A program made the translations under genes and the position numbers. Shown here piece by piece: positions 1-43,975 of a stretch of 43,975 nt of DNA. The DNA comes from Candidatus Giovannonibacteria bacterium (GTDB lineage Bacteria > Patescibacteriota > Minisyncoccia > JACPKW01 > UBA11713), in contig JAHFOJ010000005.1 of assembly GCA_023266875.1 (NCBI GenBank), positions 1 through 43,975 of the forward strand. The letters run 5' to 3'. The notes below the pieces were generated by a model. It was given only the letters and a program-made list of their open reading frames with translations, did no database searches and had not been told where the DNA came from. Position 1 is the stretch's first letter. Each line of letters starts with the position of its first letter.

Positions 1-494
1 TCGTTAAATATTTCTTGCAGCTTTTTTATCGCTCTATGAAGCCGGACGGATATATTGTTCTCGCTCTCATCTAAAATCACGGCTATTTCTGGGATCGACA
101 TATCTTCACCGAAACGCATCACAAGAAGTTCCCGATCCTTCGGCTTAAGATCTTTCATAAGAAATTTCAGTTGATTAATTTCGGTTTTGAATTCAGCAGA
201 TTCAGGGACGTTTACATTCTCCGGATCGAAGCCTATTTCTTTAAGAGAATCAAGCGAAAGAGATTTTTTCTTCCTTATGCGGTCTATGATAAGATTCGTG
301 GCTATCTTATAGAGAAACGCCCTTACGTTTTTTATCTCTCTCCCTGAAGACATATAGCGCCAAGCGTGAAAAAACGTTTCTTGCGTCAAATCAAGCGCTT
401 CTTCGCGGCTAGCGTTAAGGCGAAAAAAACAATGGCGGAATATGGCGCCCGCGAATTGCTCATAGGCCTCGAGAAATAGTTCGTCCGGATTCAT
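1..494 (-). CDS. ECF-type RNA polymerase sigma-70 factor (3' end runs off the window)
   Basis: Not in the ORF track. Manual translation from ATG at 494: MNPDELFLEAYEQFAGAIFRHCFFRL..EEALDLTQETFFHAW..RAFLYKIATNLIIDRIRK (region 2) and LLVMRFGEDMSIPEIAVILDESENNISVRLHRAIKKL (region 4). Confidence 0.92.
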   Translation of the reverse strand, partial: MNPDELFLEAYEQFAGAIFRHCFFRLNASREEALDLTQETFFHAWRYMSSGREIKNVRAFLYKIATNLIIDRIRKKKSLSLDSLKEIGFDPENVNVPESAEFKTEINQLKFLMKDLKPKDRELLVMRFGEDMSIPEIAVILDESENNISVRLHRAIKKLQEIFN

Positions 495-572
495 ATATTC
501 TTAAATCCTATATACAGACGTTTCTCGGGGCATTTTCTTGCATAGCCAAAGCAAATAAACGTGAACCACAGC

Positions 573-1487
573 CTAAATGCGCAGATAGCGGCGAGTGGCG
601 ATAAGGCTTGAAATAACTCCCAAGACAATCCCAACCGCGGACAGGAGAAAGAAAATAAACGCAAAATTTGATAAATAATAAGAGTTGAGATTAGGGCCGC
701 CGAAAAAAGTTTCCGCTTTCGGGCCAAGCCACACGGCAAGCGGGATAAAAATTATCGCGGTTAATATCGCAGCAAGAAGCCCATGAATCACGCCTTCGAT
801 TAAAAACGGACCCCGAATATATGAATTCGTAGCACCAACAAGCCGCATGATGGAAATTTCGTCCTTGGCAGTGTAGATGGCAAGGCGGATAGTATTGAAC
901 GCCACTAAAATGGCGATTGCGGCAAGCGCGATTGTTATACCCAAACCCAATGCGCGCGAAGCGGCTAGGAGCCTTGTCAATCTTTCAATCACCAGTTGAT
1001 TTTGTTTGTAGTTAACTTTATCAATAATATTTTCAAAAGTTGCAGATTCGAGAAACCTGGAAATAGATTCATATTCTCTCGGATCTTTCGCTTTCACATT
1101 TAAGCTCGCTCCGAGCGGGTTTCCTCCGAGTTCTTCGAGTGATCGCCCAATAAGCGCGTTTGAGCTATGTATGCGCTGAAAATCGGCAAGCGCCTCTTCA
1201 CGCGACACGTAACCAACGCTTTTGACTTCCCCAAGGTTTTCAATTTTTGATTTGAGAGCGGCAATATCAGATTCTAGCGCGTTTGTCTTAAAATAGACCG
1301 TTATATCAACTTTGTCCTGAATCTGCGACAAAGCCGAGGTCAAAAGAACGTTTGAGAAAAAAAGCGCCCCGACCACAAATAATGCGAGCACCATAACCAA
1401 AACAGTCGCTAAAGACACCCATCCGTTCCTCCAGAAATTTATGAAACCCTGCCTGATTGTCCGTTTTATTTCAGTATTGAATGCCAT
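573..1487 (-). CDS. ftsX: Cell division permease FtsX
   Basis: 4-TM layout, motif FNTIRLAIY..DEISIMRLVGAT..YIRGPFLIEG, adjacent to ftsE. Confidence 0.95.
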   Translation of the reverse strand: MAFNTEIKRTIRQGFINFWRNGWVSLATVLVMVLALFVVGALFFSNVLLTSALSQIQDKVDITVYFKTNALESDIAALKSKIENLGEVKSVGYVSREEALADFQRIHSSNALIGRSLEELGGNPLGASLNVKAKDPREYESISRFLESATFENIIDKVNYKQNQLVIERLTRLLAASRALGLGITIALAAIAILVAFNTIRLAIYTAKDEISIMRLVGATNSYIRGPFLIEGVIHGLLAAILTAIIFIPLAVWLGPKAETFFGGPNLNSYYLSNFAFIFFLLSAVGIVLGVISSLIATRRYLRI

Positions 1488-1497
1488 ATAAATTCAT

Positions 1498-2178
1498 TTA
1501 TAAAACATACCGACCGCGCTTTTCATCGCGAATAAGCTTTCCTTTTTCAAGAGTGATCACGCGGCGCTTTAATGTATTAATAATTTCTTTATCGTGAGTA
1601 GCAAGCATTACTGTTGTGCCTAACTCATTTATTTTCTCAAGTAATTTAATAATGTCCCAAGCGTTTATTGGGTCAAGATTACCAGTAGGCTCGTCAGCAA
1701 CAACAAGATCAGGACGATTCACAATTGCGCGGGCGATTGCAACTCTTTGTATCTCGCCCCCCGAAAGTTCGGAAGGAAAATGCCAAGCTTTATCCATTAA
1801 TCCGACCAATTCCAAGACTTGCGGAACGTCCTGTTTTATTTCTTCCTCTGTTTTTCCAGCCGCTTCCATCGCGAATGCGACATTTTCATATGCGGTTTTT
1901 GTAGGTAAAAGTTTATAATCTTGAAAAACAATGCCCATTCTTCTCCGGACGGCGGGGATTTCTCTTTTTTTCAACTCATGAACATCTAAAGATTCAAAAA
2001 AAACTTTTCCGTCTGATGGTTTTTCTTCTGCCAATAGCAATTTTAGCAGCGTTGATTTACCTGCACCCGATTGCCCTACCAGAGAAACAAATTCCTGCGG
2101 CTCAACAGCAAAAGTCACGCCGTCTAGCGCGATCGAAGTCGGAGAATAAACTTTAGAAACTCTGTCGAAGTAAATCAT
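1498..2178 (-). CDS. ftsE: Cell division ATP-binding protein FtsE
   Basis: Walker [32 protein letters not shown]; in prfB-ftsE-ftsX order. Confidence 0.95.
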
Positions 2179-2252
2179 ATATCTTGAAACTTATAACTCA
2201 GAACTTATAATGAACGTTGAAAGCTGTATGTCTAATATTCCAAGCTCCATGA

Positions 2253-3336
2253 TTACAATGTTAACTCCGCTTCAATGAAAATATCAAGGTTGCCCGCGAG
2301 CACATCTTCGACTTTAGAAGTCTCCATTCCAGTGCGGCTGTCCTTAACCAATTGATACGGATGCAAAACATAAGAACGGATCTGATGACCCCATTCTATT
2401 TCGACCTCTTTTGATTTTTTAAGTGCATCTTTTTCCTCAGCGCGCAGATCGAGGCGAGCGCGATAAAGGCGAGAACGCAAAAGCTCCAAGGCTTTCGATT
2501 TATTCCGTTCCTGCGAACGCTCTGACGAAACATGAATTGAAATTCCGGTTGGCTTATGTTTTACCCGAACAGCCGTTTCGCGTTTGTTTACATTTTGCCC
2601 GCCCGGGCCGCCTGCGCGAGCAAAATCATATTCAATATCTTTCTCATCAATTTCAACTTCAGAAATTTCAACTAATTTCGGCATAACTTCTACCAAAGCA
2701 AAGGAAGTATGCCTGCGCTTGTTTGCGTCAAAAGGAGAAATCCGAACGAGGCGATGTACGCCCGTTTCATTTTTCAAATATCCATAAGCAAATTTCCCTC
2801 CGATCTCGAATGTCGCGTTCTTCACGCCGTTAAGCTGGTTAAAATGGCGATGGAGCGCTCTAAAGCCCCATTTTCTCCTCGCCGAAAATTTTTCATACAT
2901 TTCAGAAAGTATGCGCGCCCAATCTTCAGCATCATCCCCTCCTGCGCCGGCAACTATTGCTAAGACAGCGTCTCCCTTGTCGTAAGAACCTGATAGAAAC
3001 GCTAAGCGCTTTTGATTTTCAAAATCACGATTGAGCTCAAATAAACGTGCCTCGATTTCTACTGGCTCGCCTTTTTCGCCAGAAGATATTTCAGAAAGTT
3101 CAAGAAGCAACGAAACTTCATGCGACAGATTATCCCAAATCGAAATTAATTCTTTGAGCTCCGATATTTTCTGCGTAATTTCCGCGGCGCGCTTTGGATT
3201 GTCCCAAAAATTCGGATGTTTCGTTTCTGATTCGAGTTTTAATATCTCTTCTTTATTCCGGGCTAAGTCAAAGACGGTCCGCAAGCTCGCGGACTCGAGT
3301 TCCTAAATCTTTAATTTTTTCTATAAGAGTTTCCAT
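2253..3336 (-). CDS. prfB: Peptide chain release factor 2 with programmed +1 frameshift
   Basis: GGQ ([10 protein letters not shown]) and SPF motifs. True start is ATG at 3336 ([22 protein letters not shown]), followed by CTT TGA C at 3273-3267 joining to DLARNKEE in the +1 frame. Confidence 0.95.
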
Positions 3337-3365
3337 AATTTATATAATTTCTATTATAACATTTG

Positions 3366-3438
3366 AGCCACCTCCGAGATTCGAACTCGGGACCCCAGCT
3401 TTACGAAAGCTGTGCTCTACCAACTGAGCTAAGGTGGC
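3366..3438 (-). tRNA. tRNA-Thr(CGT), CCA not encoded
   Basis: GCCACCT/AGGTGGC acceptor stem, anticodon arm CAGCT-TTCGTAA-AGCTG, T-loop GTTCGAATC. Confidence 0.95.
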
Positions 3439-3485
3439 ACTTATGCATTTTTGAGTTAAGTTACGGTTGCTATCATAGAATAAAT

Positions 3486-4205
3486 ATGCCGAAAGTTAAA
3501 GCAGGAATATATCATTCAAGAACGCACCTATTGGTTACTCTCCTGTTCATTGTAGTCCCTTTTTTATTCCTTCTCATTTTTTCCCGCCTAGCAAACATCG
3601 CGTCAGGCGCTCTTCTTCTCAATGTTGCAATTTCCGCGGCGCGGCTCTCTATAGCATACATTATCGCCGCAATTTTGGCCTGGATTTTTGCTGTATCGTT
3701 TTATCAGGGGCGCCAAGCAGCGATCGCTCTTCCCATCTTTGATGTGCTCCAAAGTTTCCCGACCTTCGCGCTTCTGCCCCTTGCCACTCTTTTTTGGGGA
3801 CCCTCTAATTTTACGATAATATTTTTTTTGGTGATAACAGTAATATGGCCTCTTTTTTTTTCAATAGTAAGCTCGCTTAAGCTCATCCGCCACGACTGGC
3901 GGGAAGCGGTTAAAATTTATAATCTTTCCGGGTTCGCTTATTTAAAAAACTTTTTGTGGCCGGTAACCATTCCTGGATTTATAACCGGTTCGGTTGTTGG
4001 CCTCGGCGAAGGATGGGAAGCGCTCATAGCCACAGAAATAATCGTGGGAATGAAAAGCGGCCTCGGGAGTTTTTTCCAAACTCATAGCACAAACATCCAT
4101 ATAACAATCTTTGGAGTTTTGGGCTTTTTAATTTTGATATTTACTGTAAATAGAGTTATCTGGCTCCCGCTTCTCGAACGAAGTCATAAAAGGATGGAAG
4201 ATTAG
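3486..4205 (+). CDS. ABC transporter permease, NitT/TauT family
   Basis: Multi-TM protein with LQSFPTFALLP and WEALIATE motifs. Start placed at ATG 3486 because the longer ORF call overlaps the tRNA. Confidence 0.85.
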   Translation: MPKVKAGIYHSRTHLLVTLLFIVVPFLFLLIFSRLANIASGALLLNVAISAARLSIAYIIAAILAWIFAVSFYQGRQAAIALPIFDVLQSFPTFALLPLATLFWGPSNFTIIFFLVITVIWPLFFSIVSSLKLIRHDWREAVKIYNLSGFAYLKNFLWPVTIPGFITGSVVGLGEGWEALIATEIIVGMKSGLGSFFQTHSTNIHITIFGVLGFLILIFTVNRVIWLPLLERSHKRMED

Positions 4206-4207
4206 AC

Positions 4208-4945
4208 ATGAATTTAATATCTGTAAAAAATGTATCAAAAATTTTTGATGACCGCCCAGGAGAGCGGCTGGTCGCACTCGAAAATATAAACCTAGAAATA
4301 AAACAGGGCGAAATTTTTGTTCTGCTTGGGCCTTCCGGCTCTGGAAAGTCTACGCTTTTGCGGATAATGAGCGGGCTCGAAAAAGATTTTAAAGGGTCAA
4401 TCACGTATGGCCCCGACGTGTCTGCCAAAGATTTCGGGTTCGTATTTCAACAATTCGCGCTCATGCCATGGCTTACTGTTGAAGAAAATATAAATTTGGG
4501 GCTTGTTTCGCGCGCCATAAGCAATCTCGAGAAAAAAACGCGAGTCGAGCGCGAATTGAAACGCTTAAATCTCACTAAATTTCGAAATACTTATCCAAAA
4601 GAACTCTCCGGCGGAATGCGCCAGCGTCTTGGGATTGCCCGTGCCCTTGCGATCGACCCTAAGGTTATTTTTATGGATGAGCCGTTCTCCGAGCTCGATT
4701 CATTTACAGCTGAAGAATTAAGAAAAGAACTTTTGGATATCTGGCAAGAGCAAAAAGCAACAATAATACAAGTGACTCACATAGTCGCCGAAGCACTTGA
4801 GCTTGGAGACCGCATAGCCGTCCTCACTCCACGTCCGGGCAAAATTGAAAAGATAGTTGAAAATTGGCTTTCGCGGCCGCGAAAACTCCGTTCGGAACAT
4901 TTCTTCAAACTCGAAGACGAGCTATACAAATTGATCAAGCCCTAA
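4208..4945 (+). CDS. ABC transporter ATP-binding protein, NitT/TauT family
   Basis: GPSGSGKST, VFQQFALMPWLTV, LSGGMRQR, MDEPFSELD. Confidence 0.92.
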   Translation: MNLISVKNVSKIFDDRPGERLVALENINLEIKQGEIFVLLGPSGSGKSTLLRIMSGLEKDFKGSITYGPDVSAKDFGFVFQQFALMPWLTVEENINLGLVSRAISNLEKKTRVERELKRLNLTKFRNTYPKELSGGMRQRLGIARALAIDPKVIFMDEPFSELDSFTAEELRKELLDIWQEQKATIIQVTHIVAEALELGDRIAVLTPRPGKIEKIVENWLSRPRKLRSEHFFKLEDELYKLIKP

Positions 4946-4953
4946 AGCTTTTG

Positions 4954-5024
4954 TGCGGGATACCAGAATTGAACTGGTGCCTGCTGCATGGGAAGCAGCC
5001 ATTCTGCCACTAAACTAATCCCGC
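4954..5024 (-). tRNA. tRNA-Gly(CCC), CCA not encoded
   Basis: GCGGGAT/ATCCCGC acceptor stem, anticodon arm GCTGC-TTCCCAT-GCAGC, T-loop GTTCAATTC. Confidence 0.93.
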
Positions 5025-5041
5025 AAATTTTGTTTAAAATT

Positions 5042-5422
5042 TCATCTGCCCAAAAAATTGGAAATAAAACCCCAAAATCCGCCGCTTGCCTTAATATCGG
5101 ACGAAGTCGGCGCGTTTACGGGATTAACTATAATAAGAACTTCCTCTCCTGGCTTCTTCACGTTGAATCGTTCTTTCGCCTCTTTTTCAAGGCCTTCGGG
5201 CGTGCCAAGCCGTTCTATCCTCTCTTCTAATCTGATTTTTTCCTCCTCTAAATTTCTAGCGCGAGCGGCAATTTCCTCGCTTGTTTTATAAGCGCCGTAT
5301 GCTTTAAATACCGCCTTAACCGCCGCCCCTGCGCTCAAAATAGCTAAAACCAGCATTACCGAAAGCGCCGGCTTTGAAAAAATAATTCTTTTCAGTTTTC
5401 GCCTCTCTTGAAATAAGCGCAT
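5042..5422 (-). CDS. ftsB: Septum formation initiator, FtsB/DivIC family
   Basis: N-terminal TM, coiled coil, then LEKEAKERFNVKKPGEEV motif. Confidence 0.85.
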   Translation of the reverse strand: MRLFQERRKLKRIIFSKPALSVMLVLAILSAGAAVKAVFKAYGAYKTSEEIAARARNLEEEKIRLEERIERLGTPEGLEKEAKERFNVKKPGEEVLIIVNPVNAPTSSDIKASGGFWGFISNFLGR

Positions 5423-5441
5423 AAAAAATTATAATTAAATA

Positions 5442-5549
5442 GTGATTGGTACAAAGCACAAAAAACGATATGAAATAATCTGGAACATAATATCCATCAT
5501 CGCCGTTTTAGGCATGATCGCCTTTCTATTGATTCCGCTCCTAGGCTAA
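5442..5549 (+). CDS. Small single-TM protein (35 aa), below the ORF-track cutoff
   Basis: GTG..TAA translates to MIGTKHKKRYEIIWNIISIIAVLGMIAFLLIPLLG. Basic N-terminus plus one TM helix; TATAAT lies 6 nt upstream. Confidence 0.6.
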   Translation: MIGTKHKKRYEIIWNIISIIAVLGMIAFLLIPLLG

Positions 5550-5574
5550 TTCTAAATAAGCCTTGCCGTTATGT

Positions 5575-7368
5575 CTATTTTTTTATCATTTGAATAAAAA
5601 CTTCCGGAGGAATTGAAAAGCGCGCTTCTTCTTTCAATCGCTTTTTGCCTTCCTTCTGTTTTTCCCAAAGCTTCATTTTTCGCGTCCGGTCGCCGCCGTA
5701 AAGATACCCCGTCACGTCTTTTTTTAAAGCTTTTTTCGTCCGTGAGGCAATAATGCGTCCAAGAGAGCGCGCCTGAATTTTCAGTGAGAATAAAGCCTGC
5801 GGAAGAATTTTATAGAGTTTTTCTACCGCTTCCTCCGCTTCATGTTCAAGGCGCGATCTAGGAACAATTCTAGAAAAAGCCGCGACCGGGCTTTCGGCGA
5901 CTAAAATATCCATGCGCAAAAGATCGCCGGAGCGCATTCCTAAGAATTCATAATTAAGCGAGGCGTAACCCTGTGAAACAGATTTAAGCTCATCAAAAAA
6001 TCCGCGAGCAAGCTCGCGAAGCGGTATCTCTGCTTCAAGTTTCAAGCGATTTTCTGAAAATCTGTCTGTCGCCCCAGTAACGGCTTCGTGAAGCGTTAAG
6101 AGTTTTAAGACATCCGAAAGCTTATCCGGAGGCAAAAGGATTTCGAGCTTGAGCCACGGCTCGAGGATTTCAATAATGTCATGCTCATCTGGAAATTTAT
6201 GCGGCGAATAAACATCGAATTCCGCCTTCTTGGTTTTTACATGATATTTAACCGTGGGACTTGCCACAATCGTTTCCAAATTAAAATCACGGTGAATTCT
6301 TTCCGCTATTATCTCCAAATGAAGCATGCCTAAAAATCCACATTTAAATCCCCGTCCCAGAATTCCCGATGATTCTTCCTCAAAAGAAAAAGAGCTGTCC
6401 GAGAGCCGCAATCTTTCAAGCGCGCGGCGAAAGTCTTCAAATTGATCCTGATCTTCTGGGTATAGAGATGAAAAAACCACTGGTTTCGGCTCCTCATATC
6501 CTGGATGCGCAGGAAGCGCCGAATCTTCGCGGGTAAGTGTATCTCCCACACGTACGATTTTTGCTTCTTTAAAATTTGTAACTATGTATCCTATTTCACC
6601 GGCTCCAAGTTTTTCGCGCGAAACTAGCTCAGGACGGAAAATCCCCACATCACCAGACGCAAAAGATTCTTTTGACGCGACAAGTTTCAGGCGATCGCCC
6701 CTTTTAATTTCTCCTGAAAACACTCGCACGTGCGCTATAACTCCCCTGTGGGAAGAATATTCAAAATCAAAAATTAACGCTTGTGTCTCGCCTATCACGC
6801 CAGCCCGAGGGTTCGGAGCAGGGATGCGCCGAACAATTTCTTCGAGCAAATGTCCTACGCCCTCGCCCGTCCGCGCTGATACTTCAAGAATTTCACTATC
6901 CGAGACAGAAAGAAAATTTTTAATTTCCTCCCGGACTTCAGAAACCCGAGCGTGAGGCAAATCGATTTTATTTATCGCTGGAATTATAGTTAATTTTTGA
7001 GCGCGCGCGAGCTCAAGAACGGAAAGAGTCTGCGCTTCCACTCCCTGTGTTGCATCCACGAGCAAGACCGCACCTTCAACCGCGGCAAGCGCACGCGAAA
7101 CTTCGTATGAAAAATCTATGTGGCCCGGCGTGTCAATCAAATTCAGAATATACTCGGGCCCTGACCCGTTAAAGGATCGCCAAATCATTCTAACGGGTTG
7201 CATTTTAATGGTTATCCCCCGCTCGCGCTCAAGCGGCATTTGATCCAAATATTGTTCTTTCATTTTCCGGGCTTCAACTGTTTTCGTAATCTCAAGCATC
7301 CGATCAGCAAGAGTGGACTTGCCGTGGTCAATATGGGCAATGATAGAGAAATTTCGAATATTGGACAT
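5575..7368 (-). CDS. lepA: Translation elongation factor 4 (LepA)
   Basis: IRNFSIIAHIDHGKSTLADR, DTPGH, NKID, GFLGMLHLEI, YGGDRTRKMKLWEKQKEGKK. Confidence 0.98.
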   Translation of the reverse strand: MSNIRNFSIIAHIDHGKSTLADRMLEITKTVEARKMKEQYLDQMPLERERGITIKMQPVRMIWRSFNGSGPEYILNLIDTPGHIDFSYEVSRALAAVEGAVLLVDATQGVEAQTLSVLELARAQKLTIIPAINKIDLPHARVSEVREEIKNFLSVSDSEILEVSARTGEGVGHLLEEIVRRIPAPNPRAGVIGETQALIFDFEYSSHRGVIAHVRVFSGEIKRGDRLKLVASKESFASGDVGIFRPELVSREKLGAGEIGYIVTNFKEAKIVRVGDTLTREDSALPAHPGYEEPKPVVFSSLYPEDQDQFEDFRRALERLRLSDSSFSFEEESSGILGRGFKCGFLGMLHLEIIAERIHRDFNLETIVASPTVKYHVKTKKAEFDVYSPHKFPDEHDIIEILEPWLKLEILLPPDKLSDVLKLLTLHEAVTGATDRFSENRLKLEAEIPLRELARGFFDELKSVSQGYASLNYEFLGMRSGDLLRMDILVAESPVAAFSRIVPRSRLEHEAEEAVEKLYKILPQALFSLKIQARSLGRIIASRTKKALKKDVTGYLYGGDRTRKMKLWEKQKEGKKRLKEEARFSIPPEVFIQMIKK

Positions 7369-7395
7369 GGTTCAAGTGTAATTTCAAAAAGAAAT

Positions 7396-7448
7396 AAAAA
7401 AAAGCCCCAGGGTTCTAGCTGAATGGTGTCAGCATTACCCCGGGGCTT
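7396..7448 (-). terminator. Intrinsic terminator ending the candidate ncRNA
   Basis: Minus strand AAGCCCCGGGGT..ACCCTGGGGCTT stem with inner GCTGA/TCAGC helix, followed by a U-run. Confidence 0.8.
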
Positions 7449-7870
7449 GCCTGCGCTATGGACTAGCGCCCTTACGCAAGCTTGCAAAGCCTTTCAAGTC
7501 CATTGCTGGACCTCCTTCCAAAAAGCTTTCAGAACAAATCCGTCCCGCGCGCCTCGTCGCTGCTTTGAACACTCGACTCGACTTTTTTGCGGCAACTCGA
7601 CCGTGGGACTCGCCTGCGATGGCAGACGAGAAAAAGTCCAACACGGGTATGGGCCGCATTTTTTGCTAACGGTCTCGTTTTTCCCGGGACCTGCAGATCC
7701 CGATGGCACAGCCCCAAAAGCTGGGGCGCGCGATATATCTAAAACTTCCAGATAAATGCAGCGGTACGAGGCGCGCGGAAACTTTAAAACTAAAACGTGG
7801 ACGGACGTGCTACACCTCATACCTGGATGGTATAAGGTCGCTCTTATCCGCCCTGTCAAAGTGCTATTTA
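7396..7870 (-). ncRNA. Candidate large structured non-coding RNA of unknown family (~475 nt)
   Basis: Own promoter and terminator, about ten helices including a 19-bp long-range stem (7545-7563/7758-7778), strand-specific G-U pairs, a GCAA tetraloop and no protein-like ORF. Confidence 0.7.
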
Positions 7871-7876
7871 GTGGTC

Positions 7877-7904
7877 ATTGTACTCCCTCCACAGAAATTG
7901 TCAA
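7877..7904 (-). promoter_or_regulatory. Near-consensus sigma70 promoter for the candidate ncRNA
   Basis: TTGACA (7904-7899), 16-nt spacer, TACAAT (7882-7877); boxA-like AGCACTTTGACA follows at 7865-7854. Confidence 0.8.
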
Positions 7905-7946
7905 CCGCGCGTAGCAAAATATATGTCGAGATCGCATCTCGACATA

Positions 7947-9632
7947 TTAGGGGAGTTTTTCTGGTTCAGAGGCCACCACAAAAACCCGACTCCATACTTT
8001 TGAGTGAAATGCTTCGGCAAGCTCTTTGAATTCCTGATTTCCAAGCCGCCAAAGTATGATGCCTCCGAGCAAAAGCCCAAGCACGCCAGAGATGAACCCT
8101 TGCAAAAAAATTCCCAAAAATGTTTCAAGATTCAGGATCATTGAAAGCGGCTTGAGCGCGAGATAAACGGAGATGCCAATAAACACACTCGCGGTCAGAG
8201 TGTCCCGAAGAGAGCGCGATAAAACATTATCGCCAAAACTTCCGAAGATTTTTCTAAAATGCCACAATAGTAAGCCTACATTAATCAAACTGCCTAAAGA
8301 TATTGCCAAAGGCAATATGAGAATGGCCGACTGTGAAATATCGCCTACTCTTAGAAAACCAGAAAACCAAGATTGAAACGCCGGAGAATGATTAAACAAA
8401 GAAAGCAGCCAAAACGCGCTGGCTATGGTAGAGACAGACGCAATGATGTTTATGAGAACAGGCAAAAAAGTGTGTCCTGCCGCATAAAAAGCGCGAACCA
8501 AAAGATAGACCAAGCCCTGCGCAAGAATAGAAAGCGAAAATAATAAAAGCGAGGCAGCAGTGAGGCGAGTATCAAGCCAAGAGAACGCGCCCGCGCCCAA
8601 AATAACCCGGACAATTTGCGCGCGAAGCACTATAAATAAAACAGTCGCGGGAAGTGACCAAAATACAATGTGCCGGAGCGTGAGCAAAAAATATTTTAAA
8701 AAATCTTTTTTGTCTTCTTTGGCGAATGAAGCGGCAAGAGTGGGGAAAGCGGAGACGCTGTAGGATAGGCCGATCACCGTGAGCGGAACTGACTGCAAAT
8801 TAGATGCAAGATTAAAGATTGAAACCGCACCAACGCCTAAGGTTGACCCAATCGCCGTCAAAATAGTTAAAACAATCTGATTTAACGAGAGACCAAGGGT
8901 ACGCGGAGCGGAAAGCTTCAGCGCTTCGCGCATATCATCATTAAAACGCGGCAAATTCAGACGCAATTTAAAACCGAGCGAAATCGCGCTTGGGAGCTGG
9001 ACTGCGAGATGCAAGAACGCTCCAATCACTACACCCCAAACAATGCCGCTAATTCCATATCTGGGCAGAAGATATATAATCCCAATAATAATCCCCAAAT
9101 TATAGAGAAGTGGCGAAAGCGCATAGATATAGAAACGCCGGAAAGATTGAATTACCGAGGAAACAAGATTTGAAAGCCCTAAAAAAAGAGGAGAGAGAAG
9201 CAAAATCCGAGAAAGCAGGATAACTTGAGCCCGATCAGCTCCCGAAAAACCGGGCGCGGCTAAGGAAATTAGGTGCGGCATTAAAAAATACGCGAGAATT
9301 ACTAGCGCCAGCACTGCAAATGTGAAAAAAGAAAAAATATTTGATAAAAACTCTTCTCCTTTTCTGTCGCTCTCTTTAAATTTATCAAGGATGATCGGGA
9401 TCAAAGCAGTGGAGGCCGCAAAAAATAGCGAGAGTGTGTAGACAAAATCCGGCACGCGAAACGAGACATAATACAAATCGAGAGTGCGGGATGCTCCAAA
9501 ATGCGCGGCGAGCAATCGATCACGGAGTAACGCTAAAATATCGGCCAGAATTCCGGAGATGGCGAGCAAAAAGGCGGCCTGATGGACGCCCTTTTGCTCC
9601 TGCGAAAAAAAATAAAGAATATTTTTGACCAT
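7947..9632 (-). CDS. murJ: Lipid II flippase MurJ (MviN)
   Basis: LLRDRLLAAHFGA, FRVPDFVY, SAFPTLA, RAFYA; about 14 TM segments. Confidence 0.93.
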   Translation of the reverse strand: MVKNILYFFSQEQKGVHQAAFLLAISGILADILALLRDRLLAAHFGASRTLDLYYVSFRVPDFVYTLSLFFAASTALIPIILDKFKESDRKGEEFLSNIFSFFTFAVLALVILAYFLMPHLISLAAPGFSGADRAQVILLSRILLLSPLFLGLSNLVSSVIQSFRRFYIYALSPLLYNLGIIIGIIYLLPRYGISGIVWGVVIGAFLHLAVQLPSAISLGFKLRLNLPRFNDDMREALKLSAPRTLGLSLNQIVLTILTAIGSTLGVGAVSIFNLASNLQSVPLTVIGLSYSVSAFPTLAASFAKEDKKDFLKYFLLTLRHIVFWSLPATVLFIVLRAQIVRVILGAGAFSWLDTRLTAASLLLFSLSILAQGLVYLLVRAFYAAGHTFLPVLINIIASVSTIASAFWLLSLFNHSPAFQSWFSGFLRVGDISQSAILILPLAISLGSLINVGLLLWHFRKIFGSFGDNVLSRSLRDTLTASVFIGISVYLALKPLSMILNLETFLGIFLQGFISGVLGLLLGGIILWRLGNQEFKELAEAFHSKVWSRVFVVASEPEKLP

Positions 9633-9659
9633 TCGTGCCTTCAGCTTAAGCCCATGCGG

Positions 9660-12041
9660 TTATTCCGCCGGGCTCGTCTTTTTTGGAGAAATTTCCGGCA
9701 GAGGCGGGGTTTTTCTTTTCTCCGGACTCGGCTCAGGCGGCGAAATCCCATTTAGAGCATTTTTGCCCGAACTTATATTTGAAATAATTTTTTCTATTTC
9801 CGCATTGCCCGGATTTAGCTCAAGAATTTTTTTAAATTCGGAAAGTGCCTTTTCGTTATCCTTCGCTCTCGCGTATAGAAGTCCGAGAAAGTATCTTGCG
9901 TTTGAATAATTTTTATTAAGCTTTACTGCCGCTTCAAATACGGCTTGAGACTCAGAATAGCGCCCGGCCTGATAGTAGAGAAGCCCCAACTGAAATAACG
10001 CACCGATATCGTTTGGAGCAAGAATTACAGTATTTTCAGCGGAAGTGATGGCCTTTGTAAGGTTGCCTAAATTAACTTCGGTTTGCGCCAGTAAAAAATG
10101 CGCGGGCGCATAATCCTTTTTTAGCGCAATCGATTTTACCAAAAATTCCTTAGTTAATTTTAAGCTTGGGTTCGCGCTCGCGAGCTCGACCCTAGCTTCG
10201 GCTAAATACGGCTCGGGATTCGTAGGAAAGCGCTTAAACGCCTCTTCATAAGAATTCTTCGCGAAATCTGCCGAGCCCTGAACTTGAAGAGGAACAACCG
10301 CTTCGTAAACCCTGCCTATATTTATCCAGTTTGCAGGATCTGTGGGATTAAGCGCGATCGCTTGCTGGGCATTCTGAATTACGCTCGATAATGTGGCTTG
10401 AAACTCCGCCCTAAGCTCATCTCGCGTAAGTCCAGTCCTATTAACAGCGAGACTTAGGCGAATCAATCCAAGATCGGTCAGCGTGCGATAATATCGGTCT
10501 TCCGGTCGAATCGCCACCGCGTCGTTTAAATGTTTTTCAGCTCGGTCATAGTTGCCGCGCGAAAGCGCTTCCGCGCCCTTCGCGTAAATAATCGCGCCAT
10601 AATAATTTTCGCCTAAAACATAAAACCATGCGACGCCGAGCACAATCATGAAAATTGTGGCGAGGGCGGTGATGAAGCTCGTTGTGGAACGTTCAAATAT
10701 TGAAATATTTTTTACCGGCAAAACCCCCGCGGAAGATGCGAGCCCGACAAACATGCCAGACAAAACCGACGCGAGAAAAATGCTGAAAAATCCTAAGGGA
10801 TATATGAACGCAAATACCCACAAATAGGCTGCTCCAAGAAAACTTGCCGCCGCGAGAAACGACGTCTGGCTTTCTGATAAAACCAAGACCTTAAATCCGT
10901 ACCAAAAGAAAAAAATGAAAAGCGCGAGCAAGGCGAGCGCCCCTAAGGCGCCGGTTTCAGCAATCAAAGTTGGGATATAGCCGACGCCTGTAACAAATCT
11001 CACTTGCCAGAAAGGAGTTGCCGTAATATCCGAAGAACGATACAAAAACCAATCATAAAGAAATGTATTGGGCCCCGTGCCCAAAAGGAAATTATGCTTA
11101 AGCGAGCCCGCTATCACATCTCCGGTCGCAGCCCAAGACGGCCTAACCTCTATAAATTGGATGCCGGAACTTGTAGCAATTTTTGCAACCAGAGGCGCTG
11201 CCAATATGAAAAAAATGACTATAATAAGCGCGCCGAAAGGCAGGCGGAAAACCGATCTGGTGTCGCGAGAGCGAGAATAAAGATAAGCCAAGAACACGAT
11301 CAAGAATGCCGCAAGCACCCACCAAGTCGGGCCGTAATTTACTACAACAGTTAACACTAATGAGACTGCAAAAATGATACCGGAAAAAATCTTAAAGCCA
11401 GACTTCGGAAGATAATTGAAAAAAGTAAGCGACAATAGCATAATGAGACTTGAAAAAATGCCCAGTTCATTCCAAGATCCCAAGAGATTCGCGGTCTTAT
11501 CACGACCAATCCAGTTCAAGAAACTTATATTAAAAAAGGTCTGGAAAATTTGATAGGCCGCGATTACGGCAAACGACAAGAAAAGGGCTAAAAATGCTTT
11601 TAAGCTTTTGTCGTCATTGCCGAGTATAAGCGAAGTCAATACAAGCGAAACTGCGAAAAATAGTATCGAGCTTAGCGCCGTTGCTTCCTGCCCAAGGCCT
11701 AAAAATGATGACGCTCTAGAAACTGAAAAGAGCGCAGAAAGCAAAGATGCCAAAACTATTCCAGCGACGGACGGGAAAAGCCAGTTTTTAGAAATTTTGA
11801 GCCAGCCATCCTTAAGAATCGATATCAGAAATAATATGCCCGCGATGATTATTAAAAAATACGCCAAGTAACTCTTGTTTAATTCGATGGGGAAGATTGT
11901 AAACTTCAAAGTCCAAAGCGGCGCGAAGAAAATTACCAAATAAAAAATCCATTCGGACGCTTTCGCCCACAAAGAATAATTGCTTAATCCAGAGAACATG
12001 CCAGAAATCTGCTTTGTGACTGATGCATTATTTGATTCCAT
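9660..12041 (-). CDS. Polytopic membrane protein (O-antigen ligase/Wzy_C-like) with C-terminal TPR repeats
   Basis: About 12 TM segments, LLGTGPNTF and AETGALG motifs, followed by TPR-like repeats (ALFQLGLLYYQAG, ARYFLGLLY). Confidence 0.75.
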   Translation of the reverse strand: MESNNASVTKQISGMFSGLSNYSLWAKASEWIFYLVIFFAPLWTLKFTIFPIELNKSYLAYFLIIIAGILFLISILKDGWLKISKNWLFPSVAGIVLASLLSALFSVSRASSFLGLGQEATALSSILFFAVSLVLTSLILGNDDKSLKAFLALFLSFAVIAAYQIFQTFFNISFLNWIGRDKTANLLGSWNELGIFSSLIMLLSLTFFNYLPKSGFKIFSGIIFAVSLVLTVVVNYGPTWWVLAAFLIVFLAYLYSRSRDTRSVFRLPFGALIIVIFFILAAPLVAKIATSSGIQFIEVRPSWAATGDVIAGSLKHNFLLGTGPNTFLYDWFLYRSSDITATPFWQVRFVTGVGYIPTLIAETGALGALALLALFIFFFWYGFKVLVLSESQTSFLAAASFLGAAYLWVFAFIYPLGFFSIFLASVLSGMFVGLASSAGVLPVKNISIFERSTTSFITALATIFMIVLGVAWFYVLGENYYGAIIYAKGAEALSRGNYDRAEKHLNDAVAIRPEDRYYRTLTDLGLIRLSLAVNRTGLTRDELRAEFQATLSSVIQNAQQAIALNPTDPANWINIGRVYEAVVPLQVQGSADFAKNSYEEAFKRFPTNPEPYLAEARVELASANPSLKLTKEFLVKSIALKKDYAPAHFLLAQTEVNLGNLTKAITSAENTVILAPNDIGALFQLGLLYYQAGRYSESQAVFEAAVKLNKNYSNARYFLGLLYARAKDNEKALSEFKKILELNPGNAEIEKIISNISSGKNALNGISPPEPSPEKRKTPPLPEISPKKTSPAE

Positions 12042-12153
12042 GTTTTGATTGTATTGTTAATTAAATAATATAATATTAACCAATATATAACAGTCGGCCT
12101 GCAAACGCCAGTACTTTCATCTATCAAAAAAATTGTAAACCAATAAACAAATA

Positions 12154-12363
12154 ATGTCGAGAAAAAAAGTAAAATACATGACAATTAAAGAGGCGGCAGA
12201 CTTTCTGAAAACTAGCATTTCAACATTGCGCTCTTGGGACAAAAGTAAAATTTTGAAAGCGCGGAGGGGCAAGGGAAACGCATACCGCCTTTATTCTATA
12301 ACAGAATTACAAAAATTCAGGGAAAGCCACAAACGCAAATATAATAAAACGAAGAAAGATTAA
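12154..12363 (+). CDS. Small MerR/excisionase-type HTH DNA-binding protein
   Basis: MTIKEAADFLKTSISTLRSWDK..GNAYRLYS. Confidence 0.8.
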   Translation: MSRKKVKYMTIKEAADFLKTSISTLRSWDKSKILKARRGKGNAYRLYSITELQKFRESHKRKYNKTKKD

Positions 12364-12375
12364 GAAAACCAAAAA

Positions 12376-12394
12376 TCGGCCCTTTAGGGGCCGA
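12376..12394. terminator. Hairpin between the convergent HTH gene and rnpB
   Basis: TCGGCCC-TTTAG-GGGCCGA; followed by a U-run on the minus strand. Confidence 0.6.
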
Positions 12395-12408
12395 CTGATG
12401 GCAATATT

Positions 12409-12836
12409 GATGCGCCTGTAAGCCGAATTCTGTCCCGCCTACTTGCGTTGAGCTCGTGGCGGGGATGATCATTTATCTGTCCGAATCGTTGCCGAGTCGG
12501 ATCAAGCGGCACTCCCAGCCGTAGTTTGAAACCGAACAATTTCCAAAGAAAAAATTTATTTTAACTCCGTTTCAAACTACGGCTGGGCACGGCCTTGCAC
12601 CAGGTAGGGTTTTCCGCATTACGCTGTTGCCAACGTAACGAGTCGCCTTAAGCGACACTTTTCACCTTTTGTCTTGGTAAATTCCAAAACTAGTATTGTC
12701 TCTGTGGCACTTTCCGTCTTTGAGTTTTACCTCAAAGCGTGGCTGTTAGCCACTACCTTTGGCTCGTTTGTAACCAAACGAGGGTGTTCGGACTTTCCTC
12801 CCCGATTTTTCAATTGGAGCGACCACCCAACGCATC
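12409..12836 (-). ncRNA. rnpB: RNase P RNA
   Basis: Minus strand GAGGAAAGTCCG, AGTGCCACAGA, AAACCC..GCAAG, ACAGAATTCGGCTTA; P1 GATGCG/CGCATC; TTGATT-17-TATAAT promoter directly upstream. Confidence 0.97.
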
Positions 12837-12975
12837 TTTATTAATTATACTTTTAAAATCCATAAAAATCAAACTCAAATCTAAAACGCAATTTGGTCAC
12901 AATAACTTGCATTAATATACTGCCATCCATTACTATATAAGCCAGAGATCTTTCTCAAGAAAGGGGGTGAGAAGC

Positions 12976-13350
12976 ATGAATAGCTATAAAAAGCTGACCT
13001 TAGCGCTTTTGTCCGCGGTATTGGTTTCATTTTTACTGTCCTCGCCGACGCAAGCCCAGCAGGTCCAGGTTCCGGATCAAGTATTGAAAACAGTCGGATA
13101 TATCGACCTAGCGCCGGTTTCTTGGGCAAATCAAGGAGTGGCTCGTGCCGGCGGCCGCTTGGCGCTTTGGTGGATCCCGGTGTCACAAGATTTGGTCATG
13201 AAAGGAGTTGTGGCACCGATCGCAGAGATGCGTGAGAAACCGCTATCGTCGGGCGCCAAAGTGCTGACATGGCCACTTTGGGTTAGCGCGGTCGGACTGC
13301 AGTCGCTAGGTAAAGTGCTAGGCGACGCATACGACGATGTAAGTAAATAA
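12976..13350 (+). CDS. Hypothetical secreted or membrane protein
   Basis: SD-like AAGGGGGTG before ATG 12976, signal peptide ending TQA, hairpin downstream. Confidence 0.7.
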   Translation: MNSYKKLTLALLSAVLVSFLLSSPTQAQQVQVPDQVLKTVGYIDLAPVSWANQGVARAGGRLALWWIPVSQDLVMKGVVAPIAEMREKPLSSGAKVLTWPLWVSAVGLQSLGKVLGDAYDDVSK

Positions 13351-13371
13351 AGTTCAGCCCCCGCGTGAATA

Positions 13372-13401
13372 ATGGCCGGAACGCATTAGCGTTCCGGCCA
13401 T
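13372..13401. terminator. Perfect 13-bp hairpin between convergent genes
   Basis: ATGGCCGGAACGC-ATTA-GCGTTCCGGCCAT. Confidence 0.7.
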
Positions 13402-13414
13402 ACCCTTTTAAAAT

Positions 13415-13618
13415 CTAATATTCAATTCCTCGCCGCGCTTTTTTGCCTTCGTTATATAAATGCTTCACTTCTTTTATTTCCGAGACTATATCAGCTATTT
13501 CAATCAATTCTTGCGGCGCGTCTCTGCCGGTTAAAATCAAGTCTATTTTTTTGCCTAACTTAACCGCGCGAAAAACCCATCCGTCTACTTTCCTAATTCT
13601 CAAAACCCAAGTTTTCAT
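13415..13618 (-). pseudogene. Chimeric ORF: unrelated N-terminus (ASCH-domain-like start) fused to a duplicate of the CobO C-terminus
   Basis: The last 43 aa match the end of 14311..14829 at 40/43 positions; the first 24 aa are unrelated. Confidence 0.7.
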
Positions 13619-13690
13619 AATTTATTATCTAGACGCAATAATTTTAAAATGATACCTTGTTCTTAGAAAAATCGGAAGGAGAACATTAAC

Positions 13691-14239
13691 ATGTTTATGA
13701 CAGAATCGGTAGCCAAAAATATAGGCCATGGCTCAGAAAAGCCCTCGTGGGAAAAAGATATTAACCAAGCGTTTCTAGGCGTTTTTATATACACTCGTTT
13801 GCGCAAAGTCATGCACGGCAAAAGCACCAAAGAAGAACAAGAATATCTCAGGAAAGCACTGGATTTTTTCAAGAGCGCCCAAGAAGGATACCAAATACTC
13901 ACAACTAAGAACCATGCAACCATTTCAAAAGCTTTTTTCCGCTCCGACAAAGCAATGGACAATTTAAGCATTATCTTTGAGATATTGACACAGTGCCAGC
14001 AGGATCAGTGTTTCGTCCACGACAAAGACTTTGAAGCCGGGCGGCGAGAACTCTTCGAACTCGCCGCAAAAGAAAATGGAACAAGCGACCTCTTGGAAAA
14101 ATGTATTTCAACGCTTGAAGCAATTCTGGAGGAACGCCCCATAAAACCTTCTGACGTTGCTTTACCGGCTTTTTTCTTCAAGGTATTTTACAAAGAAGCG
14201 CACACGCGACTTTCATATCCAAGAAACGGCTGCTTCTAA
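13691..14239 (+). CDS. Hypothetical protein
   Basis: AAGGAG SD, 182-aa ORF, downstream terminator; no family recognised. Confidence 0.7.
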   Translation: MFMTESVAKNIGHGSEKPSWEKDINQAFLGVFIYTRLRKVMHGKSTKEEQEYLRKALDFFKSAQEGYQILTTKNHATISKAFFRSDKAMDNLSIIFEILTQCQQDQCFVHDKDFEAGRRELFELAAKENGTSDLLEKCISTLEAILEERPIKPSDVALPAFFFKVFYKEAHTRLSYPRNGCF

Positions 14240-14265
14240 AATATTAACAACCCAACAAAAAATTC

Positions 14266-14302
14266 GGCCGGTGAGTCGTGTAAGACTCGCCGGCTGTTTT
14301 TT
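14266..14302 (+). terminator. Intrinsic terminator
   Basis: GCCGGTGAGTC..GACTCGCCGGC followed by a T-run. Confidence 0.75.
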
Positions 14303-14310
14303 ATTAAATT

Positions 14311-14829
14311 TTAATATTCAATTCCTCGCCGCGCTTTTTTGCCTTCGTTATATAAATGCTTCACTTCTTTTACTTCTGAGACTGTGTCGGCTATTTCAAT
14401 CAATTCCTTAGGCGCATCTCTCCCGGTTAAAATTAAATCTATTTTTCTTGCCCAGCATTCTTCGGCAAATTTTAAAACTTTTTCAAGCTTAATTAAATTT
14501 AGCGCGAGCGCGTTATTTATTTCATCCAAAATAATCATGTTCCATCGGCCAGACTGAAGTTCAGAAAATGCTTCATCCAAAGTTTTCTCGGCGGCTTTTT
14601 CGTGCTCGGCGCGCGGAAGCTTATCGCCCAAAATTCCGACAAAACCCAAACCGCCTTTTCGAAGCTCGAACCCCTTAGGCCAAATTTCTTTATTATCCTC
14701 CCCCGACTTCCAAGGCCCTTTGATAAACTGAAAAATTAAAACTCGCTTCCCGTCGCCAACAGACCGAAAAGCCTGTCCCAAAGCGGATGTTGTTTTACCT
14801 TTTCCGTTACCTGTGATAACTATGAGCAT
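14311..14829 (-). CDS. cobO: ATP:corrinoid adenosyltransferase (CobO/BtuR)
   Basis: TGNGKGKTTSALG, QFIKG, ILDEIN, LTGRDAP, GIEY. Confidence 0.95.
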   Translation of the reverse strand: MLIVITGNGKGKTTSALGQAFRSVGDGKRVLIFQFIKGPWKSGEDNKEIWPKGFELRKGGLGFVGILGDKLPRAEHEKAAEKTLDEAFSELQSGRWNMIILDEINNALALNLIKLEKVLKFAEECWARKIDLILTGRDAPKELIEIADTVSEVKEVKHLYNEGKKARRGIEY

Positions 14830-14881
14830 GGACTTTATTTTAACATCGTGCTACATTGTTGAAAACTTGAAAGGAGTATAT

Positions 14882-15286
14882 ATGGGCAGAAAAAGATCTG
14901 CAGACAAATTCAGAGAGAACAGAGAACTCATTGCACAACTGATTGTCGAGGGAATAAAGAGGTCTGGAAGAACAGCAACAGAAATTTGCCGAGAAGCAGG
15001 AGTCGACCCAACATATCTTTCGAAAGTTAAAAAGGGCACTAAGAGTTTCGGCCGGGCTAAAATAAGCGCTTTCGCAAGAGTTCTCGAGATACCAATAGAC
15101 AAGCTGGAGGAGGCTGCGGGCTACAAAATCGAGAATAGAGATATACTGAAAATGCCGTTATCGGAAATAATCTCTACTTGGACGGCGTTCGATCGTTACG
15201 GGATAACAAGAGAACATCTCGCACGAATCAGAAATGATCCGGAATTCGCAAAAACGATCGCCCAAACATTTCGATTGCTGTCATAA
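14882..15286 (+). CDS. XRE-family HTH protein
   Basis: AAGGAG SD before MGRKRS; HTH TATEICREAGVDPTYLSKVKKG..EAAGY. Confidence 0.75.
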   Translation: MGRKRSADKFRENRELIAQLIVEGIKRSGRTATEICREAGVDPTYLSKVKKGTKSFGRAKISAFARVLEIPIDKLEEAAGYKIENRDILKMPLSEIISTWTAFDRYGITREHLARIRNDPEFAKTIAQTFRLLS

Positions 15287-15377
15287 AACCAACCCAAATA
15301 AAAACCTGCCGTCAGGAAAACCTGCTCCGGCGGGTTTTCCTTATTAAAGTGAGAAATATATTTTTTTAGAGCAAATT

Positions 15378-18155
15378 TTATGAGCAGCTCCCCAAATTCT
15401 CTCCGCAGGAGGGACACGTGTAGCAGGAACCAGTTCTGACCATTATCGCCCCGCATCGGCAGGCTGGGGCGTCAGAGAACGAGAATGTTATCGGGCTTTG
15501 TAGAATATTTGCTGAAACAGTTTGCGCCCTAGTCCCTTCAGTTTTAACTTCCGCGGGCGCGTCTGCGACGTGGCCATTTTCTTCCAAATTTTGCGTCGTA
15601 TAAATCCCCATCGCCATCTGATCTTCTACAGACAAGAATTTTATCGCGAGAAATTTTGATATGTAATCCAAAATGGATTTAGCAACCATAATATCTGGAT
15701 TATCTGTGTACCCCGCAGGCTCGAAGCGGGAATGAATCGTCTTTTTTATTAAAGTTTTTACCGGCACGCCGTATTGTAGAGAAACAGACATCAAAATTCC
15801 GATAGAGTCCAAGAGCCCTGAGATTGTTGACCCTTCTTTAGCCATGCGGATAAATATTTCACCGAGCTTCCCATCGTCATATACCCCGTAGTGAATATAG
15901 CCTTCGTGCCCCGCTACTGAAAATTTGTGCCGTCCGGATTTCACATCTGCCGGCAAGCGCCTGCGCCCATCCTCTTCGCGCATCGGATCTTTCGCTTTGA
16001 CTTCGTCTACGGCTTTCTCATTCTCAATTTTCTTTTTGCCGGTGTTGAGCGGTTGCGATCCTTTTGAGCCATCACGATAAATCGCGATGGCTTTAAGGCC
16101 AAGCCGCCATGATTCCATATAAACGTTAGCAACGTCTTCAAGCGTCACAGACGCTGGAAGATTTACAGTTTTTGAAATTGCGCCAGAAATGAATGGCTGT
16201 GCTGCAGCCATCATGCGAACATGGCCCATATAATGAATCGCGCGCAGGCCTGAAGGCGCATGCACGGCGCAATCAAAAACCGCAAGATCTTTATCTTTCA
16301 GATGCGGTGCGCCCTCGATTGTGTCATTCGACAAAATATATTCCGTGATTTCTTTCACGTCCGGATCTGAATATCCAAGATTTTTCAAAGCTTGCTCCAC
16401 AGTCCGGTTTATCATTTTCAAGAATCCCCCGCCCACCAATTTTTTATAAGTAATGAGTGAGAAAGCCGGCTCCACGCCGGTCGTGTCGCAATCCATCATA
16501 AATGAAATTGTTCCGGTCGGGGCAAGCACTGTCGCCTGCGAATTTCTGATGCCGTAAATTTTTCCGCGCTCATACGCCATCGTCCAGCATAAATTCGCCG
16601 CATCCCAAACCGCTTTGGGTAAATATTCTTTTGAAATTTTCTTGGCTTCATCGCCGTGCATACGCAAAACATTTAACATCGGCTCTCTATTTTTTTCAAA
16701 TCCATTGAACGGGCTTACCGCTTCGGCAACGTAAGTTGACGTGACATATGCCTCTCCGGTCATTATCGAGGTGATAGCACCTGCCCAAGCGCGTCCAGCA
16801 TCGGAATCGTATGGAAGTCCCTTAAACATTAGAAATGCTCCGAGGTTCGCATAGCCCAAGCCTAATTCGCGGTAATTTGTGGCGTTCTTCCCGATTTCTT
16901 CTGTCGGATATGAAGAATGCCCAACGATGATGTCTTGCGCAATTATGAAAATTTTTACTGTATGCCGGAAACCCTCTATGTCAAAATTTTCTTTTTCGTC
17001 GAGAAAGCGCATCAAATTGATCGAGGCAAGGTTGCATGCGGAATTATCCAAATGCATATATTCCGAGCATGGGTTTGATCCGTTGATGCGCCCGGTATTT
17101 GAGCAGGTGTGCCACTTATTTATAGTTGTATCAAACTGCATTCCAGGATCGGCGCAGTGCCATGCGGCATCCGAGATTAATTGCATCAAATCTTTCGCCC
17201 GAACGCGCTCAACTGCTTCCCCGGTTTTCACCATTTTCAATTCCCAAGAACCATCATCCTCGACAGCGCGCATAAACTCGTCCGTGGCGCGGACGGAATT
17301 ATTCGCATTCTGGAAAAATACGTTCCCGTAAATTTCCCCATCAATCGCGTCGTCGTAACCAATTTGGATAAGCGCCTTTGCTTTTTCTTCTTCCTTCCAT
17401 TTGCACAAAATAAAATCTCTGATGTCCGGATGATCGGCATTCAAAATTACCATTTTTGCCGCACGACGATTCTTGCCGCCAGACTTAATCGTTCCCGCAA
17501 TCGCATCAGCGCCTTTCATGAATGACACGGGTCCGGATGCTTTGCCTTTGCGCCCGAGAGTCTCCCGCGAAGAACGGATCGCCGAGAGATTCGCCCCGGC
17601 ACCCGAACCGCCGGAAAAAATAAAAAGTTCCGTGCGATACCAATCAGAAATTGATTCTTTTGTGTCTTCAACTTTCAAAATGAAACAAGCCGAGCACTGC
17701 GGCTTTGCTTCTACCCCTACGTTGAACCAAACCGGGGAATTAAATGAGCCCTTTTGGCTTACTAAGATGTGGGTCAATTCTTCGTTGAAAACTTTAGCAT
17801 CTTTATCTGACACAAAATAGCCGGATTCCTTGCCCCAAGCGGTTATTGTGTCAGAAACGCGGGATATTAGCTCTTTTGCCGAAGATTCCCGACCAGCATG
17901 CCCAACATGCCCGGAGAAATATTTCTCCGCGACAATATCGCATGCGGTCTGCGACCAAAAACTGGGGACTTCAACATCGTTTTGTTCAAAAACAATTTCG
18001 CCTTTAGCATTTTTAATTAAGGCGCGGCGTTTCTCCCAACGAAACTGGTCAAAAGGATGGATGTCATCTTTTGAAAAGAAGCGCTTGAGAGAAATGCCCT
18101 TCCCTAAATTAGAAGAAATTCCGGGGAGAGCTTTAGTTAAAACCTCGGGAGACAT
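15378..18155 (-). CDS. nrdJ: Class II (adenosylcobalamin-dependent) ribonucleotide reductase with C-terminal TSCPD-like and Cys-rich tail
   Basis: FNSPVWFNVG, PQCSACFI, SNPCSEY, ACNLASINL, APTGTISFMMDCDTTGVEP, ISKTVN, YRDGSK. Confidence 0.96.
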   Translation of the reverse strand: MSPEVLTKALPGISSNLGKGISLKRFFSKDDIHPFDQFRWEKRRALIKNAKGEIVFEQNDVEVPSFWSQTACDIVAEKYFSGHVGHAGRESSAKELISRVSDTITAWGKESGYFVSDKDAKVFNEELTHILVSQKGSFNSPVWFNVGVEAKPQCSACFILKVEDTKESISDWYRTELFIFSGGSGAGANLSAIRSSRETLGRKGKASGPVSFMKGADAIAGTIKSGGKNRRAAKMVILNADHPDIRDFILCKWKEEEKAKALIQIGYDDAIDGEIYGNVFFQNANNSVRATDEFMRAVEDDGSWELKMVKTGEAVERVRAKDLMQLISDAAWHCADPGMQFDTTINKWHTCSNTGRINGSNPCSEYMHLDNSACNLASINLMRFLDEKENFDIEGFRHTVKIFIIAQDIIVGHSSYPTEEIGKNATNYRELGLGYANLGAFLMFKGLPYDSDAGRAWAGAITSIMTGEAYVTSTYVAEAVSPFNGFEKNREPMLNVLRMHGDEAKKISKEYLPKAVWDAANLCWTMAYERGKIYGIRNSQATVLAPTGTISFMMDCDTTGVEPAFSLITYKKLVGGGFLKMINRTVEQALKNLGYSDPDVKEITEYILSNDTIEGAPHLKDKDLAVFDCAVHAPSGLRAIHYMGHVRMMAAAQPFISGAISKTVNLPASVTLEDVANVYMESWRLGLKAIAIYRDGSKGSQPLNTGKKKIENEKAVDEVKAKDPMREEDGRRRLPADVKSGRHKFSVAGHEGYIHYGVYDDGKLGEIFIRMAKEGSTISGLLDSIGILMSVSLQYGVPVKTLIKKTIHSRFEPAGYTDNPDIMVAKSILDYISKFLAIKFLSVEDQMAMGIYTTQNLEENGHVADAPAEVKTEGTRAQTVSANILQSPITFSFSDAPACRCGAIMVRTGSCYTCPSCGENLGSCS

Positions 18156-18288
18156 AATATATTCATACTAACTTTAATAAAGATGCAAAACTATGCAAAA
18201 GGTTAAAAAAAGCTGTGCATAACAGACGCCTAAAGAAAAACCGCGCCACAAACTTCGGCGATGCATTAAGAGAAAGCAAAAACTTCAC

Positions 18289-19401
18289 TTAAATCTTTTT
18301 AGAACGCCTCAAGAAAGCTGGGACAGCATCCCAAGTTTCATCAGCATCTTTCAAATCCGTCTCTTGTTCAGGAGTTTTAGATATAACATTCTCGCGTATA
18401 AGCGGCAGCTCTGATGACTGGAAAAGAGTCGACGCGCGCCCGAAACCCGACGGGAAACCGGAAGCGATTACGGTAACTTTAAACTCCCCTTTACGCAATC
18501 TTTCGTCTCTAACCGCTCCAAAAATAATTTTTGCTTCCTTGTCCACGTTCTCCGTGATTAATTTTGCAGCTTCCTGAACCTCCCACATAGACAGGTCGTC
18601 TTTCCCTGCAATAGTGAAAAGCACTCCGCGCGCGCCTTCGGCCGAAATTTCCAGCAGTGGCGAGTTTACAGCGAGCCGCGCGGCTTCCTGCGCCCGATTC
18701 TTTCCCGAAGCAACACCAATTCCGATTATCGCCGATCCGGAATTGGTGAGTACCGTGCGAACATCGGCAAAATCCACGTTAACAATTCCTGGAGTTATTA
18801 TTAAGTCAGTAATTCCCTCAACTGCGTGGCGCAATACTTCGTCACACATCGCAAAAGCCGTTAAAAACGGGGTGTCGCGTTCGACAATGTTCAAGAGTCT
18901 GTCATTAGGTATTGCGATCATGGAGTCAACTGACTTTCGAAGGCGCGCTAAACCTTCTTCGGCGATCCTTCTTCTCGTCTCTCCTTCAAACGCAAATGGT
19001 TTTGTTACAACAGCAACAGTCAACGCACCCAAATTTTTTGCGATGTCCGCGATAATCGAAATTCCTCCCGTGCCAGTGCCTCCTCCCATGCCGCATGTAA
19101 CAAAAATCAAATCCGCACCTCGGAGCATCTCTTCAAGCTCTCTACGGTTTTCTTCTGCAGCCTGCCGCCCAATTTCAGGATTCATTCCCGCACCCAAACC
19201 CCGCGTAATATTTTTACCTACGTGAAGCTTTTTGGGAGCGAGCGCGTTATGCAAATCTTGAGCATCAGTGTTGACTGCAATAAAATCAACTCCTTTGACT
19301 TTAGAGCGAATCATATGGTCGACGGCATTGCAGCCAGAACCGCCTATTCCAACTACCTTCAGGCGCGCCGATGTTTCAAACTCTGGTTTAACTTGGGGCA
19401 T
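18289..19401 (-). CDS. ftsZ: Cell division protein FtsZ
   Basis: GMGGGTGTG, NVDFADV, C-terminal VPAFLRR. Confidence 0.98.
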   Translation of the reverse strand: MPQVKPEFETSARLKVVGIGGSGCNAVDHMIRSKVKGVDFIAVNTDAQDLHNALAPKKLHVGKNITRGLGAGMNPEIGRQAAEENRRELEEMLRGADLIFVTCGMGGGTGTGGISIIADIAKNLGALTVAVVTKPFAFEGETRRRIAEEGLARLRKSVDSMIAIPNDRLLNIVERDTPFLTAFAMCDEVLRHAVEGITDLIITPGIVNVDFADVRTVLTNSGSAIIGIGVASGKNRAQEAARLAVNSPLLEISAEGARGVLFTIAGKDDLSMWEVQEAAKLITENVDKEAKIIFGAVRDERLRKGEFKVTVIASGFPSGFGRASTLFQSSELPLIRENVISKTPEQETDLKDADETWDAVPAFLRRSKKI

Positions 19402-19453
19402 AATAGTATGAACTAAGACTAATGGTTTTAAAATCGCGAGTCAAACTCCTATA

Positions 19454-20623
19454 TTAAGGGATGAAAGACTTAAACCAAGTGGCTAATTTTTGCTTAAATT
19501 GCGAAGGTTTTTTAGCCGCGATGCCGGTCTCTTTATCTTCATCAAGAACCAGCAAAGAAACTCCCAAAGCGGCCGCCCAAATCGGATCGGCTATCTTATG
19601 ATTAGTCTCGAGTACTGAATTTCGTCCGAGGCGGGCGGGTAAGCGTAGCGAATTTTTTGCGAAATCCGCAATTCCTTCAAGTCTAGACCCCCCACCCGCA
19701 AGCGCTGCGCCTCCAGGCAAAAGGCCGGATCGCGAAATTTTTTTGAGATGGGTTTCAACAAGTTCGAACATATCCTCCAACCTCGCCTCCACAATATTTT
19801 GAAGTTTTCTTCTGGTTATCTGCGAGGAATCTGGCATTTCAATTCCTAATTTTATTTTTTCCGCGGTATCGAGAGACACTTGAAATCCGAGCGCTATATC
19901 ATTTGTTATGTGATTTGAGCCGAAAGGGAAAACAGCGATTGAAAAAGGAAGTCCATTTTCAAAAACTCCCAGAGCAGAAGTGTCAAAACCTATATCCAAA
20001 ACGAGCGCTCCGACTTCGCGCTCGCGCGGGCTTAGAACAGATCTAGAAACGCCCGCCGGACCTACCAAAACATCATCTATCGCAACGCCGGATTTATCGA
20101 CCGCGTCTATCAAATCAGCAAGCGATTTTCTCTGGGCTGTAAGAAATAATATTTCCCCGTCGAGATTCTCTCCTTTCATGCCCGAGGGGTCTTTCGCGGC
20201 CTCAACACCGTCAACGTTGAAACCAAGGCCGATCGAATCTAAAATTTCTTTATTTTGCAAAGCGACGAGGGAGGAACGCGCCTGCTTTATTACCCTTTCA
20301 ATGTCGTGACTCGTCACCTCGCCATCGGCGCGCGACACCGCGACGCGCGCTCGCGCTTTTTGAAACCCGAGCGCGGTTGAACCAAAACATAAAAAAGCGT
20401 GGCGGAATGGTATCCCGCTTGTTCGTTCTGCAGACCGTACAGCTTCTTTAATTGATTCAATTACAAGTTCTGGCTTAATAATCGCGCCTTTGCGCACGCC
20501 TTCAGATTTCGAAAGTCCCGCCCCTAATATGCGAATACCCGGCAAGTCAGGCCTTCTTTCGGAAATTAAGGCCTTAACGTTTGCCGATCCTATGTCCAAA
20601 ACATTTACAATATGCCGCGCCAT
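19454..20623 (-). CDS. ftsA: Cell division protein FtsA
   Basis: LDIGS, GVRKGAI, GSNHITNDIA, IVEARLEDMF, LAGGG; directly upstream of ftsZ. Confidence 0.93.
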   Translation of the reverse strand: MARHIVNVLDIGSANVKALISERRPDLPGIRILGAGLSKSEGVRKGAIIKPELVIESIKEAVRSAERTSGIPFRHAFLCFGSTALGFQKARARVAVSRADGEVTSHDIERVIKQARSSLVALQNKEILDSIGLGFNVDGVEAAKDPSGMKGENLDGEILFLTAQRKSLADLIDAVDKSGVAIDDVLVGPAGVSRSVLSPREREVGALVLDIGFDTSALGVFENGLPFSIAVFPFGSNHITNDIALGFQVSLDTAEKIKLGIEMPDSSQITRRKLQNIVEARLEDMFELVETHLKKISRSGLLPGGAALAGGGSRLEGIADFAKNSLRLPARLGRNSVLETNHKIADPIWAAALGVSLLVLDEDKETGIAAKKPSQFKQKLATWFKSFIP

Positions 20624-20635
20624 TTTTTTAATAAA

Positions 20636-21034
20636 CTAAATAGAATATTTCTTAAGAAGTCTCGCTTCCACAATCTGCATGTTTCGAGCTTTTTTTAGAC
20701 CGCCTTCATGATCAAATCCAGCTAAATGCAAAACCCCGTGCAAAAATAAATACCACAATCTTGATTTGAAAGTAATTTTCTTGGCTTTAGCTTCCTTCCT
20801 TATCAAATCCGCGTCAAAAAAAATTTGTCCACGATATTCATCTAAAGCAAACGACAAAACATTTGTAGTTTTGTCTTCCCCGCGATAAGTTTTGTTTAAA
20901 GTTTTCATAGTTTCGCTTGAAGTAAAAACAAGTTCGAGCCTGTAGGAGCGGCCAAGAATTTCTTGTAACGCCTCGTCGAAAGGGAGGTCTTTTGTTATAT
21001 TTGTTTTTTTAAAATTCTTAAAAAAGAGCATCAC
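20636..21034 (-). CDS. ybeY: rRNA maturation endoribonuclease YbeY
   Basis: LNKTYRGEDKTTNVLSF and HGVLHLAGFDH. Confidence 0.93.
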   Translation of the reverse strand: MMLFFKNFKKTNITKDLPFDEALQEILGRSYRLELVFTSSETMKTLNKTYRGEDKTTNVLSFALDEYRGQIFFDADLIRKEAKAKKITFKSRLWYLFLHGVLHLAGFDHEGGLKKARNMQIVEARLLKKYSI

Positions 21035-21489
21035 TCGAGTAGCCGATTCAAGATCCGCGAGATTCGCTCTCCAGAGGCCTTGCCCCTTAAGACCGGCATT
21101 GAAATTTTCATTACCCTGCCGAATTCACTCTTTCCTTTGGCGCCGGCTTCGCGTATACCTTCTTTCAGAATTCGTTCAAGTTCCGCATCAGAAAGTTCAG
21201 GCGGTAGGTAGCCGGACAAAATTTCCATTTCTTTGTTTTCATTTTCAGCAAGTTCCGGACGATTGCCTTTCCTGAATTCTTCCGAAGCATCCCGGCGTTT
21301 TTTTACTTCAGAGCGGATGACTTCGAGCACTTCATCGTCAGAAAGGCCTTGATCTTTCTTCAAAAGCTGGATTTCCTTATTACATATCGCCGCTGTAAGC
21401 ATGCGCAACACAGATAATCTCGTCCGTTCTCCGGATTTCATTGCCTCCTTAAGGTTCTTATCTATGATTTTTCTAAGCGTTTCGCCCAT
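21031..21489 (-). CDS. yqeY: GatB/YqeY domain protein
   Basis: LKEAMKSG..LSVLRML..EVKKRRDA..YLPPELS; follows rpsU. Confidence 0.9.
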   Translation of the reverse strand: MGETLRKIIDKNLKEAMKSGERTRLSVLRMLTAAICNKEIQLLKKDQGLSDDEVLEVIRSEVKKRRDASEEFRKGNRPELAENENKEMEILSGYLPPELSDAELERILKEGIREAGAKGKSEFGRVMKISMPVLRGKASGERISRILNRLLE

Positions 21490-21710
21490 TATTCAATTTT
21501 ACCGAGTTTGCGAAGATATGCCATTTCTTTTTGCCAAGCTATGCGCCGCAATGCTTCCCGGCGTTCTTTGTATTCAGATTTGCTCCGTTCTCTATATTGC
21601 TTCGAGCGAATATCGATAAGAATACCTGAACGCTGAATCTTCCTTGTAAAACGGCGCAATAGGCCCCCAACTGACTCGTTTTCCCTTCGCTTAACTTCAA
21701 CTTTATTCAT
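21489..21710 (-). CDS. rpsU: 30S ribosomal protein S21
   Basis: VEVKRRENESVGGLLRRFTRKIQRSGIL; HIT-rpsU-yqeY synteny. Confidence 0.85.
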   Translation of the reverse strand: MNKVEVKRRENESVGGLLRRFTRKIQRSGILIDIRSKQYRERSKSEYKERREALRRIAWQKEMAYLRKLGKIE

Positions 21711-21734
21711 AGCAAATTTATACGATATTTTGGC

Positions 21735-22106
21735 TTAAACTTCAAGTTTTCCCGGAGAGCTCGGCCATCCGCCAAGCAAATGAAGGTGGATGTGGCTGAT
21801 AATTTGGCCGCCTTCCTGTCCTACATTGAAAACCAATTTATAACCGGATAATTTCTTTCCCTCCGCAATTTTTTTTGCTCCAAGTATAAGGCGTTCCGCG
21901 ACTCCTGCGTTTTCGCTATCCAAATCACTGACAGATTCTATGTGCTTTTTCGGAATAACAAGAATATGGACAGGCGCTTTCGGATTAATATCGTCGAAAG
22001 CCAAAACATCATCCTCCTCCAGAATAAATTCTGTAGGAATTTCTTTTTTGATAATTTTACAGAAAATACAGCTTGCCCCGTCTGAATTTTTAAGCGCGGT
22101 TTCCAT
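21735..22106 (-). CDS. Histidine triad (HIT) nucleotide-binding protein
   Basis: CIFCKII, DINPKAPVHILVIPKKH, HIHLHLLGG. Confidence 0.95.
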   Translation of the reverse strand: METALKNSDGASCIFCKIIKKEIPTEFILEEDDVLAFDDINPKAPVHILVIPKKHIESVSDLDSENAGVAERLILGAKKIAEGKKLSGYKLVFNVGQEGGQIISHIHLHLLGGWPSSPGKLEV

Positions 22107-22152
22107 TATAACAAATATTTATTAGTAAAAATTCGTGCGGGGTCCATATTTT

Positions 22153-23523
22153 TTATAATTGATTTAAATCTTCTTCCGAGAACTCGGCCTTTGGCATTCG
22201 CTTCGAAAACGGCACGCTTTTTAATTTCGAATGCAGACGTTCAATAACTTTGGCAAAAGGCAAACTTTCCTGCATCCCCGAATCCATGTCGCGGATTATT
22301 ACCGTTCCATCCATAGCCTCTTTCTGGCCAATAATTAAGCTGAAATCGGCTCCGACTTTCGATGCGATACGAAGCTGTCCGCGTATAGAATCTTTGGATA
22401 ATGACTGCGACAAAGGAATTTTTGCTTTTCGGAATTCTTCCATGAGGTACAAGCTCTTTTTCTTGGCCGCATCACCCAGCTGAATTAAAAATACGCGCGG
22501 CGGCTGACCTTTGTATTCTTCCAAATCCGCGCTTTGACGCAAAACTTCAGCTACCCGATCCACTCCGAATGCGCCGCCCACAGCAGGCACATGCCTCCCG
22601 CCCAAAACATCGCCGAGATAGTCATACCGCCCGCCGCCGCCCACCTCTAGGCGCCGTGCTGGCTCCTTTTCATTTTCAGGCGGGATAGTCACGATAAATT
22701 CAAAAACCGTGCGGCTGTAATAATCAAGACCGCGAACAAGGTATGGGTTTAAGCGATACGAAATTTCAAGCGTATCCATAAATTCCAAAACGCTCTTGAA
22801 ATGCTTCTTGCATTCGTCGCATAGATATTCAATCATCTGCGGCGCCTTCTGCTTCAACTCCGCGCAAGTCGGTTCTTTGCAATCAAGCAGCCGCAACGGA
22901 TTTTCTTTATATCTCCTTTTGCAATCCTTGCAGAGCTGATTAAAATGCTTTCTATAGTACGCGACGAGCTCCTTGCGGTAAATCGGCCTACATTCCTTAT
23001 CGCCAATAGTGTTAAGTTCAAGCGTCGCATCAATTTTTATCTCTTTAAAAATCAAATTGAACATCCGTATTGTGGTAGCATCCGCCACAGCTAGATCTTC
23101 TCCTAAAATATCGAGGTCGAACTGGGTAAATTCGCGGAAGCGTCCTTTTTGCGGAGACTCATGCCTGAAGCAAGAGCCGACAGAGTAAACCATAACCGGC
23201 TGGGGTTCTGACTGCATGCCATGCTCAAAATACGCGCGCATTGTGGGCACGGTTTTTTCCGGGCGCAATACTAAATGATCGCCCCCGCGCGAGCGGAAAG
23301 TATACATTTGCTTTTCGACCATATCGGTCGTGTCACCCAAAGCCGCTAAAAACAAATCCGCGTGCTCGAAAGCGGGCGTCTGAATTTTGTGATAACCGTA
23401 ATAACGCGCGAGCTCCTCCGCCCTCTTTTTAATTTCATCAAAAATAACTAAATCGCTTTCAAGCAAATCCCTCGTGCCACGGGGCGTCTTTAATAATTCT
23501 TTTTTGAATTGTTTTGATAGCAT
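22153..23523 (-). CDS. hisS: Histidine--tRNA ligase
   Basis: PRGTRD, LRPE, FRHESPQKGRFREFTQ, LVRGLDYY, GGGRYD. Confidence 0.97.
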   Translation of the reverse strand: MLSKQFKKELLKTPRGTRDLLESDLVIFDEIKKRAEELARYYGYHKIQTPAFEHADLFLAALGDTTDMVEKQMYTFRSRGGDHLVLRPEKTVPTMRAYFEHGMQSEPQPVMVYSVGSCFRHESPQKGRFREFTQFDLDILGEDLAVADATTIRMFNLIFKEIKIDATLELNTIGDKECRPIYRKELVAYYRKHFNQLCKDCKRRYKENPLRLLDCKEPTCAELKQKAPQMIEYLCDECKKHFKSVLEFMDTLEISYRLNPYLVRGLDYYSRTVFEFIVTIPPENEKEPARRLEVGGGGRYDYLGDVLGGRHVPAVGGAFGVDRVAEVLRQSADLEEYKGQPPRVFLIQLGDAAKKKSLYLMEEFRKAKIPLSQSLSKDSIRGQLRIASKVGADFSLIIGQKEAMDGTVIIRDMDSGMQESLPFAKVIERLHSKLKSVPFSKRMPKAEFSEEDLNQL

Positions 23524-23528
23524 ATAAA

Positions 23529-24080
23529 TTAATTTGCCTTATAAAATCCGGGCAAATAACCGAATCGGTTCGGAGGCCAAAGCCTGGTTAGCACGCGGCC
23601 AACTACTAAGTTTCGCGAGAGCGGCCCCCAAGCCCGCGAATCCGAAGAAAAAAGTCGATTATCTCCAAGCATGAAATATTCATTTTCTTTTAGAGTAACG
23701 ACGCCGTCTGGAGTGGTCAAAGTTTCTGAAAGATACGGCTCTTTTATTTCTTCGCGTTTTGAACCCTCATCAAGATACACCTTATTATCTTTAACCTCGA
23801 TGGATTCTCCCGGCAGACCGATTATACGTTTTATGAAAAACTTGGAAGTGTCCTGGGGATAGCGAAATACTATAACTTCTCCGCGTTCTGGGGCACGAAA
23901 ATTATAAGATAGTTCGTCTATTATCAAATATTGCCCATCATCGAAAGTCGGCTCCATGGATGCGCCGCGGACAATGAACGGTTGCGCAACCCATGTGCGA
24001 ATAGGGATTATGATAATTGCAGAAATTATTATGAAGCGCAGAAAATCTTTGAAAAAAGACCCTTTTGAGTGTTCTGACAT
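23529..24080 (-). CDS. lepB: Signal peptidase I
   Basis: GASMEPT, FIKRIIGLPGE, GDNR..SSDSR. Confidence 0.96.
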   Translation of the reverse strand: MSEHSKGSFFKDFLRFIIISAIIIIPIRTWVAQPFIVRGASMEPTFDDGQYLIIDELSYNFRAPERGEVIVFRYPQDTSKFFIKRIIGLPGESIEVKDNKVYLDEGSKREEIKEPYLSETLTTPDGVVTLKENEYFMLGDNRLFSSDSRAWGPLSRNLVVGRVLTRLWPPNRFGYLPGFYKAN

Positions 24081-24138
24081 GCATCAATAGTAATGAAACC
24101 GGCTTTTAAAATCAAGTTTTGATGCTAGAATTATCTAT

Positions 24139-24642
24139 ATGGCTGGCTATTATATAGTAGGGCTTGGGAATCCGGGGTCAGAATTTGACGGCTCGCCCCA
24201 CAACACAGGCAAATTAATGGCCGAGATATTCGCGGAAAAATACAAAGGCAAAAAAGCAAAAGTAATTCTTCCTGATACTTTTATGAATCAGTCAGGAAAA
24301 GCCGTCAAAGGGATCCCAGCGAAATGGTTAATCTTGCTTCATGATGATATTGATCTCCCGCTCGGGAAATTTAAAATAGTCTTTAACCGCGGTTCGGGAG
24401 GGCATAAAGGAGTTGAATCCGTAATACGAGCAATTGGTTCGGAAAAATTCGCGCGCATTCGAATCGGCATTTCCCCAAAAAAGAAACCGAATCATAGGGA
24501 TTTAATGAAATACCTAACCCGCAAATTCAAACCATCCGAATCTGCCGCTATCAAAAAAATATCTAAAAAAGTTTTAGAAGCCCTAGACTCGATCATCGCA
24601 GAAGGCCACGAAAAAGCGATGAGTTTATATAATAGTAATTAA
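24139..24642 (+). CDS. pth: Peptidyl-tRNA hydrolase
   Basis: IVGLGNPG, HN, FMNQSG, HDDIDL, GGHKG, RIRIGI. Confidence 0.95.
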   Translation: MAGYYIVGLGNPGSEFDGSPHNTGKLMAEIFAEKYKGKKAKVILPDTFMNQSGKAVKGIPAKWLILLHDDIDLPLGKFKIVFNRGSGGHKGVESVIRAIGSEKFARIRIGISPKKKPNHRDLMKYLTRKFKPSESAAIKKISKKVLEALDSIIAEGHEKAMSLYNSN

Positions 24643-24646
24643 AAAT

Positions 24647-24955
24647 ATGGTTGTGCGATTTTTTGACTCTCAAGTTGAAAAATTCATTCATTCTTTGGAG
24701 CACGAAACTATTGCCAAAGTTTTACGCACTATTGATCTCTTAGAATTATTCGGAAATAATTTAAGTCTGCCGCATAGCAGAAAAGTTGGAAACGGCTTAT
24801 TTGAACTCCGTATTAGGGGCAAGCAAGAAGTTAGAATTTTTTATACTTTCCATAAAAATGAAACTATACTTTTGTATGGATTTCTAAAGAAGGCCCAACG
24901 CACACCACAGAAAGAAATTAGATATGCCATACAAAAAATTAAAAAGTTGACTTAA
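24647..24955 (+). CDS. RelE/HigB-family toxin (Gp49-like)
   Basis: LPHSRKV..GLFELRIRG..RIFY..LLYGFLKKAQRTP; toxin-first order. Confidence 0.88.
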   Translation: MVVRFFDSQVEKFIHSLEHETIAKVLRTIDLLELFGNNLSLPHSRKVGNGLFELRIRGKQEVRIFYTFHKNETILLYGFLKKAQRTPQKEIRYAIQKIKKLT

Positions 24956-24975
24956 TATAACATATCCGTTATATT
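24947..24975 (+). promoter_or_regulatory. Antitoxin promoter with overlapping palindromic operator
   Basis: TTGACT-17-TATATT, 6 nt before the ATG; inverted repeat AATATAAC-N6-GTTATATT (24954-24975). Confidence 0.7.
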
Positions 24976-24981
24976 GGAACT

Positions 24982-25260
24982 ATGAACAATTATTCAAAAT
25001 TTAAAAAACAAATCTTAAAGAATCCCGCTGTTAAAAAGGAATATGAAAAACTCGGTCCAGAATTCGAGATTATTAGTCTATTAATAAAAAAGCGCATTGA
25101 TCAAGGGCTAAGCCAAGGAGAGCTTGCCGAAAAAATAGGAACTAAACAGTCCTCAATCTCCCGTTTTGAATCAGGAACATATAACCCTACAATAGATTTC
25201 CTCCAAAAAATCGCGTCAGGCCTAGATTCAAAATTAAAAATTTCCATCGGTGCAAAATGA
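24982..25260 (+). CDS. HigA-like XRE HTH antitoxin
   Basis: GLSQGELAEKIGTKQSSISRFESG..PTIDFL. Confidence 0.88.
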   Translation: MNNYSKFKKQILKNPAVKKEYEKLGPEFEIISLLIKKRIDQGLSQGELAEKIGTKQSSISRFESGTYNPTIDFLQKIASGLDSKLKISIGAK

Positions 25261-25307
25261 AAACAGATCAACAAAAAAGCGATGAGTTTGTATAATAGTA
25301 ATTAATT

Positions 25308-25658
25308 ATGGAAACTTTAGTCCTCTTTTTTCTATTATTTGGTTCAAGCAATTTAGCTTCCCTAGGATTTATAGGGATGATTTTAGGAAAAATAAAACTT
25401 CTAGGTAGTTATGCAACGCGATCTATTAATCCATTTGATATGTCGCGTAAAAATTTTGTGCGTCAAGGGATTCAAGCTAGATTATTTGGGGGAGGAATTT
25501 TCATCTTAAGTGTACTTGCCTGTTTATTTTTTTCATTTCTCTTGCATAAAAAACTGCCTAATAATGAGTCTAGAAATATAATAATTAGCATTCCTATGAT
25601 CTCAGGAATTATCGCCGGGTCGTGGCTCTATAAAAGGTTTGATCAAACAATTAAATAG
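25308..25658 (+). CDS. Hypothetical 3-TM membrane protein
   Basis: AT-rich ORF with three hydrophobic segments filling the gap before mfd. Confidence 0.6.
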   Translation: METLVLFFLLFGSSNLASLGFIGMILGKIKLLGSYATRSINPFDMSRKNFVRQGIQARLFGGGIFILSVLACLFFSFLLHKKLPNNESRNIIISIPMISGIIAGSWLYKRFDQTIK

Positions 25659-25670
25659 CAAATAACATGA

Positions 25671-27629
25671 ATGACCGGACCGCCTAAAACATATAGAGAG
25701 ATAATGATCGCCGCCCCTACCCCGTCTTTTCTGGAACGGGGCGATTTGCCATTGGCGGAAAAATTAGACGAATATAAAAATCTTGCCTTAAAAAATAATT
25801 TCTGGCGCAGAAATATTATTTTTATTGAGATTGGGCAGACGAAAAAACTCTCAGAGTTTATTCGCGAATTAACGGACATGGGATATGTCCGACATATAGG
25901 TGATTTGCATAAAGGAGAATTTTTCGGGCAAGGCGGACTTATAACTATTTATCCAATAAATTCTGAAACCCCAATAATAATCGAGTTCGAGGGAAACATA
26001 ATAGCGACCATACGCGAGGCTAAGATTATCCCTCACGAGAAGAAATTGCCTAAGATCGCAAAGCACGATTTAGAGCCCGGAGATTATGTTGTTCATGAAG
26101 ACCATGGGATAGGAACATACCGCGGCAAAAATGAGAACGATTTTCTTGTTCTCGAGTATGCCCCTGCGCGCGCCGGGGGCGAGGCAGACAAGTTATTAAT
26201 CCCTGAAAATATGGCAGCTAAGATATCTCCGTATCTTGGGCTTAAAAATCCAAAAATAAATCGGCTAGGAACTCCGTTATGGTTTGAGACAAGAAAGAAA
26301 GCTAAAGAAGATATAATCGCTTTTGCAAAAGAACTCCTAGTTCTATACAAAACGCGCTCTGAAATTAAGCGCCCTCCCTATGAGTCATCGCACTTCGAAA
26401 AAAATATTTGGGAGGATTTTTCCGCCGAAGGCGGATCCGCCTCTAGCGGAGAATACGAACTTACGCCGTCGCAAGAAGGAGCAATCGAGGAAATATTTGA
26501 AGATTTCGAAAAGCCCGAGCCGATGGAACGGCTTGTCGTGGGCGACGTCGGATTCGGAAAAACGGAAGTTGCCCTTCGCGCGGCGCTCAGAGTTGTCCTG
26601 AATGGGAAACAAGTCGCAATTCTCGCCCCGACAACGATATTGGCCGATCAGCATTCGCAAATATTTCGAAAAAGGTTAGAGAAAGAAGGAATTGAGATCG
26701 AAAGACTGACCCGTCTTGAATCAAGAGAAAAAACAAAAGAAATTTTGCATAAGTTACGGGACGGGAAAATAGATATTGTTGTCGGGACACATAGAATCTT
26801 GTCCAAAGATATTGAGTTTATAAATCTTGGATTGTTAATTATAGACGAAGAACAAAGGTTCGGAGTTAAACATAAAGAAATCTTGAAACAAAAATACCCC
26901 AGCGTGGATATTCTCTATCTTTCCGCAACTCCGATCCCGCGAACTCTGGCTTTTTCACTATCTAAAATTCGTCCTCTCTCGCAGATTACAGATCCCCCTC
27001 TTGGCAGAATGCCAATTAAAACATTCGTTCTGCCAAGAACAGAGAAAATAATCGAGGAGGCAATATCCCAAGAATTAAAAAGAGGCGGGCAGATCTATTT
27101 CCTCTCGCCGCGAATTATGAAAATGCCTTTTATCCTTGAAAAACTTGAGCATCAGTTTCCAAAAATTACAAAAGCGATACTCCACGGCAAAGTCGGCGAG
27201 AAACATTTGGTCAAAACAATGCGCGAATTTCGCGAAGGGAAAATAAAAATATTAGTCTCGACAACAATTATTGAAAACGGACTGGATATTTCATCCGTAA
27301 ATACATTAATTGTTGAAGATGCAACCCGGCTCGGGCTTTCGCAATCTCATCAGCTAAGAGGTCGCGTTGGACGAACAAATATCCAGGCGTATGCGTACTT
27401 TTTATATCCGTCCCAAAAGTTAACGCCAAAGGCCGAAAACCGCCTTGAAGCATTGCTGTCGTTTCAAGAACTCGGCGCGGGGTTTGAAATTGCAAAGCGC
27501 GATCTCGAGCTCCGAGGCGCGGGCAACATCCTAGGCCGCGAACAAACTGGAGTCTTAAATAAAATTGGGTGGAATTTATATTTCCAGATGTTGGGCGAAT
27601 CACTTGAAGATTTAACCGCGCCCGCATAA
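25671..27629 (+). CDS. mfd: Transcription-repair coupling factor, shortened form
   Basis: RID GDYVVHEDHGIG, GDVGFGKTEVA, DEEQRFGV, SATPIPRTL, QLRGRVGR, DLELRGAGNILG. Confidence 0.9.
   Translation: MTGPPKTYREIMIAAPTPSFLERGDLPLAEKLDEYKNLALKNNFWRRNIIFIEIGQTKKLSEFIRELTDMGYVRHIGDLHKGEFFGQGGLITIYPINSETPIIIEFEGNIIATIREAKIIPHEKKLPKIAKHDLEPGDYVVHEDHGIGTYRGKNENDFLVLEYAPARAGGEADKLLIPENMAAKISPYLGLKNPKINRLGTPLWFETRKKAKEDIIAFAKELLVLYKTRSEIKRPPYESSHFEKNIWEDFSAEGGSASSGEYELTPSQEGAIEEIFEDFEKPEPMERLVVGDVGFGKTEVALRAALRVVLNGKQVAILAPTTILADQHSQIFRKRLEKEGIEIERLTRLESREKTKEILHKLRDGKIDIVVGTHRILSKDIEFINLGLLIIDEEQRFGVKHKEILKQKYPSVDILYLSATPIPRTLAFSLSKIRPLSQITDPPLGRMPIKTFVLPRTEKIIEEAISQELKRGGQIYFLSPRIMKMPFILEKLEHQFPKITKAILHGKVGEKHLVKTMREFREGKIKILVSTTIIENGLDISSVNTLIVEDATRLGLSQSHQLRGRVGRTNIQAYAYFLYPSQKLTPKAENRLEALLSFQELGAGFEIAKRDLELRGAGNILGREQTGVLNKIGWNLYFQMLGESLEDLTAPA
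26421..26450. repeat. 30-bp palindromic in-frame insertion in mfd
   Basis: TCCGCC-GAA-GGCGGA + TCCGC-CTCTA-GCGGA, encoding SAEGGSASSG. Confidence 0.75.
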
Positions 27630-27721
27630 ATTGTTTGAAGAACTTTTGGAGGGGAAATAAAAAACACCTCGCGAGATCATTGACCTCGCGAGGCTTACTG
27701 TGCGACAAAACGATTGAGAAA

Positions 27722-28060
27722 CTACCCATGGCGAGCGTGGAGCCGCAATTTACGGTTGAGCTCTCTAGCACGGGCGACGTGGTCTTCGTTATGCATAGGC
27801 GTAGGCGGGATATGAAAATTGATTGTTTGACCTTCTTCGCCCGATCTTGTCCCCAAAGCAAAGAAGGTCATATTTTGATTGACTCCCTTTTTGATCACTG
27901 CTGGATCAACCCAAATGTAAAAACCTTGTCCCATTGCTCTTAGCGCTTTACCACCGCCTCTGGCAGTTGCTTCCTGAAAGTGAAGATCAGGAAGCTGATC
28001 CCAAATCTCCCAATGCAACTCATCGAGACGGTTTGTCGGTTTGCAACGAACGTATTCCAT
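27722..28060 (-). CDS. Hypothetical protein
   Basis: Strong SD AGGAGGT before the ATG; 112 aa; no family recognised. Confidence 0.65.
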   Translation of the reverse strand: MEYVRCKPTNRLDELHWEIWDQLPDLHFQEATARGGGKALRAMGQGFYIWVDPAVIKKGVNQNMTFFALGTRSGEEGQTINFHIPPTPMHNEDHVARARELNRKLRLHARHG

Positions 28061-28170
28061 TTTTAATTACCTCCTAGAAATTTTTATCACTGTAACATAG
28101 ACTCTTAAAATTTGCAAGCACTATAAAAGCCCCATTCCTAAGGCTTTTTGGAATAGTTCAAAGCGAGGCT

Positions 28171-28416
28171 TTATTTTGGATGGGATTTTATTGAATGCAG
28201 AACATACACATCGCCTTCGATTGTAAAATAAAAGCGCCACCCTCCGGTGACGCGCGCTTGCCATAAATCTCTGGCCTCATCGTATTTCTTGGCATGCAGA
28301 GAAGAGTGGCGAAGATTTTGGAGAAGTAATATTATTTTTCGGTCAAATACTCTCTGGATAGTTTCCGGCGCTTTAGCATAGTCATCATCAAATTTATTTG
28401 TCGTGCGAAATTTCAC
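28171..28416 (-). CDS. RelE/ParE-superfamily toxin
   Basis: FRTTNKFDDDY..HSSLHAKKY..WQARVTGGWRFYF..HPK; overlaps the antitoxin stop. Confidence 0.85.
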   Translation of the reverse strand: MKFRTTNKFDDDYAKAPETIQRVFDRKIILLLQNLRHSSLHAKKYDEARDLWQARVTGGWRFYFTIEGDVYVLHSIKSHPK

Positions 28417-28679
28417 TTAGACTTTTTAAGTTTCTTTGCTTCGCGATGGAGATGACGAATAAGATCGCGCGCAGAGGAAAAAACAGGAGAAACCTTTCCT
28501 TCGCGGTATTGTCGAAGCGAAATTGCGATATCACGATCTACAATACTTTTAGGAGTAAGGGTTATTTTTTTGCCTTGCGTTGTAACTTCCAACAAATCCC
28601 CCACTTCCAAACCCGCCTGTGTGCGAAGCGCGACCGGAAGCGTTACCTGATATTTATCTTTGATTTTTACTATTGCCAT
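28413..28679 (-). CDS. AbrB/MazE/SpoVT-family antitoxin
   Basis: VKIKDKYQVTLPVALRTQAGLEVGDLLEV..ITLTPK. Confidence 0.9.
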   Translation of the reverse strand: MAIVKIKDKYQVTLPVALRTQAGLEVGDLLEVTTQGKKITLTPKSIVDRDIAISLRQYREGKVSPVFSSARDLIRHLHREAKKLKKSK

Positions 28680-28689
28680 AAAGTTGGAA

Positions 28690-28740
28690 AGTTAGAATTT
28701 CTAACTATTGTAGTATATAAGATGCAAGAAAATGAGTCAA
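28690..28740 (-). promoter_or_regulatory. TA promoter and operator
   Basis: TTGACT-17-TATACT followed by palindrome AGTTAGAA-A-TTCTAACT. Confidence 0.7.
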
Positions 28741-28955
28741 ATATTTGCGCATAAGACATCCTAACAGGGCTGTTTGCAATTCTTGGAAGATTTAACCACG
28801 CCCGCATAAATGTTTGAAAAACTCTTGGCGGGTGGAATAAAAAACACCTCGCGAGATCATGACGACCTCGCGAGATTTTTAGCGCTAAGACAACGCGGCC
28901 CTAGAAACAAAAAACCCTAAAATAGGGCTTTTTTTGTTTTCCTAAATCCCATCTC

Positions 28956-30116
28956 CTATTTTCCTTCTTCTGCAGGAGCTTTCTTTGCCTCATCTCCCAA
29001 AAATGACAAAGCCATTCTTCGTTCCTTTGGTTCAAAAAGCGTTATTTGAAAAGGATATTTTGATCCGATTGCGAGTTTTTCTTTCATTTTTGTTTCAGAG
29101 CCATATTCTGATATGTGCGAAAGCCCGGAAACACCGTCGGAAATGGCTATGAGCGCGCCGTATTTATTGAATCTCAAAACTTTTCCTTCAATTATGTCGC
29201 CTTTCTTAAACTTTCCCGACGCCTCAACCCATGGGTCGGGCTTAAGAGCTTTCGCCGACAAAGAAACGCGCCCGCCTTCAATTCCTATTATTTTCGCTTT
29301 AACTTTATCGCCCACTTTGAAGTGATCGTTCGGATTTTCAATGAGTGACCAATCGAGTTCAGATAAATGACAAAGGCCTTCGAGCCCGTCCTCCAGCTTT
29401 ATGAAAATTCCGAAATCAACTACGCCCGTAACCTCCCCTTCTATAATCTGGCCAACTTCATATTTTGAGGTTATTGCCCTTAACTCGTCAGATTCCGCGC
29501 CCTTCTCGGAAAAAATAACTTTCTCTTCTTTTGGGTCGATAGAAATAATCGCCACGCTAAGCGATGTGCCCACAAATTTTCTAAGCTCATCTAAAATTCT
29601 ATCTTTGTCTCCGCCTTCCACCCTCGGGTAATGCCCCACCTTCAGCTGGGAAGCCGGCAGGAAGCCCTTCATTTTTTTCCATTCAAGAACCAAACCTCCT
29701 TTATTCGCATCAACTACAGCGAGACTTATAGTCTCTTTTTTCTTTATAAGATCCCTCGCTTCCTGCCAAATTAGATCCTGACTTGCTTCGTTAAGCGAAA
29801 GCTCGACATAACCGTCCTCACCCTCAAGTTCTATGACTTTCGCGCTCGCTTTATCGCCCGGCTTCATTCCCTTAATAATCTCCCTCGCTTTCATAAATTC
29901 GCGCCCAAAAATCATTCCGCATCCGTACGAACCCAAATCGACAAAAACTCGAAGACCCTTTCTTCCTATAACAGTCCCCTCAACGATGTCGCCTACTTTA
30001 GGAAGCGTTAAAAAAACTCTTTTGTAGAGCTCGTCCATCAGATTGTCTTTTTTTGTCGCGGTGAGTGCGGTCTTCTGGATCTCATCAGCCGCTGATATTT
30101 GATTCATTTTCGGCAT
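28956..30116 (-). CDS. rpsA: 30S ribosomal protein S1 (four S1 domains)
   Basis: NKGGL..GFLPASQL, FGIFIKLEDGLEGLCHLSELDW, GLSHISE; TTGACG-17-TATACT 6 nt before the ATG. Confidence 0.92.
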   Translation of the reverse strand: MPKMNQISAADEIQKTALTATKKDNLMDELYKRVFLTLPKVGDIVEGTVIGRKGLRVFVDLGSYGCGMIFGREFMKAREIIKGMKPGDKASAKVIELEGEDGYVELSLNEASQDLIWQEARDLIKKKETISLAVVDANKGGLVLEWKKMKGFLPASQLKVGHYPRVEGGDKDRILDELRKFVGTSLSVAIISIDPKEEKVIFSEKGAESDELRAITSKYEVGQIIEGEVTGVVDFGIFIKLEDGLEGLCHLSELDWSLIENPNDHFKVGDKVKAKIIGIEGGRVSLSAKALKPDPWVEASGKFKKGDIIEGKVLRFNKYGALIAISDGVSGLSHISEYGSETKMKEKLAIGSKYPFQITLFEPKERRMALSFLGDEAKKAPAEEGK

Positions 30117-30209
30117 TGAATGAGTATAACTCGAGTCCGTTTCATCGTCAATAATGAATTTAAAAATCTATATTTAAAAATCAAGCGAAATATGATATAA
30201 TTTTCTAAT

Positions 30210-30872
30210 ATGGTCATCACTTATTATGGGCTCTCTTGTTTTAAGGCGCAGTCGGGGAATCTCGTTATCGCCTTCGATCCTCCGTCTAAGAATTCCGATC
30301 TGAAACCGCCACGCTTTGTGGCGGATATAGTTCTCTCAAGCCACAATCATCCGGCGCATAACGGGCTTGGAGAACTTTCTGCAAAAGATGATAACGGGCC
30401 TTTTTTGATCTCGGGTCCTGGCGAATACGAAATTAAGGAAGTCCAAATCCACGGGATTGGATCATTCCACGATAATGAACATGGTAAAAAACTTGGGGCA
30501 AATACGATCTATACAGTGGAAATTGAAGGCATCAGACTTTGCCACCTAGGCGATCTCGGCGAAGAAGAACTCGCGGCCCAAACAATCGAAGCGATCGGAG
30601 AAGTCGACATATTATTTCTTCCGGTCGGCGGCAAAGATGTAATCGGCGCAGAAACCGCGGTCAAAATTGCAAACCAAATTGAGCCAAAAATAGCCGTCCC
30701 AATGCATTACTCGATCCCAAAAACTCCGATCAAAGGAGAAAAAGTTGAAATATTCTTAAAGGAATTAGGAGAAGAGAAAGTGGAGCCAGAAGAAAAATTC
30801 ACATTCAAGAAAAAAGATCTCCCGGAGGAAGGACTCAAAGTAGTCTTGCTTGAGCCATCAATTAGCTTATAG
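30210..30872 (+). CDS. Metallo-beta-lactamase-fold hydrolase
   Basis: ITYYGLSCF, SHNHPAH, GPGEYE, CHLGDLG, PMHY. Confidence 0.88.
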   Translation: MVITYYGLSCFKAQSGNLVIAFDPPSKNSDLKPPRFVADIVLSSHNHPAHNGLGELSAKDDNGPFLISGPGEYEIKEVQIHGIGSFHDNEHGKKLGANTIYTVEIEGIRLCHLGDLGEEELAAQTIEAIGEVDILFLPVGGKDVIGAETAVKIANQIEPKIAVPMHYSIPKTPIKGEKVEIFLKELGEEKVEPEEKFTFKKKDLPEEGLKVVLLEPSISL

Positions 30873-30881
30873 AATGGCTTG

Positions 30882-30985
30882 CCCTGTTAGAAAATTCTTT
30901 ATGAACCACAAGACAAAAAAAAGTTTATTTATGGAAATTAATAAAGCTTAATCGTCGCATAAGCCAGTTAAATTTTCTAACGGGG
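30882..30985. mobile_element. Miniature inverted-repeat element (~104 bp)
   Basis: CCCTGTTAGAAAATT..AATTTTCTAACGGGG termini (14/15) around an AT-rich core. Confidence 0.55.
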
Positions 30986-31266
30986 TGAATTTTTTTGAAA
31001 CACTTGAGCGTGCAAGATCTAAGCCAGAAGAAACGCGCCGCAAAATCACTATTATAATTGTGGCGTCAATAATGTTTTTCATTGTCGCGATTTGGACTTT
31101 TACTATTAATTTTTCTATAAGAAATAATGCAAGCGCCGGCAATGAAGGGCCCCGACCCGGAGAAATTTTTTCGGATACAGTTAGATCTGGGGGCGAGAAA
31201 TTGAAATGGGCCGCAGAAGGCGCCATGAAAGCAATATTTAGAAATGAGGAGTATAATAATAATTAA
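30985..31266 (+). CDS. Hypothetical single-TM protein
   Basis: [15 protein letters not shown] followed by a TM helix; upstream of gyrA. Confidence 0.7.
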
Positions 31267-31295
31267 TTCGCGAATCAGACTTCCATAAAAATCGC

Positions 31296-33755
31296 ATGGC
31301 CGATAAAGATAAAAAAGAAATCATTATAAGGGAGCCGGAAAAGACCGACATCGTTTTAGAAATGAGAAAGTCTTATTTGGATTACGCGATGAGCGTGATT
31401 GTTTCGCGCGCGCTGCCGGATGTCCGGGACGGGCTCAAGCCCGTGCACAGGAGAATTTTGTGGGCCATGTGGGAAAACAGCAATACCGCCTCATCAAAAA
31501 CTCGGAAATCTGCAAATACGGTTGGATATGTTATGGGGAAATACCACCCGCACGGCGATTCCGCTATTTACGATTCGCTCGTGCGCATGGCCCAGGATTT
31601 TTCTCTCCGCTATCCGTTAATACAAGGACAGGGAAATTTCGGATCAATTGACGGTGACAACGCCGCCGCCATGCGCTACACAGAAGCGCGACTTTCCCGC
31701 ATATCGGATGAAATGCTTAGAGATATCGAAAAAGAAACTGTTGACTGGCGTCCAAACTATGACGATACGACCAAAGAACCGGTTGTTCTTCCGGCGGCCA
31801 TCCCCAATTTGCTTCTAAACGGGCAGACAGGAATCGCCGTGGGCATGGCAACTAACATACCGCCTCACAATTTAAAAGAAGTCATAGACGCAGCCTCTCA
31901 TCTCCTTGATCATTCGAAAGCCACCACGGAAGACCTGATGAATTTCGTAAAAGGGCCGGATTTTCCTACCGGAGGAATCGCATTTTCTAAAAAAGATCTC
32001 GCGGCCGCCTATGGAACCGGCAGAGGCGCCGTTGTCACGCGAGGCGAGACTGAAATATTTGAAAAATCAAAAGGACACTTTCAAATTTTAATCTCATCTA
32101 TCCCATATCAAGTGAATAAAGCTGAACTAATAATAAAAATGGCGGATTTAGTCCATGAAAAAAGGATTGAAGGCATCCGCGATATACGTGATGAATCTGA
32201 CAAATCCGGACTGTCGATCGCGATTGACCTGAAAAACGACGCGGTGCCTGAAAAAATCCTAAACAGTCTTTATAGATACACAGAACTCGAAAAATCATTT
32301 CATTTCAACATGATCGCGCTAGTCGACGGCATTATGCCGCAAGTTCTTTCGCTTAAAGCTATTTTGGAGAATTTCATTTCTCATAGAAAAGTTGTTGTCG
32401 AGCGAAGAGCCAAATTCGATCTTAAAAAAGCCGAAGAACGGGCGCATGTCCTCGAAGGGCTCGCGCGCGCCCTTGACCACATTGACGCAGTAATCAAGAC
32501 CATTAAGGCATCGCGCGACCGCGACGTGGCGCGGGAGAATTTGATGAAAAAATTTGATCTTACCGAAATTCAGGCATCCGCAATTCTGGAAATGCGCCTT
32601 CAGACTCTCGCGGGGCTCGAACGCCAGAAAATTTCCGACGAACTAAAAGAAAAACAAAAACTTATCCGTGACCTAAAAGCGCTTCTTAAAGACCCGACAA
32701 AAATAGCTGCTCTTATAAAAGAAGAACTCGCCAAAATCAAAGAAAAATACGGGGATGAGCGAAAAACAAAAATTGTCGCGGGCGAAATTAAAACTTTTTC
32801 GATGGAAGATTTGATTCCGGAACGAGAAACGGTTGTTGTATTAACTCAAGGCGGATACATCAAAAGAGTAAACCCTGAAGAATATAGAACCCAAAGGCGC
32901 GGCGGGAAAGGGATAATCGGTCTTGAAACCAAAGAAGAGGATGTTGTTGAAAACTTTCTCGCCGCCCAAACTCACGATGATTTATTGTTTTTCACGTCGA
33001 GAGGAAAAGTTTTTCAGACAAAAATGTATGAAATCCCCGAAGGCAAGCGAGTTTCTAAAGGAAAGGCTGTGGTAAATTTTCTCCCGATAAGCGCTGAGGA
33101 ACGAATTACTTCGATGCTCGCCGTTCCCAAAGCCAAAAAGGGCGAGAGCGTATCTTTTGTCATGGTTACCGAAGCGGGCATAATCAAAAAAGTTGGCGCG
33201 GAGCATTTCAAAGACGTTCGCAGATCCGGAATCATCGCGATCAAACTTCAAAAAAATGATCTGTTGCGATGGGTTTTGATAGCGGAAAAAGGAGATCATA
33301 TAATTCTTGCTACGCGCAAGGGTCAAGCTATCCGCTTTAAAGAAACAGACGCGAGACAAATGGGAAGAGCGGCGCAGGGCGTTCGCGCGATGCGGCTTAA
33401 GAAAGGAGATATTCTCGTCGGCGCAGACGCGATAAAAGGAAATGAAAAAGAGGCAGAACTATTGGTTGTCTCGGAGTTGGGATACGGCAAAAAAACTAAC
33501 ATCAAAGAATATAGGATCCAAAAGAGAGGCGGCTCGGGCATAAAAACCGCCAAGATTACTTCAAAAACAGGCAATTTAGTCACGGCGAAAATAGTAAATG
33601 CCGGAGAATACGAGGGCCTGATCGCAATATCTAAAAAAGGGCAGGCAATCCGCACCCGGCTCGAAGAAATCCACGCTCATGGGCGCGCGACCCAAGGAGT
33701 ACGCATTATGAAGCTTGGTTCAAAAGACTCTCTCGCCTCCATAACATGCTTATAA
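31296..33755 (+). CDS. gyrA: DNA gyrase subunit A
   Basis: [22 protein letters not shown], GyrA-box QRRGGKG. Confidence 0.98.
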
Positions 33756-34292
33756 ATGAATTTTGCCGAACCTGAAAAAATAATTGAAGTTCTCGACATC
33801 ATCCCGGGCTTAAGCGCGGTTGATTTCGGGTGCGGCGCGGGATTTTACACAATTGCTCTCGCGCGCGCTTGCGGCTCACAAGGAAAAGTCTACGCTCTCG
33901 ACATTAGAAAAGAAATGCTTGAAATGGTCCGTTCCAAGGCGCGCACTTTCAGGCTCACGAATATCGAAACATTTTGGACAGATCTTGAAAAACCGCACGC
34001 ATCGAATCTCAAAGACCAGTCAATGGATATCGCCATCATCTCAAACGTTCTTTTCCAGATAGAAAATAAGGAAAATTTGGCAAGCGAGGCCGCGAGGATA
34101 CTCAAACCCGCAGGCAAGCTCTTATTGGTGGAATGGGCGGAAGAAGAGCGCCCCATTGGCCCGCCTATAAAATTCCGTATCAACCGAAACGAAGCGGAAA
34201 GCCTATTTCTGAAAGCAAATCTAATCCTTGACCGGGAAATCAGCGCGGGCGAACATCATTACGGCCTCTTATTCAAAAAATCTGTTCATTAG
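33756..34292 (+). CDS. Class I SAM-dependent methyltransferase
   Basis: VDFGCGAG, VYALDI, RILKPAGKL. Confidence 0.88.
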   Translation: MNFAEPEKIIEVLDIIPGLSAVDFGCGAGFYTIALARACGSQGKVYALDIRKEMLEMVRSKARTFRLTNIETFWTDLEKPHASNLKDQSMDIAIISNVLFQIENKENLASEAARILKPAGKLLLVEWAEEERPIGPPIKFRINRNEAESLFLKANLILDREISAGEHHYGLLFKKSVH

Positions 34293-34324
34293 AATTTTTT
34301 GCCGCTCCGCGTTAAACTGTAAAT

Positions 34325-35620
34325 ATGCAGGCAAGCAAAGTGCAGATAGGAATAATCATTTTGGCTTTGGTTTTGACTTTTGTCGCTATTTTGGTGTTCT
34401 CGGGCGTGCTCCCTGGCATCCGCCCGTCTGGATCGACTGAAAAAGCCACTCTCAAAATCTGGGGGCCTATCCCAAAAGAGGAAATTTCAGAAATTATTTC
34501 AGACGCGCAAAAAAGCTTATACAACATAACACTTGAATATTCGCAAAGAAATTCGGCGTCAATTGAAAGTGATTACGTAAGCGCGATTGCATCCGGACAA
34601 GGGCCGGACATTGTCATCTTGCCTTCTGATTCCATAATAAGGCAGTCTGGGACGCTTTTCCCCTTATCAGAAATGATAACAAAGCGCGATTTCCAAGATA
34701 CCTTCGCCGATGCGGCAGGCATTCTCGATGTCACGGGAATAATTTACGGTCTGCCCCTCACGATTGATCCATTGATACTTTATTGGAATAAAGACATGTT
34801 CCAAAGCGCGTCAATTTCCAGATCGCCCGGAGCTTGGGACGAATTCGTCGCAGACGCGAAAGCGCTTACTAAAATAGACTCGTCCGGAAACATAATCCAG
34901 TCAGGAGCCGCCTTGGGGCTTTTTTCAAACATTTCTCATCCGAAAGAAATTCTCTCGGCGCTTGCTATGCAGGCGGGCGACCCGATTGTCGAGCGCGCCA
35001 CGCTCAATGCAACCTTGGGAGACACGCCCAGCAATCAGGCCTCAGCCATGGAGAACGCACTTCGTTTCTACACTGAATTTGCGGGCCAAAATAAAGCTTC
35101 TTTTTCATGGTCACCTTCGCTTCCAAAAGACATCGGGCTTTTTGAGCGCGGAGACCTTGCCATGTATTTCGGGTTTGCATCAGAAGCGATGCAGATACGG
35201 GATGCGAATCCACACTTGAATTTCGATGTCGCAAGCATTCCTCAAATTCGCGGATTATCTCTAAAAATTACTTTCGGAAGATTTCTCTACCTCGCTATTT
35301 CCAAATCCGGCGCGCACATCGCCGCTTCTTGGTCCTCATCCCAGAAACTGACCGACAAATACGCGCTGCAAAAGCTGGCAGACCATACCTCCCTGCCTCC
35401 GTCGAGGCGCGATCTTCTGCAAACCATCCAAAAAGATCCGATAAAAGCGATTTTCTGGCAGGAGGCCGTCCGTAGCCGGAACTGGCTTGACGCCAATCCA
35501 CAAACCACTTCGGATATTTTCCGCGATATGGTAAACTCTGTTTATAGCGGATCTAAAACAATAAATGAAGCAGTTCGCGACGCTTCCGTCAAATTCAAAT
35601 CGCTCTATCAATCGCGATAG
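34325..35620 (+). CDS. Membrane-anchored extracellular solute-binding protein (family 1-like)
   Basis: N-terminal TM, LKIWG, GQGPDI, YGLPLTID..LYWNKDMF, FERGDLAM. Confidence 0.85.
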   Translation: MQASKVQIGIIILALVLTFVAILVFSGVLPGIRPSGSTEKATLKIWGPIPKEEISEIISDAQKSLYNITLEYSQRNSASIESDYVSAIASGQGPDIVILPSDSIIRQSGTLFPLSEMITKRDFQDTFADAAGILDVTGIIYGLPLTIDPLILYWNKDMFQSASISRSPGAWDEFVADAKALTKIDSSGNIIQSGAALGLFSNISHPKEILSALAMQAGDPIVERATLNATLGDTPSNQASAMENALRFYTEFAGQNKASFSWSPSLPKDIGLFERGDLAMYFGFASEAMQIRDANPHLNFDVASIPQIRGLSLKITFGRFLYLAISKSGAHIAASWSSSQKLTDKYALQKLADHTSLPPSRRDLLQTIQKDPIKAIFWQEAVRSRNWLDANPQTTSDIFRDMVNSVYSGSKTINEAVRDASVKFKSLYQSR

Positions 35621-36530
35621 CAAAATCAATTTAATATACGGGCCTGCCGTTCTTTTCGGAATGGCCTTTTTATTTTTAATCTTAGTTCCCCTTCTCGCGC
35701 GAGCCCAAGCCCCGCTCGTTCCTTGTAACGGCGTGGATTGCAATGTCTGTCATCTGTATGAAGGCACGAGGCGAATGATGAATTTCTTGCTTTACGATAT
35801 TACCCTTCCCATGTTTGTGGTCGCGATTTTATGGGGCGGCTTTTTATGGTTAACATCCGGCGGGTCGGAGCAGAGAGTATCACAAGGCAAACAAATTCTA
35901 GGTTACGCCCTTACCGGCTTTCTTATCGCCTTCGGCGCGTGGGTCATTGTAAACACTCTCCTAGATACTCTCGGATTTAAAATCCCGGGCAGAGGCAATT
36001 GGAATGATACAAGCATTTGCTCTGAATTGGATTCAGTAAACGCGAGGGTAAGTGCGCCGTCGGCAACTGGACCAACATCCGCAGGAACAGCTCCAAGCAC
36101 CGGCGGAGCAAGCTTAAGCGAAGTTGCCGCTCGGAACTTTCTCGCCCAGAACGGAATCACCGGACTTAAAAACCCATGCCCTGCGGGAGTGGCATATCAA
36201 AATGTTACGGGTGGATGCACGTCGCTTGACGGGATGAAACAAAGCACGCTTGACGCGGTGGTTGCTTTTAAAGATGCTTGCGTTCAATACAACGCGGGAT
36301 GCGCCGTTAAAATAACTGGAGGCTCGGAATTGGGGCATGCTACCGGGGTAGCAAGCCACGCTACTGGCGATAAAGTTGATATTGCCGCAACTCCAATAGT
36401 AACTTCCTTCATTCGAAGCACATACACGCCGGCAGGCACCAGACCCGACGGAGCAGCTCTTTATAAGAGCTCAAACGGCATTATATTCGCGGATGAAGGG
36501 AACCATATAGACACCACTGTCCCAATCTAG
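35565..36530 (+). CDS. VirB2/TrbC-like pilin fused to a C-terminal peptidase M15-like domain (start uncertain)
   Basis: LVPC..C..C, two TM segments around TSGGSEQRVSQGKQIL, S/T/G linker, then SH-x6-D (SHATGDKVD) and EGNHID. Confidence 0.7.
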   Translation: MKQFATLPSNSNRSINRDSKINLIYGPAVLFGMAFLFLILVPLLARAQAPLVPCNGVDCNVCHLYEGTRRMMNFLLYDITLPMFVVAILWGGFLWLTSGGSEQRVSQGKQILGYALTGFLIAFGAWVIVNTLLDTLGFKIPGRGNWNDTSICSELDSVNARVSAPSATGPTSAGTAPSTGGASLSEVAARNFLAQNGITGLKNPCPAGVAYQNVTGGCTSLDGMKQSTLDAVVAFKDACVQYNAGCAVKITGGSELGHATGVASHATGDKVDIAATPIVTSFIRSTYTPAGTRPDGAALYKSSNGIIFADEGNHIDTTVPI

Positions 36531-36602
36531 TTTTTTCCTTTTACTTTATTATGTCGCGTATCATAATGAATCTAGCTAAGCAATTGCGGTCTCAACCATC
36601 TC

Positions 36603-37340
36603 ATGTCCAAAAATAGAAAGAAAATAGCAATCACATATATAGTAATAGGCCTTATAGTTTTAAGAGTTGCCTTTCGTGAATTTCCCGCGCGAGCGATCTT
36701 TGAATCGCGCCCGATTATTGCCCAAAATAACACCGAAGGAAGCATTGAGTTAGACGCTTCGGGGTTTCATAAACCAAATGATAATAGATCTACCCGCACA
36801 GCAGGAACCAGAGGCACATCTAGCTCAAGCGGAACAGCTGGGACTGGGAATATCCCTTCCGGACTCGGGACTACTACCGGGACTACTACACAGACTGGCG
36901 GCAATAGTTCAACCACAAACACGCAAATTGTTCCTCTTTCAGAAAGGTTAAGTCACCGAGACGCTTGCGGACTCTTGGCTAGAGTCGGCATTGATTTATT
37001 TTCGAGTACTCGTAATTTAAATTGTTCCGACACAAGCAGCAGAATAAGCCTCGAAGGAGCCCCAGCGACCGCTATACAGAAACTTATACAACTTGCTAAG
37101 GACTGCAAGTGTTCATTTGACCTCATGGGAGGTACTGAAACATCTATTCATGGCCCAAACACTGAACACGGCCCGGGAAAAAGCGCATTTGATCTAAAAA
37201 TAAAAGGGAATACAACCTATGCCAAATTAGAAACCGCGGTGAGAAAAGCCGGCTGGAGTTTAGAATGTGATACATTCGGGAAAGAATCACCCGTCCCTTG
37301 CTCAAGCACGGATATCAGATACATGCATATAAGGATTTAA
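36603..37340 (+). CDS. Membrane-anchored protein with T/G/S linker and a related M15-like C-terminal domain
   Basis: SLEG..C.C..MGGTE..H..EHGPGKSAFD..YMHI parallels the upstream gene's SLDG..ITGGSE..H..SH..D..NHI. Confidence 0.6.
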   Translation: MSKNRKKIAITYIVIGLIVLRVAFREFPARAIFESRPIIAQNNTEGSIELDASGFHKPNDNRSTRTAGTRGTSSSSGTAGTGNIPSGLGTTTGTTTQTGGNSSTTNTQIVPLSERLSHRDACGLLARVGIDLFSSTRNLNCSDTSSRISLEGAPATAIQKLIQLAKDCKCSFDLMGGTETSIHGPNTEHGPGKSAFDLKIKGNTTYAKLETAVRKAGWSLECDTFGKESPVPCSSTDIRYMHIRI

Positions 37341-37347
37341 TTTCACT

Positions 37348-38634
37348 CTAGAACTGATAGCAGTGGGAATCTGCTGCGTCTATTTGACCATCGCGGTCAT
37401 TGTCTATGCCGTCAGCGCATTCTAATATTCTGATTCTGCCGTCCGCTGCCGGAGGAAAAGTTTTATCGGCTTGTATAATAAGGTCTTGAGCCGCGGCATC
37501 TCCAATGATCGGCTTAAGGTCGGCAACATTTGCCTGAACCGAACTAAAATTTACCCTCAAGGCCGAGATAATCGCCCCCTTCATAGCCGCTTGATCCTGA
37601 GTCGAAAGCGAAGAAAAATTTGTGTTTACTGTCCCCCCTAAAACTGCTTCTATAAAACTGTCCTGTGAATAGTCGTTCAACCCGTCAATTGCCGCTGCAT
37701 AATCTTGGGCATTTGCATTTGTAGTGCCTGCAATAGCTGTAGCAGAACCAAAAATACTTGACGCGAAACCGGCCATTGGGCCGCTAATAAACCCTGCATC
37801 AATCAGACCAGCTGCTCTCGCCGCCGAGATAAGCGCACTTGCTATTGTACTAGCCGGGAAAGGCGCGCCGAGAAGCCCAACCTGAACTAAATCAAAAAAG
37901 GTCCCCAAATTCAGACCAAATTCGGCATAGCCCGGAGGAGGCGGCGATATTTCTCCAATTGCGACTCCAACCGCCGCTGTTTGAGCTGCTGCTGCTGCGT
38001 TATTAGCATAACCCTGAGCCGCTTGGGCTGCTGGAGAATCTGGGTCAAGATCCTGAGCCATAGTAGCTACCTCTTGGGCTATCGCCGCATAACCTCTTGC
38101 CTCATCAACACCGATTTGGGTCCCTTTAGCCGCTGAAATCGCAGTCATTTCATTTAAGTCTCTGGCTGTTTCCGCAAAAGAGGCTGCAAGCGCACTTGGA
38201 TCAGATGGCGGCCCAGGAGTGAGAGTTGATGTATCAACTTGAGGATCTAAAGCTTCAAAATCAATTACTCCGTAATCATTAATACCAGCGGGGTCAGCGG
38301 CAGCGGGATCAAAGCCGCCTAAGGAAAATCCGGAAGATTCTTCGCCTGTGGTGCCTGAGCTTGTATCTGCGTTGGAATCTCCATACCCACCAGAAGCAAA
38401 ACCAGATGTAAAAGCGCTATCAAATTCTGTAGAAGGGTCGAAGGAATAGTCATCGCCTATGGCACTTGCGTCTGCGCTAGCGTCTGCGCCTGCGCTAGCG
38501 TCTGCGTCTGCGCCTGCGCTATCGCCACCATCGCCACCATCTTGAGCATAAACATTAAGAAATTGAAAAGAAAAAACAAAAACAAGAATTAGGCACAGCG
38601 CCAGAGAAATAAATTTTGTTTTTGTGTTCTTCAC
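37348..38634 (-). CDS. Secreted acidic Ala/Gly/Asp-rich protein with C-terminal CxDGxDNDxDGxxD motif
   Basis: Signal peptide ending VYA, low-complexity body, terminal CADGIDNDRDGQIDAADSHC. Confidence 0.7.
   Translation of the reverse strand: MKNTKTKFISLALCLILVFVFSFQFLNVYAQDGGDGGDSAGADADASAGADASADASAIGDDYSFDPSTEFDSAFTSGFASGGYGDSNADTSSGTTGEESSGFSLGGFDPAAADPAGINDYGVIDFEALDPQVDTSTLTPGPPSDPSALAASFAETARDLNEMTAISAAKGTQIGVDEARGYAAIAQEVATMAQDLDPDSPAAQAAQGYANNAAAAAQTAAVGVAIGEISPPPPGYAEFGLNLGTFFDLVQVGLLGAPFPASTIASALISAARAAGLIDAGFISGPMAGFASSIFGSATAIAGTTNANAQDYAAAIDGLNDYSQDSFIEAVLGGTVNTNFSSLSTQDQAAMKGAIISALRVNFSSVQANVADLKPIIGDAAAQDLIIQADKTFPPAADGRIRILECADGIDNDRDGQIDAADSHCYQF
38468..38541 (-). repeat. In-frame hexamer/nonamer tandem repeats
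   Basis: GCGTCT/GCGCTA/GCGCCT units and ATCGCCACC x2, encoding DGGDGGDSAGADADASAGADASADA. Confidence 0.8.
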
Positions 38635-38637
38635 AAT

Positions 38638-39738
38638 TTAAAACGGTACGCCGAATGTTTCATTTGGTATCTGCAGTAAAATGTGGTTAAACCACAGAGT
38701 ATCAATTGATTGTTTATCAACTTTTCCGTTCGCGATCTTCCTAGAGAAGGCCCCATCGCCGTTCGCAAGCGGGCTTTTTTGAAAATCAACGTTCTCTAAA
38801 ATCAGATATTGCATCAGTCCCTTCAATTCATTTATATATCTATCCTCTTTCGTGAAGTTATAAAGCGAAGCTAACAATTCGCCGCAGACAAGCCCCGGGT
38901 GTATTATCACTCCGTTTAACACATCCGATTTATTGAAATCTTTCGCATGCGCCGCGAGAGCCGCGCTTTCCGCAAAATCGCGCGCCGAATTCAAGTCATC
39001 TTTATTGCCAGTAAGGCTATAGACATACATCCCCCCCAAAGGTTCGAAACAGCTCGCCCTTGTTATAGATAGCGTATTTTCTTTATAAACCAGCTTGCTT
39101 TCTCGACTAAATAACGCGCCTCCATCATCAAAAACTTGCCTTGCGCGGGTGATATCGGCATCTTTCCCAGTTACTTTAGCCAACAACACAAATCTTTCCA
39201 GTTTTTGAATCCAAGTAACAAGATTCTGCGGCTTTATCCCAAAATCGTTTATTAAAAAAGCTCCTAATAGACTGACGTTAAATTTATAATCCGCATCGGC
39301 ATTCACGATCGCCGAAAAATTTCTCCTGCAAAGATCAGGTTTAATCTTGCATATCTGCACTTGATACAGCGTTTCGGCTATTTCCCTCTTTTTTATCTCA
39401 CGGTCATCGGCAGCCGCCGCCAGCAATCTTAAGTTTTGAATGTGCAAAGTCGGCAGGTAATAGGTCGAAAAAAGCTCCCCATCCCTGATTAGAATTTCCG
39501 GATTACATTTTGCTTGGCTACATAAAAAGTGCGGGCGCCAAAAATCGCCGTATCCCCTTCGATCCTTTTTTATAGCCACATTCTCTATAAAATTGTTACT
39601 AATTCGGGCTATTTCAAGCGCCGAAAGTGTGCTTTTAGTGCTTCGCCGGTCCCCAAAAAGCCCCCCTTGGTAAGCGAAATAAGCCGCCCCCGCAATAATA
39701 ACGACGAGTATTAGTATGAAAAGATTTTTATTAGTCAT
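38638..39738 (-). CDS. Membrane-anchored hypothetical protein, possibly an alpha/alpha-toroid fold
   Basis: N-terminal TM; repeated LAKVTG / VYSLTG / LYNFTKEDRY helix-turn motifs. Confidence 0.6.
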   Translation of the reverse strand: MTNKNLFILILVVIIAGAAYFAYQGGLFGDRRSTKSTLSALEIARISNNFIENVAIKKDRRGYGDFWRPHFLCSQAKCNPEILIRDGELFSTYYLPTLHIQNLRLLAAAADDREIKKREIAETLYQVQICKIKPDLCRRNFSAIVNADADYKFNVSLLGAFLINDFGIKPQNLVTWIQKLERFVLLAKVTGKDADITRARQVFDDGGALFSRESKLVYKENTLSITRASCFEPLGGMYVYSLTGNKDDLNSARDFAESAALAAHAKDFNKSDVLNGVIIHPGLVCGELLASLYNFTKEDRYINELKGLMQYLILENVDFQKSPLANGDGAFSRKIANGKVDKQSIDTLWFNHILLQIPNETFGVPF

Positions 39739-40224
39739 AAGTTTATTTTATATGTTTTGCCGTACAAACAAAAGTTGATAAGAAAAAGTAATAATAATCA
39801 TTGCGACTCTCATTATAATAACACTTACTGGTTTTGTATCGCAATTTTCCCAATTTGTTCGACATTTAATCCAAACTATCTATCAAACCAAGAAGCGCTC
39901 TTGAAGTTAAGAAACAAGATCCAGGAATAATAATTCATGATGCGACAGCTTGGAATAGAGGCCTCCCAGAGGCCATCGAAATTATCGAAGAAGTGATAAA
40001 AAAGGTGCAGAGCGCTAATATTGTGAAAAGTGTACCGAATCACAAAAAATATACTTTCTCATATGCATTATCCTTAATTCTAGCCCTGTGGATAAGAAAT
40101 ATCAAAATATGTTACAATTTAAGCATTAAATTGTATCTCTCAAATAAAAATGCGCATAAAATGTTATGCACAGAGCTATATGAACACCGTGACAAGCAAT
40201 TAAAGGCTTTTCTGCGCTAGCAGC

Positions 40225-40274
40225 TTGACTATCAGCTATAAACAGCTATAATCAGACATATAGGTTATAGCCTA
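40225..40274 (+). promoter_or_regulatory. fic promoter with repeated operator-like motif
   Basis: TTGACT-16-TATAAT; CAGCTATAA twice at 10-bp period; imperfect palindrome TAGGTTATAGCCTA. Confidence 0.6.
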
Positions 40275-40280
40275 TTATTT

Positions 40281-41345
40281 GTGACTGAAATTACACAAAA
40301 ATTTGACCACAGAATCAAGTCGCCCGAACCGCACATCGTGGCCCTTTTGGCCGCCATCGATGAGGCGAAAGGTCAATTCAAAGCCGGCCTCCGGATGATG
40401 CCGCAAGCGAATACGAACCTGAAAAAATCAGTGCTGATCACCTCGGCCGGCGCCTCGACTCGTATCGAAGGCGCAAAGCTCAATGACGAGGATGTTGCGA
40501 AAGTTATGCGGGGGCTCGCGATCTCAAAATTCGCCGATCGAGATTCGCAGGAAGTGCAAGGCTATCTTGAAACGCTGCAAAATGTGTTTGACAATTTTGA
40601 GACGCTGCCTATTCGAGAGGGCGTCATCACTTCGCTTCACAAAGAGCTGCTCAAGTATTCAACCAAAGACGAACTCCAGCGCGGCCGATACAAGAAAAAA
40701 GAAAATACAGTCGGCATGCTAGGTCCCGACCGCAAGGTCGCGCGCATAATGTTCGAAACAACCAAAGCATATCTGACACCGAAAGAAATGCAGGAACTCG
40801 TAGATTGGACTGCTGAAGCCCTGCAAGAAAATCGATTTCATCCACTGCTCATCATCGCCAACTTTATTGTTGAGTTATTGAAGATCCATCCGTTCGAAGA
40901 TGGCAACGGGCGTCTTTCGCGCGTCCTGACCAACCTTCTTTTGCTCCGCGCCGGCTATTCATTTGTGCAATATGTCTCGCATGAGCAGCTTGTCGAGAAA
41001 AGAAAAGATGAATATTACATCGCGCTGCGGAAATCGCAGGAGACATTCAAAACCGATCACGACACAATCGCACCATGGCTGAATTTCTTCCTTGCGGTGA
41101 TAAAAGAACAGGCGACCAATGCGCTTACTTATCTTGAAGAAGAAAAAGTTGAGGATACGCTCTCGCCAAAACAATACGAGGTTTGGAAGTATGTCGCAAG
41201 CGTTGGCGAGGCAAGCCCGGGCGATATCGTGAAAGCGACCAGCGTAGGTATGCCAACTGTCAAACAAGCGCTCGACAGGCTTCTTGAGCTTGGAAAAATA
41301 AAGCGGATTGGCCGGGGACCGGGGACGCGGTACGTTAAAATATAA
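40281..41345 (+). CDS. Fic-family protein with C-terminal winged HTH
   Basis: HPFEDGNGRLSR catalytic motif, STRIEGA inhibitory-helix-like motif, C-terminal GRGPGTRY. Confidence 0.93.
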   Translation: MTEITQKFDHRIKSPEPHIVALLAAIDEAKGQFKAGLRMMPQANTNLKKSVLITSAGASTRIEGAKLNDEDVAKVMRGLAISKFADRDSQEVQGYLETLQNVFDNFETLPIREGVITSLHKELLKYSTKDELQRGRYKKKENTVGMLGPDRKVARIMFETTKAYLTPKEMQELVDWTAEALQENRFHPLLIIANFIVELLKIHPFEDGNGRLSRVLTNLLLLRAGYSFVQYVSHEQLVEKRKDEYYIALRKSQETFKTDHDTIAPWLNFFLAVIKEQATNALTYLEEEKVEDTLSPKQYEVWKYVASVGEASPGDIVKATSVGMPTVKQALDRLLELGKIKRIGRGPGTRYVKI

Positions 41346-41408
41346 GACATGGAAAACTATTTACCAAACAAGAAAATTCTTTTGATTATCATATTGGCAA
41401 TTGGCGCT

Positions 41409-41492
41409 CTATTTTTTTATTTTTGATTTTTCTGATGCTGAAGCTGATTTAAACCCCTTGATTGCCCTTGGCCTAAAAAATATTCCAGCCAT
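41409..41492 (-). pseudogene. Truncated RelE-like toxin remnant (27 aa)
   Basis: MAGIFFRPRAIKGFKSASASEKSKIKK*, directly downstream of the antitoxin. Confidence 0.5.
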
Positions 41493-41498
41493 AGAGTT

Positions 41499-41708
41499 TT
41501 ATTTCACTCCAGAAAATTTAATTCTCTTTTGATTTTTTGGGTCAGCTAAAGCATCTTTTAATCTTATAGTATCTTCTATATCTTCTCGTGCATCTTCCCA
41601 CTTTTTATAAGTGTCCCAATCCAAAACAACATAGCGCGGGGAGCCGTGCTCATTTATTATAGCTGGTTTTTTTGTTTTTATCGCCAGTGAAATTGCTTGT
41701 GTAGTCAT
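41499..41708 (-). CDS. Phd/YefM-like antitoxin
   Basis: PAIINEHGSPRYVVLDWDTY..EDIED. Confidence 0.7.
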   Translation of the reverse strand: MTTQAISLAIKTKKPAIINEHGSPRYVVLDWDTYKKWEDAREDIEDTIRLKDALADPKNQKRIKFSGVK

Positions 41709-42024
41709 GTATTTATTTTATTATGTCTATAGAATAAATCAATCTTCCGAAAACTTTATTTTTCTTGCCCACTTAAATGCTCCGGCTTTTGGCGGGTTAT
41801 CGTGTAAGTGGATTAAATATTTATATTTATTCTTCATTCCACATAACTCTCAATTATGGCCAAATATATTGAAATGGGACTTCAATAATAGGCACCAAAA
41901 TCTTTGGTGTGGGGGCTTGTGGATAAGAAATATCCAAGTGTGTTACAATTTAAGCATTGATTATAAGCCGCTTCCAGGTCGAAAAGGAGGCGTAATATTA
42001 TAAGAATTAATTAATAACTTATTA

Positions 42025-42378
42025 ATGAAAACATTTAAAAAAGCCCTCCCTTACATAATCGCTGTATCGCTCCCGATCTTGGCATTTGCCCAAAACGCTG
42101 GGCAAATTACGACCTCGCTTACGAACATACAGAACATATTGAACAGTATAATTCCGATTCTGCTCATTATCGCGACTATAGTTTTCTTGTGGGGAGTCAT
42201 CCAGTTCATCACAGCAGGCGCGGATGAAGAAAAGCGCGGAAACGCGAGATCGCTCATGATCTACGGGCTAATCGCGCTATTCGTCATGGTTGCAGTTTGG
42301 GGAATCGTTCGCGTGCTTGTCCAGTTCTTCGGAGTTGGTGGGGTAGTCCAGCCGCTTCGCCCGGGCGACATTCAATAA
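42025..42378 (+). CDS. VirB2/TrbC-like pilin
   Basis: Leader ending PILAFA; FLWGVIQFI..DEEKR..MIYGLIALFVMVAVWGIV. Confidence 0.85.
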   Translation: MKTFKKALPYIIAVSLPILAFAQNAGQITTSLTNIQNILNSIIPILLIIATIVFLWGVIQFITAGADEEKRGNARSLMIYGLIALFVMVAVWGIVRVLVQFFGVGGVVQPLRPGDIQ

Positions 42379-42383
42379 TTTTT

Positions 42384-42650
42384 GTGAACGTTGCATACGC
42401 CAAAACAGCGGAACAGGTCATTGGCGTTATAAGTTCAGGCATTCTCCAGCCGATAATTTATGTGCTCTTTGCGCTCGCCTTTGTAATATTCCTTTATGGA
42501 GTTGTGGAGTTTATCGCAAACGCGTCCAATGAAGAAAGGCGGACTGAAGGCAAACGGCATATGATTTGGGGAGCGCTCGGACTTTTTCTAATGTTTGCCG
42601 TAGGCGGAATCTTGAGGATATTAATAAATTTTGTGTCATCAATTCGCTAA
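42384..42650 (+). CDS. VirB2/TrbC-like pilin with a very short leader (start uncertain)
   Basis: VAYA..FLYGVVEFI..NEERRTEGKRHMIWGALGLFLM. Confidence 0.8.
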   Translation: MNVAYAKTAEQVIGVISSGILQPIIYVLFALAFVIFLYGVVEFIANASNEERRTEGKRHMIWGALGLFLMFAVGGILRILINFVSSIR

Positions 42651-42651
42651 T

Positions 42652-43227
42652 ATGCCTAAGAAAAGCAAAAAAACAAAAATTAAATTCACTGTCATTGAGA
42701 AAATCGGGATGACTTTTGTATTCGCCATGCTAATCGTTTCTATAGCATCCGCCCAGACATTCCAAGGCATTGCTACAAACATTGGCAATCTTCTTAACTT
42801 GGTTGTTCCAATATTGTTTATGGCGGCAACAGTTGTGTTTCTCGCCGGAGTAGTCAAATACATAGCGGCCGCGGGAAACGAAGAGAAACGCGAGGAAGGA
42901 AAGCAATTTATTTTCTGGGGTTTGATCGGCCTTTTTGTGATGGTCGCGATCTGGGGAATCATCAATCTTTTCGTAATGTTCTTCTTTAGTGGACGCCTGC
43001 CAAGCGCGCCAGACGTGCCTCAACTTCCGGGATATACTGGGGGAACAAGCGGAGGAGGTACTGGGAGTGGAGGTGGTGGTACCGGAGGAGGCGGAACTGG
43101 TGGCGGGGCAACTGGAGCCGACATTTGGGACCAAGGCGGTTTTGGAGGCTCCACTGCAAATAATAACCAACAAGCATGCGAGCAATCAGGTGGTATATGG
43201 ACAGGAACAGCTTGTAACGTTTATTGA
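42652..43227 (+). CDS. VirB2/TrbC-like pilin with Gly-rich tail and Cys pair
   Basis: GVVKYI..NEEKREEGKQFIFWGLIGLFVMVAIWGII, poly-G/T linker, ACEQSGGIWTGTAC. Confidence 0.85.
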   Translation: MPKKSKKTKIKFTVIEKIGMTFVFAMLIVSIASAQTFQGIATNIGNLLNLVVPILFMAATVVFLAGVVKYIAAAGNEEKREEGKQFIFWGLIGLFVMVAIWGIINLFVMFFFSGRLPSAPDVPQLPGYTGGTSGGGTGSGGGGTGGGGTGGGATGADIWDQGGFGGSTANNNQQACEQSGGIWTGTACNVY

Positions 43228-43259
43228 TTCCTTATATTGAATAATAAATAAGTCGAAGT

Positions 43260-43291
43260 TTCAAAATCCCCGCGCTCGCGGGGATTTTGAA
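43260..43291. terminator. Bidirectional terminator hairpin
   Basis: TTCAAAATCCCCGCG-CT-CGCGGGGATTTTGAA between the convergent pilin and tRNA. Confidence 0.85.
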
Positions 43292-43296
43292 TTGTG

Positions 43297-43367
43297 TGCG
43301 GCCAGCGGTAATCGAAACCGCGTCTGTTCCTTGGCAAGGAACCGTTCTGCCACTAAACCATGGCCGC
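43297..43367 (-). tRNA. tRNA-Gly(GCC), CCA not encoded
   Basis: GCGGCCA/TGGCCGC acceptor stem, anticodon arm GTTCC-TTGCCAA-GGAAC, T-loop TTCGATT. Confidence 0.93.
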
Positions 43368-43610
43368 ATTATTTACTAATTTCTCTATTGCGCTACGCTT
43401 TTTCCAAGATTTTATTTGCGTCTCTTTTTCTCTGGCATCACTCAAACTCGGATATTCCATATTATAAACTAACCGCCACGGCATATAACGTTTAGTAGAA
43501 GTGACCATGCCCGAGTTATGTAATTTTAACCTTTTATAAATATCTTTAGTACTTCCGATATAATATGATTCGTTTGCGTCTGACTTTAATATATAAACAT
43601 AAAATTTCAT
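43353..43610 (-). CDS. Stand-alone GIY-YIG nuclease
   Basis: FYVYILKS..YYIGST..RLKLHN..T..PW.LVY..AREKETQIKSWK. Confidence 0.92.
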   Translation of the reverse strand: MKFYVYILKSDANESYYIGSTKDIYKRLKLHNSGMVTSTKRYMPWRLVYNMEYPSLSDAREKETQIKSWKKRSAIEKLVNNAAMV

Positions 43611-43636
43611 GAAATTGATACGCTGCTGCCACTAAA

Positions 43637-43709
43637 TCCCGATCCCCGACTTTAGTCGGGGATCATGGATCCTCGACTTCGCTATTATATTTTTAATTGA
43701 AAGTCGGGA
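43637..43709. repeat. Nested palindromic element splitting a duplicated tRNA-Gly 5' fragment
   Basis: TCCCGA..TCGGGA ends with internal GATCCCCGACT-TT-AGTCGGGGATC; flanked by CTGCCACTAAA and CCATGGCCGC. Confidence 0.75.
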
Positions 43710-43975
43710 CCATGGCCGCTCTTATTTTTTTAAAATTTATCACAGTATTGCAATTTCCTTTCTGGTGCAGTAATTATACACTTTGCGCGAACCTTTTTTG
43801 AACGGAACTGACCGCCTCCGCTTCGCTCCGGCGGAACGCTCGGGCGCGGCGGAATTCCCCCCACCCCCCTCTTCCGCCGCGCCCTCGCGGGAGACCAAAA
43901 CTTTTTCGCCGTCAATTCCATTCCATATATGGAATTATACCTCCATATTGAGATGAAGCGCAATAGTTGATAATA

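What the first reader, a model, noticed from the sequence alone, without database searches (positions are those of the whole stretch)
7396..7904. Stand-alone ~475-nt highly structured RNA gene of unrecognised family between murJ and lepA
Seen on the minus strand: TTGACA-16-TACAAT promoter, then a GC-rich non-coding stretch, then a terminator. Helices in + coordinates: 7814-7823/7829-7838; 7800-7806/7538-7544; and a 19-bp long-range stem 7758-7778/7545-7563 with a 2-nt bulge. That stem encloses a ~195-nt multibranch domain with hairpins 7711-7727 and 7685-7702, plus a nested arm 7653-7658/7588-7593, 7642-7646/7601-7605, 7622-7630/7609-7617. After it come a GCAA-capped hairpin 7496-7513 and hairpin 7453-7469. 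The non-Watson-Crick pairs in these stems are G-U on the minus strand and would be A-C on the plus, matching the promoter and terminator direction. GTCGAGT occurs three times. Knowledge: it lacks tmRNA, SRP and RNase P hallmarks (rnpB is at 12.4 kb) and I see no group I/II intron core. Inference: a large ncRNA, possibly a new class of ornate bacterial RNA.
Basis: partly seen in the sequence, partly recalled or inferred. Interest (0 to 1): 0.9.

Follow-up and report, generated by a model that had tools for sequence, protein, structure and literature searches.

The report
Orphan structured RNA between murJ and lepA
A roughly 475-base stretch between two ordinary genes of a tiny groundwater bacterium folds far better than chance on one strand and has its own promoter and terminator, but nothing like it was found anywhere else, so it is a credible yet unproven one-off RNA gene.

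Summary
The murJ-lepA spacer (7369-7946) carries, on the minus strand, an 11/12 sigma-70 promoter (7904-7877), about 475 nt of GC-rich non-coding sequence and a strong intrinsic terminator (7402-7448 plus U8). The minus strand folds at -216.3 kcal/mol (z -7.9 against shuffles; -5.2 SD against a GC-adjusted background of 712 strand-windows of this genome). The plus strand gives only z -4.1. The fold has 20 G-U pairs on the minus strand against 5 on the plus. No Rfam family matches. No ORF has a Pfam match, the one ORF searched has no protein homologue, and none has gene-like codon usage.

There is no comparative support. BLAST and three single-sequence covariance models found only the query itself in 61 to 401 related genomes per search. 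Metagenome, viral, phage and plasmid searches were blank. In 8 family relatives murJ and lepA either abut or hold a Y1 transposase gene. The stretch is therefore a lineage-specific insert of about 540 bp. It begins with a REP-like hairpin (6 genomic copies, 3 flanking a Y1 gene).

Best reading (0.42): a stand-alone structured RNA, possibly dual-function, because it holds an SD-AUG 15-codon ORF sequestered in a GNRA hairpin. Rivals: a mobile or foreign relic, or a lepA leader. "New class" cannot be claimed from one sequence.

The parts
7921..7947 (.). REP-like perfect palindrome (12-bp arms, 3-nt loop), directly after the murJ stop codon and upstream of the promoter. It is not part of the RNA.
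   Evidence: I3. The core GTMGAGAT-N3-ATCTCKAC has 6 genomic copies and 0 in the reversed-pattern control. Three of the copies flank a Y1_Tnp gene on contig C9.
7877..7904 (-). Sigma-70-type promoter TTGACA-16-TACAAT. The inferred transcription start is about 7869-7872.
   Evidence: 11/12 match. Only 39 sites this good occur in the genome. The start site is inferred from spacing and has not been measured.
7396..7872 (-). Proposed transcript of about 475 nt.
   Evidence: Fold of 7396-7875: -216.3 kcal/mol, z -7.94. It lies -5.15 SD from the genome background. It has 159 pairs, 20 of them G-U.
7789..7864 (-). 5' domain: a long hairpin with an 8-bp helix, a roughly 7x7 internal loop interrupted by one predicted pair, and a 10-bp helix.
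   Evidence: helix probabilities 0.83-0.94. Model R2 finds only itself in 151 genomes.
7543..7780 (-). Central multibranch domain of 238 nt with 82 pairs, closed by a 21-bp helix with a 2-nt bulge. It holds three hairpins and one long nested arm.
   Evidence: Model R1 finds only itself in 151 relatives and in 151 genomes of the phylum.
7571..7601 (-). Three GTCGAGT copies. They share GTCGAG with the 5' arm of the REP-like hairpin.
   Evidence: Genome-wide the motif occurs 30 times on both strands.
7449..7542 (-). 3' domain: a small hairpin; a 10-bp plus 7-bp hairpin capped by GCAA, with a 6-nt GGAAGG bulge; and a two-tier hairpin at 7449-7481.
   Evidence: Model R3 finds only itself in 151 genomes.
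7456..7515 (-). GGAGG (7515-7511), then 7 nt, then AUG (7503), opening a 15-codon ORF that ends Pro-UAG (stop at 7458-7456). The SD and AUG lie inside the GCAA hairpin.
   Evidence: Read from the sequence. The SD context resembles real translation start sites of this genome listed. Translation has not been shown.
7396..7448 (-). Intrinsic terminator: a 12-bp GC-rich stem with an inner 5-bp hairpin, followed by U8.
   Evidence: I4. No competing antiterminator pairing was found.
7369..7403 (-). T-rich stretch just upstream of the lepA ATG. It supplies the terminator's U-tract and is shared with relative G006, so it predates the insert.
   Evidence: Compared by eye with L005. The insert is therefore about 7404-7946.

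Best explanation
The stretch is an independently transcribed, stand-alone structured RNA of about 475 nt on the minus strand.

Mechanism. Transcription starts from the TTGACA-16-TACAAT promoter at about 7870 and stops at the hairpin plus U8 terminator at about 7396. The RNA folds into three domains: a 5' hairpin, a 238-nt multibranch core closed by a 21-bp helix, and a 3' domain. It acts as an RNA (a protein-binding or scaffold type). It may be dual-function, because a 15-codon ORF with a good SD is locked inside a GNRA-capped hairpin.

Origin. It is a lineage-specific insert of about 540 bp into the murJ-lepA spacer, next to a REP-like hairpin. lepA would then be expressed from its old T-rich upstream region or by read-through.

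Shown: the promoter and terminator motifs, the thermodynamic and strand-specific structure, the non-coding nature, the insert status and the lack of relatives. Inferred: transcription, the transcript ends and any function.
For: - Promoter of 11/12, the only one in 7200-8200. Such sites are rare (39 in the genome). Several stand directly upstream of an SD plus start codon's listing, and one lies upstream of the tmRNA gene.
- Strong terminator in the same direction. No alternative antiterminator appears when its 3' arm is withheld.
- Minus-strand fold z -7.94, with 0 of 100 shuffles as stable, and -5.15 SD from 712 background strand-windows. Helix probabilities are mostly 0.7-0.99.
- Strand asymmetry: plus-strand z is only -4.11. 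There are 20 G-U pairs and no 1x1 A-C mismatch on the minus strand, against 5 G-U and 4 A.C/C.A mismatches on the plus. This fits drift under an RNA-level constraint.
- GC of 52.9% in a 42.8% genome.
- Not coding.
- A Logan contig of 4574 nt spans 4989-9562 with 0 differences. This argues against a mis-join, although that run may be the source of the assembly and so is not independent.
Against: - No relative was found anywhere that was searched, so there is no covariation and no conservation.
- The RNA is single-copy.
- In the 8 family relatives with a lepA match (8 of 9 non-self genomes), murJ and lepA are 0-90 nt apart (5 genomes) or hold a Y1 transposase gene (3 genomes). The element is therefore young or imported, and it sits at an insertion hot spot beside a REP-like hairpin.
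- The minus strand is slightly G+U-rich (52.3%), which explains part of the G-U excess.
- The U-tract of the terminator is older than the insert.
- No transcript evidence exists.
- The covariance models were built from one sequence and run with strict filters, so distant relatives could have been missed.
Confidence: 0.42

Rival explanations
1. The stretch is a relic or cargo of a mobile or foreign element with no role for the host. The 540-bp insert arrived with a Y1 (IS200-like/RAYT-like) element or by another transfer, and it carries a structured RNA gene or fragment from elsewhere. It may still be transcribed but is not under selection in this genome.
For: - The insert is absent from the 8 family relatives whose lepA locus was read.
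- Three relatives of genus g4 carry a Y1_Tnp gene (Pfam 7e-11) at exactly this site.
- The insert starts with a hairpin of a 6-copy family, 3 copies of which flank the Y1 gene on C9.
- GTCGAG, which forms half of that hairpin's stem, recurs 3 times inside the RNA.
- GC is 10 points above the genome.
- It is an orphan in every search.
Against: - Apart from the hairpin, the insert has no similarity to the C9 Y1 locus. The local alignment score is 22, against shuffles of 20.3 +/- 2.0. tblastn with a Y1 protein gives no hit in this spacer.
- No second end-hairpin is seen, and the body is single-copy.
- There are no matches in phages, plasmids or viral contigs.
- A decaying fragment would not be expected to keep a near-perfect promoter, a terminator, 159 pairs and a 20-to-5 G-U asymmetry.
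Confidence: 0.27
2. The stretch is a cis-acting 5' leader of lepA. The promoter at 7904 is the lepA promoter, and the structured RNA, together with its 15-codon ORF ending in Pro-stop, controls read-through of the terminator that lies 27 nt before the lepA start codon.
For: - The order promoter, long leader, short ORF, terminator, gene, all on one strand, is the layout of attenuators.
- No other promoter-like site of at least 9/12 lies between the terminator and lepA.
- lepA has no SD of its own.
Against: - No antiterminator was found. With the 3' arm blocked, the 5' arm of the terminator finds only 2-5 scattered weak pairs.
- None of the 8 relatives has any leader before lepA.
- The roughly 35 nt before the lepA ATG are shared with G006, which has no insert. 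They contain a -10-like TACACT 6 nt before the ATG, so lepA may keep its own weak, possibly leaderless, promoter (inference).
- 475 nt is far longer than the riboswitch, T-box and leader-peptide leaders I know of (recalled, not tested).
Confidence: 0.17
3. The stretch is a protein-coding gene. The candidates are the 121-codon minus-strand ORF 7494-7859 and the plus-strand ORFs 7423-7755 and 7703-8029.
For: A 126-codon stop-free frame lies on the promoter strand. By rough estimate this would arise by chance in only a few percent of cases at this GC.
Against: - No Pfam family matches at E <= 1.
- For the 121-aa ORF, none of 8 candidates scored E <= 0.01 in the collection of 5.8 billion protein clusters. 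The two plus-strand ORFs were not put to that search.
- Codon log-odds are -0.054, -0.054 and -0.014, about 3.3 to 3.9 SD below real genes.
- The 121-codon ORF starts with TTG and has no SD.
Confidence: 0.04

Closest known systems
Large structured bacterial ncRNAs of unknown or recently emerging function (OLE, ROOL, GOLLD, raiA, HEARO)
   Same: It is several hundred nt long and multi-domain, with long-range closing helices. It is GC-rich relative to its genome, lies in an intergenic region and has its own transcription signals.
   Different: It matches none of their Rfam models, even at E up to 10. Those families are defined by many members with covariation, whereas this is one sequence with no relative. 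What I state about their properties is recalled, not tested here.
Dual-function RNAs such as S. aureus RNAIII (hld) or E. coli SgrS (SgrT)
   Same: It is a long structured RNA that also holds a short ORF with a good SD. Its length is close to that of RNAIII (about 514 nt, recalled).
   Different: No sequence or structural homology was tested or expected. Translation of the 15-codon ORF has not been shown. An SD plus AUG at the right spacing could arise by chance in a few percent of such stretches (my estimate).
Terminator-antiterminator leaders (riboswitches, T-boxes, leader-peptide attenuators)
   Same: It has a promoter, a leader, a short ORF and an intrinsic terminator directly before a gene on the same strand.
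   Different: There is no alternative pairing that would open the terminator. No orthologous lepA carries it. No Rfam cis-regulatory family matches.
REP/RAYT elements and non-autonomous IS200/IS605 derivatives
   Same: The palindrome at 7921-7947 belongs to a small hairpin family that flanks a Y1 transposase gene. The same intergenic site holds a Y1 gene in three relatives.
   Different: The RNA body is single-copy, has no similarity to the Y1 locus and has no second end-hairpin. The hairpin lies outside the predicted transcript.

Membership tests
Any Rfam 15 family (includes OLE, ROOL, GOLLD, HEARO, raiA, tmRNA, RNase P, SRP, 6S, T-box, riboswitches, group I/II introns) | A score at or above the family's gathering threshold against its covariance model | tested here: not met
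   4 matches in the window (RNase P and 3 tRNAs), none in 7369-7946. (E up to 10): three matches of 12.2-15.8 bits against thresholds of 36.5-50.
Bacterial SRP RNA | A domain IV match, plus an Ffh partner in the genome | tested here: not met
   RF00169 and RF01854 give no match in the genome. SRP_SPB, the SRP54 GTPase domain and TIGR00959 are absent, and TIGR00064 gives only a sub-threshold 13.9-bit match. Loss of SRP in Parcubacteria is in print (PMC4508563, passages read).
6S RNA | A rod-like hairpin of about 180-200 nt with a central bubble, and an RF00013 match | tested here: not met
   There is no RF00013 match in the genome or in the region. The fold is multibranch and about 475 nt long.
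tmRNA | A tRNA-like domain plus a tag reading frame | tested here: not met
   ARAGORN finds none in the window. The genome's tmRNA is on C7:6878-7229 at 125.8 bits.
Transcription-attenuation leader | A promoter, a leader and an intrinsic terminator directly upstream of the regulated gene on the same strand | tested here: met
   The terminator ends 27 nt before the lepA ATG.
Transcription-attenuation leader | An antiterminator structure that is mutually exclusive with the terminator | tested here: not met
   with the 3' arm blocked or not yet made, the 5' arm forms only scattered weak pairs.
Transcription-attenuation leader | Presence upstream of orthologous genes in relatives | tested here: not met
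   0 of 8 family relatives with a lepA match have it.
REP/RAYT or IS200/IS605-derived element | A hairpin repeated in the genome and associated with a Y1 transposase gene | tested here: met
   This holds for 7921-7947 only: 6 copies, 3 of them around the C9 Y1 gene.
REP/RAYT or IS200/IS605-derived element | An element body bounded by both end-hairpins and/or present in several copies | tested here: not met
   The body is single-copy. There is no second hairpin and no similarity to the Y1 locus beyond the hairpin.
Protein-coding gene | Gene-like codon usage and detectable homologues or domains | tested here: not met
Large ornate ncRNA (as a kind, not a homologous family) | A multi-domain fold of several hundred nt that is far more stable than shuffled and genomic controls, on one strand | tested here: met
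Large ornate ncRNA (as a kind, not a homologous family) | Conservation with covariation across genomes | tested here: inconclusive
   No relative was found, so the feature cannot be assessed. The genus has only this genome in the set.
Dual-function sRNA | A translated short ORF within a structured regulatory RNA | not testable with these tools
   The SD, a 7-nt spacer, the AUG and 15 codons are present. Translation is unknown.

The most novel reading that the evidence does not exclude
This is the first seen member of a new family of large structured RNAs in SRP-less Parcubacteria-type bacteria. It would be a stand-alone, roughly 475-nt, three-domain RNA that may also encode a 15-residue peptide ending in Pro-stop. 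Its relatives would be missing only because no other genome of its genus has been sequenced.
Probability: 0.25. Interest if true: 0.7.

Novelty: new variant of a known kind. Interest (0 to 1): 0.42.

Why it matters
Genomes of this radiation are about 0.7 Mb and have little spare DNA, so a 540-bp insert that keeps a near-consensus promoter, a terminator and 159 base pairs stands out. If it is functional, it would add a large RNA to a group in which I found no described lineage-specific RNAs. That statement rests on two full-text searches, the second of which was too broad to be decisive. It would also give a case of a young RNA gene arising at a transposon hot spot. As the evidence stands, it is one sequence without relatives or transcript data. 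Its value is as a well-defined candidate for read-level metatranscriptome mapping and chemical probing, not as a new class.

Tried and rejected
**Homologue searches, all blank**
- BLAST in 61 relatives found only the query.
- BLAST in the order (10 genomes) gave only 16-24-nt matches, best E 0.07.
- BLAST in 401 genomes of the class gave 5 non-self hits of 24-35 nt. Two lie in the 3' end of rplX in G365 and G211. Two lie inside long ORFs. One lies in a divergent promoter region of G166. The genome's own rplX on C24 gave no hit to the spacer in the word-9 blastn. Models R1 and R2, run with filters off on these 5 loci, gave only generic hairpins.
- Covariance models R1, R2 and R3 matched only the query itself.
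- The search for related loci with MurJ, and with the translation of the spurious ORF in metagenome, viral and genome contigs, found no relative.
- Distant blastn against phages and plasmids gave no match.
- A motif scan for the triple GTCGAGT in genome contigs returned 80 loci (of at least 120 matching stretches), from mostly high-GC and apparently unrelated organisms. R1 on those 80 loci gave only stem-only hits of at most 17 bits. Rejected as chance.

**Expression**
- The look-up of sequencing runs listed no RNA holder. Only the probable source sample holds the stretch.
- Logan contigs of the same sample's metatranscriptome (X2) gave no cover on 7396-7875. Contigs cannot show absence, so this counts neither for nor against.

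**Identities considered and dropped**
- A decayed Y1 gene.
- An L24-related pseudogene.
- An antiterminator.
- SRP RNA, 6S RNA and tmRNA.
- A DGR template or a repeat copy elsewhere in the genome.

**Scans**
- The genome-wide 480-nt fold scan was stopped after 356 of 2809 windows for time.
- A 240-nt scan of regions poor in long ORFs (1140 windows) cuts the long-range stem. It ranks this locus only about 35th of the merged regions listed (z -3.75). At that window size the locus is not exceptional.

- Supplements of papers were not opened.

Full report
**Setting**

The window is contig C19 of a 0.68-Mb genome in 25 contigs, 91.5% complete. murJ lies at 7947-9632 on the minus strand (Pfam MurJ 6.8e-67). 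lepA lies at 5575-7368 on the minus strand (GTP_EFTU 2e-55, LepA_C 3.1e-29). They leave a 578-bp spacer, 7369-7946. At gathering score, Rfam finds RNase P RNA at 12403-12838 and three tRNAs in the window, and nothing in the spacer.

**The observation**

Read on the minus strand, the spacer runs in this order:
- a perfect 12-bp palindrome directly after the murJ stop codon (7947-7921)
- TTGACA-16-TACAAT (7904-7877; 11/12; the only promoter-like site in 7200-8200)
- about 475 nt without a credible ORF
- a 12-bp GC-rich hairpin followed by U8 (7448-7396)
- 27 nt
- the lepA ATG

Only 39 sites match the sigma-70 consensus this well in the whole genome on both strands. In one search's listing several stand just upstream of an SD plus start codon, and one lies upstream of the tmRNA gene. 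The organism therefore appears to use such promoters.

Folding gives the following.
- The stretch 7396-7875 folds at -216.3 kcal/mol on the minus strand. Shuffles average -159.5 +/- 7.2, so z is -7.94 and 0 of 100 shuffles do as well.
- The plus strand gives -174.5 kcal/mol and z -4.11.
- I regressed MFE on GC for 712 strand-windows of 480 nt from this genome. These were the first 356 of 2809 windows; the scan was cut for time. Against that regression the minus strand lies -5.15 SD, beyond the most extreme background window at -4.16. The plus strand lies -1.94 SD.
- The minus-strand fold has 159 pairs, 20 of them G-U, and no 1x1 A-C mismatch. The plus-strand fold has 139 pairs, 5 G-U and four A.C/C.A mismatches.
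The exception is 7800-7806/7538-7544, which has probability 0.0. Bases 7799-7806 pair with 7846-7853 instead.
- GTCGAGT occurs three times in the stretch.
- GC is 52.9% against 42.8% for the genome.

**Not coding, not a known RNA**

- The three longest ORFs in the stretch have no Pfam match at E <= 1.
- The 121-codon minus-strand ORF has no relative in the large protein collection: 8 candidates, none at E <= 0.01.
- Codon log-odds of the long ORFs are -0.054 to -0.014, against 0.221 +/- 0.071 for 200 windows of real genes.
- With E up to 10, Rfam gives only three matches of 12-16 bits.
- tmRNA is on C7.
- SRP RNA and 6S RNA models find nothing in the genome.
- The SRP proteins are also missing. 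This loss is already described for Parcubacteria (PMC4508563, passages read). A diverged SRP RNA is therefore not expected here.

**Relatives and origin**

Nothing similar was found.
- BLAST found only the query in 61 relatives and in the whole order of 10 genomes. In 401 genomes of the class it found only chance-level fragments of 24-35 nt, which I inspected.
- Single-sequence covariance models of the 5' hairpin (R2), the central domain (R1) and the 3' domain (R3) hit only the query in 151 relatives each.
- R1 also hit only the query in 151 genomes spread over the phylum.
- Metagenome, viral and genome-contig scans, phage and plasmid collections and a motif scan were all blank.
- The genus has no other genome in the set.

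Synteny explains why there is no room for the element in relatives.
- In 5 of the 8 family relatives with a lepA match, murJ and lepA are 0-90 nt apart.
- In the other 3 (genus g4), a 225-233-aa Y1_Tnp gene lies between them.
- The roughly 35 nt before the lepA ATG, including the T-run that serves as the terminator's U-tract, are shared with relative G006.

The insert is therefore about 7404-7946.

Its first element is the palindrome at 7921-7947. This belongs to a family of 6 hairpins in the genome, with 0 in the control. Three of them flank one of the genome's four Y1 transposase genes, on C9. One on C14 is followed by a perfect consensus promoter, as here. Beyond the hairpin, the insert shows no similarity to the Y1 locus.

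**How it most likely works**

The signals favour a separate transcript that starts at about 7870 and ends at about 7396.
- I looked for an attenuator. With the terminator's 3' arm withheld, its 5' arm finds no stable partner. No orthologous lepA has a leader. This weighs against cis-regulation of lepA, although the layout alone would allow it.
- The 3' domain holds GGAGG, a 7-nt spacer, an AUG and 15 codons ending Pro-UAG. The SD and AUG are both paired inside a GCAA-capped hairpin. The SD context looks like real start sites of this genome. This makes a dual-function RNA, or a structure-gated small ORF, possible. By my rough estimate such a motif could arise by chance in a few percent of stretches.
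- The G-U asymmetry suggests that the sequence has drifted under an RNA-level constraint. Part of it may reflect the 52% G+U composition.

The function of the RNA is not shown by anything here. I commit to a stand-alone structured RNA at 0.42. The rivals are a foreign or mobile relic at 0.27, a lepA leader at 0.17 and a protein gene at 0.04. The remainder covers artefact or other explanations. A Logan contig spanning 4989-9562 without differences argues against a mis-join, but it is probably from the source data.

**Comparison and novelty**

In kind, the stretch resembles the large structured bacterial RNAs and, through its small ORF, dual-function RNAs such as RNAIII. It is a member of none of them. 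It fails two of the three attenuator features that I tested. Only its upstream hairpin meets the REP criteria.

With one sequence and no covariation, "new class" is not warranted. It is a well-defined orphan candidate. The literature searches (listings and abstract starts only) turned up no description of such an RNA in this group, but the second search was too broad to be decisive. Supplements were not available.

**Verdict**

Interest is 0.42. The value could rise sharply with read-level transcript ends, or with a handful of relatives that show covariation.

Noticed in passing
window 7921-7947; G000:C9:34918-34936, 42488-42506, 43177-43195, 43225-43243; G000:C14:5014-5032: A small family of 6 REP-like hairpins (8-bp arms, 3-nt loop). 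Three flank a Y1_Tnp gene on C9. On C14 and C19 the hairpin is followed within 8-16 nt by a near-perfect sigma-70 promoter, and on C9 a promoter lies 24 nt away. It could be a transposase end, a mobile hairpin-promoter unit or an operator.
   Followed up: partly
L008:807-1505, L009:810-1505, L010:831-1505 (relatives G003, G008, G007): In the three g4 relatives whose locus showed it (G003, G008, G007), a 225-233-aa IS200-like Y1 transposase gene sits between murJ and lepA, preceded by its own short hairpins. The murJ-lepA junction is therefore a recurrent insertion site in this family.
   Followed up: partly
whole genome G000 and relatives: No SRP RNA, Ffh or FtsY was found. RF00169 matched 0 of 10 family genomes. 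SRP_SPB matched 0 of 81 genomes of the class. The SRP54 GTPase domain scored over the cut-off in 0 of 10. TIGR00959 and TIGR00064 gave nothing over the cut-off in G000. This loss is already published for Parcubacteria (PMC4508563, passages read).
   Followed up: yes
G000:C1:20194-20444 minus strand (L031:1195-1445): A second strongly structured intergenic stretch of 251 nt (z -6.74, 0 of 200 shuffles as stable). It has a terminator-like hairpin and a 13-bp inverted repeat around GCGATCGC motifs. No Rfam match lies within this stretch at E <= 0.1; the only hit in the 3-kb locus is elsewhere.
   Followed up: partly
window 7369-7395: lepA has no Shine-Dalgarno sequence. A -10-like TACACT ends 6 nt before its ATG, within a T-rich stretch shared with relative G006. 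This hints at a leaderless or very short-leader lepA mRNA (inference only).
   Followed up: no
window 12607-12715: A 111-nt contig of the same-sample metatranscriptome (X2) matches the RNase P RNA gene without any difference, at word depth 226.6. The organism's rnpB therefore seems to be represented in that RNA library.
   Followed up: no
window 7437-7455 vs 7600-7618, and 7725-7746 vs 7770-7791: Two internal direct repeats of 19 and 22 nt (79% and 77% identity) lie inside the RNA. Part of the structure may have grown by internal duplication.
   Followed up: no
window 7652-7686 vs L034:1501-1533 and L037 (about 1500-1535): A 35-nt stretch of the RNA is 82-89% identical to the 3' end of rplX (the L24 C-terminus...CKKCG...) in two unrelated genomes of the class. 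The genome's own rplX (C24) gave no hit to the spacer in the word-9 blastn, so I judged this to be chance.
   Followed up: yes
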